A DNA stretch of 64,000 nt, taken from Scenedesmus sp. PABB004 (Eukaryota). Positions 1 to 64,000 of this stretch are shown here, one piece after another (position 1 is the stretch's first letter; every line of letters begins with the position of its first letter). The position numbers were made by a program, and so were the translations under genes. The notes beneath the pieces were generated by a model, which was not told the DNA's origin, searched no databases, and saw nothing but the letters and a program-made list of their open reading frames with translations. The DNA lies in the NCBI GenBank assembly GCA_014905635.1, contig JABVCE010000003.1, forward strand, positions 1,302,001-1,366,000. The letters run 5' to 3'.

Positions 1-3000
1 AGGAGCTGGCGTTCACCGCGGAGGACAAGAAACAGTACGGCGGCTGGTTCGGCGACGCGCCCGCGCCGAGCGGCAGCGCCAGCGACGGCGAGCCCGGCAG
101 CGACGGCGGCGGCGGCGGGCCCGGCGGCGCGGCGCGCAAGCGGCCGCGCAGCGAGTTCGACGCCCTGCACAGCAGCGACGAGGAGGAGGACGGCGGCGGC
201 GAGGGCGGCGAGGGCAGCGAGGAGTATGACCAGGCCGAGCTGGTGCGCGGTTGGGGATGGGTCGCTGGGTGCCGGGGGACCACGCACGGCGGCAGGCTGC
301 GGGTGGCGCCGCCCGCCCGCCCGCACGCGCGCGCGCCGCCGACCGCCGCGCCCGCGCGCCCGCCCGCAGGAGGCGCTGTGGGAGGCAGAGGAGGCCGGCG
401 GCGGCGCGGGCGCGCAGCAGCCCAGCGGCGGCAGCGGCGGCGAGCAGGGGCTGAGTGATGATGAGGAGGAGGACGAGGAGGAGGAGGAGGAAGAGGAGCT
501 GGATGATGAGCAGCACAGGTGGGTCGCGGCAGCTCAAGCGGGCGGGGCAGCGCGGGCGCGCGCAGCGGCGCGGGGCGCGCACGCGGCCGGGCCGCAGCCC
601 GCCGACGCCTGGGCCGCCCTGCACCGTGGCGCGCGCACAGAGCCATGCTGGCGGCGGCGCTGGGGCGCGACCCGACGGCCGGCGGCGACGGCGGCGGGCG
701 CTCGCGCAAGGCCGCGGCGGTCGCGCGCAACACCGTGGTGGCCGAAGCATACCCAGAGAGCGAGGCGCACGCTGGCGGCGGAGGTGCGTCGACCGCGCTG
801 CAGCGCCGGCCGCAGCGGCAGTGCAGCGGCGTCAGGCGCAGGCGCAGCAGCGGCACTGGCAGTGCCAGCGGCAGCCGCAGCCGCAGCGGCGGCAGCCAAC
901 ATGCAAGCACTGCGTGTAAGGTGGCCGCGGCGTGTTCAGTGCCCGGCTGTCTAAGGGTTTGTGCGAGAGCAGAGCGGCCGATCCAAACGGCTGCAGGGCA
1001 CGGCGGCAGGTGCACCGATCCTTCGCCCTGCCGTGGCGCATGACCCCTGCAGCAACCTGTCGGCCGCACACGCACGCGCCGCCGCGCCACGCGCGCCCAC
1101 GCACGATGGCCGCGGCTGCGCTTGAGTGCTCACCACGTGCGCTGCCGCCGCCGCCGCCGCCGCCGCCGGCCGCCGCGGCGCGCGCGCGCACAGGCGCCGG
1201 CGAGCTGCGGCTGGCGGACCTGCTGGACGGCCTGGGCGCCGGTGGCGGCGCCGCGGCGGCGAGCCTGGGCGGCGCGCGGAAGCTGCTGGAGAAGCTGGAC
1301 CGCGCGGGCGCGCCCGTGTCGGCGCCGCTGCCGCGCAACGTCGCGGAGCGGCTCGAGCGCAAGGCGGGCTACGAGGACACCAAGCAGGACGTGACCAAGT
1401 GGCAGCCGATCGTCAAGGCGCGGCGGCGCCGCGCCGCGCCGCGCGCGCGGGAAGGGGGCTGCGGCCGCCAGCCCCCACCTGCCCGCCTGCCCGCCGCGCT
1501 CGCCGCGCTCGCCGCCCACGCGCGGTCCGCCCGCCGACCCCGCCGCCGCGCAGGCCAACCGCGAGGCGCCGACGCTGCGCTTCACGTCGGCGCGGCACGA
1601 GGTCGCCGCGCCCGCCGCGACGCCCGCGGCGCTGGTGGAGGGCTTCACGCCCAACGCTGAGGACCCGCTGGAAGCCCAGGTGCGCTGCTGCGCCCACTGG
1701 CACCCCCGGCGCGGCTGCCCCACGCTCTGCCGTGCGCGCGTCTGCAGCGAGCGGCCTGCCGCAACGCGCTGCCGCCGCTGCGGCGAACCCCGCGTGCAGG
1801 TCGCGGCGCTGCTGAGCGCGGCGGGGAGCGCGAGCGCGGCTGCCATGGAGGAGGCGGAGCAGGCGCTTGCAGAGAAGGTGGGCTCAGGGCACGGGCGACG
1901 GCCCTGGCGCGCGCCACGCACAGCGCGCGGCGCCGGCTGGACGCCCGCGGCGCCGCCGGCCGACCGCGCCCGCCCGCGCGCGCGCGCGCGCCTGCCCGCC
2001 GCCCGGCCGCGCAGTCGCTGACGCTGGAGGAGGCCAAGGCGCGCGCCGACCGGCTCGCGCGCATGCGGCACCTCCTGTTTTACGCCGAGCTCAAGTCGAA
2101 GCGCCTCGCCAAGATCAAGTCCAAGGAGCACCACCGCCGCGCCAACCGCGCCGCGAAGCGCGCCGCCGCGCGCGTCGCCGAGGCCGGCGGCGACGAGGAG
2201 GCCGCGGCGCGCGCGGCGGCCGAGGACGCCGAATACGACCGCGCCAAGGTGGGTGCGGCGGGCAGGTTGAGAGGGTTTTGTTTGGTTTTGCGCGCTCGAT
2301 CGCGGCCAGGCGCAGCGACAACAACGGCACCGGCACCGGCAGCGCCAGCGGCAGCCGCAGCCGCAGCGGCGGCAGCCAACATGCAAGCACTGCGTGTAAG
2401 GTGGCCGCGGCGTGTTCAGTGCCCGGCTGTCTAAGGGTTTGTGCGAGAGCAGAGCGGCCGATCCAAACGGCTGCAGGGCACGGCGGCAGGTGCACCGATC
2501 CTTCGCCCTGCCGTGGCGCATGACCCCTGCAGCAACCTGTCGGCCGCACACGCACGCGCCGCCGCGCCACCACGCGCGGGGGACGCGCCCGCGCACGCTG
2601 GCCGCGGCCGGCGCCGTGCGCGCGCTCACGCGTCACGGGCGCCGTGCGCGCCGTGCGCGCGCCGCCGCCGCGCAGGAGCGCCTCACGCTGAAGCACAGGA
2701 ACAGCAGCAAGTGGGCGCGGCGCGCGCTCAAGCGCGGGCAGCCGGCGCTGGAGCCGGGGACGCGGGAGGCGATCGCGCAGCAGCTGGCGCTGGGGCAGCA
2801 GCTGCGGCAGTGCGTCGAGGGCCGGCGCGGCAGCGGCAGCGACGGCGAGGGCGGCGGCGGCAGCGGCGACAGGTGCGCAGGCGCGGGGCGCAGGCCGCGC
2901 CGCGCCACGCCGCGCCGCGCCGCGCCTCTGCCGCGCGCGCTGCGCTGACCGCCCCGCTCCGCCGCGCGCCCCGCAGCACCTCTGCGAGCGAGCCGGAGGA

Positions 3001-3711
3001 CGCCGGCGCGGCCGCCGGCGCCAGCGGGCGCGGCATGACCAGCCGGGGGCGCAGGGAGGCGCTGGCGATCCTGCGCGGCCTCGCCGACCCCGGCGCCGAC
3101 GGCGCCGCGGGGCTCGCCGGCGCCGGCGGCGACGGCGGGGCGGGCAAGAAGGGCCTCTTTGCTCTGCCCTTCATGGTCCGCGCGCTGGAGAAGCAGCGCG
3201 CCGCCGCGGCGCAGGAGGCGGCCGCGCTGCTGGGCGCGCTGGAGGAGGGCGGCGAGGAGGGCGACGGCGGCGACGCGTTCGGCGGCGCCGGCGCCGGCGG
3301 CGGCGCGGCGGGGCGGCTCGCATTTGGCGGGAAGCCCGCCGCGCGGCCGCCACCGCGGGCGCGCGCGGACGAGCTGTCGGGGTCGGACGATGAGGAGGAC
3401 GTGGAGGCCAAGGCGGAGCGCCTGGGCCGCCACCTCGCGGGCGAGGCGGCCTCGGACGCGGCGCGCGAGGCGCGCGAGGAGGCGGCGGCCGCGTTGGCGC
3501 TCGCAGCGCGGCAGCCCCGCGCGGCCGCGGCCGGCGGCGGCGCAGCCGGCCTGGCCGCGGCGCGGCAGCAGGAGCCGGAGCTGGGCTTCGTTGAGATTGC
3601 GCTGCCCAGCGGCCAGCAGCAGCAGCAGGCTGGCCCGGCACAGACCGGCGGCGCCGGCGCGCACGCGGGGCTGTTCACCGCCCGGCAGCGGCGCCAGCAG
3701 AAGCAGCAGCA

Positions 3712-3749
<38 letters not shown>

Positions 3750-4837
3750 GCGGCGACGAGCAGCCGAGCACGTCGCAGCCGCCGGGCTTTGTGCCGGCGC
3801 AGAGCTGGCAGGGCGCGCGGCAGGGCTACGCGTTCAAGCGCGGGCCGCAGGGGCTGGGCTATTACGCCGACGACGGCGCCGGTGCAGCTGCGCAGCGCCC
3901 GGCCGGCCGGCAGGGCAAGAAGGGCCGCGGCGGCGGCGCGGCGGGCCAGCCCGCGGCCGGCGCCAACGGCGTCGCGGCGGCGCTGCAGCGGCAGCAGCCG
4001 GCGGGCGGCGACGGCAGCAGCGGCGACGAGGGCGGCCACGGCGACGGCGAGGCGGCAGCCAGGGGCGGCGGGCGCGGCGGGCGCGGCGGCGGCGCGGGCG
4101 CCGCGCCGCCGCCCGCGCCCGCCGGCGCGGAGCACATGCGGCTGCTGTCGGGCGACGCCGACGCGAACCGCGCGATGCTCGCGGCCGCGTTTGCTGCGGA
4201 CGACGTCGAGGCCGACTTTGCCGCCGAGAAGGCGGCCGAGGTCGAGTCGGAGCTGCCGAGCGCCGACGTCGAGGGCGCGCTGCCGGGCTGGGGCGCGTGG
4301 GGCGGCGCGGCGCGCGAGCCCGCGTGGCTCGCGGCGGCCAAGGCCAAGGCCGCGTCGCGGCGCGCGGACGCGGCGGCGGGGCGCAAGGACGCGGCGCTGC
4401 GCAACGTGGTCGTCAGCGAGAAGTGGGACAAGAAGGCCGCCAAGTACCTGGCGCCGAGCCTTCCCTTTCCCTTCCGCGACCGCGAGGCGTACGAGGCGAG
4501 CCTGCGGCAGCCGCTCGGGCGGGAGACCAACCCCGACGCCGCGTTCCGCAACCTCACGCGCCCCGCGGTGCTCAAGGCGACGGGCGCGGTCATCGCGCCC
4601 GCGCGCTTCAGCGCGGCGGCGCAGGCGTACAACGCGGCCGGCGAGGGCGCGGCGCGCGCGGTCGTCACGATCGCGGGCGGCGCGCAGCTGCGCGGCCAGG
4701 CGGCCGGCTCGGGCGCGGGCGGCGTCGGCAAGGGCGCCGCCAAGGGCAAGAAGGCGGCCGGCGGCGGCGGCAAGGCCGGCGCCGCCAAGGCCAAGGGCGG
4801 CGGCAAGCGCGCGCGGCTGCACGAGGCGGCGCGGTGA
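1..4837 (+). CDS. UTP14: U3 snoRNA-associated protein 14 (SSU processome), multi-exon, 5' end lies outside the window
   Basis: Spliced exons give Utp14 motifs ERLERKAGY..KWQPIVK|ANREAPTLRF, MRHLLFYAELKSKRLAKIKSK, AK|ERLTLKHRNSSKWA and LPGWGAWGG...VVVSEKWDKKAAKY..LPFPF...YEASLRQPLGRE. Introns include 784-1193, 1418-1553 (GC-AG) and 2249-2675. Stop TGA ends at 4837. Confidence 0.93.
902..1073 (+). ncRNA. Intronic box H/ACA snoRNA, copy 1 (predicted guide for 18S and 25S rRNA pseudouridylation)
   Basis: Hairpin 1 has upper stem 919-927/944-952 and is followed by H box AGAGCA at 966-971. Hairpin 2 has lower stem GCGGCCGA 974-981/TCGGCCGC 1060-1067 and upper stem 990-998/1045-1053, followed by ACA at 1068-1070. 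Both pockets lie ~14 nt from their box and are complementary to conserved rRNA segments. Located in UTP14 intron 784-1193. Confidence 0.85.
2382..2553 (+). ncRNA. Intronic box H/ACA snoRNA, copy 2 (identical to copy 1)
   Basis: 2344-2570 is identical to 864-1090 (offset 1480). Located in UTP14 intron 2249-2675. Confidence 0.85.
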
Positions 4838-5004
4838 GGAGGGGCGGTCCGTTGACCGACCGCGTGCAGCACGCGGCGCACAGCCTGGGCAATCCGTTCA
4901 CCGCCGGGCGGCTGCGCCCACTCAGGCAGGGGGGCCTGTTCAAGCCTGCGCAGGCAGCTGCCTCAACTCTTGTGACCCCCCGCCCCGCCCCGCGCCTCTG
5001 CGCG

Positions 5005-7137
5005 TCACTGCTGCTGGCGCTGCAGCACTGCCGCAGTGAGGGCCTGCAGCAGCTCGCCGACTGTCATGCGCTGCAGGTCGGGCAGCAGCTCCAGCGCCGC
5101 CCGCTCGCCGAGGCCCGGCCCCGTCGCCGGCTGGCCGCCACGCGGCGGCGCAGCGCGGGTGCCGCCGCTAAGGGCCGCGGCGGCGGCGGCCGGCCCTCCG
5201 CCGTTGGCCTCCGTCCCCTCCTCCGGCCCCTCCTCCGGCAGCAGCAGCTCCGAGAGTGCTGTCGCCCAGCTGCCGCCGCTGCTGGTGCTGCCGCGCGGGC
5301 GGTCGCTGGCACCGGCCTGGTCTCGGCCGGGCGGCAGGTCGCCGCCGCCGTTGCGAGAGAAGGATGACCCCGCTGGCTGCATCTGTGGCGGCGCGGCCCG
5401 CTCCTCCGCGCGGCCGGCCGGCGGCGCCGCGCCCCCGACAGCAGCGCCTTGGCGGCGGCCGCGGACGCCGCTGCGCCGCGCGCCGCCGGCGCCTGCCAGC
5501 CTGGCGCCGCCGCGGCGGCGGCCGCCCCGCGCGGCACTGCGGTCGCCCCGGCCCGGCCAGCGACGCGCGCCTGCTCTCGTAGGACAGGCTGGGCCGGCGC
5601 GTGTAGCTCTGCGCGCCGAGCGCGGTCGACAGCGCGGCGACCGCCTCGCGCTCCTCGTCCTCGTCCGAGCCCTGCTCGCCCTCGCTGCTGCCGCGGCTGG
5701 GGCCGGCTGCCGGCTGCTGCCGCTGCGCCGCGCCTGGCGCGGCGCCCCAGGCGAGCTGTGCAGGCGGCGCCGCCGGCGCCGGCGGCGCCGCCGGCGGCGG
5801 CGGCGGCTCGCCCCAAGCGCCGCCACTGGTTGCGAGGCTGCGCACCTCGGCGCACGCCGCCGCCGCTGGCGGCAGGCCCTGCAGCATCGCGAGCCGCTCG
5901 AGCCGCTCGCTCGGGAGGCGCGCCACGACGTCGGCCAGCACGAGTTGTAGCACCGCCGCGCGGCTGCGCGCGCTCAGCCGCGCGGCGCGGCCGCCCAGGA
6001 CGGCCTGCACGCCCTGCAGGGCCGCGATGCCGCTGCCGAGCTCGGCGGCGCGCGTGGCGAGCTCGGTCGACGTGATGGCGAGCCGGTTGGCCTCCTGCGC
6101 CAGCTGCAGCCGCACGCCCGCCGCCTCGCCGCCGGCGCCGCAGCCGGCCATGCCGAGCCGCGCCGCCTCCAGCGCCTTGCGCCGCTCCGCGGCGGCCTGG
6201 AGCGCGTCCGCCGCCTCCAGCGCGCGGCCCTGGAGCTCGTCCTCCAGCAGCGCCGCCGCGAGCAGCCAGGAAGGCAGCTCGTCCGCCGCCTCGGCTGGCT
6301 GCCCCACGGGCGCGCCCGCTGGCGCAGGCCGCTGCGGCGCCAGCGCGGCCGCCACGGCAGGGTACGCGCCGAGCGCCAAGCCCGCGAGCGTGGCGCCGAG
6401 GTGGTCTGGCGGCGCGGGCCGGCCGGGGCGGGCGCTGCCGCCGCCGGTCATGCCGGGCTGGCCCCCGCTGGCCGGCGCGCGACGATCGTCGCGTGACGAT
6501 GAACTGCTGGCGGCCTGCTGCTGGGGTCCGTGCAGCTCGTACAGCGAGCTGGCAAACGCGGCAAGCACGTTGGGCGGCGGCGTGGCGCCGCTCGTGGCGG
6601 GCGAGGGCGGCGCGGCCGTGCCCGCGTCGAGCGCACCTGGCGGCGCCGCCTTGGCCGCGGCGGCGGGGTCGGCGCCGCGCAAGCCGGCCAGCGACGGGCG
6701 CGGCGCCGCCGCCTGCAGGAGCTGGTGGTGGCTGCGCAGCAGCGCCGGCGAGGGCCGCGGCGACGCGAGGCCCGCCTCGCGCCTGTTGCGCGGCTTCAGC
6801 ATGCCGCGCCCTGCGGTGCGGTCAGCCGCGCGCGCGGCGTGGGCGTGTGGCGCGAGGCGCGCGCGCCGCGGCCGCCGCCGCGCTCACACTTGCGCCACAG
6901 CGACGCCGCGCGCTCCGCAGGCGCCGAGGGGGTCGGCGGCCCCGCGCGCTCCGCTGCCGCGCCCGCCGGCGGCGCCGCAGCCTCCGCCGGCCCCACCTCG
7001 CTGGGGGCGTGCTGGGAGAGCCAGCTGAGCACGCGTTGGTGCGGCGCGCGATCGCTGCCGCCGCTGGGCGCGTGCTGCATCGGCGCGGCCGGCGCCGCGC
7101 TCGCCGGCGGCGGCGGGCCCGCGCGGCGCGGCGGCAT
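5005..7137 (-). CDS. Hypothetical Ala/Pro-rich coiled-coil protein (structure uncertain; apparent frameshift near 5547)
   Basis: Coding-like ORF 5168-6802 (LLEDELQGRALEAADALQAAAERRKALEAARL), a plausible upstream exon at ~6890-7137, and a C-terminal segment ending ELLPDLQRMTVGELLQALTAAVLQRQQQ* in another frame. No recognised domain. Confidence 0.45.
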
Positions 7138-7425
7138 TCCGGGGCCGCCCCGGTTGCGAGGACGGCAAGCTGGATGTGTATCGAGCTGGCTGTCACGGGC
7201 TGCCGTCGCGCCGCGGCCGCTCGCGGCCACACGCGCGCGGCGGGCGTGCGCGGGCTGCGGGGGCCGCCACGGGCGCTCGGACGCGACCGAGGCGCGCCAG
7301 GCTGTGCGGGACGGCGTGCCTGGGGTCGTGCCGCCCGCGGCGGGTGCGCGGCGGCTCGACAGTTACCGGTGCGCGCCGCGCTGCGCCCCGCCCGCAGCGC
7401 CGCGCGCCGCCTCAGCCTGCGGCCC

Positions 7426-7812
7426 TCACTTGCGCCCCGCGGCGGCGGCGGGCACGGAGGCGGCCAGGCCGGGGTGGGAGAGCGCCACGCGCTGCGGATC
7501 GCCTCTGGCCCAGGTGCACGCGGGGTCGCCCAGCTCCACGCCGTTGCTCGCGCCGTCGCCGTCGCTGTCGGCGGCGCAGAGCTCCGGCGTCCAGCGGTAG
7601 CCGGCCGCCTCAAACGCCTGACCGAACGCGTTGCGCGCGCCGCCGCCGGCGCGGTCGACGTGGCCCACGCCCGGCCAGGGCGCGCCGTTGACGACGGGAA
7701 TGGACGGCAGTTCAGACATGAAGCGGGGGAACGCCGCCGCCGGCGCTGCCGCTGCGGCCAGCAGCAGCAGGCCGAGCCCGAGGGCGGTTGGAAGCTGCGC
7801 GCGCGGGGCCAT
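7426..7812 (-). CDS. Small secreted temptin-domain protein
   Basis: Signal peptide [27 protein letters not shown], followed by WPGVGH..GGGARNAFGQAF...WTPELCAADSDGDGASNGVELGDPACTW..SHPG, the characteristic temptin-like motif. The 3' end could be spliced (CAA|GTGAG). Confidence 0.8.
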   Translation of the reverse strand: MAPRAQLPTALGLGLLLLAAAAAPAAAFPRFMSELPSIPVVNGAPWPGVGHVDRAGGGARNAFGQAFEAAGYRWTPELCAADSDGDGASNGVELGDPACTWARGDPQRVALSHPGLAASVPAAAAGRK

Positions 7813-7936
7813 CTCGGCCGCCGCGCTGCCTGCTCGTGCGGGCTGGGGTGAGGGCGGGGCGGGGAGGAATGGGGCGCAGGAGGCGGGCGGCCGCTGCAAG
7901 AGCGGCTGTCACTTGAAGCTGTCACTTTCGGCGCCG

Positions 7937-7966
7937 CGGTTCTGCGGTTAACGGTTCTGCGGTTAA
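7937..7966. repeat. Perfect 15-bp tandem duplication (CGGTTCTGCGGTTAA)x2
   Basis: Read directly; lies between the RecQ stop and the temptin gene start. Confidence 0.85.
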
Positions 7967-8044
7967 CGCGTGGCCGGTGAGCCTTGTGGCGCCCGCGTCG
8001 TGCTGCGCCCACGCGCCGCACGCACGGGGCGCGCCCCTGGTGCC

Positions 8045-11000
8045 TCACGCCATCGCGCGCAGGCCGGCGGCCGCGCCCGCGGCGGCCGCCGCGGCGGCGT
8101 CCTCGGCCTCCCAAAACTCGGCCACCACCGCCTCGCCCACGGTCACAAGCAGCGGGAAGTCCACCGCCGCGAGGCGGCCCCACTCGCGGCAGCCCGCCCA
8201 CGTCGAGGGCGGCACGCCGGGGCTGCCGAGGCCGGCGAGCAGGCGCGCGAGCGCGAGGCCGTTGAAGCGGGCGCGCCCGAGGTCGCGCGCGCGCCCCGCC
8301 ACGCTGCGCAGCGCCGCGCGCAGCTGGCGCGCGAGCGCGTCGGCGCTCGGGCGCTGCACGGGGCAGGGCGCGCCCCAGGGCATCTCGCCCGCCGCCAGCG
8401 CGTCGGCGACCGGGTCGGCGCCGCCGCCCGCGGCCCAGGGCGCGGCGCCCGCGCCCGGCGCGCCCGCGCCAGCGCCCGCCGCCGCCGCGCCGTCCGCCGG
8501 TGCGCACTCGGCCTGCGCCGCCGCGGCAGCCGCGGCGGCGGCCGCCGCCTGCGCGGCCGCCGCGCCGCCGGCGGGCGCGGCGAGGCCGGCGGCCTCGTCC
8601 ATGAAATACTCATCGATCGCGGCGCGCAGGTGGCGCTCCTGCGCGGCGGCGCTGCCGTGGATGGCCGCGCCCGCGAGCGCCGCATAGCATCGGTCCAGGC
8701 GCGACACCGACGCGCGCAGCACCTATCGCGGCACGCCCGGGCGCGAGCGCGGGCGGGCGCGGGCGGCAGCGGCGAGGGTGAGCTGGCGGGCGGCCGGCGG
8801 CGGCGGCCGGCCGCCAGGCCTGCGCGGGGCGCGCCTGCTCGGTGCGCGCGGCGAGCGCGGCGACCAGGCCCTCCCAGTCTGCCGGCTGGCGCTCGAGCCT
8901 CCACACGAGCGCGCCCTGGCGGCCGAGGTCAAAGCCGATCTCCTGCGCCGCCGCGAGCGCCGAGAGCTCCGCCAGCAGCTCGCCGGGCGGGCGGTCCGCG
9001 ACGGAGAGCAGCGCGGGCAGGTGCACCTGCGCGCCGCGCGGCGGCGCTCAGCGCGCTCAGTGCGCCGCTCGGCGGCGTCGCCCGGCAGCGCGCAGAGTGC
9101 CGGGGCAGGCAGGAGTGCGATACGCAGTGCGGCGGCGGACCTTGTAGGTCCCGCCATACTTCCTGCACTTGGCCTCCAGCATCGCAGCCACGACCGGGTG
9201 TTCCGGCGCGAGCGCCTCGGGCGCCCGCCTGCGCGCGCCGGGCGGGCGGCCCGTCGCGCCGCGCGGCTGCCGGCGCGGCATGGCGCGGCGCCGCCGCGAG
9301 CAGCGCTGGCCCGCGCGCGCGAGCAGCACCGGCCCGCACCGGTGGAAGCGCACGTCGATCAACGCCGCCGCGTTGGGCAGCGCCGCGAGGTAGGGCTCGG
9401 TGGGGTCGGCCTGCAGGAAGGAGAGGCAGCCCTCCAGCACCTCCTCAGCGAGGTCCAGCTCAGCGCACGCGGCCGCGAGCGGCAGCGCCCTGTGCGCGGG
9501 GCGGGGCGGGGCGCGGGCGGCACCGCTGTGGGCGGGGCGGGGCGGCCCGCGCCGCCGGGCGCGCCGCCGCGGGCGGCGCGCGAGCGCGCGCGCGCGCGGC
9601 GCCGCACTTGTGCTGGCTCGGCGCGAGCGGCGGCGCGTCGGGCTTGGCCCGCTTGGCCTTGGCCGCGCCGCCGCCGGTGCCGCCGCCGCGCGGCGGCCGC
9701 CGCGCCGGCGGCGCCGGCAGCGTGCCCGGCGCCAGCCCGCCGTCGCGGCCAAACACGGTCGCGAGGAAGCGGCGCAGTGCGCCGGGCGGCGGCGTCGCGC
9801 TGTGCGCGAGCGCGCGCAGCTTCACGTAGTCGCCGTCGTCCAGGAAGAGCAGGCAGGGCGCGACGCGGCCGTCGCGGCCGGCGCGGCCGACCTGCTGCAC
9901 GTACTCCTCGAGCGAGTGCGGCAGCGCCGCGTGCAGCACCGCGCCGAGGTCGGGCTTGTCCAGGCCCATGCCAAACGCGACCGTCGCGACGACGACGCGC
10001 AGCCCGCCGCCGAGGAACGCGCCCTGCAGCGGCGGCGGCGCGTGGCGGGCGGCGCGCGCGCGGCGGGCGGGCGTGAGCGCGGCGCAGCGGCGGCGCGCGC
10101 GGGCGGCGGCCGAGGCGGCGGCGGCGGCGGCGGCGGCGGGGCCCGCAATTCGCGCACCTGCACGGCCTCGCGCTGCGCGAGGGAGAGGCCCGCGTGGTAC
10201 GCGCGCGCCGGCACGCCCGCGCGCTGCAGCTGGCCCGCGAGCGCGTCGGCGGTGGCCTTGAATCCGGCATAGACCACCGCGCTGCCCACGCCCGCGAGCT
10301 CGCCTGCGCGCGGCGTGGCGGGGCGTGGCGGGCGCGCGCGCTCGGCGGCCGTACGGTGCCGCCCTTGCCATCGTCACCGCACCGGCGCCGCGCGCGCACC
10401 CGTGGTGAGCAGCTGCACGATTGCCGCCGCGGTGCCGCCCTTGCTGCCGCCGTTGACGTGCCGCACCGCGAGCCGCAGGTTGGGCCGCAGCGGCGACTCC
10501 ACGAGCTCGCCCTCGGGCGGCACCGCGAGCAGCTGCCGGATGCAGCCGCGCGTCGCGGGCGTCGCGGTCGCCGTGAGCGCCAGCACCGCGCGCGGCGGTA
10601 TGACCTGCGTCAGCAGGTGCCCCAGCCTGCGCGGCGCGCGGCGTGGACGGCGCCGGGTGAGCGGGCTGGGGCTGGCGCGCCACACGCGGCACGCGCGGCA
10701 CACGGGCAAGCACACTCGCATCACACGCAGCACGCGCAGCACGCGCGGCGCGCCCCCTCGCCTGAAGTATGCCGGCCGGAAGCCCTGGCCCCACTCGGCC
10801 ATGCAGTGCGCCTCGTCCACGCACACGAGCGGCAGCGGGCTCAGGCGGCGCAGCAGCGCCATGACGGGGCCCGAGCTCAGCTTCTCTGGCGCGACGTACA
10901 GCAGGCGCAGCTGCCCCGCCTCGGCGCGCTCCAGGATCTGCGTGGTGCGTGCGTGGGCGCGCGCGCGGCACAGGCGGAGTGTGGGTGTTGCGCGTCAGGG

Positions 11001-14000
11001 CCGGCGGCCCGGGGGCGGGCACGGCGGCGGCGGCGGTGCGGCGGCGCGCACGCGCGCGGGGGCGCGGCGCGGTCACCTGCTCCACCTCCAGCCGGCTCAT
11101 GCTGCCCTGGAGCATCGCGCCGGGCAGGCCCTTGGGCAGGCGCAACACCTGGTCCCGCATCAGGGCGAGGAGCGGCGACACCACCACCACCAGGCCTGCG
11201 GCGCGGCGCGGGCTCGGCGGGAGCGCCGCCGGCGCGCGCGCGGCGGCCGCCGGCGCGCGCAGGCGGTGCGCGCACCCTGGAGCAGCAGCGCCGGCATCTG
11301 GTAGGTCAGAGACTTGCCGAGGCCGGTCGGCAGCACGCCGAGCATGGAGCGCCCCTCGAGCGCGCCGCGCACGAGCGCGAGCTGCTGCCCCCGGAAGCCC
11401 TCGTGCCCCCACACGCCCCGCAGCACGGCCGCGAGCGCGGCGTCGCTCAGCTCCGCGGGGCGCCACGGCGCGCCCGGCTCGAGCCCCGCCATCGCAGCGA
11501 GCTCCGCCTCGCTCAGCGGCGGCGCCGGCGGCGGCGCCGCGCCCGGCGGCTGCCCCGCCGCCGCCGCCGCCGCGGCCGCGCGGTGCTGCGGGTACCCGCC
11601 GCCCGGCGGCGCCGCGCCGCCGTCGGCGGCGGCGCCCTCAGCGGCGCCCTCGGCGGCGCCCGCGGCGGCGCCTGGCACGCCGCCCGCCGCGGCCTCGTCC
11701 TCCAGCTGCGCCGTCTTCCACGCGGCCATCTCGGCCTCCTGCGCCGCGACCTGCGCCGCGCGCAGCGGGCACTCCGCGTCCCAGTGGCCCGCCTGGCCGC
11801 AGCGGAAGCAGCGCCCGCGCCCGCCGCCGCCGCCGCTTGCGCCGCCGGCAAAGCCGTCGACAAACTCTGAGCCCTGCGCGCAAGACGGCGACAGGCGCGC
11901 GGGCGAGGTGAGGCTCGCCGCGACCGCTCGCGGCAGCGGCGCGCTCCTGCTCGCTCCTCCTCCGGCGCGCGCTGCGGCGGCGGCGGCGGCAGCGGCGCGA
12001 GCGTGCGCCGCGCACCTGGCCCGCCATGTGCGGCGCGCGGCGGTGCGCGCGGATGAGGCGGCCGTTGACGACCTTGCTGTGGAAGCGCTTGCCGGTGCCG
12101 CGCGCGCCGGTCTTGGACATGAACTTGAAGCCATACCCTCCAGCGTTGGCTGCCGCAGCACGCGGCGCCGGGCGGGCGGCGGCGGCGGGCGGCGACGGCA
12201 CGCGGCGGCGGCGTGGCGGGTGGTCAGGCGGCGCTGGGCCGGCGCGTGGCACGCGAGGAGCCGGGCCAGGCGGCGCGCCCCGCCAGGCCGGCGGCCGGGC
12301 GCCGGGCGCCCGCTGGGCTCACTCACTCTTGTGGCGCTTGAAGTTCTGGCGGTGCGCGGGCGCCTTGGGCGCGGCGCGGCGCGCCTTCTTGGGCGCGGCG
12401 CCGCCCGCGGCGGCGTCGGCGCGCGGCTTGCGCTTCCGGCCGGGCGCGGCCGCGGCCGCGGCCTCGTCCTCGCCCTCGGCCGCGCCCTCGGCGTAGGTGT
12501 CGGTGCCGGCCGCCGCGGCGCTGCCGCTGCCGCGCTTGGCCGCCGCCCGCCGCTTGGCCGGCGCGCGGCGCCGCCTGGCGGGCTGCTCCTCCTCCTCGCT
12601 CTCGCTGCTGCCGTCGGCCTCGCTGCTGTCCGCCGCCGGCGCGGCCGCCGCGGCACGCCGCCGCCGCGAGGCTGCCTGCAGCCGCGCGGCGATGGGCGCG
12701 TCGTCGTCGCTGCTGCTGCCAGGCTCCTCCGCGTCCGCCCCCTCCTCGCCGCCATCGCCCGCCTGCGCCCCGGCCGCGCGGCCGCTGCGCCGCGGCGCCG
12801 CGCGGCGCCTGCGCACCGGCGCCCGGCGGCGCCGCTGCGGCGCCTCCTCTTCCTCCCAGTCGCTGCTGGCTCCCTCGCTGCCCTGTGCCGCGCCGAAGCT
12901 GGTCCGCTCGTGCTTGTCCCCGGCGCCGCCGCCTGACGGACAGCCGCAGCTGTCGACGCCCTGCTCCCAGCGCGCGCCCCAGTCGGCGTCGGGCGCGGGC
13001 GCCGTCGTGGCCGCCGCCGCGGCGGGCGCGGGCGCCGGCCGCTCGGATAGCGCGGCCTGCAGCTGTGCCTGCTGCTGTGGCACCTGCTGCTGCGGTGCCT
13101 GCTGGCCAATGATGGCCAGGTCATCATCATCAGACTCCAGCAGCACCAGCTGGTCGGGCGGCGGCGCTGCGTCGCGCCCGCCTGCCGCGGCGCCGCGCCC
13201 GCTGCGCGCCGGCGACGCCCTGCGGCCGAGCACCGGCGGGATGGGTGCCGCTTGGCCGCGTTGCCGCGTGCTGCGCTGCTCCTGCAGCGCGCGCGCCTCC
13301 GGCTGCTGGCCGCTCGCGGCAGCGCAGCCCGCCGCTCCGGCCTGGAGCTGCTGCAGCCGCCTGCTGGGCGCGTCCAGCGCCGCCGCAGCCAGGCGCTGCA
13401 TTGGCTTTGGCCGCCGCTGCCCGCCCGCGGCTGCCCCGGCCTGCGCCGGCTCGCCGCCGTCACCCTCCCCCGCCTCGTCGCCGGGCTTGGCGCTCGCGCG
13501 CCTGCCCACCGCCGGGCGCTGCTGCCTGGGCATCGCGTCAGGCGCGGCGCCCACCGCAGCTCGCCGGCCGCCGCCTGGCCGCGCCGCGCCGCCGGCCTCG
13601 GCCGCCCGCTCGTCTGCGGGCTCGGCCGCGGCGCCGCCATGCGTTCGGCGCCTGGACCGGTCCTTAGGCCCGGCGCCAGCGTCGGCGGCCTCCTCGCCAG
13701 GGCCAGCCTGTGCGGCTGCCGCGCCCGCCTTGCTGGCCACGCACCCAGCGGCCGCCCGCTGCCCGCCCGCGCTGCGCTGCCGCGCGCCCTTCGCGTCCCC
13801 GTGCGCCTGCTGCTCCTGCTGCTCCTGCTGCTGCGCCTGCTGCGGCTTGTACAGCCACCTGGGCGGCCCGCTCCCTGCCTCGTCCTGCGCGCCGTTAGTG
13901 CCGCCAGCCACGGCCCCTGCCGCCTGCTGCTGGCGCTGCTGCTGCTGCTGCCGCTGCTGCTGCTGGCGCTGCTGCTGGGCCGCCGCGGCCTCTGCGGCGG

Positions 14001-14782
14001 CAGCAGCGGCAGCCGCTGCGGCGGCCGCCGCGGCGGCCCGCGCTGCCGCGTCCGCCTCCTGCTGCTGGCGCTGCTGCGCCTCGACGCGCTGCCGCACGGC
14101 GCCCAGCGAGGTGCCGCCCTCCTGCCGCCGCTGCGTGAGCAAGCACGCGCGCAGCGCGCCCACGGGGCTCGCCTCCAGCTGCGCGGGCTGCTCGCTTTGC
14201 CCCTGCTCCCGCTCGCTCTGCTGCGCCGCCGGCTCCAGCCGCGGCCGCTTGAAGGGGCTGCGGCACGCGGGCTCGCCGCCGTCGTCCAGCAGCTGCGGCG
14301 GCGACGCGGGCAGGCAGCGGCGGCGCTCGAGCAAGGCAGCGGCGCGGCGCGGCCGCGCTGCGGCCAGCCAGCGCAGCGTCCCCGGGCGGCCAGCCAGCGC
14401 ACCTTGGCGAGCTGCTCCGCGCTGACGCCGACCGCCTCCTGGCCCGCCCCCGGTGCCGCCTCGGCCGCGGCCTCCCTGCGCTTGGCCACCCGGCTGAGCA
14501 GCGCCGGCGCGGCCACGCCCAGCGCGGCCAGGCCGTGCGCGGGCAGCAGCCGGCGCGCCAGGCCTGGCCGCGCGAGCGCCGCCGCCTCGCGCTCCGCCGC
14601 CTGCCGCGCCGCGCGCTTGGCCAGCAGCTCCGGCGTGCTCATCTCGCCCAGGAAGCCTGCGGGCGCGGGCGGGAGGGCGTGGGACGGCCGGCGGCGGCCG
14701 CCGCGGGCGCGGCGCGGCGGCGGCATCGCGCCGCACCCGCCGCGCCCGGCCGCGCCCCGGGCGAGGCCGGGCAGGGCTTCAT
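8045..14782 (-). CDS. RECQL4: RECQL4-like (plant RecQ-like 5) ATP-dependent DNA helicase with CCHC zinc knuckle, multi-exon
   Basis: Zn knuckle RCFRCGQAGHWDAECP; motif I LPTGLGKSLTYQ; VSPLLALMRDQ; DEAHCMAEWGQGFRPAY; LALTATAT; VATVAFGMGLDKPD; YVQQVGRAGRDG; C-terminal ARLLAGLGSP..W..WG...DF typical of RECQL4. ATG 14782 joins in frame through intron ~14658-14736. The N-terminus is long and low complexity. Confidence 0.88.
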
Positions 14783-15114
14783 GGCCCCGATCGAGTCCTA
14801 CGCCGCCACGGTGGCACGTCTGGCGCGGCGCTGCGGGGCTGGGGGCGCGAAGGTGGGCGCCCAGGGTGTGCCTGGCCTGTGTCGGCCAGTGGGCTGCGTC
14901 GTGGCGTGTCGAGTGGGTGGCTCCGCGCGGGCGGGGCGTCTGCGGGCCGCCAGGCGCTGCGCCGCGGCGCGGCGGCGCGCCGAATTCGAGCGCTGAAGCG
15001 CCGCCCGGCGGTTTTCGCGGGCTGGCTGCGCCGCTGGTGGCGCCCGGAGCAGCCGCAGCCCCGCCATCACCCACCGCCACCTCCGGCTGGGCAGGCGCCG
15101 AGCGACGCGCCCCG

Positions 15115-15681
15115 ATGGCGGCGACGGAGCAGCAGCAGCGGGCAGCAGCGGCGCCGCTGCCGGCCGGCGTGCGCGGCCTGGCGGAGCGCTTTGACGAGCT
15201 GCTCGCCGCGCTGACGGCCACGGTGGAGCCCGGCGCGGCGCACGAGTCAGAGGCGGAGCGGGCGGGCGCGCGGCGGCTGGGCGCGGCGCGGGAGCAGTTT
15301 GTCGGCGCCGCCGACGCGCTGCTCGAGCAGCTGGTGGGGCTGCGCGAGGCTGCGCGGGGGCCGGCGGCGGCGAGGACAGCGGGCAGTCCGCGGCGGCGCA
15401 CGCGGCGGCGCCTGACGGAGAGCGCGCGCGCCCCCGCCGCTGCCCGCACGCAGGCCGCCCTGCAGCGCCAGGTCGTGTCGGCGCCGCTTCGCGAGCAGCA
15501 GCAGCAGCAGCAGCAGGAGCCCCCGCCAACGGCAGCGGCCAAGGCGGAGCCGATGGACGTGGACGGGCAGCCGCGCAGCGGCGCGGCGGAGGCGCTCGCC
15601 GCGCAGCACCGCGCCTTCCTCGCGCAGCTGGCGCGGCTACGGCCGCACTCGGGCAGCGCGGGCGGCCGAGCGGGCGGCTGA
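15115..15681 (+). CDS. Small helical hypothetical protein (weak resemblance to a small Mediator subunit such as MED28)
   Basis: MAATEQQQ..LAERFDELLAALTATV..REQFVGAADALLEQL, one intron (~15334-15453), then AALQRQ...AFLAQLARL. The family assignment is tentative. Confidence 0.55.
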   Translation: MAATEQQQRAAAAPLPAGVRGLAERFDELLAALTATVEPGAAHESEAERAGARRLGAAREQFVGAADALLEQLVGLREAARGPAAARTAGSPRRRTRRRLTESARAPAAARTQAALQRQVVSAPLREQQQQQQQEPPPTAAAKAEPMDVDGQPRSGAAEALAAQHRAFLAQLARLRPHSGSAGGRAGG

Positions 15682-15809
15682 GCGGGCGGCCCGACGGGCG
15701 GCGCTGGTGTTGCCCTGCGCAGGCAGCTGCAGGCAGGCAGGCAGGCAGGCACGCGGGCAACCGGCAACTCCGCTGCTCTCCGTTGCTCGCCGCTCGCGGC
15801 CTCGCCGCC

Positions 15810-16808
15810 TCAGGGCTCGCGCTCGCGCTCGCGGCCCGCCGCGCCGCCGGTGCCGGTGACGGCCCGCTTGGCGCGCGAGACCGCGTCCGCCGCGCCGTCG
15901 GCCGCGCGCGCGAGCGCCTCGTCTGCGGCGCTGGTGCGGCTGCCGGAGCGGTCGGGGCGACGCCGAGCGCCTCGGCCGCGTTGTGTGTGATCTCGGACGC
16001 CATGTCGCGCAGCGTGGCGCCGCCGGTCTCCGGGAAGTCGGGCCTGCGGGCGCGCGCGCGCGACGGGGGGGGGGGGCAGGGCGGGGCATCGGCACCGCGG
16101 CGGCGTGCCGCGCGGCGCGCGGCACGGCGCGGCGCGGCAGGTCGCGGGCGGCGCGGGCCAGAGCGTGCGCGCTGGGGCCTCCGAGCCAGCCGCCAGCCCC
16201 TCTACCCCGCCTGCCAGCCGGCGGCGGCAAGGGCGAGGTGCGGCCCCGCGCGCGTGGGGGCGGCCCCGCCGCTGTCGCGCCATGCGCACTCGCCACCGAC
16301 GGCCTGGTTGAGCTTGTCGCCCATCATGCGCATGCTGTCCTGGCTCTTGTTGGCCTCGGCCGCGGCGAGCACATCGGCGTCGATCGGCGCCGCAGGGAAG
16401 CGGCCGGGGTTCTGCGCGCGCGGGCGTGCGGCGCGCGCGGCCGTGCGGCGCGCGCGGGCGCGCGGCCGTGCGGCGCGCGACTCGGCCGAGCCGCGCCGCT
16501 GCCGCCGCTGCCGCCGCGGGCGGACGCGCTCAGCGGTGCTCGGGGCGTGCCTTCTCGGGCAGGTCGTCGTCCGGCTCGGGCGAGAGCCGCGGCTCGCCCT
16601 CGCGCACGACCGGCGCGGACTCGCTGCCGCCGCTGCCGTCGCCGCTGCCCGGCCGCTCGACCACCTTTACCCAGGGGCTGGCGGCTGGCTCTGACTTGCC
16701 ATGGTCGGCACCCCCAGCACGCCGCGCGACGCCTGCAGCTGGTGCGCCGTGGCGGCGGCGGCGGGCCGGCCGGCGGCGGCCGCGCGGGCGGCGACGGCGC
16801 GAGCATCG
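15810..16808 (-). CDS. Hypothetical 3-exon protein with apparent 1-nt frameshifts (assembly error or pseudogene)
   Basis: Coding-like segments SPWVKVVERPG..DDDLPEK|NPGRFPAAPIDADVLAAAEANKSQDSMRMMGDKLNQ|PDFPETGGATLRDMASEITHNAAEALGV, bounded by splice sites. Frame breaks fall at G/C runs near 16713 and 15956. Confidence 0.5.
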
Positions 16809-18123
16809 TGGCGCAGCGGCGGGGCGCGGGGCGTGGCGAGAGAGTGCGGCGTGGCGGCGAGGGAAGTGCGGCGAAGGGAGGTGGAGCAGCGCGTGCGGCC
16901 GCGTCGCGGGCCGCCGCCGACGTCACGCGGGCGTCAGCGCCGCCGAGCTCGGGCCGATCGCGCAGCAATCATGCTGCCCTGCGCCGCCTGCGGCTGCTTG
17001 CGGCGGCAGCCGCGCGGGCACGGTGGCGCCGCCGCAGCCGCCCGCGACCGCGGCGCCGCCTGGAGTGCCGCCGGGAATGTCGCGCGCCTCGCCGCAGACA
17101 CTTTGGCGAGCAGCCGGGGTGCGGGGCGCGGTTGCTGCGGCGGGGCAGGCGCTGGCGAAGTGCAAGGTGGCCTCATTCGAAACGCAGGCCTCCCCAGGCA
17201 TCGCGGGGCATTCGAACAGCTCCCAGGAACGAACACGCACAACGTACGGCGCCGCGGAGGAGTTTTCGGGGCCCCGCGGCGGCGCTGGGCGGGGGCGAGT
17301 TTTTGGTGTCCTGTGCCGCGCGCCCCGCAGGCCTGCGGGGCCTAGGCCTGCCCGCACATACAGGAGCCCCCCCGCCCCGCCGGGCCGCCACACTCACGCG
17401 CACCAGGCGCACCACCTCCTCCTCGACGCGAGGAACCTCCCCACCAGGCAAGCGCCGCGTTTTCACGCGCGTGTCGGGCGGGGGCGCTCGAGTTGGCCGG
17501 CGGTCAGAGCGGCCCGCCCAGGCCGCGCCAGCCGCCCGAGGGCGCGCAGGCCGCGCCGCGCAGCCGGGGGCGCCCCCGGCGGGCGGCGGCGCGGCGCGAG
17601 CGCGCCAGGGGGGCGCTGGGCGCGGCATCTCGTTGTTGAGGCCGCCCCGCCTCGCCGCCCCCGCCCGCGCCGCCACGCAGGCGCCCGCCCCGGACCGCCG
17701 CCGGCACCCTCCGCACCCAACCGGTGAGCGCGGCGCGGCTGCGGCGCCGGCTGCGGCCGGGCGGGCGCGGGCGGTGCGCCCTCCCCGCCCGCGCGGCCCC
17801 GATCCCGCCCCGCAGCGCCCCGCGCGCGGCGCTGCCGTTCCGGGCGGCCGCGGGGCGCGCGCACGGCGCGGCAGCGGGGCGCGCCCGGGCGCAGCGGCGC
17901 CAGCGGGCGGCCTGCGGGTCGGGCGCCAGCCAGCGGCAGCTCCGCCCGCCCCACGGCGCCCGCCCGCACGCCGCCGCCGCGGCGCCCGCGCGGCGCGCGT
18001 GACGGGGCAGCCCCCGGCGTGCGCGCCGGCGGCGCGCGCGCGTTTGATCGCGGCGCCGGCGCCGTTGTTGACCGGCCGCGCGCCCGCCGCACCCGCGCCG
18101 CCGCCGCCGCCGCGCAGGCAGCC

Positions 18124-18557
18124 ATGCCCAAGGCCGCGGCCAAGGAGAAGGCGCCGGCCAAGGAGAAGAAGGCGCCCGCCAAGAAGGCGCCCGCCAAGGA
18201 GAAGAAGGAGAAGAAGGAGAAGGACCCCAACGCGCCCAAGCGCCCGATGGCCGCGTACATGTGGTTCTGCAAGGACAAGCGCGCCGAGATCAAGGCCGCG
18301 CACCCCGACTGGGGGCTCGGCGACATCGGCAAGGAGCTCGGTGCGCTGTGGAAGAAGGTCGCCGACAAGGACCGCAAGAAGTACGACGAGCAGGCGAAGA
18401 AGGACAAGGAGCGCTACGAGAAGGTGCGGCCGCGCCGCCGCTGCGCTGCGCTGCAGCGCGCTCTGCGCCGCGCTGCAGCGCCTGCGCCTGCGCGCCCGCC
18501 CACTCCCCCGCGCCCGCTCCCCCGCGCTTGCAGGAGAAGGCCGCCTACGAGAAGTAG
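18124..18557 (+). CDS. Single HMG-box chromatin protein (HMGB/NHP6 type)
   Basis: KKEKDPNAPKRPMAAYMWFCKDKRAEIKAAHPDWGLGDIGKELGALWKKV..KYDEQAKKDKERYEK|EKAAYEK*. Intron 18424-18533; probable 5'UTR intron 17724-18117. Confidence 0.95.
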
Positions 18558-19033
18558 GCGCGCCCCGCCCCTCGCGCGCGCCCGCTGCCGCCGCTGGCCA
18601 AGTGTCCTTGGCTGCGTGCAGCGGGCTGTGTATCTTGACTGCGCACTGCGTGTACATCGACGCTGCCGGCCGCGCGGCGCGATCATTTTGCATGCAAAGC
18701 GCGGCACGGCCAGGGGGCCCTGACCGCGTCGCGCCGTGACCCGGCGGCCTGCGCCTGCGTGCTCCGCGTGCGCGCGCAGCGCGCGGCGCCGCCCACGGGG
18801 GGCGCGCCCGCCGCTGCCGCCGCCGCGGACCCGGGCGCATGCACGCCCTGACCCGGGGGTGATGACGTGCTCGACACTCGTGTGCGTTCGAAGCGTGGCG
18901 CCGCGGTGGCGCCCGGAAACGACCGATGCACGCCCACGCTGCCGACGAGCCCCGCGCGATCGAGCGCCGCCGAACGAGTGCGGGCAGCAGCAGCGACAGC
19001 AGCCAGCGGCAGGCAGCTTGCACGAGCTTGGTG

Positions 19034-19038
19034 TTACA
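19034..19038 (-). promoter_or_regulatory. TGTAA polyadenylation signal
   Basis: TTACA on + strand, ~140 nt downstream of the minus-strand stop at 19175. TGTAA is the established chlorophyte poly(A) signal. Confidence 0.55.
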
Positions 19039-19174
19039 CGGCCAGCGGCGAGCCGCGCCAGCGACCCCCGCCCGCCCCGCGCTCTCTTGCAGCGCGCGGG
19101 CGGCGCTGCGGCAACAGCCGGCCCCAAAGGTACTGGTACTGTACAGTGAACGCGCGCGCGGGCTGACCGCGGGA

Positions 19175-20581
19175 TCAGCGGCCATCGCCCTCGCCTTGCG
19201 GTCCGTCCGCCTCGCCGCCAGCGGCGGCGCGCTCCTGCGTCGCGGCCGCCTCGGCGGCTGCCGCGCTCTGCTTGGCGCTGAGCGCGAGCAGCGCGGTGCG
19301 CTCGTTGACGGCATTGGCGCCCAGCAGCAGGCCGAGCGCGCCGTAGAGCGCGTCGAGCGCGAGCCGCGGCGCAGGCGTCAGCAGGTCTGCGCGCGCGCGC
19401 GGCGGCGGCGCGGCGCGGGCGGCGGCGCGGCGCGGGCGGCGTCAGGTCAAGGGCGGCGTACGCGCGCGCATGCGTGTGCGCCGCCGGTTGGTCGCCGCGC
19501 ACCCTGTGCCACGACCAGGCCGAGCACGAGGCCCATATAGGCAAAGAGGTACATGCGGAAGGGGCTGCCCACCTCGCCCTCCGCGCTCGCCGTCACCGCC
19601 GCCGCCGCGGCGCGCGCGCCAGCGGGGTCGAGCAGCGCCGAGCACGCGCGGCCGGCGCCGCGCGCGTCGGCGCCGGCCCCGCCGCCGCCGGCGGCCCCGT
19701 CGCCGCCCTCGTCCGCGTCGGGCTGGCCATAGAGGTTGCGAAAGAAGAGGCCCTGGCTGCGCGCCGTGGCCGAGGCGCTCTCAAACGCGCGCAGGTCGGC
19801 CTGGTCCGCCTGCAGGCGGCGCGCGGGCGCGCGCGCGGGCGGGGCGTGAGCGGCGGCGGCGCCGCCGCCGCCGCCACCGCGACCGTGCCGGCGCAGGCCC
19901 CCGCGGCGCCGCGCCCGCCGCACCTTAATCTGGTTCTTGATCTGCTGCACCTGCGCCTCCAGCTCGTTGAGCTTCTCGTTCGCCTCTGACTGCGCGGCCG
20001 CGGCGGCGGCGCGCACGGCCCCATCAGCGGCCGGCCGCGGCAGACAGCTGCCGACCGCGGCGCGCCGCTGCCGACGCCGCGCACCAGCACTTGGCTGCTC
20101 TCCAGCTCGGTGCGGAACTTCTCTATGCTGAGCTCCTCGTCCAGCTGGCTCATGAGCTGCGGCGCGGCGCGGCGCGGCGGTTGGGGCGGGCGGGCGGGGA
20201 GCAGCGCGCCAGCGGGTCGCGCGCCGCGGCGCCGCGCCCGGCGCCGGCCGCCGCGCGCGCCGCCGGGCGGCCCACCTCCTCGCCGATGGCCTTGAGCCCC
20301 TCCACGCGCTCGCGGAGGTCGTCCTTGATCTCCTCCTTGAGCGCCTGGCTCTCCACCTGCGCGCGCAGGACCTGCACCAGGCTCTCCTGCAGCGCCGGGT
20401 CGCCGCCGACGCCCTCAAACTCGCTCCCCGCCGGCGGCACCGACGCCCGCAACCGCACGCACGCGCGGCTGGGGCGCAGCAGGCCCGCCCGCGCGCAGGG
20501 GGCGGGGAGAGCGCGGGAGGCTGCTGCTGCCGCGCCCGCGGCGCGCGGGCCGCGCGCCGTGAGCTGCCCGCTGGTCGCCAT
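19175..20581 (-). CDS. Probable plastid-targeted coiled-coil protein with two C-terminal transmembrane segments, 5 exons
   Basis: Ala/Arg-rich transit-peptide-like N-terminus; coiled coil LQESLVQVLRAQVE..SEANEKLNELEAQVQQIKNQIK; SQGLFFRNLY; hydrophobic MYLFAYMGLVLGLVVAQ and LALDALYGALGLLLG. Exon phases are consistent. Confidence 0.75.
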
Positions 20582-20821
20582 GGTGGTCGCTCTGTCCCAG
20601 CGCCGCGCCCAGGCGCGATCGGAGTGACCCCGCGCAGCCGGGAGGCGTGCAGGCGCGGGTCTGCTGCAGGTTCTCGCTGCCCACCATCGATGATGCGATC
20701 GTGACGGCGCCGAGACCACCCTCAGCTCGGCCGCGCCACGCACGCGCACCGCCACGCACCGCCCACCGCCGCCGCGCCGCGCGCTCGCCGCCACACGCTC
20801 CCTCGCGCCCGCAGCCAGGCC

Positions 20822-22133
20822 ATGCTCCTCTCCCGCGCTGCGCCCGTCTGCAGGCTCGCGGCCGCGCCGCAGCGTGCTGGCGTCTGCGGGTGCGCGGCGC
20901 AGCACAGCGGCGGCTGCGCTGGCAGTGGCGGCAGCGATGGCAGCGGCGCAGCGCGGCGCAGCGCCGGCAGTGGCAGCAGCGGCAGCGGCAGGGCCCACCC
21001 GCTGCGCGTGCAGCCCGCTCACGTGGACCACCCCCACCGCCCTCGCAGGCAGCTGGCGCCGCTGCCGCGCATGGCGCCGGCGCAGCGGCGCGGCGTCGCG
21101 GCGTCCGCCGCGGCCGCTGCGGGCGGGGCCGACGACGTGACCGGCGACATGCTCGCGCCGTCGGCCGCAAATACGCCCTGGGCGCGCGCGCTGGGCACCG
21201 CCGCCGCGGTCGCCGCGACCGCGGCGTCCACCACGGTCATGCCGGCCCAGGGCGCGCACTTCGTGCACCTGCTCTGCTGGGGCGTCATGCTCGTGCGTGG
21301 CCGCCGCTGCGGGAGCGCGCTGCCGCCGCCGTTGGCGGGAGCTCGCCGGTGCCGCCGCCGCGGCGGGAGCTCGCTGGCGCCGCCGCCGTGGCGGGAGCTC
21401 GCTGGCGCCGCGCCCGCCGCGCGAGCGCGCCGCCGCCGCGCCCGCCGCCGCCGCGCGCGCCTTTTCAGGGTGCCAACGTGTGGAACAGCTTCTTCGTTGG
21501 CCTGACAATGTTCAAGAACATGCCGCGCCAGATGTTTGGCCGGTGCGCTGCGTGCCTCGCACGGGCCGTCGCGGGCCCTGGGCTCGCCGCGCCGCACTCA
21601 CCGCCGCGCCGCACTCGCCGCCGCGCCGCAGGGTGCAGTCAAAGCTCTTCCCGGCCTTTTTCGCGCTCACGACCGGCGCCAACCTCGTGCTGCTCGGCGG
21701 CCTCTGGCTCGGCGGCCTCGCGGCCGCGCCGCCCAACGCGGTCGCGACGCTCGGCGGCTGCGCGCTCGCGTCGGCGGCCAACTGGCTCGTCATTGAGCCC
21801 AAGGCGCGCCGGGGGCCGGGGGCCGGGGGCTGGCGCCGCGCGCGCGCGCGGGGCGGCGCTGGGCAGGCGCTGCGGGGCGGCGGCGGGCGCCGGGCAGCCC
21901 ACGCGCCGCCGCGGCCGCCGCGGCCGACCGCCGCCCCGCAGACCACGGCGGTCATGTTTGAGCGCTATATGATCGAAAACAAGGCGGCAAAGGGCCCGGA
22001 TGACGAGGCGGCGATCAAGGCGCTGTACAAGCGCTTCGGCGCGCTGCACGGCGCGAGCAGCGTGCTCAACCTCGGCGTGCTCGCCGCGACCGTCGCGTAC
22101 GGCTGGACCCTGGCCGGCCGCCTCGCGCTGTGA
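20822..22133 (+). CDS. TMEM205: TMEM205 / DUF4149 membrane protein
   Basis: HFVHLLCWGVML|GANVWNSFFVGLTMFKNMPRQMFGR|VQSKLFPAFF...ANWLVIEPK|TTAVMFERY...LYKRFGALHGASSVLNL. The start codon is uncertain. Confidence 0.88.
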
Positions 22134-22142
22134 GGAGGGCTC

Positions 22143-22539
22143 AGGGCGCGCGTGCGCGCGCAGCCGCCGGGGCTCAGGGCGCAGCCGCGAGGCCCGCGGC
22201 GCCGCGCCGCGCGGGGGCGCCTGCGCCGCCCCTGGCGCTGCGGCGGCGCGCGCCGCGTGGCGCCGTCGCACCCGGATGCCACCGGCGCGCTGCGCGGCCC
22301 GCTCGAGCGAGTGTGCGGCGGGCGGCTGATTTGTTACGAGCAGTATCTCGCTGCGCCCCGCGCCGGGGGGCCGTCGCGCGCGGCGGCGCCGCGGCGCGCC
22401 ACAGTGCGCAGCATCGCCAGCCCGAGGCGCCCCACCGACGAGACGCGCCAGGCAGCCACCAGCGGCGCGGGGACGCGCGCGACCGGCCGGGCGCAGACGC
22501 AGCGCCACCAGCGCGCCGCGCCGCTCCGGGGCAGCCCGG
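22143..22539 (+). repeat. Left arm of ~400-bp inverted repeat
   Basis: Reverse complement of 25557-25964. The core ~22198-22526 differs by about one substitution; the outer ~55 bp and the inner end carry small indels. Confidence 0.93.
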
Positions 22540-22567
22540 TAGCGGCGGCTTGCGTACAGGACAGAGG

Positions 22568-22572
22568 TTACA
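22568..22572 (-). promoter_or_regulatory. TGTAA polyadenylation signal of the enclosed minus-strand gene
   Basis: TTACA on +, ~430 nt downstream of the stop at 23002 and just inside the left repeat arm. Confidence 0.5.
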
Positions 22573-23001
22573 GGATTGACCGGCGGCTGTCCCGACAGCC
22601 GACACCAACTCCCGGCACAGACCGGCGTCACGACGCGACAGACAGTGCTGACAAACAATGTGCCCCTCCGAGCCGAGCCGCGGCGCACTCGTCGGTGCGC
22701 GCGGGGCCTTTCTTTCCCCACGCCCGAGGCTCGCAGCAATTCAAGGCACACACACACCGACGCCCCCGTACCGGTGCAAAAAGTGGCGGCCTCCGCCCGC
22801 GCCCGCGTCCGCTGGCCGCGGGCACGCGCGCGCGCGCGCGCGCTGCTGGCGTGCACACCCCTGCGCGCTCGTCCCTCCCGTCGCTGCACTGCACGCACGC
22901 GGCGCTCGCGACATTCTTCTCCGCTGCCTGCGCTGCTCGCCCCCCGCCCCTCGCCAAGCCCGGGTCCGAGTCCGGGTCGCTCCGCGCCAAGCGGCGCGCC
23001 G

Positions 23002-25424
23002 TCACTGCGCCACGAGCCCCGCCAGCTTGAGCGCGTGAAGCTGCTGCCCCGCCGCCGCCGCGAGCAGCGGGGCGCCGCCCGGCGCCGCCGCGCCCGGCAG
23101 CGCCGCCGCGCCGGGCAGCAGGCCGGCCGCGGCCAGGCCGGCGGGCGCGAGCCGCGCCCCCGGCAACGCCAGCGCCGCGAGCAGGCCGGGCCCCGGCAGC
23201 AGGTGCGGCAGCAGGTGCGGCGCCGCGAGCGCGGGCTGCGCCAGCGACGCCATGATGCCCACACGCGCGGGGCCGCCCGCCGCGGCGGCCGCGAGCGCCA
23301 GGCCGAGCGGGTTGACCGCCGCGCCCGGCGGCAGCGGCGGCGGCGGCGCCACTGCCGCCGTCCTGGCGCGCTTGCGCGGGCTGTCGCCGTCGGGCTGCGC
23401 AGGCGCCACCTCGCCCGCGGCGGCGGCCGCGGCCGCCGCCGCGCGCGGCGACGCAGCCGGGTTGACCTTGCGCGCACGCGCGCCCGGCTCCGCCTGCGGC
23501 TGCGGCGCCGCCGCGGGCGGCAGCGCGCCGAGCTGCTCCTCATCTTGCGCGACCGGGCCCGCCGCCGCGCCGGCCGCGGCGGCCGCCTTGCGCGCGTCAG
23601 CGATCATGTTGGCAATGTAGACATGCCACAGCCCGCCCCGCACGGCCGGCCGCTGCGGCGCGGCGCAGGCGGGCGGGGCCGGCGGGGGCGCGGCCGCGGC
23701 CGCGGGCGCCGCCGGCGCGGCGCCGCCGGGCAGCAGCAGCTGGCCGAGCAGCCCCGCGAGCGCGGGCTGCGGGGGCGGGGCGTGCGCGGCGTGCGGGGCG
23801 CCGCCGGCCGCCGCGGCGAGCGCGGCCACGAGCGCCGCCGGCGGGGCGCCGCCCGCGGACAGCGCCGCCGCGAGCTGCGGCTGCCGCGCGCCCGCGGCGG
23901 CGGCGAGCCCGCCCGGCCCGAGCAGCGCCGCGAGCGGGGCGGGCAGGCCCGGCAGGCCCGGCAGGCCGGGCAGGCCCAGCTGCCCCAGGCCGAGCGCCAC
24001 GAGCGCGGCCGCCGCCGCCGGGCCGCCGGGCGCGGCCGGCACGCCCAGGAGCGCGCCGGGCAGCGCCGGCAGGCCGGCCGGCGGCGCCAGGAACGCGCCG
24101 TGCCCGGGAGCGCCCAGGCCGACGAGCGGCGCCGACGCGGGCAGCAGGCCCGGCAGCATGCCCGCGGGCAGCGCCCACGCGGGCGCTGCGGCGACGGCGG
24201 CCGCGCGCGGCTGCTGCTGCGGCTGCTGCGGCTGCTGCGGCTGCTGCGGCTGCTGCGGCAGCGGCGGCGGCGGCGGCTGCGACTTGGGCGGGCTGCTGCG
24301 CTTTGCCCGCTGCGGCGCCTGCTGCGCCCGCGGCTCCGCCGCCCTGCCGGCCGCCGCGGGGGCCCGCTGCGGCAGCAGCCCCGGCGGCGGCAGCGCCGCG
24401 GGGTGGATCTCCTCCGGCGCCAGCCCGCCCGGCAGGCCACCCGCGCCGCCGGGCGACGCCGGGCCGAGCGCGCCCTGGCAGCCGCCTGAGCTCACGTCGG
24501 AGCCGGGGCTGTGCTGCCGCGTGAGCTGGAGCTGCTTCGCGCCCGGCGGCAGCGCCGGCGGCGCCGGCGCGGCCGCCGCGGTGGCGCTGCTGCCCTTGCT
24601 GCCCCTGCTGCCCTTGCTGCCCTCGCGCGCCGCGCCGGGCGGCAGCCCGTGCGCCCGCTTTGCCCGCGGCGCCCCGTGCGCCTCCTGCTGCTGCGCGGCG
24701 GCGCTGAGGAGGCAGAGCACCTCGAGCGCCTCGCGCTCGTCCTGCGCGGGCGCGCGGGGCGGGGCGACGGCGCGGCGGCCGCGGTCGGCAAAGGCGGCGC
24801 GGCGTGCTGCGCGCGCGCGGTGCCGCCGCCGCGCCCGGCGCGGCGGGGGCCCGCGCAGCGCATGCGGGTGCCCCGCACCTCGTGGAAGCCGCCGTCCGCC
24901 AGGGCGTCGGCCGGCGCGCCCGGCGCGGGCTGCTCCTCGGTTTGGAGGAGCGCCAGCGCCGCGCTCCAGCGCGGGCGGGCCCCGGCGCGCGCACCTGGGG
25001 GCAGCGCGAGGGCGGGAAGGCCGTGAGCGCGCGCAGCTCGGCGGCGCGGGCGCGGGGGCGGCGCAATCGTGCAAAAAGCGCACCGGGTCGCGAGCGCGGG
25101 CGCCGGGGAATGGCGACGCTCAGCAGGGCCTGGTCGGCCGCCTGGCCGGCCGCGGCGCGCGCGGAGCGGGCGGCGCGGGGCGTGGGCGTCAGCGCGGCGC
25201 GGGGGGGGGGGGGAGGGCGGGGCCCGGCATGCCAGCGAGTGGCCCCCCGCGCCTGGGGGCGCGCAGCGCGGCCTCACCGTGTTGTCGCCCGCTGGCGCGC
25301 GGCCCGACGACCTCACCGGGCGGCCGCCGGCGCCGGGATCGCGCGAGGGCGCGCCGGGCGCCTGCTGCGAGCCCGCGCGGGCGCCGCGCGCCAGGCCGGC
25401 CCCGAACGCCTCCCCGCGGCCCAT
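23002..25424 (-). CDS. Low-complexity Ala/Pro/Gln-rich putative nuclear regulator (5' exons uncertain)
   Basis: Long exon 23002-~24741 with short ordered motifs DEREALEVLCLLS and GGLWHVYIANMIAD and basic patches (RAKRA, PRKRAR). Upstream exon ~24881-24995 ends ADGGFHE. The ATG at 25424 could not be joined in phase with certainty. Confidence 0.6.
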
Positions 25425-25556
25425 GAGCGTCCTCGGAGCCGGCTAGCGGGTCATCCTGGCCGCTCCCGCCGCGATGCGGGCGCCTGGCTGCGCGCTCGGC
25501 GCGGGCCTCGCTCGCCTGCTCGCGCGCTGCCGCCGCCCCCGGCCTGGCTCGGCTCC

Positions 25557-25964
25557 CCGGGCTGCCCCGCGCGCCCACGAGCGGCGCGGCGCGCTGGTGG
25601 CGCTGCGTCTGCGCCCGGCCGGTCGCGCGCGTCCCCGCGCCGCTGGTGGCTGCCTGGCGCGTCTCGTCGGTGGGGCGCCTCGGGCTGGCGATGCTGCGCA
25701 CTGTGGCGCGCCGCGGCGCCGCCGCGCGCGACGGCCGCCCGGCGCGGGGCGCAGCGAGATACTGCTCGTAACAAATCAGCCGCCCGCCGCACACTCGCTC
25801 GAGCGGGCCGCGCAGCGCGCCGGTGGCATCCGGGTGCGACGGCGCCACGCGGCGCGCGCCGCCGCAGCGCCAGGGGCGGCGCAGGCGCCCCCGCGCGGCG
25901 CGGCGCCGCCGGGCCTCGCGGCGCGAGGCCCTGAGCCCCGGCGGCTCCGCGCGCGCGCGCCCCT
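25557..25964 (-). repeat. Right arm of ~400-bp inverted repeat
   Basis: Reverse complement of 22143-22539, including the AT-richer core GAGATACTGCTCGTAACAAATCAGC. Ends ~90 bp upstream of the PEX14 ATG. Confidence 0.93.
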
Positions 25965-26056
25965 CCCGACCGGCCGCCCGGCCACACGGCCCGCTCCACG
26001 TGGTGCGCCGCTGCCAACCGCAACACGCCCCCCGCCGACGCGAGCAGCGCCGCGCG

Positions 26057-28397
26057 ATGGAGGAGGGCGGCGACGGCGCCGCCGCGGCGGCGCCGCTGCC
26101 CGTGCCGGCTGCGGTGCCGGAGGCGGCGCTGCGGGAGGACCAGATCGCCAACGCGGTGTCCTTCCTGGGCCACGACAAGGTGCGCGTGAGCCGGGGCGGC
26201 CCGGGCGCGCCATGCGGGCGCCCGCGCGGCCCTGGATCGCGCGCGTGGGCTGCAGGGGCACGCCACGCAGCCGCACAGCGCCGCGCGCGGGGTGGCGCCG
26301 CGCGGCGGCGCTGGGGCGGGCGGCAGATGCTGACGGCAGCAGAACCAACGGGCGGCCACGCGGCGCAGGTGCGCGCCTCGCCCGTGGCGGCCAAGCGCAG
26401 CTTTCTGGAGAAGAAGGGCCTGACGGCGGCGGAGATCGACGAGGCCTTCAGGCGCGTGCCGGAGCCGGCGCCGGCGCCGGTGCCGGCGGCGCCTGCCCCG
26501 CCCGCCGCCAGCGCGAGCCCAAGCTACGGCGCCAACAGCCTGGTGACCTACACCCAGCAGCCCGGCGCGCAGCTGGCGCCGATGCAGCAGCAGCTGGCGC
26601 CGATGCAGCAGCTTCCGGCGCCGATGCAGCAGCAGCTAGCGCCGCCGCAGCCGCCGCTCACCTGGTCGCAGGTGCGCGCGGCGCCGCGCGGCCGCCGTCG
26701 CCGCCGCCACTGCGCCACCCCCCCCCCCCCACCCACCCACCCACACGCACGCACCACACACCACCACGCGGCCGCGCCCGCGCGCGCGCGCAGGTGGGGC
26801 TCGGGCTGGGCGTCGCCGCGGCGAGCCTGTACGGCGTGCACCAGCTCATCGCCCCGCGCCTCACCGCGTGGGCGGCCGCGTGGCGGGCCTCGCGCCGCGC
26901 CGCCGAGGAGGCCGAGGCGGCGCGCGCCGCCGCGCTGACGGCGGCGCTTGAGAGCCTCGCCGCGGGGCAGGCCAAGCTGCTGGAGGGCGTGGAGGCGCTC
27001 GCCGCGCGCGTCGCCGACGGCGCGGCGGCCCAGGCGGTCCAGCAGCAGCAGCAGCAGCAGCCGCTGCGGGGCGACGATTACTTCGCCACGAGCTACGGCG
27101 CCGCCGCCCCGCGCCAGCCGGCGCAGCAGGCGCAGCAGCCGGGCGCGCGCGGCTGGGACGCGGGCAGCGAGGCGCGCAGCGCCGCGCGCGCCGCGACCGG
27201 CAGCTACGGCGCCCCAGGCGCGGGCGCGCCGGGCGCGCCCCCGCAGCAGCAGGGCTTCGAGGTGGTGCCGCGCGGCCCGCCCGGCAGCGGGCTGCCGCCG
27301 GGCGCGGCGCCGGCGCAGGACGCGCCGGGCGGGGGCAGCCGGCCGGACGAGGCGCCGCACTCTGCCGCGTTCCATGAGGTGCGTGGCGCCGCCACGGGGG
27401 CGCGGGTTAGAGCAACCGCGGGGCGGGGCGCCGCACCTCGGCTCGGCGGCCGCGCGCCGCGAGCAGGGCGCCGCTCACGCCTGCCGGCGCCGCGCCGGCA
27501 GTGGGCCGCAGGTGATGGAGATGGTGCGGGCGGGCATCACGCCGCCCAACGTGCGGGTGAGCGCGCCGGCGCCGGCGCCGCGCCGCAGCGCTGAGCGCGG
27601 GCGCGCGGCCGCGCCGCGCCGAGCTGAGCGCCCGCCGCCGCGACCCGGCAGACGGACATCGACGACGCCCCGCCTGACCCCAGCCGGCCCATCAGCGCGC
27701 CGCAGCTGGCGCCGCGCAGCAAGGTGCGCGGGCGCCCGGCGCAGGTGCTGCGTGGCGGCTGCGACCCCTCGCCAGCCCGGCCGCCCCGCTGCACGCCGCC
27801 CGCCCGACGCGCCGCCGCCCGCGCGCGCCGCAGCCCTGGGAGCGCGGCGGCGCCGGCAGCGTCACCAGCAACGGCAGCCGCGCCGGCTCGTCGTATGGCG
27901 GCAGCCCCTCCGCGGCGGCGGCGCGCGGCCCGGGCGCGTTTGCCAACGGCGGCGGCCCCCTGCCCGCGAGCGGCGCGCCCAGCTACGCGTACCCCGCGCC
28001 GGCGGGCGGCGCCGGCCCCGCCCCGACGTCCTCCTGGGGCGCCGCGGGCCAGCAGCCCGCGGCGCAGCCGCCGCAGCTGTCGCCCGTGGGCGGCGGCCTC
28101 GCCGACGCACTCGAGGCGCAGCGCGGCGGCGGCGCCAAGGCGTACGACCTCAGCCACCTGCTCGGCCACGACCACGGCGCCAGCGACGCGCCGTGGCGCC
28201 CGCCGCCGCCGCCCGCGCCCACGGTCGTCGCGCCCGCGGCGGCGCCCGCGGCCGCGCCCGCGCCCACGGCGGTGGCGGCGCCGGCGCAGGCGCCCGCGGA
28301 GCAGCCGACCACGGACGACCTGGTCGCGGGCGTGGCGGCGAGCGCGGTGCACAACGTGGTGGCCGCGGCCGCCGCCGCAGAGGCGGCGGCGGCGTGA
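26057..28397 (+). CDS. PEX14: Peroxisomal docking protein PEX14
   Basis: Pex14 N-domain LREDQIANAVSFLGHDK|VRASPVAAKRSFLEKKGLTAAEIDEAFRR; TM segment; plant-type PHSAAFHE|VMEMVRAGITPPNVR..DIDDAPPDP...PRSK|PWE motif. Confidence 0.92.
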
Positions 28398-28457
28398 CGC
28401 GCGCGGTGCCGCTGACGGCCGTGCAACAGCCGAGTTGTCCGGCGAAGCGAGCTTATG

Positions 28458-28462
28458 TTACA
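28458..28462 (-). promoter_or_regulatory. TGTAA polyadenylation signal
   Basis: TTACA on +, ~195 nt downstream of the FtsHi3 stop. Confidence 0.5.
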
Positions 28463-28654
28463 CACCGCTGCCAACGGCGCAAAGCACATCAAGACGCGCG
28501 CCCCTCGCCCTCTCTCGCGCGGCCAATCGCCGCCGCCGCGGCACCAAACTCTCGTGCATGCGCCGCGCACCGCTCGCGCCCGCTGCCAGACCCTCGCGCG
28601 CGCGCGCCTGCTGCCAGACCCTGCCGCGCGCACATGCCATGCGGCCGCTGGCTC

Positions 28655-34800
<6,146 letters not shown>

Positions 34801-34888
34801 AGCGGACGCAGCGAGCGGCGCGCGGTGACAGAGACGAGTCACCGTCTGTTGCTCGCTCACTCTGTTGCTTGCTCGCTCTGCGGCGCGC

Positions 34889-35832
34889 TCACGCCAGCGG
34901 CCAGCCGCAGCAAAACTGCAGGCACTGCACGCCGGGCGGACAGGCGTCGCCAGGGTCGTCGGCGGCCGCCGCCGCTCCGGCTGGCTGCTCCGGCGACCGC
35001 CGCAGCACCTGCGCATGCGCGACGCCGCCGCCGCAGAGGTACCCGATGGCGAAGCTGGGTGCAGTGAACGCAGCGACCAGCTCGACCCGCAGTCGCGGCG
35101 GCCGCTGCACGCCCACCTCCTCGCCGCCGCTGCCGTCACCGCCGCCGCAGCCGACACCGCCTCTGCTGCCGTCTCCGCTGCAGCTCCTGCACCCGTCGTC
35201 GGCGCCGCCGCCGCCCACGACCCGCAGCGCCAGCAGGCCCGCGTCCCAGGGCCCCGGCTGGGTGAGCAGCTGCGTCTCCAGCAGCTGCACCGCCAGCGGC
35301 TCCAGCTCCTGCTCGGGGCTGAGCTGCAGCTCCATCGCCGCCGCCTTTGCCAGCGTGGCATGCATGATCCGCTCGCCCACGCCCGACACGCTCACGGCCA
35401 CGCCTGCGGCACGGGGCGCGGCGCGCGGCGGTGCCCCCGGTGAGCCGTTGACACACACCGCTGCGGCGGCGCCGGCGCGCCGGCGCGGCAGCTGCGCCGC
35501 CGCGCACCTGGCACCTTCGGCTGCTCGCCGCGCTCGCCCGCCGCCGGCTGCGGGTGCGCCGCCCAGCAGCCCGCGCCGAGCAGCGCCGCCTCGCCCACGC
35601 GGCCCTCGTGCTTCATCGCCAGCCCGCCGGACGACACGCCCGCGGCCACGCGGCCGCGCGCGTCGACGACCACGCAGCCCACCGTGTCGCCCACGTCGGC
35701 GCACCGCGCACCGCCCGGCGGCCGGGCCTCGCTGCACAGCCGCGCGCGCTTTGCGGCGGGCGCGTCCGGGCCGCCCTGCTCCCTCGACGGCCCCTGCGGC
35801 TGCTCCTGCTGCAGGTGCTCCTGCTGCTCCTG

Positions 35833-35907
<75 letters not shown>

Positions 35908-36808
35908 CTGGCCGTCGGCCTCTGCTGCCGCCGCCGCCGCCGCCGCCGCCTCCGCGTCTGCCAGCATCCCGCAATACGACTGCCACGCCTCGAAGGCTGC
36001 GGGCGTGACCAGGCGCTGCGCAGCGGCGGCGGCACGCGACCGGGCGTGAGCGCCGCGGCGCCGCTTGCCAGCGCGCACCCGGCGCGCCGCCGCACCTGTC
36101 CCGCCTCCTCCGCCGTTGCAGCACCGCGCAGGCCCTGCCCGAGCGCCCATCGCCGCGCGGCGTCCCCCACCAACAGCCTGCGGCCAGCAGCGCGGTGCGT
36201 CAGCGGTCGCGGCGCCCCCGCTGCCGCCCCCGGCCGCCGCCGCCGGCCGCACTCACAGCGGCCGCACCAGCCCGCACGGCAGCGGCGTCCGCGACAGCAG
36301 CGCGAGGCGGTGCGCCGCGGACACCGGGTTGTCTATGCCTGCCGGGAGCGGGGCGGGCGCACGGGGCTGGGCCGGCGGGGCGCGCGCTGGGCCGCCGCCG
36401 CCCCGCCCTGCGCGCGCCGCAGCGCCGCGGCGCGGCCGCACCCGGCGCCGCGCCGACCGCGCCGCTGGTGCCATCGCCGTCCATTACGCACGCGTCGCAC
36501 TCGGCCGTGCCGGCGGCCGTCAGGTTGGCGCCCCGGCCGGCGTTGGGCAGCGGGTCGTCCTGCGGCCGGCGCAGGCGCCGTCGCCCGCTGCGCCTGTGCG
36601 CCCCCGGCGCGCGGCGGCGGCGCCAGCGCGCCGCGCGCGCCTCGAGCGCGGCGATGGCCGCGGCGACGGCGTCGAGCGGCGCGCCGCCCGCCTCGAGCGC
36701 CGCGCCGGCGGCGGCCAGCGCGGCGCGCAGCGCGGCGCGGTAGGCGGCCTCCTTGCCGGGGCGGTGCCAGCCGGCGCCGGCGTGGACGGCGATGAAGAAG
36801 GGCGGCAT
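34889..36808 (-). CDS. TASP1: Threonine aspartase (taspase-1, Ntn-hydrolase)
   Basis: FIAVHAGAG; AALE|DDPLPNAGRGANLT..ECDACVMDG; GIDNPV; autocleavage site DTVGCVVVD..AGVSSGGLAMKHEGRVGEAALLGAGCWA; SVSGVGERIM. Confidence 0.92.
35836..35901. repeat. (CTG/CAG)22 perfect microsatellite encoding poly-Gln in taspase
   Basis: Counted directly: 66 nt, uninterrupted. Confidence 0.9.
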
Positions 36809-36871
36809 GCCGCGGCGGGCGGCGCTGCTGCGCGCGCGCGATCGCCCTGCGGGCTCCCTGCCGCGCGCCGC

Positions 36872-36907
<36 letters not shown>

Positions 36908-37099
36908 AGGGATGTCAGGCCTGGCGGGGAGCGCGCGAGCACCGGCGCGCGGCGAGCGTCTTTGACGGCTGACGCCGCGCCGCGCCGCTCGGCGCGAAAG
37001 CCACGCCGTTGCCCGCGTCGCACTCACCGCCCTGCCCTCTCGCCGTCGCGACCGCGCGCGCGGCCTGCTTCGAGGCCGGCCGCCGGAGGAGCAGCGGCG

Positions 37100-37371
37100 A
37101 TGCGGCGCAAGAAGCAGAAGCACACGCGGCGGTCGGTGTCGTTCTACAAGATCAACTACGGCTTCCGGGAGCCCTTCAAGGCGCGGCCAGCGCGCCGGGA
37201 TGGCGGCGGCCCGAGCCGGCAGCGTCGCCGCCCGCCGGCCGCGGCGGCGGCTGAGCCCGGCCCGCCGCCGCCGCAGGTGCTGCTGGACGGCAACTTCCTG
37301 CACGCCTGCCTGGCGGCCAAGTGAGCCGCCGGCGCGCAGCGGGGCGCGGCGCCGCGGGCGGGCGAGCGGCC

Positions 37372-37418
<47 letters not shown>

Positions 37419-38335
37419 GCGCCCGCGCCCACGCGCCCGCGCGCCCGCGCGCGCCGCAGCATGGGCCACTTGCAGGAGCTGCTGGCGCGGCTGGTGGGCG
37501 GCGAGGTGCGGCTCTTCACCACGCCCTGCATCAGCGGCGAGCTCAGGGGCCTGGGCCCGGAGTTCAGGCCCACCGCCGACGCGGCGCGGCAGCAGCAGCT
37601 GCACAAGTGCGGCCACGAGGCCGCGCAGGCGCCGTCGGACTGCCTGCTCGACGCCGTGGCGGGCGGCAACCCGGCGCACTGGTGGATCGCGACGCAGGCG
37701 CGGCGGAGGCTGCTGGCCGCGGGCGCGCGCAGCCACCGGCGGCGCTCGCGCGGCGCCGGCGCGTCCGCTGCTGCCCGCCCACCTGGCACACCCTCCCGCA
37801 CGCCGGCGCAGGACAAGGCGCTGCAGGCAGAGCTGGGCGCGCTGCAGGCAGTGCCGGTGCTGTTTGCCAGCGTCAACGGGCTGCACCTCGCGGAGCCGCC
37901 GGAGCAGGCCAAGGCCGCGGTGGCGGCGGGGCACGCCGAGGCGCAGGCGCGCACGCGCGGGGGCGACCGGGCGCCAGCGCCGGCGCGCGGCCCGCACCCG
38001 CCGCCACCGGCTCCGCCGCCGCCGCCGCAAACGCGCGCCGCGCGTGCGCGCCGCAGGCGCTGCCGGCGCACGAGCGCGCGTCGGCGCCGCTGCGCGACCT
38101 CGCCGAGCTCCGGCCGCGCGACGAGGGCTGGAAGAAGTTCCGCCGGAAACGGACAAAGGGCCCAAACCCCCTGGCGGTCAAGAAGAAGAAGCAGCAGGCC
38201 AAGCCCAGCAAGGGCGCCCGGGAAGCGGCGGCCCCGGCGGGAGCGGCGGCGCCGGGCGGCGGCGGTGGCGGCGAGGGCGGCGGCAGCGGCAAGAAGCGCA
38301 AGCGCAGCAAGCGCAAGGCCGGCGGCGCGGACTGA
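37100..38335 (+). CDS. UTP23: rRNA-processing PIN-domain protein UTP23
   Basis: MRRKKQKHTRRSVSFYKINYGFREPFK|VLLDGNF; TTPCISGELRGLG; HKCGH; IATQ|DKAL; KRTKGPNPLAVKKKK. Confidence 0.95.
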
Positions 38336-39043
38336 GGGGCCTGTGAGCGGCTTGTGAGATTGAACGTCGGTGTGTTACCGATCCAATCCAGTCCGCCGGC
38401 GGCCGCTCGCTCTACGCGCTAGGCTCGAAAGAAGGCGCCCCGCGCTGCCTGCTGCTGCTGCCCAAAAGCGTGCGCCCCCGCGCGCGTGCCTGCCTGTACA
38501 GCCCCGCCGAGCCGCGCTGCAGCTGCTGCTGGCTGGCGCGCGCGGCGGCGCCGGGGCCCCGCGATGGCGGGCGCCCCGCGCGCGCCGCGCCGCGCCGCCC
38601 CGCCCCCGTCCCCGAGGCGCTGTGCATGACCGATGGTCCTCGGGCAAGTGCCTGTGTATGTACCGGGGGAGAGAGAGAGAGAGCCTGCTGCGGCCCCCAA
38701 AACGTCAACCGCAGCCTCGTTTGCCTCGCGCGCCAGGCGTGGCGCTCAGGCGCCCGCGCCGGGCGCCGTCCTCGCGCGCACGCCGCAGCCCCCTGCTGGC
38801 CGGGGCGCGGCTTGGTGGGTTTGTATGATGATCGACGTCGTTCATACGACGTCGCTTATGATGATGAAACGACGTCATTTATGTAGCGCTCAGGCCGGGC
38901 CCCACGGGGGCCCGACCTGAGGCGGGCGAGCGATGCGCGCGCGGGGCGCGCACGCGGTCCGACGCCGGCCCAACCAGCCGGCAGAGGCGACACACACACG
39001 CGCACACACAGAGATACCACAACGTCACGCCCGGCGGCGGGGC

Positions 39044-40975
39044 TCACTGCCCCGCGCGCACGGGCTGCTCCAGCGCGGCCGACCAGGCGGCGCCGTCGTG
39101 CATCGCCGAGGCGAGCAGCTCGGCCACCGACGCGCCGCCCGCGGGCGCCGCCGCGCCGCCGCCGCCGCCGCCGGCGAGCCCCGACAGCGCCAGCACGCGC
39201 GCGACTGCGCCGAGGTGCGCCGGCGACAGCGCGGCCGCGCTGGTGGGCGGCTCCGGGTCGGCGGGCGCGGCCGCGCCGCCGCCGCCCGCAGACATGAATG
39301 CCTGCAGCATCAGACCCAGCAGCTGCGCCTGCGCCTCCGCGCTGCCCGGCGCCGCGGCGCACGCGGGGCTGCCGGCGCGGCCGCCGCCGCCGCGCGGCGG
39401 CACGGGGCCGAGCGGGCTGCCGCCGTCGGCGCCCGCCGCGCTCACGTCCAGCACGGCGCGGGGCCTGGCGCCGGGCGCGGCGTCCCACGCGGAGACGCCG
39501 CAGTGGCGCTTCACGGCGGCGCCGCCGGCGCGGCCGCCGGGGCTGCGCTTGGCGCGCTGCTGCAGGTGCAGCTTGAGGCTGGCCGGCGCCATGGGGGAGC
39601 CCTCCTCGTCCTGCGCGGTGCCGTCGCTGTCCTCGCTGTTGCTCCGCGCCCCGCCGGGCGCGCCGCGGCGCTGGCGCAGCTGGCGCAGCTGCGCCTGCTG
39701 CTCGCACAGCTGCTGCGCGTCCGCGTCGCCGCCGCGCTTGGCCTGCGCGCCGCCCTGCTGGCTGCCCTCCTCCTCCTCGTCCTCCTCCGCGTCGAGCTCC
39801 ATCAGCGCCGCGCGCGCCAGCGCCAGCAGGCCCACCGCCGCGCCCTCCTCGCTGTCGTGCGCGCCGCCGCCGCCGCCGCCGCCCCCGCCGCAGGCGCCGT
39901 CCAGCGCGCCCACGTCGAGCGCGAACGCGCCCGGGTGCGGCTCCAGCTGCGCGCTCTCGCTCGGCTCGTAGCCGCACTCGTCGCCGCCGCCCGCGGCGAG
40001 GCCGTACGCCGCTGCAAACGCCGCCGCCGCGCCCGCCGCCTGGCGGCCAAACGCGGCCGCGAGGTCCAGCGCCGCCTCGCTCGCGCCGAGCTCGCCATCG
40101 CCGCCGTCGTCGTCGGCCGGCGCCGCCGCCGCCGCCGCGCGGCGCTCGCTGCGGCTCGACGGCCGCGACGGCGGCGCGTGCGCGGCGAAGAACTGGCTGC
40201 TGCTGCTGCTCGGGTAGCCGCTACCCAGCGTCGGCGCGCGGCCGCCGCGGCCGGCGCCGTTGAGCGTGATGACGCCGATGCTGGCGAGGTAGCGCTGCAG
40301 GATGGTGAGGCGCGCGGGGTCGTGCGGGACCTTGCTGCGCACCGGGCGGCGGCCGCGGCGGTCGGGTGAGCGCGGCGCCGCGGCGCTGCTGCCGCGTGCG
40401 GGGCTTGCGCCGCGCCGCGCCGCGCGCCGCCGCACCGGCGCGCGGTGCAGTTGTAGTGGTTTTTCACGCTCGTCTCGGTGCGGCCGGGCAGCATCGACGC
40501 GATGAGCGTCCACTGGTTGCCAAACTGGCGGTGCCCGTCCACGAGCGTCTCCTCCTCCGCGTTGCTCCACTCGCCGGTCTTGATCCCGGGCACGAGCTGC
40601 TGCAGGTAGCGGCTGCGGCACTGCTTCGGCGCGCGCCCCAGCAGCGCGGGCCGGCCCATCAGCGTGTTGAAGTGCCGCGCCACGACGCTCCAGTTCTTCT
40701 CGCCGTGCACGGCGACCGCCCTGCGGCAAGCGGCGCGCGGCGCACAGCGGCGGCACCCGACGGCGTGGGCGCCGGCGCGCGCCGCCGCGCCGCCGCCGGC
40801 GGCCGCGGCGGGCAGCTGCTCTGGGCCGCGCGTGCCGCCCGGCCCGGCCGCCGGGCGCCCACGCGCTGCTGCTGCTGCGGCCGGCGAGGCCGCCCGCGCG
40901 CGGCGCGCACTTGCGCAGCGCCTCATCCTCCTCGGGCCGCCAGCAGCCCTTGAAGTGTGTGTTGTCGACCGCCAT
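39044..40975 (-). CDS. R2R3-MYB transcription factor
   Basis: KGCWRPEEDEALRK|AVAVHGEKNWSVVA..GRAPKQCRSRY..PGIKTGEWSNAEEETLVDGHRQFGNQWTLIASMLPGRTETSVKNHYN, followed by a low-complexity C-terminus. Confidence 0.93.
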   Translation of the reverse strand: MAVDNTHFKGCWRPEEDEALRKCAPRAGGLAGRSSSSAWAPGGRAGRHARPRAAARRGRRRRRGGARRRPRRRVPPLCAARRLPQGGRRARREELERRGAALQHADGPARAAGARAEAVPQPLPAAARARDQDRRVEQRGGGDARGRAPPVWQPVDAHRVDAARPHRDEREKPLQLHRAPVRRRAARRGASPARGSSAAAPRSPDRRGRRPVRSKVPHDPARLTILQRYLASIGVITLNGAGRGGRAPTLGSGYPSSSSSQFFAAHAPPSRPSSRSERRAAAAAAPADDDGGDGELGASEAALDLAAAFGRQAAGAAAAFAAAYGLAAGGGDECGYEPSESAQLEPHPGAFALDVGALDGACGGGGGGGGGAHDSEEGAAVGLLALARAALMELDAEEDEEEEGSQQGGAQAKRGGDADAQQLCEQQAQLRQLRQRRGAPGGARSNSEDSDGTAQDEEGSPMAPASLKLHLQQRAKRSPGGRAGGAAVKRHCGVSAWDAAPGARPRAVLDVSAAGADGGSPLGPVPPRGGGGRAGSPACAAAPGSAEAQAQLLGLMLQAFMSAGGGGAAAPADPEPPTSAAALSPAHLGAVARVLALSGLAGGGGGGAAAPAGGASVAELLASAMHDGAAWSAALEQPVRAGQ

Positions 40976-41782
40976 GGCGCCTGCGGCGCGGGGGTCGCAA
41001 TTCGCGCGTGGGTGGGGCCGCCTGATGCGCAGCGGGTACGCGCTGCCGCAGCGCGGCCGCGGGCCCCCCGGCCGCGCGCCGCGCGTCGCCGGCTGTCACG
41101 CCTCTCTGGCAGCGCGGGGGCGGCGAGGCGCTGCCCCACGCGCGCGGCGGGTGGCTGCAGCCACCGCCAACTGCTGGTGGGGCCTGCCGCGCCGTGCGGG
41201 CCCGCGCCGGCCCCGCCGCCCACACGACGCCGGCACACAGCACCCCCGTCCTTTTGCGACGCGCGAGAGCGCGCCGCGCGCACCTGGCAGGCCGCGCGGC
41301 TGCAGCGGCTCCGCGCGGCGGGACTGCTCTCACAGGCTGCGCGGGCAGCGGGGCGCGCTCAGAGCGTGACCTTTGGTCGTGCGGGTCTGCGTGCGCGGAG
41401 ATTTGGCAGGGCGTGGGGACCGGCGTGCGCTTGGACCGCGCTTGGACCGCGGCGGGTTGCCACCCGCCACGGCAACTGGGGAGCCACACAGCCCGCGGGA
41501 TCCCGGGCGCGTCAGACGCGCCGTCGGCTGCCCAGCGTCGCGGCACCCGGGTGCCGGCGCCGCCGCCGCGCGGCCAACGCGGCAGTGTCGCGTTGGCCGC
41601 GGCGGCACCGAGCGCCACAATTGCATGCGGGCGCGCAGGCAGGCGGCGGCAGGCAGGCAGGCCCTCTGTCACAGCTGGTCCTGGCACGCTGGTCCTGGCA
41701 CGCACGCACGCACGCACGCAGGCGGCTGCACGCACCAACGCGCACATGCAAGCGGCCGCCACGCCGCACCGCGCGCCGCGTC

Positions 41783-42136
41783 TCAGCGGCCCCGCGCGCG
41801 CCGCGTGGCGGCCCTGTCGATCGCAGCGGCGGCGTGCCGCTTGCGCTCGTGCTTGGCCGCCGCCTCGCGCTGCACCTTGCGCTGCAGGCGGTGGCGCTTC
41901 TGCAGAAACTCCAGCTCCGCGCACTGCGCCGCCAGCTCTGCCGGCGAGAGCCCGCAGTCGTCGCCGCCGCCGCCGCCGCCGCCCTGCACGCCAGGCGGCA
42001 GCTCCGCGCGCGGCTTGCTGCTGGGCAACGCCGGCGCCGCAGCGGTCGCCGCCCACGGCGTCGCCGGCGCCAGCACCTCCGCCCCCTCCTCCTCCGCGCC
42101 CGCCTCGCCGCCCGCCGCCGCGCCGCGCCCGCCGCT

Positions 42137-42177
<41 letters not shown>

Positions 42178-43802
42178 TGCCGCTGCCGCTGCCGCTGCCG
42201 CTGCCTGCTGCCGCTGCCGCCGCCGCTGCCGCTGCCGCCGCCGCGCTCTGGCGGCGGCCGCATCGGCGTGAGGAAGCGGTCAATACGGCCGCGCATGCTG
42301 CGCCGATCCATGAGGTCAACGAAGCGGTCCACCACGGCCGCGGCGTCGGCCGCCGTGCCGGCGCCGCCCATGACGGTCGGGACGAGCCGGCGCGGCCGCA
42401 GCGCGCCCACGCACGCGCGCAGCTCGGGCCAGCTCGAGTGCTCCGAATAGGGCACGCGCGCGATGGCGACGGCGCCGCCGGGGCCGTGCCGCTCGACCCG
42501 CGGCGGCCCGCCGCCGCGCCGGTACGACCAGCCTGCGCGCACGGCGCGCGCGCCGCGCAGCGGTGGGGCGGCGGGGCGGGCTCGCCGGCCGCCGGGCCGC
42601 ACGCGCGCGCCGCGGCGCACGTGCCGGCGGCGCGGCGCGGCGCACCGGTGGCCTGGATGCCGAGCACGCGCGCCCACCGCCCGCGCCAGCGCGCCAGGTA
42701 GGTGCTCAGGTCCTGCGGGTTGATGCGCAGGCTGGCGGGGCACACGTGGACCGCCGCGTCGCCGGGGACGTCCGTCAGCAGCGCCGCCTGCGCGGGCGGC
42801 AGGTCCAGCAGCGCCAGCGTGCGGCGCTTTGCCGGCTCCGCGTAGACCTGCGGCGGCGACGGCCGCGCGCAGCTCGGCGCGCCGCGCAGCGCCGTGCGCC
42901 GGGGCGCCCCGAGCGGGAAGAGGGGTTGGGCGCGCAGCGCGGCACGGCACGGCGGGCGGCGAGCGCACCCGTGCGCCGAGCGCCGCCGCGGCGCCCAGGA
43001 AGGCGCGCTCCTTGCCGACGCTGAACGTCGAAACGACCAGCAGCGTCCTCGGCTCGGCCGCCAGCTCGGCGCGCATCGCGGCGGCAATCATGGCAATCGC
43101 CTCGGCCTGCGGCGGGAACGTATGCCGCGGCAGCGCGTAGCTGCGGCGGTGGCGGCGGTGGCGTTGGCGGCGTCGGCCCAACGTCGCCTGCAGCCCGCGC
43201 GCTGCGCCGGCCGCGCGCCGGCGCCGCACGCCTGGCGTCGAGCTGCGGCGCCGCGCGCGTCGGACGCTCACGTGGTGTCGAGCATCAGCATGTCGACCTG
43301 CTTGCTCGCCAGCACGCTGCCGGAGCGCAGCTCGTCGCTCCACCTGCGGCGGCAGCAGCGTGAGCGGCTGGCGCGACGCAGCGCGCCGCCGGCGGCGGCG
43401 GCGGCCACGGCAGCACCTGCAGTCGCCGGTGTGCAGCACGCGCGTCACGCCGCCGCCGGGCGCCGGCACCTCAAACAACAGCATGACAGCGCCGGGGCAG
43501 TGGTTGGCGTCGAGCGCAGTGACGACCACGCCCTCGACCTCCACCGGCACGCCGAGCTCGAGCACGTGCAGCGCCGGCGCGAGCCACGCGCGCTGCGCGG
43601 CGACCAGGGCGGCGGTGACGCGGGAGCAGTAGACGACGCTGCCGGGCGGCGCGTGCGTCTTCATGCGCTCCAGGCCGCGCGTGTGGTCGCTGTGCGCGTG
43701 CGTGAGGAAGTAGGCGCAGCAGCCCGGGCCGGCGTGCTCAAAGCCGTCCACCATCAGCCGCGTGCCCGGCACCCACTTGACCCACTCCGCGTGCGTCGCC
43801 AT
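41783..43802 (-). CDS. SNM1/PSO2-family beta-CASP metallo-beta-lactamase nuclease (short form)
   Basis: FLTHAHSDHTRGL, DANHCPGAVMLLF, LHTGDCR, LDT, FPPQ, SVGKER, VPYSEHSSWPEL, LVPTV. The C-terminal tail needs a frame change near 42206. Confidence 0.9.
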
Positions 43803-43870
43803 GGCCGCCGCGCGCCCGCCGCCGCGCGCCCGCCGCCGCGCCGCGCAGCGCTCAGCGCCCGACGGAGCGC

Positions 43871-44429
43871 TCAGTGCTCCTCGCCATCCGCGTCGACGTC
43901 GCCCGACGCGTCGCTGCCGTCCGCCTCGCTGCCCTCGTCCGCGCCCTCTGCGGCCGCGGGCACGCGCGGGGGCGGGCAGGGCGCGTCAGTGCGCCCGGCT
44001 ACGGCAGCAGCTGCTGCCGGAGCGGCGCCGCGGGCGGCGGCGGGCGCACGCGCGCTCACCCGACTCCCCGGAGCTGCTGCCCTGCGGCGCGCTGTGGGGC
44101 AGGCCCACCACCACGCTGTCGGCGTTGTGGGTGCGGATCGCCTCCTCCTGCGCGCAGCAGCGCAGCGGCGGCGGTTGCGATCGCTCCGGCAGCGCCGCCG
44201 CAGTCGGGGCGGCAGCCCATCACGCCCGGGACAGCGCCATGCGCGCCTGGGCCAGCGGGCGGCCGCGCCGGCGGCTCCGGCGGGCCGGCGCGGCGCCGCA
44301 GCAGCGGCGGCGCGCCGCGCGGCGCACCTTGCGCCGCTCCGCCTCCTCCAGCGCGCTGATCAGCCTGTCCTCGCTGATCTCCTGCCGCAGCGCCTCGACT
44401 GTGACGGGCGCCGGCGCGGAGAGGAGCAT
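43871..44429 (-). CDS. Small acidic-tailed protein, APC15 (anaphase-promoting complex subunit 15)-like
   Basis: Three exons: MLLSAPAPVTVEALRQEISEDRLISALEEAERRK|EEAIRTHNADSVVVG..|acidic tail. The helix + IR..N...VVG + D/E tail pattern recalls plant APC15; tentative. Confidence 0.5.
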
Positions 44430-44725
44430 GCCTCGCGGAGGGAGAGGGCCGGACAGCCGATGCGCGGGCAGCAGGCGCGCGATCGGCGCAGGGAGGGCGG
44501 CGCGCTTTGCGGGTTCGGTCGCGTGAGCGAGTGGCGGGTTGCCGAGAGCAAGCGGCGGCAAGTGGGCCGGCCTGCAGGAGCGGGGGCGTGTTTTTTTAGT
44601 CCGGGACTGCCGGTCTTCAACCATCGCGCACGCCGCTTTGCTCGAGCTGTGGCGAGGCCGGCAGTGATGACTGCCTCGCAGCTGCCATGCGCGGCGCTTG
44701 AGCGCGCCTGACCGGTGCTGCGGCA

Positions 44726-47700
44726 ATGGCGGCAGCAGCAACTGCGGGGGCAGCCCCCCTGGCCTGCCAGCGAGCAGCGCTGCTGGCGCTGGTGCTGGTC
44801 GCGGCTGGCTCTCTGGCGCAGAGCAGCAGCTCGGAGAGCGTGCTGGCAGCTGGGGGCGGCTCGCCGCTGTTCGGTGAGGGGCGGCGGCACGGGACCTGGC
44901 GCGGGACCAGCGCCGGCGCGCGGCCTGGGGTCCTGGAGCGACCCCGCGCTGCCCAGCAGCTGCAGCCGCACCCGACACAGCTGCTGGGCCGACGTGCGTG
45001 CGCGCGCCGCCGCCCCCGCCGCCGCCGCCGCCGCCGCCGCCACAGTCGCGATGGTGGACGTGCGCGACCTCCCGCCGGCGCCGGCGGCGGCCGCGCAGCC
45101 GCCCGCCTCCCTGGCGGCGGCGCTGCGCAGCGCGGGCTACCCGGCGGCGCCGTCCTTGTCGCGGCCGCCGCTGCGCCGCGCGGCAGAGGCGGTGCCGCAG
45201 GGCGCATCGCCGGCCGAGATGCGGCCGGCGGGCGCGGTGCCGGTGGGCCCGGGCGGCCCGAGCCTGGCGCCGGAGGACCTGGCGGCCGCGGCAGACGGCG
45301 GCGCCGCGCGCGCGGCGCGCCGGCGGCTGCAGCAGGAGCCGGGCGAGGGCGGCGTCGCCGACGGCTTTGACGCGCCGGCCGCGCGCGCGCCCGCGGGCAC
45401 GCTCGGCCTCGCCGTCGGCCCGCGCCAGCTTCTGCTCGCGGCGGGCGGCGCCGTGAGCATCTGGGAGCTCGACCCTGCCACGGGCGAGCGCGCGCGCGGC
45501 GCGCCGCGCAGCTTCGGCCTGTCCGCGCTGCTCGCGGGCGCCGCGGCGGGCTGCTCCGACGTGTTCGACCCCTCCGCCGCGTACGACGGCGCGGCCGGCC
45601 GCTTCCTCGTGTCCGCGACCTGCGGCGGCGAGGGCCGCGTGCTGCTCGCCGCGAGCGCGACGCCCGACGCGGGCGGGCGCTGGTTCGCGTACGGCCTCGC
45701 CGCCGACGGCGCCGGCGCGGCGGGGCTCGCATGCGTGTCGCCGGCCGAGGCGTCACTCGCAGACTACACGCGCGTCGGGGTCAACGCCGACGGCGTGTAC
45801 GTGACCTACAAGAGCCTCTGCCCCTCCCGCCCCGACCGCGCGTCCTGGGGCCTGCTCGTGCTCCCAAAGTATGCGGTCTACAGCGGCGTCCCACACCTCA
45901 GCTACGCGGTCTACGGCCCTGCGCAGCTCGCGTCGGCGCTGGCCGCCGCGGGGCTGCCGCGCGGTGGCGGCTGCGCGCAGCTCGCGCCGGCGCTGCCGCA
46001 GGGCGCCGACGACGCGCCGCCGGGCGGCGCCGCATACTTTGTGTGTGAGGTGCGCCGGGGCACCAGCGGCGGCGGCGGGCAAGGGGCGGCGCGCTGCGCC
46101 GTGTGCCCCGAGCGTGCGCCGCGCGGCGCCGGCAGAGCGCGCGCCGCCGCCCCGCACCGCCGCCCCGCGCCGCGCAGCAAATGCCGGCGGCGCCCGCGCC
46201 GGCGGCGGCCGCGCGCACGGTGGTGGTCGTGGCGCTGCTGGACACCGGCGCGCTGTGGCACTGGGGCGGGACGGACTCGCTGACGAGCACGCCGCTCCTC
46301 GCGGCGACGGCGGTGCAGCTCGACGCGGCGCCCGCGCCCACGGCCGGCCTGCTCCTGCGCCAGCCGGACGGCGCGCCGCCGCTGCAGCAGGGCTCGCGGC
46401 CGCAGGGCTTCTGGAACGGCGCGGTGGGTGGGGCGCGGGGCGGGTGCGGTGGGTGGGGCGGGGCGGGCGCGCGCGCGGGCGGCGGCGCCGCAGCAGGCGC
46501 CGCACCGCGCCGGCGTGGCCGACGCGGCCGATCACACCGAGCCGCCGCGCGGCGCCGCCGCCGGGGCGCAGGCGGTGCTGGCGGGGGTCGGCTCTACCTC
46601 GCCGCGCCGAGCATGGTCGCCGCGGACGCGAGCAGCCCGAGCTACAGCCGCCGCCCGGCGGTTGCATGGGCGGAGCTGTCGCTCAGCCCGAGCCTCGCCG
46701 GCGCCGACGGCTGCGCGCAGAGCCGCGCGGGCGCGGCGGCGCGCGCCGCGTGGGACTGGCGCACCGACTACGCAACCAACTGGGGCTCGCAGGCGCGGCA
46801 GCGCGCTGGGGCCGCCCCGCCGGTCGTGCGGCGGGCACAGGCGGTGCCGCGCGCGCCTCGCCCCTGCAGCGCCAACCCCGCCACCGCCCCGTCCCGCCGC
46901 CGCGGCGCCGCAGTTTGACCTGAACTACACCCAGCACGGCAACGCGAGCTTTGCGCCCCGCCTCGCGTCCGCCGCGGCCGCAGGCGGCGCGGTCGCGCAC
47001 ACCGAGGTCCGCTCCGCGGCGGGGATCGGCCTCGGCATCGTCGCCGGCGGCGCGCTCGCGGCCGCCGCTGGGACGCTGTACGGCGGCGAGCCCTGCACCT
47101 GCTACGCCTGCTACTGGTGACCACGCCGCGCGCGCGCTGCGCACGCCGCGCAGACCTCGGCGGCGGCGCTTGGTCCGTGCTGCGCTCACGTGGCGCACGC
47201 CCCCGCGCCGCCCGCCCGCGCTCCGCTCTTACAACCTTAAACCAGGGGCGGGCAGTACTACAAGTACGGCGGCTACGTCGGCGGCGTGCTGCAGGGCAGC
47301 GGCTACGGTGCGCGCGCGGCCAGCCCGCCGCCCGCGCGCCGCGCCGCGCCGCGCCGCGGGGCACGGGCCCACCGCCAGCGCCGCGCGGCGCCCGACGCGC
47401 GCGGCGCCCGCCGCGCCCCGCAGGCTACGTGGGCTCCGGCTACTACCTGGACGCCAACCGCATGAGCCGCTGCCAGAACACCTGCACGCGCTGCTGGTAC
47501 TACGGCTACCCTGGTGGGCTCAGGGTTTGGGGGCCGGGCGCAAGGAGCGGGCGCGGGCTGCCGCACGCGCGCGGCGCGGGGGCGACTCGGCACGGCCGCG
47601 AGCCGCGCACGCCGGGACGCCGCGCGCTAAGCGCTGAACCCTGAACCCTGAATCCTGAACACGCCCGCCCGCAGGCAACGGCTTTGGCAACGTCGGCGAC

Positions 47701-48381
47701 GACATCGGCAACGTGCTGCTCAACTCGCCGCGCCAGTTCCGGTCGGTCAACGGCCAGCTCGCGCCGGGCGGCGCGGCGGCCGCGGCGGCCGACGGGCCGA
47801 GCCTTGACGGCGGGCCGAGCCTCGTCGGCGCGGCGCCGCTGCCGAGCGTGCCGGGGCGGCCGAGCCTGGGCGGCGAGGAGCTGTCGGCGCTCTTCACGCC
47901 CTGCAGCCGCGCGGCGGCGCTCGGCGCGGCCGTGCTGCGGCAGGGCCTGGTCACGCAGGGCGGCGCCGCGCCGCTCGGCCTCGCGCACCCCGCGCTCGCG
48001 GTGGGCCCGGGCAGCGGGCGCCTGCTGCTCGCGTTTGCAGCCGCCGGCCCGGGCGCGGCGGACGCGGCCGGCACGCCCGCGTACGCGGGCGTGGGCGCCG
48101 CGGCGATCGCGCCGGGCGCGTCGTCGCCGTCCGCCGGCGTCCAGCTCGTGCGGCCGGGGTGCGGCAGCATCGCGCCCGCGGCGCCGCCGGGCGCGGCGGC
48201 CGCGGCGGCCGAGGCGGGCGGCGCGTTGCCCGGCGCCGGCGCCGCGGGCTGGGCGGAGCTGTCGGCGGCGGGCGTGCACGCCGCCAGCGGGCGCGCGTAC
48301 ACGGCCGTGCGCTACGCGTCAGATGCGGGGCCGCTCGCCTCGACCGTCGGCACGTGGCTGTCGGCGTGGGTTTTGGAATGA
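44726..48381 (+). CDS. Large secreted protein of unknown function with a Gly/Tyr/Cys-rich insert
   Basis: Signal peptide (AALLALVLVAAGSLA); phase-consistent introns; DVFDPSAAYDGAAGRFLVSA and ADYTRVGVNADGVYVTY motifs; small exons at ~47246-47306 and ~47424-47512; stop at 48381. Confidence 0.7.
47634..47660. repeat. Telomere-like (CCCTGAA/TTCAGGG) x~4 in an intron
   Basis: CTGAACC CTGAACC CTGAATC CTGAAC read directly. Confidence 0.75.
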
Positions 48382-48831
48382 ATGAAGCGCGGGCGAGCGT
48401 GTGACTCTACGCCGAGGTGGCGGTCGAGTTCCGGCATCTGGCTGCCTTGCCCACGCAAGCGATCGCGCGCCGCCGCCGCCCCGGCCGCCAACGCACGCTG
48501 TCCTGCGAGCCGCCGCGCGCTGCCCTCGTGCGCCTGCGCCAGCTGGCGCCGCCGTTCCGATACGGCCTGCGTGGTGGAGAGCAGAACGGGACTCGCCCGG
48601 CAGCGATCCAGCGTGACCGGACGAGCAGCAGCGGCGCCTGGCGGCAGCGGCGCAGATCCCAGCAGCCGGCCAGCGCAGGCTGCCAGGACTGTGAGTAGAG
48701 GCACCGTGAGCGCGTGATGGAACTGCTGCCTCGGCGGCAGCAGTTGCGGCAGCAGCAGCACCCGACAACCGCTGCGCGCTAGGCGTCCATCGCAAAAGTC
48801 ACCCTGCGCCCAGCCTGAGCGCCGAGCAGCC

Positions 48832-48949
48832 ATGCCGGCGGCGGAGGAGGAGCAGGGGCCGTACGTCTCCAAGTGGGTGGTGTTCAGCGCCTCTGCGTTC
48901 ATCCAGGCGCGCGCGAGCGCGGCGCCTGCGCCGGCCCAGCCGCCGCCGC

Positions 48950-48992
<43 letters not shown>

Positions 48993-51900
48993 CCCTGCCG
49001 CCGACGCGGCCCTGCCGCCGCCCGCCCTGCCGCCCAGGCGTGCGCGGGGCTGTCCTACTCGTTCAGTGTGTACGCGCCGACGCTCAAGGACGCGCTGGGG
49101 CTGAGCCAGACCCAGATGGCGAGCGTCGGCAGCGCAGTCAACCTTGGCGGTTACGGGGCGATCTTTTCGGGCAGCGTCTACGACGCGCTCAAGGACCAGC
49201 ACCGCCTGGGGCCGCGGTGCGCGCGCACCGCGTGCGGCGCAGCGCGCCCAGCGCGCCCAGCGCGCGCCGCCGCCGCCGCCGAGCCCCGCACCGCCGCGCC
49301 GTGCCGCGCGCGCAGGCTGACTGTGTGGCTGGGTGCGCGACCTGACCCGCGCAGCCGGGGCGCGGCAGTCCCGCGCGCGCGCGCGCGCCGTCGCCGGCGT
49401 CCGCTGCGGGCGCTCTTGCTGCGCGCCAGCTGACCAGCAGCCGCGCTCGAACGCCGCAGGCTGCCTGTGCTGCTTCTGTGGCTATCTCGGACTCTATCTC
49501 ATGGTCAGCGGAGCCGCGCCAAACAGCTTCCCCCAGCTGCTCGTCTTCGCCGTCGCCGCGGGTGCGCCGCCGCCGCCGCCGCCGCGGGGCGCAGCCGCGC
49601 GTCCGCCGTCGCGCCTGACGACGCCCGCCGCCGCCGGCGCTGCCGCAGGCAACTCGGGCACCTGGTTTGACACCTCCTCGCTCGTGACCAACGTGCGCAA
49701 CTTTCCAAACGACCGCGGCTTTGTGGTGGGCGTGCTCAAGTCGTTCCTCGGCCTCTCCAGCTCCCTCTACACCAGCATCTGTGCGCGCGCGGCGCCCGCG
49801 GCGCCGCCGGCCGCGCCAACGCAACGCGCGCCCCCTGCGCTGCGCCGCTAGCCCGCCTCGCGGCCGCCCGAGCCGCCCGGGCGCTGCGCCGCCTCCTCCT
49901 CCGCCCCGCGCCGCCGACCAGACATGGCCTACTTTGAGCCGGACGCGGCGGCCTTCCTGCTCATGCTCGCGCTCGTGCCGAGCGCCGTCACCGGCGTGCT
50001 GAGCTTCTGCCTCAACCACGTGCCCTTCGTTGAGGCGGCGGAGGGCGCCGCCGGCGCGGGGAGCACCGAGAGCCGGTGCGCGCCGCCGCCGCGGTCCGCC
50101 CGGCCGCCCACACGCGCGCGCGCCGCACGGCCGACCGCGCGCCGCACGAGCAACCGCCGCCGCCGCGGCGCCGCAGCTTCCTGGCGTCGTTCCTGGTCGT
50201 CGCGGGGCTTGCCCTGTACCAGATGGCCTGCGCGGTGCTGGTCGGCCGGCAGGCGCTCGGCCCGGGCGTGCGCGGCGTGACGGTGCTGGGCATGGCGGCG
50301 CTGCTCTGCCTCGCCGCGGGGCTGCCGCTGCGCTGCGGCGGCTGGCGGGCGGTGTACGCGCATGACTACATCACCACGCCGCCGCGGGAGGGCCTCCCGG
50401 ACGAGGAGCCCCGCGCCGGCCGCCGGCGCGGCACCGGCGAGGGCGGCGGCGAGCCGGGCAGCCCGCCGGCGGCGTGCGGCGCGCGCGGCAGGTGCGGCCG
50501 GCGGCGGCGGCGGCGGCGCTGGCGCTGCCGGCGCCGGTGCTGCCGGCGCTGGGCGGGGCCGCGCCGCCGGCTCACGCAGGCCCGCCCCCGCCGCCCCGCC
50601 CCGCGCAGCCTGGTGCTGCACGGCGGCACGGCGCACCACCGAGCAGTGGCGTCGTCCAGCGGCGGCGGCAGCCGCCCGGGCTTCCCCGTGCGCGTGGCGC
50701 CCGGCAGCGCCGGTGGCCACCGCAGCTGCTCGCCGGTCCCCGCGGCGAGCTGGGGCGCCAGGGGCCGCGCCAGCGGCGGCGGCAGGGGCGGCCGGCGCAG
50801 CTCGCTCTCCGGCCGCGACGGCGAGCCGGACGACGCGGCGGAGGCCGCGCCGCTCCTGGCGGCGCCCGGCGCCGACAAGCCCGGCGCCGGCGCGGGCGGC
50901 CCGGGCTGCAACGGCGTGTGCGGGCCCGCGCCCGGCGCGCCGGAGCCGCCGCCGCCGCCGCCCGCCGTGGGCGGCGGCCTGACGACGCTGCAGATGGTGC
51001 GCTGCCTCGACTTCTGGCTGCTGTTTTTCCAGTTTATGGTCGCGAGCGGCGTGTGCCTCGCCTACCTCAACAACCTGGGCCAGATCGTGACCAGCCTCGG
51101 CGGCGGCCACGACGGGCAGGTCGTGTTCGTCAGCCTCTTCAGCGTCGCCAACGCCGCAGGTGCGCCGCGGCAGCCGCGCCGCCGCGCCGCCGCCCTGCGC
51201 CGCGCTCCGCTCTGCCGCCGCAGCCGGCGCGGCGCGCACACCCGCGCGTGTCCGCCCGCCCCGCGCGTGCCGCCCGGCCCGCCCCGCCCGCCGCCCGGCC
51301 AGGCCGGCTGCTGATGGGCTACGTCCCGGAGCAGGCCCTGCACGCGGCGGGGCGGCCGCGCACGGCATACCTCACAGCCACCGCCGCCCTCACCGCCGCG
51401 TCGGCGGTCGCGCTGGCCTTTGCCCGGCTCGGCCACCTCTACGCGATCAGCCTCCTCCTCGGCGCCGTGTTTGGGGGCACTGGAGCCTGCTGCCCGCCAT
51501 CACGAGGCGCGCCGCGCCGCGCCGCGGCTGCAGCGCCGGCGCCCCTCGGCCCGTGTGCGGCGCCGCGCGCAGCACCCCCCCCCCCACACCCACCCGCCCG
51601 CGCGCGTCCGCCCACGCCCGCGCCCGCCCGCGCGCAGCGACCTGTTTGGCCTGAAGCACTTTGCCGCCAACTACACGACGCTCCAGTTTGCGCCGGCGGC
51701 GGGCTCGTACCTGCTCGCCAGCTGGCTCACTGGCGCGCTTTATGATGCCGCCGCGCGCGCGCACGGCGACCCGCACGACTGCATCGGGCCCGACTGCTTC
51801 CGCCGCGCCTTCCTGCTGCTGGCCGGCCTCGCCGCGGTCGGCGCCGTCGCGTGCGCCGTCGCGACGGCGCGCAGCCGGCGCGCCTACGCGGCGATGGCAC

Positions 51901-52031
51901 AGCACCTGCGCGCCGTCGACGTCGCCGAGGGCCACCACCACGCGTACGGCGGCGCGCCCGCGCCGCCGCGCGGCGCCGAGGCCCGCAGCAGCCTGAGCGG
52001 CAGCGGCGGCGGCGGCGCGCCGGTGGTGTGA
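48832..52031 (+). CDS. Nodulin-like (NFD4-type) MFS transporter; apparent 1-nt frameshift near 51477
   Basis: FIQ|ACAGLSYSFSVYAPTLK; GNSGTWFDTSSLVTNVRNFPNDRGFVVGVLKSFLGLSSSL; LDFWLLF..NNLGQI; SLFSVANAA|GRL; SDLFGLKHFAANY; CIGPDCF. Confidence 0.9.
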
Positions 52032-52261
52032 CCGTCTGCGACCTTGCTCGCCCGGAGCCTGAACCCTGAACCTCCGCGCTTCAAACCCCTCGAGCCGCCG
52101 CCGACAGCCCGTGCCGCGTGCCCGCCCGGTCGGTCTCCCGCGCAGAGTTCGGCCGCTTGGTAGTCGCAGGGCAGCTCGAGCCCCGCACGGGCGCCGCGCG
52201 CGGCAAAGCAGCGGCGGTCGCGCTGCGGCCGCTGCCGCCGCGCTGCGAGCTCGCAACTCCG

Positions 52262-55200
52262 ATGCCGGGCGCCTCCGAGTCCGACGATGACTGGCAGGCG
52301 CCAAACAGCACGCGCGCTGCCCGCCGCGTGAAGGCGCTGGGCCGGGCGGGCGCCGCGACGCCCGGCAGCGGAGTTGTGAGCAGCGCCGCCAAGCGCCGGC
52401 CCGTGAGCGCCACCCCGCGCCCCGCGAAGCGGCCCTCGCCACCGGCCGAGCGTCAGGAGCCCAGTGCGTTGCCCAGCGCGCCCGCCGGAGCCGCGGCGCC
52501 GGGCGGCGCGCCCGGGCGCGCGCGCGACGACGGCCCAGCTCGGCCGGCGGCGGCGCAGCGCGCCAGCCCTGTGCCGGGCGGCGCGGCGCGGCTGGAGAGT
52601 GGGAGCGTGGGAGGTGATGACGACGGCAACGACTGGCTGCAGCAGGAGCTGTTTGCCGCGGACGACGACCTGGAGTGGGGCGGCGACGAGCAGCAGTGGC
52701 CGAGCCGGCAGCCGAGCGCCGCTCGCGACCCCGCGCCTGGCGAGCCGCCCGGCGGCGGCACCGACGCCGCCGGCGGGGGGCAGCTGTGCCCCGTGTGCGG
52801 CTGCTGCCTGTCGGGTGTGTCGGACACGGAGGCGGGCCAGGCTTCGCACGTGAACGCGTGCCTCGACGCGGCAGCAACGCAGGGCGCGCCGCCGCCGCGC
52901 GCCGGCGCGCTGGCGCTGCAGGTGGCGCCGGACGACGACGAGGACGGCGTGGCCGCGTGGCTGGCCGGCGTCGCCGCGTCGGCCGCGCTGCCGGCGTTCC
53001 GGGACGCAGAGGTGGACCTGAGCGTGCTGCCGCACCTCAACGACCACGACCTCCAGGTGCGGCCGCGCTGGCCGGCTGGGTGAAGCTGGCCGCTGACGTG
53101 CACGCCCATGCTGCTGCGGGCTTCCCACGCTGCCGCCGCCGCCGTGCGCAGGCGATGGGGGTCGACGACGCCGCGCTGCGCGGCCGCATCCTGGCGGCGG
53201 CGACGCAGCAGCAGGACGGCGGCGGCGGCGGCGGCGGCAGCGGCGGCTCGCCGCCGGGCGCCACCGGCAGCGGCTGGAGCAGCAGCAGCAGCGGCGCCAG
53301 CTCGGAGGACGAGGCCGGCAATGACGACGCAGGCGACGGCGACTGGGGCGACGTCGAGGAGCCGGGCGACGGCGGCCTGCTGGATGGGACCGCCTGGGGC
53401 GCGGCCAAGGCACAGCCGCGGCGGGCGCCGCTGGCAGCCGCCGCGCCACGCAGCGACAACGCCGGCGACAACGCCGGTCGCGCGGCAGCGGGCGCGGATG
53501 GCCAGCAGAGCAGCATCACCGGCTGGCTGCAGCTGGGCCGGCAGCAGGAGCCGCAGGGCCAGGAGGGCCAGCAGCACGGCGAGAACCCGCGGCAGCCGGC
53601 GGCGTCGGCGAAGCAGCAGTGGCAGGCGCTCTTTGCTCGGCCCGGCCGCGTGCTGGCTCCGCCGCAGCCGCTGCCCGAGCGGCAGCCGCGCCGCGCACAG
53701 GCGGCGATCGGGCCGGGCGGGCGGCTGACCGCGGCGGCGCCGGGGCAGCAGCTGGCAGCCGCACGGCCGCCGGCGCCGCTGCCCAGCCTGAACCGCGGCC
53801 GCACCGCCGACCTGCCCAGGTGCGCCGCGCGACGCGCGCAGCCGCGGCGCCGCCGCACGCGCCGCGCCGCGCCGCCGCCGCCGCCGCCCGCCGCCGCCGC
53901 CGACGGCCCCGCTGCCGCCGCGCAGCTGGTGGCCCGCGTGGCGGCGGCTGCCCGGCACCAACATCGTCGTCGACTCGTTTGGCCCCACCAGCAAGTCGCT
54001 GGGCCTGGGGCGCACCTGGATTCTCACTCACTTTCACGCCGACCACTACATGGGCCTCGGCAAGTCGTTCAAGCAGGGCACCATCCTCTGCACGCCCGCG
54101 ACAGCCGCGCTCGCGCGGCTCAAGCTGCGCGTGCCCGAGGCCGCGCTGCGCCCGCTGCCGCTCGGCGAGGAGGTGACGGTCGAGGGTGAGGCGCGCGCCA
54201 GGCCGGGGCGCGCACTGGCCGCGTGCCGGGCTCCGGGCGCCGGGCTGCGCGCTGGGTTGCGCGCTGGGCTCCGAGCCGCCGCGCGCCGCCGCCGCGGCAG
54301 GCACGCGGCTGCAGTTCGTCGACGCCAACCACTGCCCCGGCTCGGCGATGGTCGTCGCGCACCCGCCCGGCGGCGCGCCGCCCGTGCTGCACACGGGCGA
54401 CGCGCGGCTGAGCCCGGAGGTCATGACCGCCCAGCCGGCGCTGCAGGCGCTCGTGGGCCGCGCGGTGCTCGTGCTCGACACCACGTACGCAGACACCCGC
54501 TACGACTTCCCGCCCCAGGCGGCGGTGCTCGACTGCGTGCTGCAGCGCGTCCAGGTGCGCGTCGCTTGCCTGCCGCACGCCGCGCGCGAGACGCGCCTTA
54601 AGCCGCGCCCCTTGCCACGCGCCACGCCGCGCGCCACGCGCCCGGGCGTCAGGCCGAGGCGTTCAACCCGCGCACGCTGTTCCTGTTTGGGACCTACACC
54701 ATCGGCAAGGAGCGCCTCTTCATGCACGTCGCGGCGGCGCTGCGCGAGCGCGTGTACGTCTCGGCCGCCAAGCGCGGCGTGCTGGCCTGCCTCGGTCTGC
54801 CGCCGGAGCAGGCCGCGCTGCTCACGGCAAACCACCTTGACGCGCGCATCCACGTGGTGCGGCCTGCGCGGCCGCGCGGCCGCCGGGTCAGCCCGCCCGC
54901 GCGCCGCGCCGCGCCGCGCTGCGCCATGCCGCGCCGCCCAGCGCGGCGCCGACGGAGCCCCGCCGCGCGGCGGCGCAGGTGCCGATGCGGCAGGTGAGCC
55001 TGGCGGAGATGGAGTCGCTGCTGGTGCGCTACAAGGGGCGCTACACCTCGGTGGTGGGCTTCCAGCCCACGGGCTGGGCCCACGGCGGCGGCGGCGGCGC
55101 GCGCGGCGGCGCCGGCATCTCCCGCGCGAGCGCGAGCGTGCGGCCCAGCAAGCGCCTGCGGCGCGGCTCAGTGGTGCTCTACCAGGTGCGGCGCCGCCGC

Positions 55201-56128
55201 CAGCGGGGAGGGCGGGACGAGGGAGGGGGCGGGCCGGCCGCGCCGAGGCGGGGCTGGCGGGGCTGGCCGGCTGGCACGCCGCCGCCCGACAGCGCCGCCG
55301 CCGCCGCCGCCCGGCGCGGCCCAGGTGCCCTACTCGGAGCACTCGAGCTGCGAGGAGCTGCGCGCGTTTGTGGAGTGGTTCAAGCCGATCGGCATCGTCC
55401 CCAGCGTAAGCAACGACAGCGGGCCCAAGCTGCGCGCGATGCTCGCGGCGCTGGCCCGGCCGGGGCCCACGGTGGGGCCGATGGACGCGTTTGCCCGCCG
55501 CGCCCCGCCGCCGGCGGCGCGCGAGCCCGGGGAGCCCGGCGGCGGCGGCCGAGCGCCGGCGCCGCAGGCGCAGCAGGCGCAGCAGGCGCCGGCGCTGCTG
55601 CCGGCGCCGCCGGCGCTGCTGCCAGCGCCGCCGGCAGCCCTACTGGCGCAGCAGCAGCACCAGCACCAGCACCAGCAGCCGTGGGAGCAGCAGCCGCCGC
55701 GGGAGCAGCGGCTGCAGCAGCCGCCGCGGGAGCAGCGGCTGCCGCCGCGGGAGCAGCAGCTGCAGCAGCCGCCGCGGGAGCAGCGGCTGCCGCCGCGGGA
55801 GCAGCAGCTGCAGCAGCCGGGGGCTGCGCTGAAGCGGCAACAGCTGCCGCCGCAGCGCCAGGACCAGGCGCGCGGCGGCGGCGGCTGGCTGGCTGCCGGG
55901 CGGCAGCTGCAGCTGCCACCGCAGCAGCAGCCACTGCAGCAGCAGCCGCAGCCAGTGCAGCAGCCACAGGCGAGGCAGCAGCCGCAGCCAGTGCAGCAGC
56001 CACAGGCGAGGCAGCAGCCGCAGCCACACCACCAGCCAGCAGGCCGGGCGCCGCAGTCAGCCGGGCGGCCCGTGCGGCGCCTGCTGTCGTCGGTCACTGG
56101 CGGCGGCGAGCCCGCGTGGCAGGGCTGA
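52262..56128 (+). CDS. SNM1: SNM1A/DCLRE1A-like DNA cross-link repair nuclease with UBZ-like zinc finger and SAM domain
   Basis: CPVC..HVNACLD zinc finger; FRDAEVDLSVLPHLNDHDLQ|AMGV SAM-like segment; LTHFHADHYMGL; DANHCPGS; LHTGDAR; LDTTY; GTYTIGKE; VPYSEHSS; Gln/Pro-rich tail. Confidence 0.92.
55687..55818 (+). repeat. Coding minisatellite (QQPPREQR/QL repeats)
   Basis: Five CCGCCGCGGGAGCAG units in the SNM1A tail. Confidence 0.8.
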
Positions 56129-56650
56129 CGAGCGAGCGCGATGGAGGAGAGCGTATTGGTCGTCGTTATACCGGCTCCACGGCGCGTTTGCAGCGCCATC
56201 AGCACTTGCGCAGTGCGCAGTGCCATGAGGGGGGAGGCGTGCAGCGGGAGAGTTGGGTCCTAAGCGCCGAGCGCGGCCCGAGCAGCTGAATAAGCGCAGG
56301 GGCGTCCCACTCGTGGGTTGACCCCCGCCGGGTGAATCGGGGCATGCGCTGGGTGGGCTCTGTGCCGACGCACAGGCATCAGTGCTGCGCGCAAGGCGCG
56401 CGTGTGCGCGCACCCGGGCAGCCGGCCCGGCACGCCGCCGCCGCGCGCGCCGGCAGGCGCGCCCGCTATGCACGTCCGAGCAATCCGACCGACCGAGCCA
56501 TCGCAACGCGGCCGCCGTGCCGCCACGGCAAGCAACGTGTGCGCCTGACGAGCGCTCTGCGGCACAGCCACGAGGTCGCCGGCAGCCGCCCGCCGGCGCA
56601 GCACGCTCTCAGGCCAGCCCCGCCACAGGCCGCGCACGCGTCGCCGCGTC

Positions 56651-56655
56651 TTACA
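56651..56655 (-). promoter_or_regulatory. TGTAA polyadenylation signal
   Basis: TTACA on +, downstream of the stop at 57046. Confidence 0.45.
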
Positions 56656-57045
56656 GTGTTTGGCAATTTGTCGTCAGCAGCAGCGCAGGCGGGTGCATTC
56701 AACACAGGACAGGATGGGTGTGGTGGCCGCCCCTCAGCAGACCGGGGGACGCCCCCGGCGCTGTGGGCGGCCCGCCCGGCGTTTGAATGCGACGACAGGC
56801 CAGCAGCACCCGATCACGCCCACGAGCCAGCCGCTCACCACCAATCGACAACGCAGCGGCCCGCCGGCCGCCGACTCAGCCAGGGTCCAGAGTTCATTCA
56901 TCCCCTCCCTTTCTTTCGACGCAGGCGGGCGCGGGGAGCGCGCGTTCGGCAGCATGCACGCCGCCCCACCACGTCGCCGCGCCACGCGCTGCGACAGGCC
57001 CGCGCCCTCGCCCTGCCGGCGCGCGGGCCCCTCGCAGCCCGCGCC

Positions 57046-60000
57046 TCACAGCAGCGCGAGGCCCGCGAGCGCCGCCGCGACAAGGCCCGCCGCGGAGGAC
57101 CGCGCCGGCGCGGCCGCGCCGCTCGTCGCCGCGCCGCGCCGCCGGCTCGCGCGCGCCGCGCAGCCGGGGTCGGCCTCGGACGCGCAGCCCGGCGCGATGA
57201 GGCTGCCCGGCGGCATCACGCCCGACTCGGCGTCCATGATCGCCATGTCCCATGTGTCTGTAAAGTAGATGGTGGGGTCGTAGTACAGGCTCTGGGCAAA
57301 GTAGCCAAACGTGAGGCTCAGCCGCGCGGCGCCGCCGATGGCCGTCGCGTTGGCCGACGTCGCGAGCGCGATGGTGACGTTGGACTCGCCGCTGAAGTTG
57401 GAGCTCGCAAACGCGTAGGTCGGCATCTCAATCGCGCCCGCGAGCCCCGGGCCGACGAGGAGCTTGGCCGTCGTGCTGCGCTTGACGGGGCGCCGCGGCG
57501 CGCCGTCCGAGCCGAGCGCGGCGAGCGCGTCGAGCGAGGGCGCGCCCGGCGCGCCGGCCATGCCCGGCAGGCCGCGCAGCGCGGTCAGGCCCACCGCCGC
57601 GGCGGCGCGGCGCGCGAGCGCGGTCGCGGCGTCGTCCGCGGCCGGCTCCTCCGGCTCAAAGAACCCTGCGCCGTAGTTGTGCGCGACTGCGGCGGCATCA
57701 TGGCGCGTGCGCGTGTGAGTGCGGCGCACGCAGGCGCGGCGCGGCGCGCGCCGCCCGTGCCCGCCCGCGCGGCCGCGCCGCGGCCTCACATTGGTGCAGC
57801 CGCCGCGCCGAGCCGGCGGGGACGGGGAAGCTCGACTCATCCATGCCCTCCTCCTCCTCCTCCTCCCCCAGCATCTCTGCGCGCGCGCGGCACGTGGCAG
57901 GCGCGGTCAGAGCCCCGCCGCCGCAGCCAGCGGCGGCAGGCGCGGCGCAGGGCGCGGCGCCCCGCGGCGCGCTGCTGCGCCCCCGGCGGCCCGGCGCGCC
58001 GCCCGCACCGGACGCGGCGTTGGCGGTGATCTGCGGCTGGCTGTCCTTGACCGTCGACGCGGCGACCAGCTCCAGCTTGAGGGTGTTGTACAGCGAGCAG
58101 AAGGGCCTGCGCGGGGCGCGGCGTGAGCGCCTGCTGCGGGCCCCCCGCGCGCGCCGCGCCGTGCACCGCGCCGCGCGCCGCGCAGCGCGCCGCGCCGCCG
58201 CGCCGCCCCACCAGTTGGCCGCCTCGACCGTGAACTTCACGCTGCCCGCGGGCGCCGCCGTGACGCGGCCGGCGCCGTAAGGAAAGGTCTTGTTGGCGGT
58301 GAAGCCAAACATAAACGTGAGCTTGAGCTCCGGCACCGCCTCGCCCGGGTACGCCTGCACGCCGCCGCCGCCCTGCGCGGCCGCGGCAGCCTGCGCCGCG
58401 GCCGCCTGCGCCGCCGCCGCGGCGGCGAGCGCCTGCGCGGGGCTCTGCATCGGCGCCTCCGCGTTGATCGGCAGCCGCGAGGCGGCCGCGGGCGGCGCGT
58501 TGGGCGCGACGACGACCGGCAGGCGCACCGGCTCCGCGCTTGCGGGCGGCGCCGGCTCGGGCGCGTCCACCGCAACGTTTGCGGGCACCGGCTCCGGCTC
58601 GGCCGGCTTGGGCGCCGCCGCCGCCGCCGCCGGCGTCGGTGCGACGGCGGGCTTGGCCGCAGCCGCGGGCGCCAGGGACGCCGCCGCAGGCTTGGCCGCG
58701 GCCGCGGGAGCCAGGGGCGCCGCTGCGGGCTTGGCCGCCGCGGCCGCGGGAGCCAGGGGCGCCACCGCGGGCTGGGCCGCCGCGGCTGCGGGCAACACCA
58801 GGGCTGGCTTCGCTGCGGGAGCAACCAGCGGCGCGAGCACGGGCTTGACCGCAGCAGCTGCCGTGGCCGGCGCAGATGCGGGCTTGGCAGCCGACAGCAC
58901 CCCTGCCAGGGCCGCCGGTAGCGACGGCAGCTGCGCGGGGAGCGATGCCGGCTTGGCCGCCGGCGCTGCCAGCAGCGGCTGCGGCGCGGGGCCCACGGGC
59001 AGCGGCAGGGGCTTGGCCGCCGCCGCCGCTGGCGCCGGCGCTGCCGCCACCGCCGCGGGGGCCGCCGCCGGCGTCGCCAGCGGCAGCAGCGCAGGCTTTG
59101 CCGCCGCCGCCGCCAGCGGCAGCTGCAGGGGCTTGGCCGCGGCCGGAGCCACCACCGCTGGCGCCGCCACTGTCGCGGCGGCCGCCGGCAGCGGCGCGGG
59201 CTTTGCCAGTACGGCCGCCGCCGCCGCCCCGGGCGCCGCGAGCGCGGCAGGGACGACGGCCGGCTTGAGTGCCGGCGCTGCCGCGGCCATGCCTGGCAGC
59301 ACGATGGGCGCTGCAAGCAGGTCGCCCGCCGCCGCCGCGACGGCCGCCGCCGCCGAGACTGCGGGCGTCCGGAACGCGCAGCTCTGGTTGGTGGCCGAGT
59401 CGTACCCCCAGGCCTGGCCCAGGCTGTCCAGCTCAAAGTTGGTGGCCGTCTTGTTGTAGGGGCACGTGATCGCGACAGCAAACGACGCCGGTGGCACTGC
59501 GGGCGATCAGGGGGGCCAGCCCGTTGCGAGACTCGCGCTCGCCGCGCGCCGCGCGCGACGACGGGCTGCGCCGCGCGGCTGCGGGCCGCCGCGGCGCACC
59601 GGGGATCTCGACGGGCAGCCCCGCCAGCCGCCTGCCGTGCGACACGAGCGCGTCGAGCGCGGCGGGGTCGGGGCCGGCGAGGGCGTAGTCGGCGGGGAGC
59701 AGGCCGGCGCCGACCGCCATCGTGCTCGCCTGCGGCACCGCCATGCCCGGCGGCAGCCCCGCCACGCCCGCGCCGCCGGGCAGGGGCATGGGCGGGCCGC
59801 CCTCCTGGGGCTGGATGCCCAGCTGGTAGGCGCGGGCGACGATGCTCTCCAGGGTGGGGCACGCCGCGCGCGACAGCGCCGCCGCGAGCGCGGGGCCCTG
59901 GAAGCTCATCGTCACGTACTCATACTCTGAGTTGCCGCTGATGCGCTTCCCTGCGCCCGCCGCGCCGCCGTGGGGCGGTCCGTGGGCGGCGGGCGGGCGC

Positions 60001-60326
60001 TCCCGCGCGCCATCCGCGGTCGCGGGCGGCCACTACCGCGCCCCCGCCCGCGCGCGCGCCGCCGCACCGCTGGAGAGCTCGGGCGACAGCTTGGAGATGT
60101 CGGGGATGACGTGCCCCGCGATTGGCTGCCCGAACGCGTCCAGCTCGCTGAGCGCCCCGAGCTTGAAGGCCATGTAGCAGCCGCTGCAGTTTGCCGCCTT
60201 GGCGGGGAAGTACTTGAACTCCGCCGAGTCGCCCAGGAACTGGAGGGCCTCGCCCGTAGCGAACTCGGTGCGCGAGGCCGCAGCAGCGCCGGCCACCAGC
60301 GCCAGCAGCGCCAGCGCGCGCATCAT
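57046..60326 (-). CDS. Secreted / likely GPI- or membrane-anchored cell-surface protein with Ala-Pro-Lys repeats
   Basis: Signal peptide MMRALALLALVAGAAAA; Cys-containing globular parts; DSLGQAWGYDSATNQSCAFR module; many AAAKP repeats; SVKFTVEAANW|PFCS; hydrophobic C-terminus SSAAGLVAAALAGLALL*. Confidence 0.78.
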
Positions 60327-60741
60327 GGTGCCTGGAGGCGCGCGCCCTGACTTGGCCGTGTGTCTGTCTAGCCGCTCGACCGCCGCGGAGGGGGCGCGGG
60401 CGCGCCGGCCGGCCGCGCGAGCCAGCTGCGGGTTTCCGCCCAGCCGCGCCCCGAAACGAGTGCTCGCGAGCGCTCGACGGCATGCTTCCCACGCTCACAC
60501 GGCTGCCGGCGAGCTCTGGCAGCAGCCTCCGCGCCCCACGCCTCGCGCCCGCGCCGGGAGGGCAAAGTCGCCAGCTCGCGTCCACGACAGCTCAGCCCCT
60601 CCCCGTCGACCTCAACCGCCTGGCCCGGAGCTCTGTAACCACTGCTCGCGGTCGTTCAGCTCAGGCGTGGAGGCCGCAGGGGCGGCGCGGCCGCGGCGCG
60701 CGCTCTGCAACCCGCCGCTGCTCCGCGCGCGCGGCGCGGCC

Positions 60742-62133
60742 ATGGCGCCCACGCTGCGGCGCTACTTCACGCCTTATGAGGTACCCGACGGGGGTGACGG
60801 GGCGTGGCGGACCAGCACGAGCCGGCGCCGCCGCAGCTGCTGACGTTCGCGCGCGGCCGCAGGTCGCCGCGCACAGCACCCCCACCGACTGCTGGCTGTC
60901 CTTCCTGGGCGCCGTGTACGACGTCACCACGCTCATACGGGTGCGGGAGGCAGGGGCAGGGCGCCCCAGGCACCGCCGCAGGGCACGACGCCGCTGAACT
61001 GGCCGCGCGACCGCCGATGGGCCCCGCGCTTCCCCGCAGGATCACCCTGGACCTCTCATCGAGCCCATGCTGGCGGCGGCAGGCACAGACGTCTCGCACT
61101 GGTGCGACTGCGCACGGGCGGCGGCGCCGGACCTGTGGCGGCGGCCCGCGCGAGCGTTAAGCCGCCCCGCCCCACACCGCCGCCGCCCGCATGCAGGTTT
61201 GATCCCGCGACCGGCGACGTGTGCTCCCGCGTGGACCCCGACACGCAGCTGGTCGTGCCCTACTGCCCCCAGGTGGGCACGGGGGCGCGTGGCGCGTGCG
61301 GCGGCCCAGCCGCTGGCTGGCTGGCCCGCCCGCTGAGCTGCCAGCCCCCGCGCACGCCGGTGCCAGGGCACGTTCCTGCACGTCCCGCCCATCGCGCCCA
61401 CGACCACCTACGACTGCAGCGCCGCCGTGCCCTGGTGGCGCGACGTCACGCTGCAGGTGGGCCGCACGCGCGGGCCGCCGCGGCCGCCTGCCCGCAGCGT
61501 GCGAGCGGCCGGCTCACGCGCTGCCGCCGCAGGTGGGGCTGCTGAGCGCGCGCACGCGGCTGGTGCGCGTCGTCAATGTGCTGACGGAGCAGGAGGACAC
61601 GCTGGAGGTGCCGGACGAGGAGACGGTCGGCCAGGCGCGGCGCAGCTTGCACGGCGCGGCGCGGCGCGGCGCGTGCGGCCGCGCGTCGCGCCGCCGGCCC
61701 CACCGCCGCCCGCCTGCCCCCACCCGCACCTCCCGCCGCCGCCGCCGCCGCGCAGCTGCGCCAGCGCTACCTGGCGCTCAACGCCCACGCCGGCAGCTAC
61801 ACCTGGAAGGCGCATGCGCGGCGCCCGGGTCCGGCGCCGCCGCGGCGGCGGCGTGCGGCTGCACAGCGGCAGCCGCCCCGGCGCGGCCGGGCGGGGCCCG
61901 CGCCGGCGCCGGGGCCGCGCGTGACCGCCCGGCCCGTCGTGCGCGCGCGCCGCCGCCCGGCAGGCGGCTCGTCCTCGGCCGGCGCCGAGCTGGTGGAGCT
62001 CGACCTCAATCGCACCCTCTGCGACAACGGCCTGCCCGACGAGGCCGCCGCGTGCGCGGAGCTCGACCTCCCGCCCGACGCCGCCGTGCCGGCGCTGCTG
62101 CTCTACTGGCACGACGACCTCACCGTCGCGTGA
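60742..62133 (+). CDS. CYB5D1: Cytochrome b5 domain-containing protein 1 (axonemal radial-spoke associated)
   Basis: RYFTPYE|VAAHSTPTDCWLSFLGAVYDVT; AGTDVSHW|FD; GTFLHVPP; PWWRD; NAHAGSYTWK; LLYWHDDLT. Confidence 0.92.
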
Positions 62134-62438
62134 GGCGGCGCCGGCGGCGGCGCGGCGACGAGGGGCGGCCCGGCGGCGGCGGCGCAGCGGCGGCGTGGCC
62201 GGGGCCCGGCGGTGAACCCTGCTGCGGCGGCGCGCTGTCCCAGTTCAAGGGCGGCTGTGCCACACCGCCAGCTCCGCCGTCGCCAGCGCTCCAAGCGCCC
62301 GCGCCGCAGTCGCCGCACCGCGCGCTCGCGCCGCTGCTGCCGCCGCCGCCAACCGCCGCGCCGCGCCTGATCACGCGGCGTTGGGCGGCCGACCGGCTAG
62401 GCAGGGCCTGCGACAGGCCCCGCGGGCGGGCCGCCACC

Positions 62439-64000
62439 ATGTCGCTGGCGCTGCGCCTCAAGGTGGGCTGCCGCCGCCGGATGGCGCGCCGCGTGCGCCG
62501 CGCCCGGCGCAGCTCCGCCCGGCGCGCCCGGCCCGGCCGCCTGCACGACCCCGCGCGCCGCCGGCGTAGGTCGCTGCGGCGGCCGGCGGCGCGGCGGCGC
62601 TGGCGGCGGTGGGGTACTACAGCTCGCTGGACGTGCAGCGCCGCTTTGAGCTCGCCAGCGCGACCGGCCCGCTGGTGCGCCTGCTGGACCCGGAGACCAG
62701 CCACAAGCTGGGCATCTGGGCCGCGCGGCTGGGCGCCTTCCCGCGCGAGACGCGGCCAGACCCGGAGAGCCTGCGCGTGACGCTCTGGGGGCGCACGTTC
62801 CCCAACCCCATCGGTGCGCGGCGCCGACGGCAGCGCGGCGCGCGGCGGCGCTGCGCGGCCCGGCGTCCCACGGGCCCGGCGCGCGCGCGAAGGGGGGGGC
62901 GCCCGCGGGCGGCCGCCGGCGCCGCCGCCCGCGCGCCGCCCGACCCCGCCGCGCCGCCGCGGTCGCCAGGCCTGGCTGCTGGGTTTGACAAGGACGCGGA
63001 GGCCATCAAGGGCCTGCTGGGGCTGGGCCTGGGGTTTATGGAAGTCGGTGAGCCGCGGCGGCGGCACCGCGCCGCGGGGCAGGGGCACGAAACACGGCGG
63101 CCGGTAGCTAGCAGAGGCTGGGCTGCCGGGCAGGGGCTGGGTGTCGCCCGAGCGCGCCGCCGCCGCCGCCGCCGCCGGCGCAGGGTCCATCACGCCGCAG
63201 CCGCAGCCGGGCAACGACAAGCCGCGCTGCTTCCGGCTGTCGGAGCTCAAGTGAGGCGGGCGCCGGGTCGCGGCGCGCAGCCGGCAGCAGTGCACCGCCG
63301 CACCGCCGCACCGCCGCACCGCCGCCGCCCACGCGCGCCCTCCGCCGCTCCCCCCCTTTCCTCGCAGGGCGGTGATCAATCGCTACGGCTTCAACAGCGC
63401 CGGCGCCGACGCGGCGGCGCAGCACCTCGATGCGTTCTGGAAGAAGGTCGCGCGCGACCCCGCCGCCAAGCCGGGTGCGGGGCGCGCCCGGCCGCCCAGC
63501 GCGGCGCGGCGCGCGCCGCCCGCCCGCCCCGCGCGCGTCGCCGGCGCCGCCTCCACGGCCGCGGCCCGCGCCGCGCGCCGCGCGCCTCGCGCCTCGCCCG
63601 CCGCCCGCGCAGGGCTGCTGGGCGTAAACCTCGGCAAGAACAAGGCCTCGGCCGACGCGGCGGACGACTATGCAATTGGCCTGATGAAGCTCGGCAAGTA
63701 CGCCGACTTTGTGGTCATCAACGTCTCCAGCCCCAACACGCCAGGTGCGTTACGTTGTTACGTTGTGCGTCACTGTGTGTGTTACACGTCACTTTGTGTG
63801 TCGCCACCGTCGCAGCGCCCGCCCCCAGCCGGCACGTGTGGGGCTGCCGACATGCCGCCGCGCCGCTGCGTCGCCGCTGCCGCCGCGGCCGCCCGCGCCA
63901 GGCCTGCGCTCGCTGCAGGGGCGCCAGGCGCTGCAGGACCTCGTGCACTTCGTCAAAGCCGCGCGCGACAAGCTCGACTGGGGCCCCGGCGGCGCGCCGC
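62439..64000 (+). CDS. DHODH: Dihydroorotate dehydrogenase (quinone, class 2), 3' end lies outside the window
   Basis: [82 protein letters not shown]. Confidence 0.96.

Follow-up and report, generated by a model that had tools for sequence, protein, structure and literature searches.

Two long introns of UTP14

The window, by which we mean the whole 64,000-nucleotide (nt) stretch of Scenedesmus sp. PABB004 DNA that was analysed, contains near its start a forward-strand gene for UTP14, identified by three matches to Pfam family PF04615 (E = 1e-13, 5e-13 and 2e-59). The source is a chlorophyte with 80% GC DNA, and the closest named UTP14, that of Raphidocelis subcapitata (64% identity), is consistent with a green alga; two further close relatives share 70% and 69% identity. 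Pattern searches for UTP14 relatives gave 82 matches in viral contigs and 81 in genome contigs, none of which was confirmed. With intron boundaries inferred, six of the UTP14 introns measure 104–146 nt and only two are long (410 and 428 nt); each of these two long introns contains one copy of the same element on the sense strand of the gene:

784..1193, + strand: UTP14 intron with copy A (410 nt, GT..AG; limits deduced from reading frame and homology)
2248..2675, + strand: UTP14 intron with copy B (428 nt, GT..AG; limits likewise deduced)
847..1090, + strand: duplicated block, corresponding to 2327–2570 with 99% identity
902..1073, + strand: copy A of the candidate H/ACA small nucleolar RNA (snoRNA), from sequence, folds and the architecture scan (ends nominal: 5′ end undefined, 3′ end placed 3 nt past the ACA by assumption)
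2382..2553, + strand: copy B, 172 of 172 nt the same as copy A (H box 2446–2451, ACA 2548–2550)

A preliminary description had placed copy A within an intron of UTP14, and hence in a gene of ribosome biogenesis; the PF04615 matches and the shared strand agree with both points. Copy B had been overlooked in that description.

All 227 positions of 864–1090 in the copy A block are the same in the copy B block, and the intron sequence on either side of this run differs between the copies by mismatches and indels. The identical block extends past the RNA by 38 nt on the upstream side and 17 nt on the downstream side, so the identity of the copies could stem from recent duplication or gene conversion, not from selection on the RNA. 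Because the two copies in the window are identical, there is no covariation between them. The candidate is richer in AT than the sequence around it: 36 segments of this 80%-GC stretch, amounting together to 1.3% of its 80-nt windows, have a GC content of 62% or less, and the 5′ half of each copy forms one of them.

Boxes, hairpins and pockets

H/ACA RNAs are stable RNAs bound by Cbf5 (dyskerin), Nop10, Nhp2 and Gar1, with a hairpin–hinge–hairpin–tail layout in which an H box (ANANNA) occupies the single-stranded hinge and an ACA triplet lies 3 nt from the mature 3′ end. The pseudouridylation pocket is an internal loop, located 14–16 nt before the H box or the ACA, both strands of which pair with rRNA around an unpaired U-N. 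The corresponding features of copy A are as follows:

907..964, + strand: hairpin 1 (lower stem 907–910/961–964, 4 bp; upper stem 919–931/941–952; loop 932–940; RNAfold)
911–918 and 953–960, + strand: pocket strands of hairpin 1 (RNAfold of 902–965)
966..971, + strand: H box AGAGCA (ANANNA), in the hinge between the hairpins, read from the sequence
974..1067, + strand: hairpin 2 (lower stem 974–981/1060–1067, 8 bp; upper arm 990–1053, 64 nt; RNAfold)
982–988 and 1055–1059, + strand: pocket strands of hairpin 2, with a G989·A1054 mismatch on top
1068..1070, + strand: ACA box, immediately 3′ of hairpin 2, read from the sequence

Direct reading places every motif where the preliminary description had put it (AGAGCA, ACA, GTGTA, AAGGGT, AAAC and ACCTGTC). 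The distance of 13–14 nt that it gave between pocket and box also holds, as the pocket tops lie 13 nt before their respective boxes, which puts each target U 14 nt from its box.

The proposed layout was checked with RNAfold. Folded alone, 902–965 gives the proposed shape of hairpin 1, and 972–1067 gives that of hairpin 2 (−54.6 kcal/mol); in the minimum-energy fold of the full-length element, other pairings displace the lower stem of hairpin 1. The stability of hairpin 1 is unexceptional, with z = −0.16 and 72 of 200 shuffled sequences folding equally well, whereas none of 200 shuffles equals hairpin 2 (z = −4.86). Each hairpin thus folds separately, and our architecture scan recovers the complete hairpin–hinge–hairpin–tail arrangement, with AGAGCA between the hairpins, in both copies.

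Predicted rRNA targets

Targets were sought in four complete eukaryotic rDNA units (L027, L081, L007 and L014), which are metagenome proxies and not the alga's own rRNA. Seven rDNA loci had been scanned with Rfam; L013 was left out because its SSU is cut off, as were L076 and L077 because group I introns interrupt theirs. Two rDNA sequences from viral contigs were dropped as unsuitable, one for its odd 912-nt SSU (L001) and the other for having no more than 55 nt ahead of the LSU motif (L002). In the four proxy units, both pockets are complementary to the rRNA flanking an unpaired U-N:

914..918, + strand: pocket 1, 5′ guide GUGUA, pairing with 18S UACAC 3′ of the target U-G (5 bp in four of four rDNA units)
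953..958, + strand: pocket 1, 3′ guide AAGGGU, pairing with 18S GCCCUU 5′ of the target U (6 bp in four of four units)
985..988, + strand: pocket 2, 5′ guide AAAC, pairing with 25S GUUU 3′ of the target U-A (4 bp in four of four units)
1055..1061, + strand: pocket 2, 3′ guide ACCUG(UC), pairing with 25S (GA)CAGGU (7 bp in four of four units)

The best match of pocket 1 in all four proxy units is the 18S uridine that corresponds to U1692 in human and U1630 in Arabidopsis, with a score of 26 versus at most 19 for the next best site. Pairing amounts to 6 + 5 bp, 14 nt from the H box, and the 3′ arm comprises five Watson–Crick pairs and one G·U. The 18S target named in the preliminary description is therefore the top-scoring site throughout, at a fixed offset to human U1692. 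This uridine has been mapped as a pseudouridine in Arabidopsis and human (PMC8351944, text and supplementary tables 2 and 3), and PMC9610020 also gives a pseudouridine at human U1692. For Arabidopsis U1630, the guide snoRNA is listed as ‘nd’ or ‘unknown’ (PMC8351944).

For pocket 2, the best match in all four proxy units is the 25S uridine equivalent to yeast U2975, Arabidopsis U2965 and human U4522, which scores 27 versus at most 15 for the next best site. For this site, too, a pseudouridine has been mapped in Arabidopsis and human (text and supplementary tables 2 and 3 of PMC8351944), and also in yeast (PMC8307265, table). The duplex of 7 + 4 bp, 14 nt from the ACA, is limited to 4 bp in its 5′ arm; the last two nucleotides of the 3′ guide, and with them two of its seven pairs, compete with the lower stem, leaving 5 + 4 bp if these are discounted. 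A non-standard G989·A1054 pair is also required where the guide duplex meets the upper stem. The 25S assignment of the preliminary description keeps its first rank in four of four proxy units, and pocket 2 would work only if this pair is tolerated. With the register shifted by one, the best match is a weaker one of 5 + 3 bp near the 3′ end of 18S, again in all four units. Offsets of the targets from conserved Cm and Um anchors agree, at −11 in 18S and +54 in 25S.

How often such pairing arises by chance depends on how strictly it is defined. When each hairpin is required to have an rRNA match of at least 9 bp with at most one G·U, 2 of the 11 double-hairpin H/ACA-like architectures on the two strands of the window have rRNA targets in both hairpins, and these are copies A and B only; none of the 51 double-hairpin architectures in 21 block-shuffled windows does. 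Matches of 11 bp are attained by 82 of 7832 shuffled single units and, anywhere in an rDNA unit, by 41 of 3000 strand shuffles of pocket 1 and 43 of 3000 of pocket 2, that is, a chance of about 1.4% per pocket. A looser scan with unlimited G·U, which demanded a standard closing pair at the pocket top and did not recover pocket 2, returned 329 single-hairpin/target combinations in the window, 34 of them above the 11 bp of pocket 1.

The double hairpins at 21940/22027 and 22653/22750, which lack targets, were rejected as snoRNAs. Both coincide with dips in GC content, and the former lies in a stretch read as coding.

Identity of the element and its relation to known guides

We consider it likely that the element is a box H/ACA snoRNA gene that occurs twice, in identical form, in two different introns of UTP14. 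A different origin would be intron sequence without function that was recently duplicated and looks like an H/ACA RNA by coincidence, hairpins being ubiquitous at 80% GC; the ordinary stability of hairpin 1, the 329 combinations of the loose scan, the overrun of the identical block on both sides of the RNA and the lack of an Rfam match all fit this origin. It would, however, have to account for 11-bp, nearly all Watson–Crick matches in both hairpins at the canonical distance, each at odds of roughly 1.4% and each on a uridine already mapped as a pseudouridine, for a pair of targets found in 0 of 51 shuffled double architectures, and for a comparatively AT-rich element on the sense strand of a ribosome-biogenesis gene, and we regard it as unlikely.

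Quite unlikely, too, is a real H/ACA-class RNA of which only hairpin 1 guides rRNA modification, with hairpin 2 being structural, orphan or aimed elsewhere, for example at a small nuclear RNA. The 4-bp arm of pocket 2, the G·A mismatch on top, the competition from the lower stem and the weaker 18S match in the shifted register, present in four of four proxy units, point in that direction, but in the register of the preliminary description the 25S site stands far above any other (27 versus 15 or less, in every proxy unit) and its pseudouridine is conserved between yeast and plants. A Cajal-body guide would carry a CAB box, the UGAG found in the apical loops of scaRNA, and no UGAG occurs in the loops at 932–940 and approximately 1011–1024. 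The long, very stable stem of hairpin 2 (z = −4.86) might instead belong to some other intronic hairpin RNA, such as a small-RNA precursor or a splicing-regulatory structure; such an RNA is highly improbable, as it would leave the H box, the ACA, the two internal loops at 14 nt and the two rRNA matches unexplained, and no match was found to any type of Rfam family.

Returning to the H/ACA reading, the candidate is very probably an ordinary dual-guide snoRNA that has gone unannotated here. It is normal for members of this class to have two different targets, to lie in introns and to exist in multiple copies. The preliminary description had inferred that the alga combines 18S and 25S specificities in one RNA; we see in such a combination the normal H/ACA design and no special fusion. 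The RNA would be released from the spliced or processed intron and then folded into hairpin, H box, hairpin and ACA, and would assemble with Cbf5 (dyskerin), Nop10, Nhp2 and Gar1 into a particle presenting two pseudouridylation pockets. Pocket 1 is predicted to pair with 18S GCCCUU-[UG]-UACAC in helix 28, beside the decoding site, and to convert the U equivalent to human U1692 and Arabidopsis U1630. Pocket 2 would pair with 25S (GA)CAGGU-[UA]-GUUU in the peptidyl-transferase region and convert the U equivalent to yeast U2975, Arabidopsis U2965 and human U4522.

Comparison with Rfam by Infernal, proposed in the preliminary description, matched no described family. Across the whole window, no covariance model reaches its gathering score, and at E ≤ 10 in 700–2800 no match lies on the + strand of copy A or copy B. 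The element is touched only by three minus-strand matches to non-snoRNA families (E = 4.6–8.3), and two trypanosomatid H/ACA matches (E = 0.73 and 3.6) fall outside both copies. The element therefore has no match at or near gathering score among the H/ACA families described in Rfam, including those of SNORA70 and of the plant and yeast guides if these are present in Rfam 15.

Human SNORA70 (U70) shares with the candidate the H/ACA class and the predicted target uridine in 18S helix 28, but has no detectable likeness to it in sequence or structure (no Rfam family at E ≤ 10 in 700–2800), and the second specificity of the candidate, for the 25S site, sets the two apart. The human guide itself is inconsistently reported: PMC9610020, citing snoRNABase, assigns SNORA70 to 18S 1692, as the preliminary description had stated, whereas PMC7760958 gives the opposite pairing, with SNORA64 at U1692 and SNORA70 at U4975. 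The other guide named in the preliminary description, snR42 for yeast 25S pseudouridine 2975, is as tabulated in PMC8307265. Yeast snR42 and Arabidopsis snoR97-2 have the same predicted target as the candidate, namely the second uridine of the GGUUAG motif of the peptidyl-transferase region; they differ in that the candidate has no Rfam match and aims its partner pocket at 18S, and in Arabidopsis snoR97-2 has also been assigned the adjacent U2964 as well as U2707. A parallel for the arrangement of the copies comes from another green alga, Chlamydomonas reinhardtii, in which the introns of a single host gene carry repeated snoRNA isoforms (Chen et al. 2008, Genetics 179:21, as described in PMC7671301). 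A literature search combining snoRNA with Sphaeropleales genus names found no snoRNA study among the 10 papers listed out of 1,100.

The candidate leaves the understanding of how H/ACA RNAs work unchanged. If real, it would add a pair of unannotated snoRNA genes to a species in which snoRNAs appear not to have been described, and a ribosome-biogenesis gene would host guides for two functionally central rRNA sites. It would also provide a candidate guide for the helix-28 pseudouridine that has no assigned guide in Arabidopsis (PMC8351944). More tentatively, and with considerable doubt, the candidate may be the chlorophyte form of a green-lineage helix-28 guide (Arabidopsis U1630), joined in one RNA with a 25S specificity of the snR42/snoR97 type; were this so, its guide strands and box spacing would serve as a search model for the missing land-plant guide.

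Architecture and host introns of the element

A 172-nt element with the hairpin–H box–hairpin–ACA layout of an H/ACA RNA, and with guide strands complementary to rRNA, lies in introns of UTP14. Judging from its sequence, it is probably a genuine dual-guide H/ACA snoRNA, present twice. Box and guide-strand positions are those of the first copy.

902–1073 and 2382–2553, + strand: the two copies of the element (repeat search, intron alignment)
966–971, + strand: H box AGAGCA (read in the sequence)
1068–1070, + strand: ACA box (read in the sequence)
914–918 and 953–958, + strand: guide strands GTGTA and AAGGGT of pocket 1, the predicted rRNA-pairing loop of hairpin 1 (read in the sequence)
985–988 and 1055–1061, + strand: guide strands AAAC and ACCTGTC of pocket 2, in hairpin 2 (read in the sequence)

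All boxes and guide strands are exactly where the preliminary description placed them; it recognized the copy at 902–1073 but overlooked that at 2382–2553. Folded alone, hairpin 1 (902–965) has a 4-bp lower stem (907–910/961–964), an internal loop and an upper stem (919–931/941–952), and hairpin 2 (972–1067) has a lower stem of 8–9 bp (974–981/1060–1067), an internal loop and an upper arm of 64 nt from G990–C1053 upward. Each hairpin takes the proposed shape when folded alone, but when the full element is folded to minimum energy, hairpin 1 loses its weak lower stem to other pairings. The stability of hairpin 1 is unexceptional (z = −0.16; 72 of 200 shuffles fold equally well), whereas hairpin 2 is much more stable than its shuffles (z = −4.86; 0 of 200 fold equally well). 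As a putative guide, pocket 2 is weak in three respects: one arm spans 4 bp, the pocket top has a G·A mismatch, and two of the seven pairs on the other arm compete with the lower stem. Because the 3′ guide strands start (at 953 and 1055) 13 nt before the corresponding box in both hairpins, the unpaired target U is 14 nt from the box and falls within the canonical 14–16 nt of H/ACA RNAs.

The exons that flank both copies match Pfam Utp14 (PF04615; E = 1e-13, 5e-13 and 2e-59) and align with green-algal UTP14 proteins, which bears out the proposed host gene. The closest named UTP14 is that of Raphidocelis subcapitata (64% identity), and the other named top matches are Chromochloris zofingiensis (58%) and further chlorophytes, so the label 'alga' is correct and a position in or close to Sphaeropleales is probable. 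With boundaries inferred from reading frame, homology and GT/AG sites, the first eight UTP14 introns measure 127, 122, 410, 146, 120, 137, 428 and 104 nt, and the two long ones are precisely those that bear the copies. Both copies are on the UTP14 sense strand, and each stops approximately 120 nt short of the 3′ splice site. The 146-nt intron (1408–1553), after an exon ending ...ATCGTCAAG, apparently starts with GC and appears to be a GC–AG intron.

The stretch 847–1090 is repeated at 2327–2570 with 99% identity, and when the two introns are aligned, an unbroken run of 227 identical positions (864–1090) takes in the entire element. Upstream, similarity is lost within about 30 nt (three mismatches and gaps over 833–863); downstream, a 12-nt indel is followed by 37 matches, 4 mismatches and 4 gaps over 1091–1135. 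BLAST found no third copy in the window, the remaining matches involving only the GCAGC-type low-complexity flank. As the perfect identity overshoots the predicted RNA on both sides (upstream by 38 nt, downstream by 17 nt), it is compatible with selection and also with a recent duplication or with gene conversion.

Predicted rRNA targets

Eukaryotic metagenome contigs served as proxies for Scenedesmus rRNA; 18S, 5.8S and 25S were delimited with Rfam, and each U was scanned in four complete rDNA units (L027, L081, L007 and L014, the last of which has two units in tandem). The top match in all four was 18S ccctGCCCTT[TG]TACACaccgc for pocket 1 (register 918/953; 6+5 bp, score 26, next best at most 19) and 25S tgaGACAGGT[TA]GTTTTaccct for pocket 2 (register 988/1055; 7+4 bp, score 27, next best at most 15). 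Alternative registers score lower, for example 989/1054 (5+3 bp near the 18S 3′ end). The pocket 1 target is 11 nt upstream of the C that is Arabidopsis C1641, human Cm1703 and yeast Cm1639, and thus corresponds to Arabidopsis U1630 and human U1692. The pocket 2 target is 54 nt downstream of a U in the A-loop U-G-U triplet (yeast 2921–2923, Arabidopsis U2911/U2913; its placement in the sequence is our own reading), and thus corresponds to yeast U2975, Arabidopsis U2965 and human U4522. Pseudouridine is mapped at both uridines in Arabidopsis, according to the text and supplementary tables 2 and 3 of PMC8351944. These are the two sites originally predicted.

A table in PMC8307265 lists snR42 as the guide for yeast 2975, labelled peptidyl-transferase centre, in agreement with the preliminary description. 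For human 18S 1692, the entries in two sources disagree: PMC9610020, citing snoRNABase, gives SNORA70, as did the preliminary description, but PMC7760958 gives SNORA64 and assigns SNORA70 to U4975. The Arabidopsis entries of PMC8351944 assign 25S U2965 to snoR97-2 and record the guide of 18S U1630 as not determined or 'unknown'.

Metagenome rDNA units L076 (8173–8528) and L077 (5934–6233) carry group I introns within their 18S genes. An IMG/VR contig filed as viral (L001) has a eukaryote-type SSU rRNA of 912 nt (3632–4543) that spans the full 1831-position Rfam model (534 bits); judged by this match, the 18S is unusual or strongly reduced.

Chance matches and sequence background

With G·U pairs allowed in any number, a permissive scan gave 329 single-hairpin/target combinations in the window, 34 with more base pairs than pocket 1; it overlooked pocket 2, since G989·A1054 does not count as a standard closing pair. 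Such noise in an 80%-GC window argues against resting on either hairpin singly. A strict scan (hairpin/ANANNA/hairpin/ACA, one mismatch tolerated at the pocket top, at most one G·U pair) found 11 double-hairpin architectures on both strands of the window. Two had dual targets, with 11 bp per hairpin, and these are the two copies; two others had a single 9-bp target and seven had none. Shuffling the window 21 times in 100-nt blocks yielded 51 architectures, nine with one target and none with two. Shuffled single units reached at least 9 bp in 748 of 7,832 cases and at least 11 bp in 82, and pocket-strand shuffles in three registers found 11 bp anywhere in rDNA in 41 (pocket 1) and 43 (pocket 2) of 3,000; the two chance probabilities are roughly independent. 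Each pocket match also lands on a known pseudouridine; for the entire 18S, 43 predicted or mapped sites are given in table 3 of PMC8351944.

Some other strict-scan matches overlap AT-richer stretches, and these have no rRNA targets. Two such stretches, 21465–21545 and 21941–22133, read as coding exons and give H/ACA-like double-hairpin matches, which reveal the false-positive background of these scans in the Scenedesmus genome; the match at 21940 (H) and 22027 (ACA) was rejected as a snoRNA, being read as coding exon and having no rRNA target. The window has no N, and its 36 segments with GC of at most 62% (1.3% of 80-nt windows) include the 5′ half of each copy. In the most AT-rich island of the window (38783–38924; minimum GC 45%), ATGATGA occurs twice, lengthened to ATGATGATGA the second time, and ACGACGTC three times; a strong GC hairpin comes next, with CTGA after it. 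The likeness to a C/D box RNA is superficial, as a hairpin and not a guide precedes CTGA; Rfam gave no match at E ≤ 1 over 38000–39600. At 80% GC, the 343 stop-free frames of at least 120 codons, 19 with the GC3-over-GC2 excess typical of real coding sequence, make the ORF list almost uninformative. Pfam identified these genes:

7429–7908, − strand: Temptin_C gene
35395–36252, − strand: Asparaginase_2 gene
50034–51311, + strand: NFD4_C gene (slightly under gathering score)
54998–56125, + strand: DRMBL (DNA-repair metallo-beta-lactamase) gene

Known families and a candidate helix-28 guide

Rfam at gathering score matched no family in the window, and at E ≤ 10 over 700–2800 the + strand of both copies had no match; matches touching an element were to unrelated families on the minus strand (E 4.6–8.3), and two trypanosomatid H/ACA matches fell outside both copies. 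No described dual guide in Rfam thus matches the element, which is not assignable to SNORA70, snR42, snoR97 or another described family, although it resembles these three in predicted working. H/ACA RNAs commonly have two targets, lie in introns and recur within one host gene, so the combined specificity presented as special in the preliminary description is ordinary. Plant and Chlamydomonas snoRNAs have their genes in multigenic families, as stated in PMC7671301 with reference to Chen et al. 2008, and a Chlamydomonas counterpart may already be described in the latter.

The original observation is confirmed and its interpretation partly supported; the best reading, by analogy, is a box H/ACA guide RNA of the ordinary kind, encoded in an intron. 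As in its class, the RNA would be freed by splicing or intron processing, fold into two hairpins and bind Cbf5, Nop10, Nhp2 and Gar1, and the RNP would direct isomerisation of two uridines, one within helix 28 of the 18S and the other within the peptidyl-transferase region of the 25S. Pocket 1 is a candidate green-lineage guide for the helix-28 pseudouridine, a site without an assigned guide in Arabidopsis.
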